Below, in pieces: positions 1 to 32,000 of a DNA stretch of 32,000 nt; positions within the stretch are counted from its first letter, which is position 1; the number at the start of each line of letters is the position of its first letter. This stretch comes from Promethearchaeum syntrophicum (GTDB lineage: Archaea; Asgardarchaeota; Lokiarchaeia; Sigyniarchaeales; Promethearchaeaceae). Below the pieces are notes generated by a model. That model did not search any database and was not told the DNA's origin. It worked only from the letters and a program-made list of their open reading frames with translations. The stretch spans positions 2,640,001-2,672,000 of the forward strand of contig NZ_CP042905.2 of NCBI RefSeq assembly GCF_008000775.2, read 5' to 3'. A program made the position numbers and the translations under genes.

Positions 1-2
1 AA

Positions 3-1253
3 TTTCAAAAACGAAAGGATAATGTAGAAGCTATCAATGTTGCTATAGGAAATGTAAGTCTCCCAATGCATCCTGCATTAATTAACCGTATGAAAAATTT
101 AGCAGCTGAAGATAGCCCATATAAAAATGGTGTTGTTAAGTATACTGCAACAGTTGGCTTAAAAGAAACGAATGATGCAATCCTAAACATAATTGCTGCT
201 TCTGGGTTTAAAACAGAAAATTTACATAGTCAAATCACAGATGGCGGAAGTCATGCAATGGAATTAGTAATTCTAGGGACTTGTGGATCAGCAGGTTCTA
301 ATGAAAAACCATTATTACTAATTGACGCTGCTTACACTAATTATCTTGCGATGGCAAACAGAACAGGAAGATCAACTATTTCTATTACCCGCCAGCTTAT
401 GGAAAATGGCAAATTTAATTTACCAAAAATATCTGAAATTGAAGGTATAATAAAAGAACATAAACCGGGAGCTTTATTGATTATTCCTTATGATAATCCA
501 ACTGGCCATTTTTTAAACCATGAAACTATGGTTCATTTAGCGAAATTATGTGTTAAATACAATATCTGGATGATTAGTGATGAAGCTTATCGAGAATTAT
601 TTTATTTGGATACAGAGCCTGCCAGTATTTGGCGATTAACAGATTCAGAAGTTCCAGGTATTGAAGGTAGAAGAATTAGCATAGAAACTGCAAGTAAAGT
701 TTGGAATTCTTGTGGCTTACGGATTGGAGCTCTTGTAACTGATAATGAAGAATTCCATGAAAAAGCAGTTTTTGAGCAAACAGCAAATCTTTGTGCTCCT
801 GCTATTGCACAATATATATTTGGAGGGTTAGCTCATGAATCTCATGAAGATTTACAACTTTGGTTTGATAAGCAAAGAACTTATTATAAAAAACTGAGTA
901 AAAGGTTTACCGAAGATTTTGCCGAAATGATGCCTGGAGCAATCGTTTCAAGCCCGGATGCCGCTATATATTCAGTCGTTGATGTAAGAAGAATAGCTAA
1001 ACCAGGTTTTGATGCTGTAAAGTTTGTTGAATATTGCACAACACAAGGGAAAGTCGATTTAGAAGGTAATGGAAAACACCAAACTTTGCTAGTTGCACCA
1101 ATGGCAGGATTTTATAGCACAAAAGAAGGTGTTTACAATCCAGGAAAAACTCAAATGCGATTTGCCTATGTTGAAAACCCTGAAAATATGAAGATTGTTC
1201 CCGAATTATTTGTTACTCTTTTCTCGCAATATGAAAAACAAAAGGAGAAATAA
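3..1253 (+). CDS. Class I/II (fold-type I) PLP-dependent aminotransferase, aspartate/aromatic aminotransferase-like; 5' end truncated by the window edge
   Basis: The ORF track starts at Met66, but the same frame is open from nt 3 (FQKRKDNVEAINVAIGNVSLPMHPAL...), so the gene runs off the left edge. The motifs YDNPTG, SDEAYREL and the PLP-lysine block SKVWNSCGLRIGALV are typical of class I aminotransferases. Confidence 0.85.
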   Translation, partial: FQKRKDNVEAINVAIGNVSLPMHPALINRMKNLAAEDSPYKNGVVKYTATVGLKETNDAILNIIAASGFKTENLHSQITDGGSHAMELVILGTCGSAGSNEKPLLLIDAAYTNYLAMANRTGRSTISITRQLMENGKFNLPKISEIEGIIKEHKPGALLIIPYDNPTGHFLNHETMVHLAKLCVKYNIWMISDEAYRELFYLDTEPASIWRLTDSEVPGIEGRRISIETASKVWNSCGLRIGALVTDNEEFHEKAVFEQTANLCAPAIAQYIFGGLAHESHEDLQLWFDKQRTYYKKLSKRFTEDFAEMMPGAIVSSPDAAIYSVVDVRRIAKPGFDAVKFVEYCTTQGKVDLEGNGKHQTLLVAPMAGFYSTKEGVYNPGKTQMRFAYVENPENMKIVPELFVTLFSQYEKQKEK

Positions 1254-1326
1254 TTTTAGGGAAACTTCAAAATATATATTTTATTAGATCATCTTTTTTA
1301 TGTTATTAATCCATTATTAATGCATT

Positions 1327-1734
1327 ATGACTAAAACTTATCCAATTGAATTTTCTAAAGAAGAAGATATAATTTATATAGGTTTGGATGTTGCTGATTT
1401 CGATAGAGCAAAGAAATTTTACCGAGAAATATTTAATTTTGAGATTACCTTTGATGCGGGAAAGGATATTGGATGGTGTGAATTAGAACTCCCTGTAAAA
1501 GGTATTAAACTTGGTTTAAGTTCCAATGATAACAAAAAAATCAAACAAGGATCTACAACTATGGGTATTAACGTAGAAGACATTGAAAAAACAAAAAAAT
1601 ATTTGGAATCTAAAGAAGTTTATACCACAGATATTAGAGATCTACCAGACTTGGTTTCACTTTTCGATATGAAAGATTCTGAAGGAAATTTAATTCAAAT
1701 ATTAGGAAAGCCACGAATAACTTCAAAAAAATAA
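1327..1734 (+). CDS. VOC (glyoxalase/bleomycin-resistance/dioxygenase fold) family protein
   Basis: ATG start, 135 aa. The N-terminal block IYIGLDVADFDRAKKFYREIFNFEI and the overall size fit the VOC-superfamily pattern. Confidence 0.7.
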   Translation: MTKTYPIEFSKEEDIIYIGLDVADFDRAKKFYREIFNFEITFDAGKDIGWCELELPVKGIKLGLSSNDNKKIKQGSTTMGINVEDIEKTKKYLESKEVYTTDIRDLPDLVSLFDMKDSEGNLIQILGKPRITSKK

Positions 1735-1961
1735 ATTTCAAATTCAATCATTTTTTCCTTTGTGATAATTTCAACTACTTTTATATCTAAAATGATATAA
1801 TTAAAAAGACTTCTATTTAAGTCGATTTTTATCTTAGCTCTTGGCTTTTCCCGATTTTCACAAAATAAAGAGAAATATGAATTTTAGTATTAAGATTAAT
1901 ATAGTAGAAAGCAATAAAGATCATTAACTATTTTCAAACAAAAATTTTCATTCGGGGGGAA

Positions 1962-4190
1962 ATGGATTTGAGAATTTCTAGAAATAACAAGAAAGAGTTA
2001 AAATGTTTAAAAAATAAAAAAATACAGAAATATAAACGATATGTACTATTAGGCATAGTTTTTATTTCGTTTATATTACCAAGTTCGGTAGGTTTATTTG
2101 CAGATAATCAAAATCTTCAAGATTCTAATTCAAATGAATTTTTAGAAATGATGCAAAAATCACAAAGTGCAGGTTTATCACAACAATGGTCACCTGGAAC
2201 AACAGTTTCTGGATGTATCAATCCTTGGGAATTTTGGGAGTTTTTATGGCGTTTATTCTATCATTTTCGACCCAATATGGATTTTACAGCAAATATTACT
2301 GAGATTTCTCCTGGTGATACAGTTCAATTTGAATATACAGGGGGAAATAATTGGTGGCCTAAGACCTTTCACTGGGATTTCGGAGATGGTGGCTTGGCAG
2401 AAGAGCGAAATCCAACTCATACTTACGAATCGTCGGGAGTTTATAATGTTTCCTTAACAATAATCTACTTTTGGATTTTTGATGACACGATAACAAAAGA
2501 AAATTATATTGAAGTATCCGGGACTAGTAATAATGTGCCTGAAGCAGACTTTGTAGTAGATTATGAATCTCCCTTAACAGGGGATCTATTGCAATTTACA
2601 TATACGGGAACAGAGGGAGATGGACTTGAAAGTTTTTCGTGGGATTTTGGGGATGGAATAGGATTTTCAGATGAAAGAAATCCTACATATTCATATTCAA
2701 ATGCAGGTACTTATGATGTAAGCTTATTAGTAACAGATTTCGATGGTGATGAAGATTCTGCTGTAAAAGAAGATTATATTACTGTTATTGAAGATTTAGA
2801 ACCTTTGGCTAATTTTGAAGCGGATATTTTCGAATTTTTAGAGGGCGGAATGGTTCAATTTACCTCCACAAGTACTCTAGGTAATGGAATCAATAGCTAT
2901 TCGTGGGATTTTGGGGATGGAGGGACTTCTTCTGAAACCAATCCTTCATATCAATACTTTACTCCAGGGATATTCACAGTTTCACTTACTGTTATTGATG
3001 AAGATGGCGATGCTGATACTGCAATAAAAGGGGAGTATATAACTGTAATTGAAGACTTAGAACCAGAAGCAGATTTCACAGCAAGCTCCATTCAAGTTAT
3101 TCAGAATGGATATCTCAATTTTACCTATACAGGTAGTGAAGGAAATGGACTTGTAAGTTATTCATGGGATTTTGGGGATGGAACTCCATTATCTACTGAA
3201 TTCAACCCAACCCATCAATTTTTGGAAACGGGGATATTCACAGTATCTCTAACAGTTGTCGATTCCGATGGTGATGCAAGTACCGCTACTAAAATAGATT
3301 ATATTACAGTGGATGATGATTTAATGCCAAATGCAGAATTTTCAAGCGATTTTCAAAGTGTTATTACTGATGATATAATTCAATTCACATTTACTGGAGA
3401 AGAAGGTAATTCTCCAGCAACATTTTGGTGGGATTTTGGTGATGGTTCTACAAGTGAAGAGCGCGATCCAATTTATCAATATAGCGATCCTGGTTTCTAT
3501 ACAATTTCATTAACGGTTAGTGATACTGATGGAGATGAAAACACAGAGACAAAATTTGATTTTATTGAAGTTCAAGAAGATCTTTTCCCTTTTACTCATT
3601 TCTTTGCAGACCCAACAGAGGCTTATACAGGAGAATTAATCCAATTTTCTTTCTTAGGAGAGGAAGGAAATGGACCATCTGAATTTTTCTATGAATTTGG
3701 AGATGGATCTACTTCAACGGAAGAAAATCCTACTCATTCATACTCTGAAGCAGGATTATATTCAATTATTCTAACGGTTACCGACATTGATGGAGATATT
3801 GATGTTCTAGAACTTATTAATTATATTTCTATTGAAGAAAATATTCTACCGATTGCAGATTTTACTGCAGATTTTGCTGAAGTAGTTGGGGGGGATTTGA
3901 TTCAATTTTCATTCATTGGCAGATATGGAAACGATCCTAATGAATTTTATTGGGACTTTGGTGATGGATCTACTTCAATCGAAGAAAATCCAACTCATTC
4001 ATATTCTGAAGCGGGAATATATAATGTTTCTTTAACGATAGTTGATGCAAATGGTGATATAGATACAATTATTAAGGTAGATTATATAATAGTTGAAAAT
4101 GAGTTTCCTATGGTAATTGTTATGGGTGGTTCAGTTGGCACTATTGGTTTAATTTCTACTGTTGTAATTATATCAAAAAAGCGTAAATAA
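1962..4190 (+). CDS. Cell-surface protein with seven tandem PKD domains, an N-terminal signal/anchor and a C-terminal TM anchor
   Basis: ATG start preceded by a GGGGGG tract. A hydrophobic N-terminal segment (YVLLGIVFISFILPSSVGLFA) follows a basic leader. Seven repeats carry the PKD signature WDFGDG..(E/D)(R/E)NP(T/S)H.Y...G.Y.V.LTV.D.DGD. The C-terminal helix is MVIVMGGSVGTIGLISTVVIISKKRK. Confidence 0.9.
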   Translation: MDLRISRNNKKELKCLKNKKIQKYKRYVLLGIVFISFILPSSVGLFADNQNLQDSNSNEFLEMMQKSQSAGLSQQWSPGTTVSGCINPWEFWEFLWRLFYHFRPNMDFTANITEISPGDTVQFEYTGGNNWWPKTFHWDFGDGGLAEERNPTHTYESSGVYNVSLTIIYFWIFDDTITKENYIEVSGTSNNVPEADFVVDYESPLTGDLLQFTYTGTEGDGLESFSWDFGDGIGFSDERNPTYSYSNAGTYDVSLLVTDFDGDEDSAVKEDYITVIEDLEPLANFEADIFEFLEGGMVQFTSTSTLGNGINSYSWDFGDGGTSSETNPSYQYFTPGIFTVSLTVIDEDGDADTAIKGEYITVIEDLEPEADFTASSIQVIQNGYLNFTYTGSEGNGLVSYSWDFGDGTPLSTEFNPTHQFLETGIFTVSLTVVDSDGDASTATKIDYITVDDDLMPNAEFSSDFQSVITDDIIQFTFTGEEGNSPATFWWDFGDGSTSEERDPIYQYSDPGFYTISLTVSDTDGDENTETKFDFIEVQEDLFPFTHFFADPTEAYTGELIQFSFLGEEGNGPSEFFYEFGDGSTSTEENPTHSYSEAGLYSIILTVTDIDGDIDVLELINYISIEENILPIADFTADFAEVVGGDLIQFSFIGRYGNDPNEFYWDFGDGSTSIEENPTHSYSEAGIYNVSLTIVDANGDIDTIIKVDYIIVENEFPMVIVMGGSVGTIGLISTVVIISKKRK
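2274..4103 (+). repeat. Seven in-frame tandem coding repeats (PKD domain units) with a period of 261-267 nt
   Basis: The W codon of the W-D-F-G-D-G motif sits at 2373, 2640, 2904, 3165, 3429, 3690 (Y-E-F variant) and 3951. Units 6 and 7 share the near-identical peptide GDGSTSxEENPTHSYSEAGxY, with about 88% nt identity over the first 60 nt compared by eye. Confidence 0.9.
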
Positions 4191-4215
4191 TCAATAATCG
4201 AATTGAAACTAAGCA

Positions 4216-4233
4216 TTTTTTTCTTTTTGTTTC
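4216..4233 (+). terminator. Oligo-T tract (TTTTTTTCTTTTTGTTT) about 25 nt after the PKD gene stop; putative archaeal-type terminator
   Basis: The T-rich run lies directly downstream of the stop at 4188-4190. Function is inferred from the known use of oligo-T terminators in archaea. Confidence 0.4.
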
Positions 4234-4471
4234 ATATTATGAATTTTCTTTAATGCAAATGAATTAAATTCGGACATTTTATAGAGTGTGTTCTTATTAA
4301 TATTTCCATTTAATTCATATATTCCCACATGATATTTTAGAACTTATAGTATCCTTTATTCTTAAAAATAACCCAATTTAGTATTTTTACCAACGATAAT
4401 ACTAAGAGTTAAAGGATTGAAAATGATAATTATTTTTGATCCTAATATTAAGTAAATATTTATTTAATTAA

Positions 4472-7400
4472 GTGAAAAATATGAAAAAAAAAGCTAGTAT
4501 GATTATGACGTTGACTATTTTCATATTGTTAGCCTTGTCTTTTAACCAAAATAATTTAGATCCTTCAGGAGTTTCTCAAATTACCACTTTAGAAAATGAA
4601 AATCAATCGAATGATTTTTCTAACCAAAACTATATTCCGAGAAATTCAGCAAATTATGATCCGGGGGCAAAATATGAATGGTGGTCTTCAAAATGGACTT
4701 GTAGAATTCCATTGGCTGTTAATTCAACCAATATTAATCGAACGGATTTTTCAATGAAAATAGATGTTAATTTTACCGAATACTTAAATAATCCTAAATT
4801 GAATGGAGGAGAACTAGATGTCAATTCTATTCGAGTTGTTGAATATGAAGAACCTTCTTCAGGTTTTGCAGCGATGTTCATAACCAATGATAGCTACTCG
4901 GATATAAGAAAATATTTGGTTCCATCAAGATTCATCCCGATGAAGGATGATTTTGATGGGGTGAATAATGCAACAGGCACAATATGGTTAGAAATGCCAG
5001 GATTTAGTGAATCCAATGCAAACAGAACTTTTATGGTTTACTTTGATTCAATTGAAAATGGTCCGAAAGATATTGATGAAATGAATGTGTTATGGAATAC
5101 AAAATATAATAGAAATTCTGATGTTGTTGGTGATAATCAATTTCATTTAGCCTATGGTTCAGTGTATAGAGGTTTAGGTTTGGGAGGCGAATTAACAATC
5201 TGGGATTCGGATTTACAAAGCACAATGGGTATTCCTTCAACCAAGTGGGGTAATGTTGAAAATTATTTTGTTATGGCTCCTGGGGATTTTGATGGTGATG
5301 GAGATGTTGAATTAGTCGTAAGCAACATTAACAATTATTTTTCAACCATTGATTACAATCAAGAATCCGGTTTATGGGAAGAAATTTGGGACGTATCATA
5401 TAATTTCGATTCATTACACAATGACTCTCGTGTTAGACATTATAATTTACAAAGTTATGATATGGATAATGATGGAAAGGATGAAATAATAGCACCCAGT
5501 TATTATAATAACCTTTATCCAGATGCATTAAAAATCGTAATTTACGGATTTGATGAAAACCATAAATTATATATTAAAAATAATTTAACTACTCCTGAAG
5601 CTTACTGCAATGATGTTGCGCTCGCTGATTTAAATCAAGATGGATTTATTGACATTATTGGAGGAGCTATCAATGGACCAAATGATCTATGGCGGAATAA
5701 ATCGTATTATTATTTATATGATGCAAGTAAACCCAGCGGATATAGTAGGCATTTGATTAATTATACATATCCAGTTGCTGCTGATAGACATATTCCACGG
5801 TCTTGCTATTCAACAAAAGCCAAAGATATTGATAATGATGGAAAAATTGAGGTCTTATTTGCAGAAACAGATGGACGTATCTATATATGGGAATGGAATG
5901 GAACAGATTTAGAATTTAAATCAAATATTAATACGTTAGTTCCAGGAGGTCTTCTTGGAGCCATTGAAGATTGGGACTTAGACGGCAGGGATGAAGTTGT
6001 TGTCGGGAATTATGATGGATCTATTCCTACATCTATGCGAGTTTTTGAAGTTACTGGAGATAACCTTATAAATGTAAGCATAAATGAATGGGCAAATGAG
6101 AATTTACCTTATTTAAGAATGACCTTTCCAATTTTTGGGGATATGGATAATAGTGGAGATATTGAATTCGCAGTTGGTTGCTATGAAAGCTCTGGAGATT
6201 ATGACGGTCGAGTTACTGTTTGGGATGAAAGTGAAGAGTTTACACCAGAATGGCAAAGCCCTATTGAAGGACGGATGGTTGGAGCCTACTATTATTATTC
6301 AGAATCAATGCTCACTGTTTTAGGAGGTTTCGATACTAGATTAGATCCGTTAAGTATAAATTATGAAATCTATATTCCAGATATCAAACCTCCAGATCTT
6401 TCGATACAAGTTTTTGATGTAGATAAAGGTCCAGTTCCAGGACTTGGAGTTATTCTTGATAACGGAACGGGCACTCCTAGTTATAGTGAAGGTTTATATA
6501 CTGATTCAAATGGAAAAGTTCAATTCACAGATTTAGCGTTCGAAATTTACAATTTGAATATCTCAATTGAAAATCAGATGGGAAATCGATCCGTATATAG
6601 TGATATAATAGAAATTAATAATACTCGAGAATCTTTTGTTGTAAATTCAACCCTATGGAAAATTTCATTTATAGTTGAAGATAACAATGAAAATCGTTTG
6701 AACTATGGAGGAATTGATCTTTATAATGAAACTCAAGGGGACAATGTAAATTCAAGTCAAAGTTTAGCCATCGATGGAACTTGTTCGTTTTATTGGTTTG
6801 AGAAATCCTCTGGACCTAATGAATATAATTATTCTATAGACTATTTAAACACTGTTTACAGCCCTGATACTACAAGAATCTATGAAAATTCAGTAACTCA
6901 ACAAGGGCTCACTTCAGTTGAGAATTTCTTTAACGGAACAACACAACAAACCGATTTAGGTTCTAATAATTATCGTCACATTGTAAGTTATTATGCGAGG
7001 AATTCTTCAGATAATAATCCAGGGGATCAAATAATTAATTGGGCTAATATTGATATTTCAGATAGTACAGGAAATATTTATCAAGTTGAAATCTATGGAG
7101 TTGATCAAAGCAATAATCAATATTTAATGAACACATTTGTAGAGGATTATGGGGATAATTTTAAACTTGAATATCAACTATGGAATAATTCCGATCCATT
7201 AGTTGGTCTGAAGCTTCATATTTTTGTTAACAACGCAACTCAAGATGATGGAATAATTAACGTCACTATACAAGAAACATTTGTAGAGCGTGTAAGGGTA
7301 GATTTGTTTCAAAGAAAAATAATATTGTTGGATGATAAAGATATTCCACTTCAGAATGCAATTGTTCATATATATAATAATAATACAGAATCTCTTGTTA

Positions 7401-9304
7401 ATCTAACAACAAATCAAGATGGTGAAGCAACTGATGAGAACGGGGAATATTTCTGGTATAAAGAAAAAGACGGAGGAGTTATTCAAGGAAATTATTCTAT
7501 GGAAATTGAGTTTTTCAATGATTTTCGTTATTTCATAGAAAGCACAGAATCCGGTCAACTTTATAATACGACAAATTTCACTTTAACAAGTTTTGAAGAG
7601 ATCACATATAAAGTAAACTTAGATTCAAGCAAATATTCAACAAATATTGAGATTATGAATTCTGAGTATTTAGATCCTCTAAATTTTAAAGATACTTTAA
7701 ATATTACAGTTAACATTACAGCCCAAGAAGTAGGGTTCAGCCCATTTTCTATTGATCCAGATATTTTATGGTTATCCTTGAAAAATTCCAATCAAGATGT
7801 GGTTTATTTGAATACTGCTTTTTCAAAAAAAGGAACAGGAATATATGAATGTTTAATTAATCCAATGGATGATTATATTTCCGTTAGCGAAGATGATAAT
7901 ATATTCTCGTTTATAATTTCTGCTGAGACACCAGGATATGGGAATGCTCCGGATCCAATTATTGGAACAATTAATATTCTTCCTATCGATACCACTTTAG
8001 CATTATATAATGGATCAACTCAAATCGTCGATACATTGGATGTATACCTAGGAATCGAATTTGATATTATACTTTTATACGAAGATTTAGGGCTTGATTT
8101 AGCTGGAGCAACCGCAATAATAGATTGGGAATATGCTGATAATGAATTGATGGTTGAGCAGAGTGGCGGAGGATTTACTAATTATACTTTTCTCATCAAT
8201 ACAACTGAGAATGTTAGGTTAGGAACATATATAATAGAATTTACTGCAAGTTTAACTAATTATAGCACCTCAACAGCAATCATTCAATTAAATGTATTGG
8301 AGATCCCAACGACTATTAAGAGTACGGGCACTTCACTTACATCAGAACTATTATTAATTAATAAAAACATAAGTGAAACGGATATCTACTTATTTAATTT
8401 CTCCTATTTTGATATATATCATGGTGATTTTATTGCTGATGCTGAGTGCTATTACTCATGGAATAAAATTGAAACAGGAGATTTTGGTTCTAATATTCCG
8501 ATGATAACTTCGGGTGATGGATTCACTTATATACTTGATTTCGATACGGGAAATCTAACCGAAGGCAATTATAATCTGATTGTAACCTTAATAAAAAGCA
8601 ACTATCAACAACGGCAAGCTTTGATTTATCTAACTGTTGAAAAACGAATCATTTCTTATGAGATGGTAGGAGACTTTGCAGGTTCTAACAGCATTGTAAA
8701 AGTATCTGGTCAAGAATTAGAATTTTCTGTAAACTTAAACGATCAAGCAACAGGAAACATATTATTAAATGCCCAGGTATCTTTATCTTTTGAGGATGGA
8801 AAAGATACAATATTTCTTTATGATGAAGATGGAGATGGAATCTATACCGCAACAAAAACCTATTCAAAAAGTGAAATAAATGCTTTCTTCCGAGATAATA
8901 ATTTCCAAGGAACTTTATTAATAAGCGCAGACCATTATGCAACGGTTGAAAGAGATATCTCGATCACAATTAAGATGGATGAAATTATTGACGGTATACC
9001 GACATTTTACATGTTAATTGTAATAGGAGCAGTATTAATTTTAGTTGGAAGTTTAGTTGGATATAGATTGGTTCAAGTTTCCAAAATTCCTGCGTTTGTA
9101 AAGCTAATTAATAAATTAGAAAAACAAATTTCAGGGAATAAAGAAGTGCTTCCAGATAAGATGACTCTAACAATGGAAGAAGAGAGGATCCAACGATTTA
9201 AAGATGAATGGGCAATTCTGGATTATGATATAAAGGAAATCTGGAAAAAGTCTGAAAATGCTGAAGATTTTAAAACTTCTGCAGATAACACAGGAGGCAT
9301 ATAA
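4472..9304 (+). CDS. Giant (about 1610 aa) type-I membrane surface protein: signal peptide, DUF2341-like domain, FG-GAP/VCBS (integrin-alpha-like) beta-propeller repeats, long beta-rich stalk, one TM helix and a 76-aa cytoplasmic tail
   Basis: There is a GTG at 4472 and an ATG at 4481 (MKKKASMIMTLTIFILLALSF is a signal peptide); the ATG is the more likely start. Residues about 65-195 show a DUF2341-like pattern (WWSSKWTCRIPLAV..DFSMKIDV..DVNSIRVVEY..GTIWLEMPG..RTFMVYFDS). Residues about 225-620 (nt about 5144-6331) hold six clear FG-GAP Ca-loop motifs: GDFDGDGDVELVV, YDMDNDGKDEIIA, ADLNQDGFIDIIGG, KDIDNDGKIEVLF, EDWDLDGRDEVVVGN and GDMDNSGDIEFAVG. Residues about 640-1500 look like CarboxypepD_reg/Ig-like segments and carry many N-x-S/T sequons. 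The TM helix is IPTFYMLIVIGAVLILVGSLVGYRLV (nt 8996-9073), followed by a charged tail. Confidence 0.85.
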   Translation: MKNMKKKASMIMTLTIFILLALSFNQNNLDPSGVSQITTLENENQSNDFSNQNYIPRNSANYDPGAKYEWWSSKWTCRIPLAVNSTNINRTDFSMKIDVNFTEYLNNPKLNGGELDVNSIRVVEYEEPSSGFAAMFITNDSYSDIRKYLVPSRFIPMKDDFDGVNNATGTIWLEMPGFSESNANRTFMVYFDSIENGPKDIDEMNVLWNTKYNRNSDVVGDNQFHLAYGSVYRGLGLGGELTIWDSDLQSTMGIPSTKWGNVENYFVMAPGDFDGDGDVELVVSNINNYFSTIDYNQESGLWEEIWDVSYNFDSLHNDSRVRHYNLQSYDMDNDGKDEIIAPSYYNNLYPDALKIVIYGFDENHKLYIKNNLTTPEAYCNDVALADLNQDGFIDIIGGAINGPNDLWRNKSYYYLYDASKPSGYSRHLINYTYPVAADRHIPRSCYSTKAKDIDNDGKIEVLFAETDGRIYIWEWNGTDLEFKSNINTLVPGGLLGAIEDWDLDGRDEVVVGNYDGSIPTSMRVFEVTGDNLINVSINEWANENLPYLRMTFPIFGDMDNSGDIEFAVGCYESSGDYDGRVTVWDESEEFTPEWQSPIEGRMVGAYYYYSESMLTVLGGFDTRLDPLSINYEIYIPDIKPPDLSIQVFDVDKGPVPGLGVILDNGTGTPSYSEGLYTDSNGKVQFTDLAFEIYNLNISIENQMGNRSVYSDIIEINNTRESFVVNSTLWKISFIVEDNNENRLNYGGIDLYNETQGDNVNSSQSLAIDGTCSFYWFEKSSGPNEYNYSIDYLNTVYSPDTTRIYENSVTQQGLTSVENFFNGTTQQTDLGSNNYRHIVSYYARNSSDNNPGDQIINWANIDISDSTGNIYQVEIYGVDQSNNQYLMNTFVEDYGDNFKLEYQLWNNSDPLVGLKLHIFVNNATQDDGIINVTIQETFVERVRVDLFQRKIILLDDKDIPLQNAIVHIYNNNTESLVNLTTNQDGEATDENGEYFWYKEKDGGVIQGNYSMEIEFFNDFRYFIESTESGQLYNTTNFTLTSFEEITYKVNLDSSKYSTNIEIMNSEYLDPLNFKDTLNITVNITAQEVGFSPFSIDPDILWLSLKNSNQDVVYLNTAFSKKGTGIYECLINPMDDYISVSEDDNIFSFIISAETPGYGNAPDPIIGTINILPIDTTLALYNGSTQIVDTLDVYLGIEFDIILLYEDLGLDLAGATAIIDWEYADNELMVEQSGGGFTNYTFLINTTENVRLGTYIIEFTASLTNYSTSTAIIQLNVLEIPTTIKSTGTSLTSELLLINKNISETDIYLFNFSYFDIYHGDFIADAECYYSWNKIETGDFGSNIPMITSGDGFTYILDFDTGNLTEGNYNLIVTLIKSNYQQRQALIYLTVEKRIISYEMVGDFAGSNSIVKVSGQELEFSVNLNDQATGNILLNAQVSLSFEDGKDTIFLYDEDGDGIYTATKTYSKSEINAFFRDNNFQGTLLISADHYATVERDISITIKMDEIIDGIPTFYMLIVIGAVLILVGSLVGYRLVQVSKIPAFVKLINKLEKQISGNKEVLPDKMTLTMEEERIQRFKDEWAILDYDIKEIWKKSENAEDFKTSADNTGGI
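9293..9297 (+). promoter_or_regulatory. GGAGG Shine-Dalgarno-type site inside the 3' end of the upstream gene, 9 nt before the ATG at 9307
   Basis: The sequence is cagGGAGGcatataaaaATG. The upstream stop TAA is at 9302-9304, only 2 nt before the next ATG, which implies translational coupling. Confidence 0.55.
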
Positions 9305-9306
9305 AA

Positions 9307-17156: not shown

Positions 17157-17912
17157 TTAAGATCCGCGCATTATCTTCTTTAGACGTTCTAATTCCTTCA
17201 GCATTTCATCTCTCAAACCACCTAAACCTGGTTCACCATTTCCTGAAGATGCAGCAGGTGCTGCGGCTGCTGGAGGCCCACTTGGTGCAGCGGGTCTTTG
17301 GGCAAATGACGGTGTTTTCACAGCCCCCGGTGGTCCTGATGGGGGTCCAGTGCTACCTGGAGTAGGGGGTAACTTTGGAGGTGGAGGTAGTTTTGAAGGT
17401 GGTCCTTTAGGTGCTCCTTTCGGAGGTGCCGAAGGTGGTCCAGCTTTGGGAGGTCCTGATGGAGGTCCCGCTTTTGGAGGACCTTTGGGAGGTCCTGATG
17501 GAGGACCAGCTCTTGGAGGTCCTGATGGAGGTCCCGCTCTTGGAGGTCCTGATGGAGGGCCTGCTCTTGGAGGTCCTGATGGAGGTGCTGATGTTGAAAC
17601 AGGGGGTAAACTTGTCGGAGTTTGACCAGCTTCTGCAGGAGTTGTAGATAACATATTGAATAATAACGAAGCTGCTTTATCTCGAGCAACGGCTTTCCCC
17701 CCAGAAACTACTTGTGCAGTAGGTTCAACAGTTGCAGATACACCTGTTTTTTTCTTGATTTCCTTTACACGTTTTAGATCTTTCTTTACTTTTACTAGTG
17801 ATTTTTGAAAAGAAGTAATTGATTTACTTGTGGCATCAAGACTATCTGTAAGATCCTCAATACCATCCATTAGAAATTTAATAATTTGAGTTAATTTATC
17901 CTTAACCAACAC
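17157..17912 (-). CDS. Coiled-coil / proline-rich repeat protein (251 aa), function unknown
   Basis: The first codon is GTG at 17912; the next in-frame ATG is at 17870. The N-terminal about 60 aa are heptad-like and helical (LTQIIKFLMDGIEDLTDSLDATSKSITSFQKSLVKVKKDLKRVKEIKKK). The central roughly 115 aa are Pro/Gly-rich with AGPPSGPP(R/K) repeats. The C-terminus is a short amphipathic helix, GGLRDEMLKELERLKKIMRGS. A TATA-like ATATAAAATA (minus sense) lies about 20 nt upstream. Confidence 0.75.
   Translation of the reverse strand: MLVKDKLTQIIKFLMDGIEDLTDSLDATSKSITSFQKSLVKVKKDLKRVKEIKKKTGVSATVEPTAQVVSGGKAVARDKAASLLFNMLSTTPAEAGQTPTSLPPVSTSAPPSGPPRAGPPSGPPRAGPPSGPPRAGPPSGPPKGPPKAGPPSGPPKAGPPSAPPKGAPKGPPSKLPPPPKLPPTPGSTGPPSGPPGAVKTPSFAQRPAAPSGPPAAAAPAASSGNGEPGLGGLRDEMLKELERLKKIMRGS
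17380..17600 (-). repeat. 27-nt in-frame tandem repeat encoding AGPPSGPP(R/K), forming a local GC-rich island
   Basis: The plus-strand unit ggaggtcctgatggaggNccNgctctt starts at 17487, 17514, 17541 and 17568 with an exact 27-nt period. Degenerate copies occur at 17448 and further 5'. The G+C content is visibly far above the flanks. Confidence 0.9.
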
Positions 17913-17952
17913 ATATCATCTCGTTATTTTATATGGGTGTAATTTTCTATTT

Positions 17953-17995
17953 TAATAGTGATATTATAATGATATTATAATAGTGATATATATAA
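17953..17995. promoter_or_regulatory. Cluster of direct and inverted AT-rich repeats upstream of the proline-rich protein gene; putative promoter or operator region
   Basis: TAATAGTGATAT occurs twice (17953-17964 and 17978-17989). GATATTATAAT occurs as a tandem pair (17960-17970 and 17971-17981). TTATAAT-gat-ATTATAA is an inverted repeat. A TATATATA tract lies at about 17987-17994. The cluster sits 40-85 nt upstream of the start at 17912. Confidence 0.35.
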
Positions 17996-18056
17996 AGGTA
18001 TTTTTCAAATCCTATTAATGATTTGAATGTTTAATAATTTAAAATTTCGTTTGATT

Positions 18057-21118
<3,062 letters not shown>

Positions 21119-21132
<14 letters not shown>

Positions 21133-22849
21133 TGTGTATCAACTCCAATATTTCTTCAGTTTTTATTATTTGCTTAGGTAAAGTAGAAAAAATTTTTATT
21201 AAGCGGTTAATTTGCGGGGAAAATTTGATGGTTTCTCGATGGGAAAGCACATTTTTTGAAATATCATCTAAAATTATTCTACCCTTAGAGAAGAGAAGAA
21301 TCCTTTCTGGATACTTTGTTAGACTCTCAATATCATGAGTAACCATTATCACAAGATTCCCTTTTTTACGATATTCATCAAGATATCTAAAAAAATGTTC
21401 TTTTTGTAATGCATCCATCCCATGAGTCGGTTCATCCAAAATTAAAATTCTTGGTTGAATTACAAGCATAGAAGCTAATGCAGCTCGTTGTTGTTCTCCA
21501 TAAGAGAGAAACCGTGGATAGATGGTAAGTAAAGATTTAAGATTTAATCTATCAGAATATTCTTCTAGAAGTTTCTTTGCTTGTTCTATAGGAATTTTAA
21601 AATTCTTTAAAACTACTTCCAGTTCTTCTTTAACTGTATCCTGATAAAATTGTATACTTGGATTTTGGAAAATAAATCCTACTTCACGTGAAATTTGCGC
21701 AACGGATAAATTCTTTACATTTTTTCCATTTATTTTTATTAATCCATTTTTAGGTCGCAGTAATCCATTAAAAAGTTTTAAAAAGGTTGTTTTTCCAGCT
21801 CCATTATCACCAATAATTGCAATAAATTCCCCAGGATAAGCTTTAAAATCTATTTTTGTTAAAATTGGTTGGTTTTTTTCAAATTCAAAGCTAACATCCG
21901 CAAATTCTACTAAAGAATCAGATTCATTGAATTTTTGATCGTATTGTTCTTTATTTTGCGGAACAAATTTCAATTTACCTTCTTTGACTTTTAGATTTTC
22001 AAGCAGGTCTTTTAAAATTATTGAACAATCTTCAATATTAATCGGAATTTCATTTGGACAAATATTATACTTCAAAAGTATACTTTTGCGTTTCTTTATT
22101 TCTAAAAATAATTTGATAATTGGTGGAATGAAATATTTATTTGAATTATTTTCTTCAAGGAAAATTTGTTTCGGTTTGTCATCTTGAATAATTTGACCTT
22201 CTTTCATAATAATTAAACGATCTACATACTCAATAACCCGATCTATTCTATGTTCAATTAGAATTACTGTTATTCCTAATTTTTTATTTAGATTTTGGAT
22301 CACTTGTAAAATATCTTCTGCAGATTTTTGATCAAGTTCAGAGGTAGGTTCATCCAATATAAGAATCTCGGGTTGCATAGCTAATATTGCACCAATTGCT
22401 ACTTTTTGCTTCTCACCACCTGAGAGAGAGATTATGGATCTTTTCCGAATTAATTCTAATCCTAATAATTCAATGGTATCATCTAGTCTTTTTTTTATCT
22501 CACTTCTACTTAAATTTATATTTTCTAATCCAAAAACCAATTCAGATTCAACATTGTTCCTAAATAATTGATTTTCAGGATTTTGAAATACCATTCCAAT
22601 TTTCTGTGCAAGATTTCGAGATTTTTCCTCAAAAACATTCATATTATGAATTTTAATAGATCCTGATATTCGACCACCATAAAAATTAGGAATTAGTCCG
22701 TTTAATGTCCGGATCAAAGTCGACTTTCCACTTCCAGAAAGTCCAGTTAGAAGAATGAATTCACCTTTAGAAATCTTTAAGTTAATATCTTTTAGAGTCT
22801 TTAAGGTTTTACCAAAATAATCAAAATTTAAATTATTAATATCAATCAT
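21119..22849 (-). CDS. ecfA: ECF transporter ATPase, fused tandem EcfA1-EcfA2 (CbiO-like) with two ABC domains
   Basis: Walker A motifs are GLSGSGKST and GDNGAGKTT. Signature motifs are LSGGEKQKV and LSYGEQQRA. Walker B motifs are ILILDEPTS and ILILDEPTH. The ATGA start/stop overlap with ecfT is at 22846-22849. Confidence 0.9.
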
Positions 22850-23775
22850 TTTTCAATCTTATCCCCCAGATTTAATAGTCCTATTATCAAGAAATTTGAA
22901 AATGATAAAAATATTAATACAAAATATCCTGAATTTCCAAGATATACTTCAGATAAAGTTGGATAAATAAGATAATTTCCAAACCCTTGGAAAGATAGAT
23001 AGATTTGAAAAATTAGAGAGGAAATCGTGAATATAATAATTATGTAATCGATGAAACTTATCTTTATTACTTGATAATATTCTCTTTTTCCCTTAATATC
23101 AAATGCCCTGGCTTCTAATGCTTCCGCGTTTTGAATTGACCTTTCCAAGGAATTAGTCAATAAGGGCAATATGAGTTTGACATTATTTTTAAATTTGCTT
23201 AGAAAATTTCCTTTTTCCAACTCTAAACCTTTACATTGTTGAATTTCTCGAATTTTTTCTAAATCTTTCAATATCAATGGGAAGAAATTGAGGGATAGAG
23301 TAATTATAAAAACAATGGAATGTGGAATTTTTAATTTAACTAAACCTTGAATGATTTCATCAGGATTAATGATGAGGTTAAACGTCCCAAAAATTAAAAA
23401 TATTAAAGTTAAACGAAATATAATAATTAAACTTGAAATTATAGTTTCAAAAGTAATTTTAAATCCACCTAATAAAGGAAAATCATTCGAAATTTGGAAT
23501 ATAATAGTAGTTCCTTCAGGATAGAGAATAATATTAATAAAAAATGTAAATAATGAAATAATTAACATGAACCTAAAATATATTAGAATTTCTTCCCAAC
23601 AATCGCTAAATAAAATTATAATTAGAATATTTAAGAAAAAAACTCCAAGATAAAACGGATGATTGAAGATGAAACTTTGCACGAATAAACTTAATAAAAT
23701 AGAAATTTTTACAACTCCATTGGAACGATAAATAAAATTTTCTTTTGGTTTATATGTAAGCTGCAAATTTTTCAT
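22846..23775 (-). CDS. ecfT: ECF transporter transmembrane (T) component, CbiQ family
   Basis: It is a polytopic membrane protein of 309 aa. The conserved coupling-helix motif resembles AxxxRG (NAEALEARAFDIKGKR). It sits upstream of the ECF ATPase. Confidence 0.8.
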   Translation of the reverse strand: MKNLQLTYKPKENFIYRSNGVVKISILLSLFVQSFIFNHPFYLGVFFLNILIIILFSDCWEEILIYFRFMLIISLFTFFINIILYPEGTTIIFQISNDFPLLGGFKITFETIISSLIIIFRLTLIFLIFGTFNLIINPDEIIQGLVKLKIPHSIVFIITLSLNFFPLILKDLEKIREIQQCKGLELEKGNFLSKFKNNVKLILPLLTNSLERSIQNAEALEARAFDIKGKREYYQVIKISFIDYIIIIFTISSLIFQIYLSFQGFGNYLIYPTLSEVYLGNSGYFVLIFLSFSNFLIIGLLNLGDKIEK

Positions 23776-24032
23776 CCCATTAGATTAAATTAGCCAAATT
23801 TTAAGAGAAATATCGTTAATTAAAAATAAAATCTAAGTATTATTTTTCTATAGGATAGGTTTCCTATCTTAAATAATTGAATATAATATTTCAAACTATC
23901 TGAATGAGAGAAGAAAAATTTTATTTCACTTCACATCAACTACTTAATATTTCTGAACTTTTTCAATTGAACTTCTATTTATAAGCTAGAAATAATAAAT
24001 GTGTTTAAATTTCGTTGAAGTAATAAAAAATA

Positions 24033-24824
24033 TTATGACTTAGTCAAATAACTCTTAAAATCTTTTTCCCAGCTTAATTCTCCCAAATGTATTTCATCTT
24101 CAATAGCTCTTTTAATCATTTTGGGATCTCCAAGGTAATAATGCCTAATAGCCTTCATATTCTGATCAATCAGATATATTAAAGGAATACCCGTGGGCAT
24201 TTCATAACTTGGAATATCTTTATCTGAAATATTATCTAAATCTTTTACAATAGCCTTTAAAGAATTGTGGTGTGCCACGATCAATACATTTTTACCCGAT
24301 CTAATTTTAGGTATAATTATATTTTTCCAATAAGGAGTCACACGTGTAATAACATTTTTTAAAGATTCTGTTGAGGGTATCAAATCTTCAGATAAGTTAT
24401 GGTAACATTGTTTCATTCTAGGATGTCGTTCATCAAATTTATTTAATGGAGGAGGAATTTCATCATATTTTCGGCGCCAATCTTTCACTCTTTTCTCTCC
24501 ACATAGATAAGACATCTCGATTTTATTTAAACCCTGTAATGCTCCATAATGACGTTCATTTAAATGCCAAGTTCTCTCTACTGGAATCCAACATGAATTT
24601 AATTCATCTAAAACAAGCCAAAGCGTTCTTATTGCCCTTTTTAAAACCGAAGTAAATGCAATATCAAAAAGAAAACCTTCTTGAAGCAAAATTTTACCAG
24701 CAAGGATTGCTTCTTCTTTGCCTTTTTCAGTTAAATCAACATCTGACCAACCAGAGAAATTTTTTGCTTTATTCCAAAGAGATTCTCCATGTCGAATTAA
24801 AACTAATTTGTACATGTTCATCAA
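24033..24824 (-). CDS. 2,3-bisphosphoglycerate-dependent phosphoglycerate mutase family paralog 1 (divergent: AHHNSLK motif, novel C-terminal tail)
   Basis: The ORF-track start at 24824 is TTG. ATGs lie at 24821 and 24815, and MYKLVLIRHGESLWN aligns with the MYKIV starts of the paralogs. Motifs RHGESLWN and NERHYGALQG are present, but VAHHNSLKA replaces AHGNSLRA. The C-terminal tail is IEDEIHLGELSWEKDFKSYLTKS. Confidence 0.85.
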   Translation of the reverse strand: MMNMYKLVLIRHGESLWNKAKNFSGWSDVDLTEKGKEEAILAGKILLQEGFLFDIAFTSVLKRAIRTLWLVLDELNSCWIPVERTWHLNERHYGALQGLNKIEMSYLCGEKRVKDWRRKYDEIPPPLNKFDERHPRMKQCYHNLSEDLIPSTESLKNVITRVTPYWKNIIIPKIRSGKNVLIVAHHNSLKAIVKDLDNISDKDIPSYEMPTGIPLIYLIDQNMKAIRHYYLGDPKMIKRAIEDEIHLGELSWEKDFKSYLTKS

Positions 24825-24857
24825 AGATGTAGGCTTTTAGTTATTTTCTTAAAAAAT

Positions 24858-24877
24858 ATTCCCATTTCTATGGGAAT
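24858..24877. other. Perfect 8-bp stem / 4-nt loop hairpin (ATTCCCAT-ttct-ATGGGAAT) between paralog 2 and paralog 1, followed by a second hairpin CCATC-tattat-GATGG (24881-24896)
   Basis: The inverted repeats were read directly from the sequence. They lie in the 159-nt spacer between two same-strand genes. The role (terminator, processing site or operator) is unknown. Confidence 0.4.
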
Positions 24878-24983
24878 TTGCCATCTATTATGATGGTGAC
24901 CAAGAATAACCAAATAATTCTTTTAAATATAATTAATACAATTTAAGAAAAAAAAATGAATTCCAAATTTGTACATTAGAAAT

Positions 24984-25739
24984 TTAATTTTCTTTAGTAA
25001 ACTTATGTGCATCAACCATTAATTGAATTGCATTCTGGATCTCACTAGGATCACCTAAATAATAAGATCTTATGGTTTTTAATTCATTATTTAATTCATA
25101 GACGCACGGAATCCCTGAAGGAATGTTAATTTGGCTGAGTTTTTCGGGAGAAATGTCATTTAAATCCTTAATTAATGCCCTTAGGCTATTTCCATGGGCA
25201 ATTATCAACACTTTCTCACCTTTAATTATTTCCGGTACAATTTCTTTTAACCAATATGATTTTACTCGTTTTTCAACATCCTTTAATGATTCAATCGAAG
25301 GAATTTCTTCTTTTTTTAAAGTTTGATATTTGCGATGATTAATTGGATGTCTTGGATCAGATTCTGGTATTGGTTGAGCCGGGTTATCCCATCCACGTCG
25401 CCATAAAAAAACTTGTTCTTCACCATATTTTTTTGCCATTTCAACCTTATTTTTACCTTGTAAATCTCCATCAAATCGTTCATTTAATTTCCACGAACGT
25501 TTAATGGGAACCCACATTGCATCCATTTCATCTAAAATTATCCAGGCAGTTTTAATACAACGTTTTAAAACAGAAGTAAAAATAATATCAAAAGTATAAC
25601 CCCTTTTTAAGAAAATTTTAGCAGCATTTTTTGATTCTTTTATTCCTTGCTCTGTTAGATCCACATCGGTCCAACCCGTAAATAAATTCAGGGCATTCCA
25701 TTCACTTTCGCCATGTCTTAGTAATACTATTTTATACAT
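24984..25739 (-). CDS. 2,3-bisphosphoglycerate-dependent phosphoglycerate mutase family paralog 2 (divergent: NERFDGDLQG instead of NERHYGxLQG)
   Basis: ATG start with GGAG 5-6 nt upstream. Motifs RHGESEWN and IAHGNSLRA are present. The His-Tyr of the ERHYG motif is replaced by Phe-Asp. The C-terminal tail is IQLMVDAHKFTKEN. Confidence 0.85.
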   Translation of the reverse strand: MYKIVLLRHGESEWNALNLFTGWTDVDLTEQGIKESKNAAKIFLKRGYTFDIIFTSVLKRCIKTAWIILDEMDAMWVPIKRSWKLNERFDGDLQGKNKVEMAKKYGEEQVFLWRRGWDNPAQPIPESDPRHPINHRKYQTLKKEEIPSIESLKDVEKRVKSYWLKEIVPEIIKGEKVLIIAHGNSLRALIKDLNDISPEKLSQINIPSGIPCVYELNNELKTIRSYYLGDPSEIQNAIQLMVDAHKFTKEN

Positions 25740-25802
25740 TATTTTCTCCAGATCTTTCGGGAATAAGTGAATTTTTGATATTTTAAAAAATGGATTTTAA
25801 GA

Positions 25803-26549
25803 TTAATTTGATTTTCCTTGGTTAGCTACTGCTTTTTCAGCTTTTTTAATAGCATCAGGATCCCCTAGATAATAATGCTTAATCGGTTTTAATTCTTCAT
25901 CCAATTCATAGACTAATGGGAAACCTGTTGGTATATTAAGATGGGGTATTTTTTCATCAGAAATATTATCGATGTGTTTTACAATTGCTCTTAAACTGTT
26001 ACCATGGGCCACAATAAAAACATTCTTACCAGATTTAATAACAGGGACAATTTCATTATTCCAATAAGGCAAAACACGTTCAATAGTAGTTTTTAGGCAT
26101 TCCGATTGTGGAATTTCTTCTTCTTTTAACAAGGAATATTTCCGATCTTTTGTTGACGATCGTTCATCAGATCTTTCCAAAGCAGGAGGAGGAATATCAA
26201 AACTTCTGCGCCAGATAAAAACTTGGTCTTCTCCAAATTCTCTAGCTGTTTTAGATTTGTATAATCCTTGGAGTCCACCATAGTGCCGTTCATTTAATTT
26301 CCACGATCTAAAAACGGGGATCCACATTAAATCCATTTCATCTAAAACAATCCATAAAGTACGAATTGCTCTTTTAAGAACAGAAGTGAAAGCAATATCG
26401 AATTTAAATCCTTGCTCTTTTAAAATTTGTCCTGAATTTAAAGATTCTTCAATACCCTGTTGAGATAAATCAACATCAGTCCAACCCGTAAATCGATTTT
26501 CCTCATTCCATGTGCTATGACCATGACGTAAAAATACAATTTTATACAT
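25803..26549 (-). CDS. gpmA: 2,3-bisphosphoglycerate-dependent phosphoglycerate mutase, the most canonical of the three
   Basis: Motifs [49 protein letters not shown] and VAHGNSLRA are present. The canonical tail is [12 protein letters not shown] (compare E. coli GpmA ...AVANQGKAK, from memory). Confidence 0.9.
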
Positions 26550-26611
26550 AAAAAATCTCTCATAGAAAATTAATTATTTAATAGATTAATTAAAATTAGA
26601 AGGTATAAAAT

Positions 26612-26621
26612 AAAAAAAAAA
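26612..26621 (-). terminator. T10 run on the minus strand immediately after the stop of the RDD gene
   Basis: The plus strand has A10 at 26612-26621, abutting the stop codon (cta at 26622-26624). Confidence 0.5.
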
Positions 26622-27218
26622 CTATTTTAGACTTACGACACTTGTATGAGAAAATTTCTGGCTAAATCTGACTTGATTCTTCTCCATTTGAGAAACCGCT
26701 TTGTCTCGTGAAATTAATCCGATTATAATATCTAACGGCAAGAACAATTTTCCTAGTGTATGTAATGCTGCTTGCCGGGGTGTAATTTTTCCCAAGGTTT
26801 TTTCATCTACTGTTTGAATTTTTAAAATCATCTTTCCAATAGTCTGACCATGATTTAAATTCTCTAATAAAAACAGATATAGAAACGAAACGCCAATAAC
26901 TGGCCAACTACTATTCCACATACTCGAAACTAAATCGAAATTCCATGATATTCCAAAAATTAATCCAAATAAACTTCCTATGACTGAAAATAGGATTCCA
27001 TCAATAATATAAGCTACAAATCGATCGCCATCATCAGCATATTTTAAAGGTTTGGATCCAATGCTGTGCAAATCACTATTATCTAGGTTGACTTTAGATT
27101 CTGGATTTTTATCATCTACATGTTTAAATGAAAATAATTCTAAACCGCAAGACTCACAAAATTCAGAGTTTAGGTTGTTTTTATTTCCACATTGAGGGCA
27201 AAAATGTTGAACACTCAT
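26622..27218 (-). CDS. Zinc-ribbon plus RDD-family membrane protein
   Basis: The start was moved to the ATG at 27218 (MSVQHFCPQCGNKNNLNSEFCESCG is a CxxC..CxxC zinc ribbon). The 47-aa extension in the ORF track would overlap the MFS gene. The RDD-type region is RFVAYIIDGILFSVIGSLFGLIFG ... ending with R-D (LISRDKAV). Confidence 0.75.
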   Translation of the reverse strand: MSVQHFCPQCGNKNNLNSEFCESCGLELFSFKHVDDKNPESKVNLDNSDLHSIGSKPLKYADDGDRFVAYIIDGILFSVIGSLFGLIFGISWNFDLVSSMWNSSWPVIGVSFLYLFLLENLNHGQTIGKMILKIQTVDEKTLGKITPRQAALHTLGKLFLPLDIIIGLISRDKAVSQMEKNQVRFSQKFSHTSVVSLK

Positions 27219-27303
27219 AATTAGATAATATTGATCAGAAATAAGAATAATATCAAGTCCAATTATTATCAAATTTTTGTTTTGGTCTTTTGATAAATTT
27301 CTG

Positions 27304-28659
27304 CTAATTTTTTTCTTTGGATACATTTCCAAATAACAGAACAATAGGAAGAGTTCCAAAGATATAAATCCCTGCAGTAACTAGAAAATTAAGACGAAAA
27401 TTATGAGTCGGACCGATAAGAATTCCTCCGACAACAGCAGACACATTCCAAAACAAACCCCATGCTAAAGCCTCTAAAGAGTTCCATTTTCCCCGTTTAT
27501 TTTTGGGGACGAAATCCATCAAAATTGAACGGCTTAATGGTTGTGCAGCATTCATTAATGACCCACGTGTTATGAATATAATTATTAGAACCCACATAGG
27601 TGGATATGTAGCTATTATAATTAAACAAATAGTAGCTATTGCTTGTACAAGAAAAATCATCTGAGGGCGTCCCTTTGCTTTTGAAAAATGTTGTGCAATT
27701 AAACCGGAGAAACCCGTAGCAATTGATGTCAATCCAGAGATTATCTGTACCATAATAGGTGACATTGTATAGATTTCCATGAAAAAAATTGTGAAAAATT
27801 TAACTGTCATACCTGCACCTAATCCAATTATAACATTGCATCCAACAAGAATGTACGGAATGTATTTAACTGGAATGAATTTTAATTTTGTTTTTAATTC
27901 TGTTTTTGATTCTAAATTCGATTTAGGATTAGATTTTGTATTTTCTTCTGACGATGAATTATTAGATTTATTATTTAGGTTCAATATGACATCTACATCA
28001 TTATTAAATTCAATTGAATCACTACTTGAACCAAGAGACTTTTTATCATTAAAGAAAAACATCATGATCAAAGATCCGAATGAAAAAATGAGGCCAAATC
28101 CCATTACAAACTTCAATATATCTAGGTCCCATTCGTCCCCTAAAAGTAAGAATAGAAATATATTTAGAATAGGTCCCAAAGCCATTCCAATTTGACTAAT
28201 TAACTGTCGCCAGGAATAAATTAAAGACCTCGTTCCTGATTGAACTGAATCAGCAAAAATTGCTTCTAATGAAGGCCGAGTAATTCCTTGATATAACCCC
28301 CAAATTATCAAAGCGACAAAAATCAAAATAATTGTATCTGCAAAAAAAAGTATTCCAATACTAAAAATACCACAAATAGCTGCTATTCGTAACATCCAAT
28401 CTCTTCGTATTTTATCCGCAAAATAACCAGAAGGAAAAACAACAATTGTCATTGTTATCCCGGTTGCACCCGAAGCATATCCTAGCATTTCAGGGGATGA
28501 TTCTGATAACAGATATATGATTGTACTTAATACATTTCCCATCCAAATACTTCTTCCTATTGATTGGGTAAATGTGAATATTAATAATAGTTTAACGTTA
28601 TGATTTAAAGATTTGAAGGAGTTAACCTTTGATTTGACTGATTGTTGTATGGAAGCCAT
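27304..28659 (-). CDS. MFS transporter with a long low-complexity central cytoplasmic loop
   Basis: The start was moved to the ATG at 28659 (MASIQQSV...). The 79-aa extension in the ORF track overlaps the divergent HIT gene. Motif-A-like GYFADKIRRDWMLRIA and a second-half PKNKRGKWNSL are present, with about 12 hydrophobic segments. The central loop is SSSDSIEFNNDVDVILNLNNKSNNSSSEENTKSNPKSNLESKTELKTK. Confidence 0.8.
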   Translation of the reverse strand: MASIQQSVKSKVNSFKSLNHNVKLLLIFTFTQSIGRSIWMGNVLSTIIYLLSESSPEMLGYASGATGITMTIVVFPSGYFADKIRRDWMLRIAAICGIFSIGILFFADTIILIFVALIIWGLYQGITRPSLEAIFADSVQSGTRSLIYSWRQLISQIGMALGPILNIFLFLLLGDEWDLDILKFVMGFGLIFSFGSLIMMFFFNDKKSLGSSSDSIEFNNDVDVILNLNNKSNNSSSEENTKSNPKSNLESKTELKTKLKFIPVKYIPYILVGCNVIIGLGAGMTVKFFTIFFMEIYTMSPIMVQIISGLTSIATGFSGLIAQHFSKAKGRPQMIFLVQAIATICLIIIATYPPMWVLIIIFITRGSLMNAAQPLSRSILMDFVPKNKRGKWNSLEALAWGLFWNVSAVVGGILIGPTHNFRLNFLVTAGIYIFGTLPIVLLFGNVSKEKN

Positions 28660-28757
28660 TTGTTCTGCAGTTGTGTATTTAAAACCTTCAAATTCTATAA
28701 GTTTTATGAATAATTTAATAAAATTGATATGAATATTTTTCTCTATCAATATTAGAT

Positions 28758-29255
28758 ATGGAGTTTTATAATCAAGAATCAAATTGTGTATTTTGCACAT
28801 CTTATGCTCTTTATAAAGCACAACAAAAAATTTTATACGAAAATGAAGGAGCATATGCATTTTTAAGCTATAAACCTTCAAATTTTGGACATTCAATGAT
28901 TGTTGTGAAGCCTCACATTATTTCCCTTAGAGAATTACAGTCACCGGCAGTAAATCTATTCTTCAATGCAATTGAAAATACATATTATGCATTGAAAAAA
29001 ATAATCACAGAAAGTCCCCAAAAAATTATGAATTTTTATCAAAATTTATTAATCGATCCCCCGGAACAAGAATCAGTAGAATGTGCACAACTCCAAATAA
29101 AAAAAGGAGTACCGCTAACTTCACCAAAAGGGTTCAATTGGGGAATGAATTATGGATATAAGGCAGGTCAACGAGTAGCTCATCTACACATTCATCTGTT
29201 CCCCCGTTATAATGGGTTAGGAATAGCTACAGCTATGCGAAAACATCTAAACTAA
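28758..29255 (+). CDS. HIT (histidine triad) family nucleotide hydrolase/transferase with an internal insertion
   Basis: The N-terminus CVFC...ILYENEGAYAFLSYKPSNFGHSMIVVKPH and the histidine triad AHLHIHLFPR are present. About 35 extra residues (SPQKIMNFYQNLLIDPPEQESVECAQLQIKKGVPLTSPK) lie between the central helix and the GFNWG..AGQ block, judged against my recollection of typical HIT proteins. Confidence 0.8.
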   Translation: MEFYNQESNCVFCTSYALYKAQQKILYENEGAYAFLSYKPSNFGHSMIVVKPHIISLRELQSPAVNLFFNAIENTYYALKKIITESPQKIMNFYQNLLIDPPEQESVECAQLQIKKGVPLTSPKGFNWGMNYGYKAGQRVAHLHIHLFPRYNGLGIATAMRKHLN

Positions 29256-29340
29256 AGAAAAAATGAAAAAATGTATGAAATTTCAATTTGAGATTTGGAT
29301 TATTATTCAGTGTTTAGTCGGGTAAAAATATTTTTTAATA

Positions 29341-30558
29341 TCAAAATGGTTCAATCATAAAGGGATCTTTGCGAGGGAACCAATCTTGAAGCAATTTTAG
29401 CTCTTCAGGGTTCACTCCGGTGATCCATTTAAAATATTGAATTTCTTCTATTGGCAAAGTTCCATAAATTAACGCTGACAATCCCTTAATAGTTATTTGG
29501 ATCTTGCAAGTAGATGGTGTTGAATCCACTGCTAATATTTTGAGTTTTCCCTCTATTTCTTTAAGAGAATACACCTTTTCATTCCATTTACAATCAGGAT
29601 CCTGTACCTGAATTTGAATTTCCCCGCTTCTAGATAGCGGAAGATCTTGTAAACATCTCTCAACATTTAATATCCTAAACATAGTTACCATTTCAAAATT
29701 CATTTTTACTTTAGTAAATCCATTTATCCATGAATAATAATGCGAATGATTTGGATTGATTTGCATTTGCACTCGAATAATTTGATCACTATTGAGGTAG
29801 AGATAATTAAATAAGCAAGATCGTGCTTCAGCTGAAGACCAGTACATATCTGAAATGTGAATTGTTCCTATGTTATCTTCCCCAAATAGACGATCCCCAA
29901 ATCCTTCATTTTTACAAATCATGAGCGCTTCAGGAATATTTTTTGGATTATATGCAACAATTAAATATCCCCTACTATTAGAATAAGCAGCCTGCCACCT
30001 ACCTTGATTTCGTATAACCCCTCCATGAATAGACAAAATAGCGTTATCTACAAAATCTCTATAAATTTCTTTCCCTTGTTCAGGTTTAATTCGCTCAATT
30101 CGATACCCATCTGGTAAATTTTTCCATTTTTTTAGCATTTTCGGGTTAAATTCCAAAGATGGAATTGGATTGGCTTTAATATAATTAAATTTCGCGTAAA
30201 ATTCATCTTTAAACGGATACAATGTAGAACAAACTATTCCTTTCTCATACATTTCTTGAAAAATTTCACGTATTAGTTGACGAATATGCCCTTTTCTTCG
30301 TTTTTCAGGAGCACTAGTAAAGTTAGCAAATCCAACCATCGGTTTTAATACTCCACGAATATTTTGCTTAAATTCTATTGCTCGAACATTTCCGATGTGA
30401 ACTTCATCTTCTAAAATTGAATAATATTCGTCTTTAAATTTTTCGAATTTTTCTTTAAATCGCTCAAGTGAACTCGTTGGATAATCATAACAAATTTGAA
30501 GTAAATCGCAAATTTTATCCTTTTCATCCAAATCAGACTTTTTTATTACAATACTCAT
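29341..30558 (-). CDS. Eis-like GNAT N-acetyltransferase (GNAT domain plus C-terminal SCP2-like region)
   Basis: At 405 aa it matches Eis-type proteins. The acetyl-CoA motif A-like block is PEKRRKGHIRQLIREIFQEMYEKG. The family call is by pattern only. Confidence 0.55.
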   Translation of the reverse strand: MSIVIKKSDLDEKDKICDLLQICYDYPTSSLERFKEKFEKFKDEYYSILEDEVHIGNVRAIEFKQNIRGVLKPMVGFANFTSAPEKRRKGHIRQLIREIFQEMYEKGIVCSTLYPFKDEFYAKFNYIKANPIPSLEFNPKMLKKWKNLPDGYRIERIKPEQGKEIYRDFVDNAILSIHGGVIRNQGRWQAAYSNSRGYLIVAYNPKNIPEALMICKNEGFGDRLFGEDNIGTIHISDMYWSSAEARSCLFNYLYLNSDQIIRVQMQINPNHSHYYSWINGFTKVKMNFEMVTMFRILNVERCLQDLPLSRSGEIQIQVQDPDCKWNEKVYSLKEIEGKLKILAVDSTPSTCKIQITIKGLSALIYGTLPIEEIQYFKWITGVNPEELKLLQDWFPRKDPFMIEPF

Positions 30559-30670
30559 ATTTTCTTCACGTTCAATGAATAGTAAATAATTTAAAATAGT
30601 TTCTTATAAGATTTTCTGAACTAGAAATTTTAAAAAAAAAAGGTATTGGATGAGAATTTTAGTATAATTG

Positions 30671-31705
30671 TTATTGGAGACCAATATTTATATCTACTGA
30701 TCCAACATTTGCATTTGCATTTATTTGCATGAGTTCCGCTAAAGAACTCGCAAATTCAGGAGATTCGTAATAACCAGTAACAAAATCCCAGTCATAGCGA
30801 TTAAAATCTTCATCTCCAATATCAGCTTCTAAGGCAACTTGGTATTTCATCAATAAATCGGTAGCGACTATATCAATATCAATTTCGCCCACATCATTCT
30901 CAACATTTATTATAACATCTGCACCTAACGAGATAGTTTGGGTCCATGCAAGATTAATTTCACCAGCATTTGAAGAGATATCCATAACAGTATTATTAAC
31001 AAGTTGAATATCAGCAAAATCTAAATTGACTGCACCAGCATTATTGGATGCTGAGAAAGCTCCATCAATCATCACATTATTTAAATTAATATTCATTTCT
31101 CCTGCATTGGATGTTAAAATGAAATCACTTTCAATATCGATCGAATCTAAATTAATATCTATTTGTCCTGCATTTGCATTGACTGAAAATTCATTAAAGG
31201 TAATATTATTTGCCTCAATTTCTATAGATCCTGCTTGTAAATCTACATTTAATCCATAAACTATATAATCTGGATTTAAATAAACTGTAAAATTCCAATT
31301 ATCAATATTGATAATTTCATTACTTGGATAATTAACATAAACTAATATTGAAAGAGTGTCGTTAACTGTTGTGTTAGATACACTAATTTCAATATCTTCT
31401 TCAATATCTTCCCGAATATTATAATTTACATCCCAATCGGCATCCAATAATTTTTGTGATCCTTGTGGTAGTAACCTAATATCATACTCTCCAACATCTG
31501 CTTGTACGTCTAGAGCAATTTCTGAGATATTAACATGGTTTGAGACCATTAAGTCATAACTCCCTTCTTGATTTTTGGGAGTGAGATTTCCTGCTGGCAA
31601 TGGACCGTAAAAGACAAAGTACCAAAATACAATGATACCAATGATACCAATTATTTTGATTATCGTTGGTATTCCGTTGCTTGATTTTTTATTATTTTCA
31701 CTCAT
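30671..31705 (-). CDS. Membrane-anchored protein with repeated NAGxxN(I/L) beta-helix units (DUF4097 / toastrack / putative-adhesin-like)
   Basis: The N-terminal TM anchor is IPTIIKIIGIIGIIVFWYFVF. Repeated units follow: ANAGQIDINL, SNAGEMNINL, NNAGAVNLDF, SNAGEINLAW, NDVGEIDIDI and ANVGSVDINI. Confidence 0.45.
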   Translation of the reverse strand: MSENNKKSSNGIPTIIKIIGIIGIIVFWYFVFYGPLPAGNLTPKNQEGSYDLMVSNHVNISEIALDVQADVGEYDIRLLPQGSQKLLDADWDVNYNIREDIEEDIEISVSNTTVNDTLSILVYVNYPSNEIINIDNWNFTVYLNPDYIVYGLNVDLQAGSIEIEANNITFNEFSVNANAGQIDINLDSIDIESDFILTSNAGEMNINLNNVMIDGAFSASNNAGAVNLDFADIQLVNNTVMDISSNAGEINLAWTQTISLGADVIINVENDVGEIDIDIVATDLLMKYQVALEADIGDEDFNRYDWDFVTGYYESPEFASSLAELMQINANANVGSVDINIGLQ

Positions 31706-31916
31706 TATGTTTCACTATTTTAGTGCTAATATTATGAAACGAAGGATAGTATCTAAAAATAGTTTAGACCGATTTTTAGCAATTTCTTCTAAAACAATAA
31801 AATTCAGTGATTCATTAAAATGAAAAAAAAAATGTAATTTGGAATCTTGAATCATAAAAGAATAGATTTAAATTAAAGAAAGATAGAAAAAGAAAAATTA
31901 ATAAAAAAAAAGACCG

Positions 31917-32000
31917 TTAAGAGAAACAGAGGTTTTCTACACCACTGGTGCAAAAATGTAAATCTCTCCATTTAATCTTCACTATTGTTATTTTAATCAC
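31917..32000 (-). CDS. Possible 3' end (27 codons) of a minus-strand gene running off the right edge
   Basis: The reverse frame is open from the window edge (VIKITIVKIKWRDLHFCTSGVENLCFS*). Its stop at 31917-31919 is followed 5 nt later by a T9 run on the minus strand (plus-strand A9 at 31903-31911). A 27-codon open frame is only weakly significant in AT-rich DNA. Confidence 0.3.
   Translation of the reverse strand: MIKITIVKIKWRDLHFCTSGVENLCFS

Follow-up and report, generated by a model that had tools for sequence, protein, structure and literature searches.

The question raised by this locus, which lies in a window of 32,000 nucleotides of archaeal DNA, is which function can be ascribed to a protein that combines a coiled coil, a proline-rich repeat and a terminal amphipathic helix carrying LKKI. 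A preliminary description had compared the protein with the WASP and VASP type of cytoskeletal regulator and its terminus with a WH2 motif. The following features were located within the gene (coordinates in the window, strand, feature, evidence).

17157–17912 (−): complete open reading frame of 251 amino acids with a GTG start (open reading frame list and sequence)
17748–17906 (−): N-terminal heptad coiled coil, residues 3–55, a probable oligomerisation helix (AlphaFold2 and heptad statistics)
17646–17696 (−): second short conserved helix (A)AASLLFNMLS(G/T), residues 73–89 (AlphaFold2 and conservation)
17235–17615 (−): disordered Pro/Gly/Ala/Ser tract of (A)GPPSGPP(R/K) units, residues 100–226 (composition and AlphaFold2)
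17488–17585 (no strand): 27-nt tandem DNA repeat encoding AGPPSGPPR units (Tandem Repeats Finder)
17364–17393 (−): KLPPPPKLPP, residues 174–183, the conserved LPPxPKLPP motif in the tract (alignments)
17295–17312 (−): PSFAQR, residues 201–206, the conserved PSFAKR motif (alignments)
17160–17225 (−): putative C-terminal docking-helix motif [LFI]xxLR[DE]EMLxELxRLKxIMRG, residues 230–251 (alignment and AlphaFold2)

Gene, Host and Family

The open reading frame agrees with the preliminary description. The reading frame is backed by approximately 45 homologues from a protein search and by 117 genomic loci. Open reading frames in other frames or on the opposite strand over the repeat (17350–17625 and 17411–17647 on the plus strand, 17318–17689 on the minus strand) were rejected as mirror artefacts of the repeat. 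An identical protein is present on contig_8 (63.7 kb) of DRR199588, and the closest genomes are those of a Promethearchaeum sp. MAG and of Ca. Lokiarchaeum ossiferum, whose orthologue is encoded on CP104013.1 (locus L012, 5995–6810). Thus, the host, which had been considered a possible Asgard-type archaeon, is a Promethearchaeum-like Lokiarchaeon. The presence of actin and profilin in the host had been regarded as decisive for a cytoskeletal function; actin, ARPs, profilins and gelsolins have been reported from this lineage (PMC9834061, PMC9433394).

The protein belongs to a genuine, conserved and Asgard-only family, here called FAM, which is so far uncharacterised. Orthologues were detected in approximately 117 species-level genomes, every one of them Asgard. 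When 1.84 billion representatives were searched with a profile, 81 proteins reached E ≤ 1e-3; the named sources of the homologues are exclusively Asgard, and no relatives were found in the viral contigs searched. Neither Pfam nor NCBIfam contains a family for the protein, and a known family annotation was rejected since both databases yielded only sub-threshold coiled-coil noise, for example DUF1664 and prefoldin. A description of FAM was not found in the literature on Asgard WH2, proline-rich proteins, nucleators, VASP and Lokiactin synteny. According to two alignments the members possess an N-terminal heptad helix, the element AASxLFxLLSG, a disordered linker and the C-terminal motif listed above. 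Conservation was evaluated in an alignment of 38 sequences, Pfam domains were tested in 35 full-length members and the terminal motif was examined in 82 open reading frames.

Predicted Structure and the Proline-Rich Arm

The AlphaFold2 model of the 251-residue protein contains helices at residues 3–55, 73–88 and 231–249 with disorder between them; the pTM of 0.22 indicates a global packing without confidence. Residues 3–55 form one helix with a pLDDT of ~90. The helical heptads noted before follow an unbroken 4-3-4-3 register over residues 3–56, in which L, I, V, M or F occupies 75% of the a/d positions versus 16% of the positions elsewhere. The family consensus of this coiled coil is RVIxFLKKGLxxLxDxLxxTVKxINDFxKSLxKAxKDLK. 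The helix at residues 73–88 was predicted with a pLDDT of ~65, and its L84 and L88 are invariant across the 38 sequences.

The tract of AGPPSGPP(R/K) units is present as described earlier, except that it spans 127 and not about 115 amino acids. It consists of 38% Pro, 16% Gly, 14% Ala and 13% Ser and contains 15 GPP triplets and five exact [A]GPPS[GA]PP[RK] units, and the longest proline run is 4. AlphaFold2 predicted the tract without secondary structure (pLDDT 45–57). The 27-nt repeat was found in 3.6 copies with a 94% match, and in the alignments tract length and repeat number differ even among close relatives. The resulting flexible Pro/Gly arm of 100–130 residues carries two conserved linear motifs. 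The consensus at the LPPxPKLPP site is LPPAPKLPP, in which P177, P182 and P183 reach a conservation of at least 90%; at the PSFAQR site both family alignments give the consensus PxFAKR. Proline-motif sequences of interest are (AGPPSGPPR)x3 and KLPPPPKLPPTPG.

In the divergent members P0090, P0095 and P0106 the tract is replaced by a K/Q-rich, proline-poor linker. Since the helix at the N-terminus and the motif at the C-terminus are nevertheless retained in these proteins, the two helices are considered the essential parts of FAM, whose proline tract is dispensable in divergent members. Recruitment of profilin by the tract, as suggested initially, is doubtful: Loki and Odin profilins were reported to be unresponsive to polyproline, and those of Heimdall and Thor bind it, but only at 0.2–3 mM (PMC8410842). 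A profilin role for the tract is unsupported.

The C-Terminal Helix and Its Occurrence in Other Proteins

The protein terminates with GLGGLRDEMLKELERLKKIMRGS; the C-terminal helix has the sequence LRDEMLKELERLKKIMRGS and the C-terminal 25-mer is GEPGLGGLRDEMLKELERLKKIMRGS. Residues 231–249 were predicted as a single continuous helix running through LKKI with a pLDDT of 87–95 (AlphaFold2). L233, E236, M237, L238, E240, L241, L244, K245, M248 and G250 are invariant in the 38 sequences. The proposal of a functional terminus had been tied to the conservation of this helix in orthologues; it is indeed extremely conserved, and all 82 full-length family open reading frames examined (82/82) carried the motif at their C-terminus. 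The hydrophobic moment of the helix is 0.49 at a mean hydrophobicity of −0.31, a moment equalled by 7% of shuffled sequences. Due to the invariant acidic and basic positions and this modest hydrophobic moment, a role in protein-protein docking would fit the helix better than membrane binding.

The motif was also detected elsewhere, as a single copy or in 2-3 tandem copies and usually directly after a proline-rich stretch. The carriers are Asgard proteins with a Ras/Roc GTPase and a zinc ribbon, proteins with a zinc ribbon and a longin domain, and multi-pass membrane proteins. P0085, P0091 and P0108 combine 2-3 motif copies with a CPxCG...CCxCFK zinc ribbon and a C-terminal longin-like domain. 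The AlphaFold2 model of the latter matches the longin domains of VAMP7, Sec22b, Ykt6 and TRAPP (Foldseek probability 1.0, TM-score to target 0.5–0.69). P0089 and P0115 comprise a Ras/Roc GTPase, PPPPP, the motif and a zinc ribbon, and in the membrane proteins P0105, P0120, P0121, P0122 and P0123 the terminal motif is combined with a helical segment and a stretch rich in proline. A 45-column motif alignment used as database query returned 13 short fragments and nothing more; a search with the GTPase-motif protein P0115 matched only P0115 itself, and its contig of 9.8 kb added no information. Judged from these sequences, the C-terminal helix is a portable module across Asgard protein architectures.

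Comparison of the Terminus with WH2 and of the Protein with WASP and VASP

WH2 motifs consist of a short N-terminal helix, a linker which often contains Gly, and an extended LKK(T/V); they bind to the cleft that separates subdomains 1 and 3 of G-actin. Pfam WH2 (PF02205) gave no match at E ≤ 10 in the 35 full-length members or in three isolated C-terminal peptides. In the same run the positive controls N-WASP and WIP were detected with E values of 7.7e-19 and 5.5e-14, respectively. MLKELERLKKI is 3 residues shorter than the LLxxIxxGxxLKKV spacing, LKKI lies within a continuous predicted helix, and the invariant residues E236, M237, E240, M248 and G250 of FAM are non-WH2 features. Membership of the terminus in the WH2 domains was thus rejected.

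WASP and WAVE proteins possess a VCA region, composed of WH2, a C helix and an acidic tail with a conserved Trp, and an N-terminal WH1, GBD or WHD. Ena/VASP proteins carry an N-terminal EVH1 domain, GPPPPP profilin sites, GAB/FAB motifs and a C-terminal tetramerisation coiled coil; in formins an FH2 domain follows the FH1 polyproline region. Pfam searches with the 251-residue protein and the 35 members gave no match for EVH1/WH1, GBD or FH2, and WASP/WAVE Pfam domains were not found. The protein ends with KKIMRGS and lacks an acidic or Trp tail of the WASP/WAVE VCA type. Without an EVH1/WH1 domain, with a longest Pro run of 4 and with a coiled coil at the N-terminus, it also differs from Ena/VASP. 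Hence, the WASP/VASP flavour noted earlier did not stand up: EVH1/WH1, GBD, an acidic-Trp tail and a run of five prolines are all missing.

Genomic Neighbourhood

In 69 of the 91 loci examined, which form one large clade, an actin-family gene was located at most 3 genes downstream of FAM on the same strand (in L002 at 9658–10773). It followed FAM directly in 19 loci, was separated from it by a PIG-L gene in 44 and was found nearby in 6. The left flank of these loci varies while the FAM-actin arrangement persists. The neighbouring gene product has a true actin fold (PF00022; PDB matches of 1e-92 to 1e-85). Its identity to human β-actin is 42% and that to 'HC1 actin' of the PDB ~47%, whereas HC1 actin and β-actin are 61% identical. 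Because of the lower identity to β-actin the neighbour is regarded as an ARP-like paralogue; its assignment as Lokiactin was rejected on the same values.

The suspected connection to actin holds as gene proximity in this clade but not in the lineage of the window. N-terminal identity within the actin-linked clade is 47–98% (median 76%), and the window protein is just 36–42% identical to its members. The lineage to which the window belongs, represented by the window itself, L011 and L012, has no actin gene within 6–10 kb, and neither do L003 and L083, which are of the Hel type, or L004, L006, L007, L008 and L009. Conservation within the clade extends to the entire block FAM-PIG-L-actin-wHTH-topoisomerase-PAS, and gaps of 128–500 bp between FAM and actin do not indicate a tight operon; the synteny may be inherited gene order. 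A synteny across all Asgard phyla was rejected, since the MAG labels Hod, Thor, Odin and Hermod clash with sequence similarity and the loci form one coherent clade. The PIG-L proteins of 'Odin'- and 'Hod'-labelled MAGs are ~92% identical (by eye), which contradicts the NCBI labels. A profilin beside actin was also rejected: the gene of 121–130 amino acids after actin had no PDB sequence or Pfam match, and a profile search gave only weak matches to the wHTH protein AspA (E 0.1). The most widespread neighbour of FAM is a protein of 88 amino acids, p88 (L002, 7445–7708), for which Pfam, NCBIfam and the PDB gave no match.

A conserved Arf-like GTPase gene is divergent to FAM in L004, L006 and L007, and Ras/Roc and Gtr1/RagA-like genes are also nearby in L006 and L007. 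L008 and L009 contain a gene for DO-GTPase1 and a weakly matching longin gene in the vicinity. The upstream neighbour in the window encodes an IFT52-GIFT/DUF4350-type protein. No ESCRT or Vps4 genes were found near FAM in ~90 loci.

Proposed Function and Alternative Explanations

The best explanation, to which we assign a probability of about 0.4, is that FAM is a soluble, mostly disordered protein which acts as an oligomeric adaptor and exposes docking helices on flexible arms; its appearance is that of an adaptor in the cytoskeleton or in trafficking. The coiled coil would oligomerise FAM, and the long arm of each chain would flexibly hold out its docking helix, whereby several copies of one conserved cytosolic partner would be captured or clustered. 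Membrane proteins and GTPases with the same helix would recruit the same partner. This explanation is favoured by the restriction to Asgard archaea, the three predicted helices with disorder between them, the portability of the motif, the retention of the helices despite a changed linker, and the actin-family gene at 69 of 91 loci.

As partner of the docking helix an actin-family protein is the leading candidate, albeit a tentative one. By analogy, FAM would then work like an oligomeric PRD-plus-actin-binding-helix assembly factor of the VASP, TARP, VopL or WASP type, and its action would run through a new motif instead of a WH2 domain. This candidate is weakened by a synteny confined to one sequence-coherent clade, to which the window protein is only distantly related, by the ARP-like, non-canonical character of the neighbour and by lineages without an actin neighbour. 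The company of small GTPases, longin domains and membrane proteins in which the motif occurs suggests trafficking or GTPase biology at least equally. It is unlikely that the helix is a new Asgard-specific actin/ARP-binding module, a non-homologous functional analogue of WH2 or of the VCA 'C' helix. FAM would in that case be a primitive oligomeric factor promoting nucleation or elongation, encoded beside an ARP-like actin in numerous Asgard genomes, and the helix on small-GTPase, longin and membrane proteins would have wired GTPase signalling and membranes to actin before eukaryogenesis.

An unlikely alternative is that the helix binds a component of the Asgard small-GTPase/longin/roadblock network, which FAM would tether or scaffold in place of actin. 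The fusion of the motif to Ras/Roc GTPases and to the zinc-ribbon/longin family agrees with this, as do the GTPase and longin genes in L004 and L006 to L009 and the IFT52-GIFT/DUF4350-type neighbour. However, Asgard genomes encode small GTPases in great abundance, so that chance proximity of their genes is likely, and neither GTPase nor longin genes accompany FAM consistently from lineage to lineage. Moreover, the motif helices of P0085 (pLDDT ~53–63, AlphaFold2) do not appear confidently docked on its longin domain. The C-terminal helix might instead pack on the N-terminal coiled coil of FAM, in cis as autoinhibition or in trans, giving condensates or networks joined head to tail. FAM would then be recruited through this coiled coil by the other proteins that carry the motif. 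In favour of such self-association, the two terminal helices are the most conserved parts and stay together when the linker changes, a pLDDT of 87–95 is unusually high for a terminal helix presumed to be free, and the long flexible linker would be suited to fly-casting. It is improbable in view of the low pTM and of tandem motifs in proteins without a coiled coil, though these might bind in trans.

A true WH2-type G-actin-binding helix behind a polyproline region that recruits profilin, SH3 or EVH1 modules, as in WASP, WIP or VASP, is very unlikely. The proline-rich region followed by an amphipathic helix with LKKI, the modular and sometimes tandem motif, the actin-family synteny in one clade and the actin and profilin of the host lineage (PMC9834061, PMC9433394) would suit it. 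Against it stand the silent WH2 profile beside strong controls, the short spacing with LKKI inside a continuous helix, the deviating invariant residues, the missing EVH1, WH1, GBD and acidic-Trp elements, proline runs of at most 4, the polyproline-insensitive Loki and Odin profilins (PMC8410842) and divergent members without a proline tract. It is highly improbable that FAM is laid out like IST1, with a helical N-terminus, a Pro linker with a MIM2-like LPPxPKLPP and a C-terminal MIM1-like helix, and binds the MIT domain of Vps4 as a MIM-like ligand. RLKKIMR, the C-terminal half of the motif, is similar to RLxxL(K/R), but the motif as a whole misfits the MIM1 consensus (D/E)xxLxxRLxxL(K/R): once the hydrophobic stripes are aligned, the invariant Glu240 stands where the consensus has Arg. 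A Snf7/ESCRT-III core was not found by Pfam at E ≤ 10 in the 35 members, ESCRT and Vps4 genes are absent near FAM in the ~90 loci, and MIMs do not typically occur as tandem copies in the way this motif does in GTPase and longin proteins. What speaks for such a ligand is the report that Vps4 MIT recognises Leu-rich MIM1-like helices at the C-termini of Asgard ESCRT-III subunits, as well as MIM2-like motifs rich in Pro (PMC7240154). Scarcely credible is a disordered linker or structural filler without a specific partner, or a membrane-binding amphipathic tail. The protein is mostly of low complexity and variable length and its terminal helix is amphipathic; yet the charged and hydrophobic helix positions are near-invariant across lineages whose overall identity is just 30–45%, the hydrophobic moment is unexceptional, and the motif is reused in unrelated architectures, even in proteins that already span the membrane.

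Significance and Comparison with Known Systems

To our knowledge, almost nothing is known about actin nucleation, anchoring and regulation in Asgard archaea apart from profilins and gelsolins, or about the wiring among Asgard small GTPases, longin and roadblock proteins. FAM provides a concrete and cheaply testable handle on the interaction network of GTPases, longin proteins, membranes and actin in these organisms. If its partner is actin or an ARP, FAM would rank as the first candidate for an assembly factor in the pre-eukaryotic cytoskeleton. If the partner is a longin or GTPase component, the helix would represent a new short-motif system in proto-trafficking. In either case, eukaryote-style regulation via short motifs on disordered arms would already be present in Asgard archaea.

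FAM resembles IST1 and ESCRT-III proteins with MIM1 and MIM2 motifs in its extreme C-terminal Leu-rich amphipathic helix with a basic end after a Pro-rich linker with an LPPxPxxPP-type element, and Vps4 with a MIT domain exists in Asgard archaea. It differs in the missing Snf7 core, in the Glu replacing the required MIM1 Arg and in its neighbourhood without ESCRT genes. The LKKT/LVDV/LKDV segments of Asgard gelsolins (2DGel) are the sole WH2-like elements described in Asgard proteins to date (PMC9433394; bioRxiv 10.1101/2025.11.30.690169). These are inter-domain linkers of gelsolin-fold proteins, whereas FAM has no gelsolin domain and another motif. With the WH2 proteins WASP, N-WASP, WAVE and WIP it shares a short amphipathic helix with LKK(I/V/T) after a proline-rich region, a modular, possibly tandem motif and, in one clade, genomic linkage to an actin-family gene. 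It is distinguished from them by the missing WH2 profile match, the spacing shortened by 3 residues, other invariant residues and one continuous predicted helix of 19 residues in place of helix, linker and extended LKKT. It is also Asgard-restricted and has no WH1/EVH1, GBD or C/A region ending in Trp. Ena/VASP and the bacterial minimal actin nucleators Chlamydia TARP, Vibrio VopL/VopF and Burkholderia BimA, which join an oligomerisation domain and a proline-rich region to a helix that binds actin monomers, use bona fide WH2 or GAB motifs, while FAM is a candidate actin binder; compared with VASP the order is reversed, with the coiled coil at the N-terminus, and EVH1 and GP5 profilin sites are missing. 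With Ena/VASP and these nucleators FAM shares the general design, in which a coiled coil serves for oligomerisation and a short helix terminates a flexible arm rich in proline.

Sequence and Conserved Elements of the FAM Protein

The founding protein of FAM, the Asgard-only family analyzed here, was accurately portrayed in the preliminary description as a protein of heptads, AGPPSGPP units and an LKKI-containing C-terminus. Its features are as follows.

17157-17912, minus strand: FAM ORF, 251 aa, GTG start (longest ORF)
17488-17585: 27-nt tandem repeat encoding the proline units, 3.6 copies, 94% match
Residues 3-55: AlphaFold2 helix, pLDDT about 90
Residues 73-88: AlphaFold2 helix, pLDDT about 65
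Residues 100-226: proline tract, 38% proline and 15 GPP triplets by composition count
Residues 231-249: AlphaFold2 helix, pLDDT 87-95

The ORF has a GC content of 47% compared with a window mean of 30.5%, which is due to its Pro, Gly and Ala codons. ORFs on the opposite strand and in other frames over the repeat were discarded as mirror artefacts, since homologues confirm the 251-aa frame only. Residues 3-56 follow a heptad register without a break, with L/I/V/M/F at 75% of the a/d positions versus 16% elsewhere. The proline tract includes five exact AGPPS(G/A)PP(R/K) units and KLPPPPKLPP, and its longest proline run is four at most. The protein ends with ...GLGGLRDEMLKELERLKKIMRGS. Among close relatives the number of proline units varies: about six are found in the window protein, fewer in the relative P0002, and more in the Ca. 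Lokiarchaeum ossiferum orthologue (locus L012, 5995-6810), where extra AGPPSGPPK units are present. These differences suggest that the 27-nt repeat is still expanding and contracting.

An alignment of 38 members defined five conserved elements with variable low-complexity sequence between them, namely the N-terminal helix, AASxLFxLLSG, LPPxPKLPP, PSFAKR and the C-terminal motif [LFI]xxLR[DE]EMLxELxRLKxIMRG. Residues L233, E236, M237, L238, E240, L241, L244, K245, M248 and G250 of this motif are invariant. Its conservation in orthologues was checked and holds, as it ends all 82 of the 82 FAM ORFs in the loci examined. In the AlphaFold2 model, for which the family alignment was used, the regions between the helices are predicted to be disordered (pTM 0.22). 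In P0090, P0095 and P0106, which are divergent members, both terminal helices are retained and the linker between them is K/Q-rich and proline-poor. Together with the varying repeats this indicates that the two helices are constrained, while the arm mainly needs length and flexibility.

Distribution of the Family

An identical protein occurs on a contig of 63.7 kb from the assembly of run DRR199588. When 5.8 billion proteins were searched by word index, about 45 relatives of 200-270 aa were retrieved, and all named ones are Asgard proteins (Promethearchaeota, Lokiarchaeia, Odin or Hel labels). Among 1.84 billion representatives, a full HMMER profile search recovered only 81 proteins at E ≤ 1e-3. 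Scanning one genome per species gave 117 loci, with a Promethearchaeum sp. MAG (79%) and Ca. Lokiarchaeum ossiferum (56%) as top matches. All are Asgard loci except L029 (DATKTW010000083.1), which is filed under "Nanopelagicaceae bacterium" and carries the full Asgard gene block; this contig was probably mis-binned in a bacterial MAG. Pfam and NCBIfam contain no model of FAM, and a literature search found no published description. FAM is a real, conserved and unannotated Asgard family.

Public MAG labels proved unreliable. JBHL* loci (e.g., L005 versus L017) are labelled Odin, Hod, Thor or Hermod, and across MAGs with these labels the PIG-L proteins are approximately 92% and the topoisomerases at least 53% identical.

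The C-Terminal Helix in Other Asgard Proteins

The FAM profile search also retrieved other proteins that carry the C-terminal helix. P0085, P0091 and P0108 contain two or three motif copies, followed by a zinc-ribbon-like CPxCG...GIPCCxCFKKIF and a C-terminal domain of β-β-α-β-β-β-α-α longin topology (AlphaFold2, pLDDT 75-86 in the domain). The top Foldseek matches of this domain are the longin domains of VAMP7, Sec22b, Ykt6, TRAPP and Mon1-Ccz1. The related P0089 and P0115 possess an N-terminal Ras/Roc small GTPase in place of the longin domain, and behind it PPPPP, a single or double copy of the motif and the zinc ribbon seen in P0085, P0091 and P0108. Multi-pass membrane proteins form a further group (P0105, P0120, P0122 and P0123), in which a helical segment and a proline-rich stretch are combined with a motif copy at the very C-terminal end; P0121 resembles them except that it has a single N-terminal hydrophobic segment. 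P0055 is a fusion of TM, FAM and TIR. The motif is therefore a portable module. A short helix with this pattern of reuse, in some proteins as tandem copies and mostly behind a proline-rich spacer, behaves as a docking motif that binds a shared partner.

Genomic Context of FAM Genes

The ORFs of 91 locus sequences were clustered. In 69 of these sequences an actin-family gene lies within three genes downstream of the FAM gene on the same strand, either adjacent (19), behind a PIG-L deacetylase gene (44) or with an extra ORF (6). The intergenic gaps of 128-500 bp qualify this linkage, as do the clade structure and the type of actin described below. The actin-family gene is followed by a gene of 121-130 aa, probably encoding a wHTH/winged-helix protein with weak AspA similarity, and by a topoisomerase gene on the opposite strand; the flank upstream of FAM varies. 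The intervening PIG-L gene is GlcNAc-PI-deacetylase-like. At L002 (8801-11290) and about 60 other loci the block comprises the PIG-L-family deacetylase, the ARP-like actin and the 121-130-aa gene, with the topoisomerase and a PAS sensor opposite. The actin-linked loci form one coherent clade (median FAM N-terminal identity 76%, topoisomerase at least 53% in all pairs), and their MAG phylum labels conflict with these sequence similarities.

The neighbouring actin shares 42% identity with human β-actin and about 47% with the PDB entry "HC1 actin", which is itself 61% identical to β-actin. Consequently, it is an ARP-like paralogue and not a canonical Lokiactin. L. ossiferum reportedly possesses a single Lokiactin plus three ARP-type homologues (PMC9834061).

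The window contains no actin gene. Its other genes include the following.

1962-9304, plus strand: two large probable surface proteins
13522-16233, plus strand: Eco57I/MmeI-type N6-adenine methylase, 903 aa, type IIG-like restriction-modification
16263-17051, minus strand: multi-pass membrane protein, 262 aa, downstream of FAM and in the same place in L011, the closest Promethearchaeum MAG
18057-18980, minus strand: GIFT-domain gene, 307 aa, 144 bp upstream of FAM on the same strand
18904-20370, plus strand: adenylosuccinate synthetase (purA), longest ORF 488 aa, GTG start, overlapping the GIFT gene start
24033-26549, minus strand: three tandem paralogous His_Phos_1 (histidine-phosphatase) genes, 248-263 aa

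FAM neighbours in the window lineage are the GIFT/DUF4350-type gene, the unannotated membrane protein, which matches no Pfam family, purA and the methylase. The 307-aa protein matches DUF4350, ABC_transp_aux (GldG-like), IFT52 GIFT and OST48_N; elsewhere its gene adjoins FAM only in L011. Its C-terminal approximately 50 residues appear heptad-like by eye. The methylase gene stays near FAM in the Lokiarchaeales loci L011, L012, L014 and L045. For purA, a Pfam match from residue 59 and the gene caller's 439 aa indicate that the true start is probably an internal Met (MESKKTQ...). The first surface protein (742 aa) has seven PKD domains, the second (1610 aa) FG-GAP repeats and prealbumin/CarboxypepD-like domains.

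In two Lokiarchaeial lineages (L006/L007, 9258-13978; L004, 5062-7782) FAM is divergent to an Arf-like GTPase gene. In these small-GTPase islands a conserved 422-453-aa partner accompanies the Arf-like GTPase on the divergent strand; downstream are VWA, Ras/Roc and Gtr1/RagA-like genes. The widest-spread neighbour is p88, an 88-aa protein encoded within 6 kb of FAM in 70 of 92 sequences (e.g., L002 7445-7708, minus strand; invariant KIP..DE...F..D..I..FL.LA.Y.H). Its gene is divergent upstream in the big clade, convergent downstream in the Hel-type loci L003 and L083 and in L008/L009, 3.4 kb away in L004, and absent near FAM in the window lineage. No Pfam, NCBIfam or PDB match was obtained for p88, which is a candidate functional partner of FAM.

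Nature of the Protein and Candidate Partners

The host is indeed an Asgard archaeon, one of the conditions under which the preliminary description held its WH2-like, WASP/VASP-flavoured reading to be of interest, and its guess of importance for Asgard cell biology was reasonable. The label itself is not warranted. Pfam WH2 gave no match at E ≤ 10 to 35 members and isolated C-terminal peptides, while the controls N-WASP (8e-19) and WIP (6e-14) were detected in the same run. Helix and LKKI cannot be aligned jointly to LLxxIxxGxxLKKV, and LKKI lies within a single confident continuous AlphaFold2 helix. Reported WH2-like elements of Asgard proteins are only the gelsolin linkers LKKT, LVDV and LKDV (PMC9433394; bioRxiv 10.1101/2025.11.30.690169). 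A true WH2 is improbable. Pfam searches and sequence inspection found no EVH1/WH1, GBD, FH2 or acidic-Trp tail in FAM. Recruitment of profilin by the proline tract is likewise unsupported: Loki-type profilins are reportedly insensitive to polyproline, Heimdall and Thor profilins bound VASP peptide only at 0.2-3 mM (PMC8410842), and the tract is replaceable in divergent members. Filing FAM as WH2, WASP or VASP was rejected on this failed membership.

FAM is best described as a coiled-coil, disordered-arm, docking-helix adaptor with a new portable motif. The N-terminal coiled coil would oligomerise the protein, and flexible arms would hold out several docking helices, capturing one conserved cytosolic partner. 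Other helix-bearing proteins may recruit this partner, too, to membranes or into GTPase complexes. The context offers an actin paralogue in one clade, and GTPase, longin and membrane proteins as co-carriers of the motif. Our weights for the partners are rough and need not sum to 1. A longin or GTPase partner is a tentative second choice. Binding of the helix to FAM's own coiled coil seems rather doubtful. A MIM-like ligand of the Vps4 MIT domain in an IST1-like layout (PMC7240154) is less probable still than a true WH2: the motif has an invariant Glu where MIM1 needs Arg, and an ESCRT neighbourhood is absent at FAM loci. Least probable is that the helix has no specific partner or binds membranes.

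For the docking-helix adaptor, either likely partner outcome touches the pre-eukaryotic cytoskeleton or trafficking. The leading, still tentative candidate is an actin-family protein (probability roughly 0.3); FAM would then be VASP-, TARP- or WASP-type in action, not in kind.
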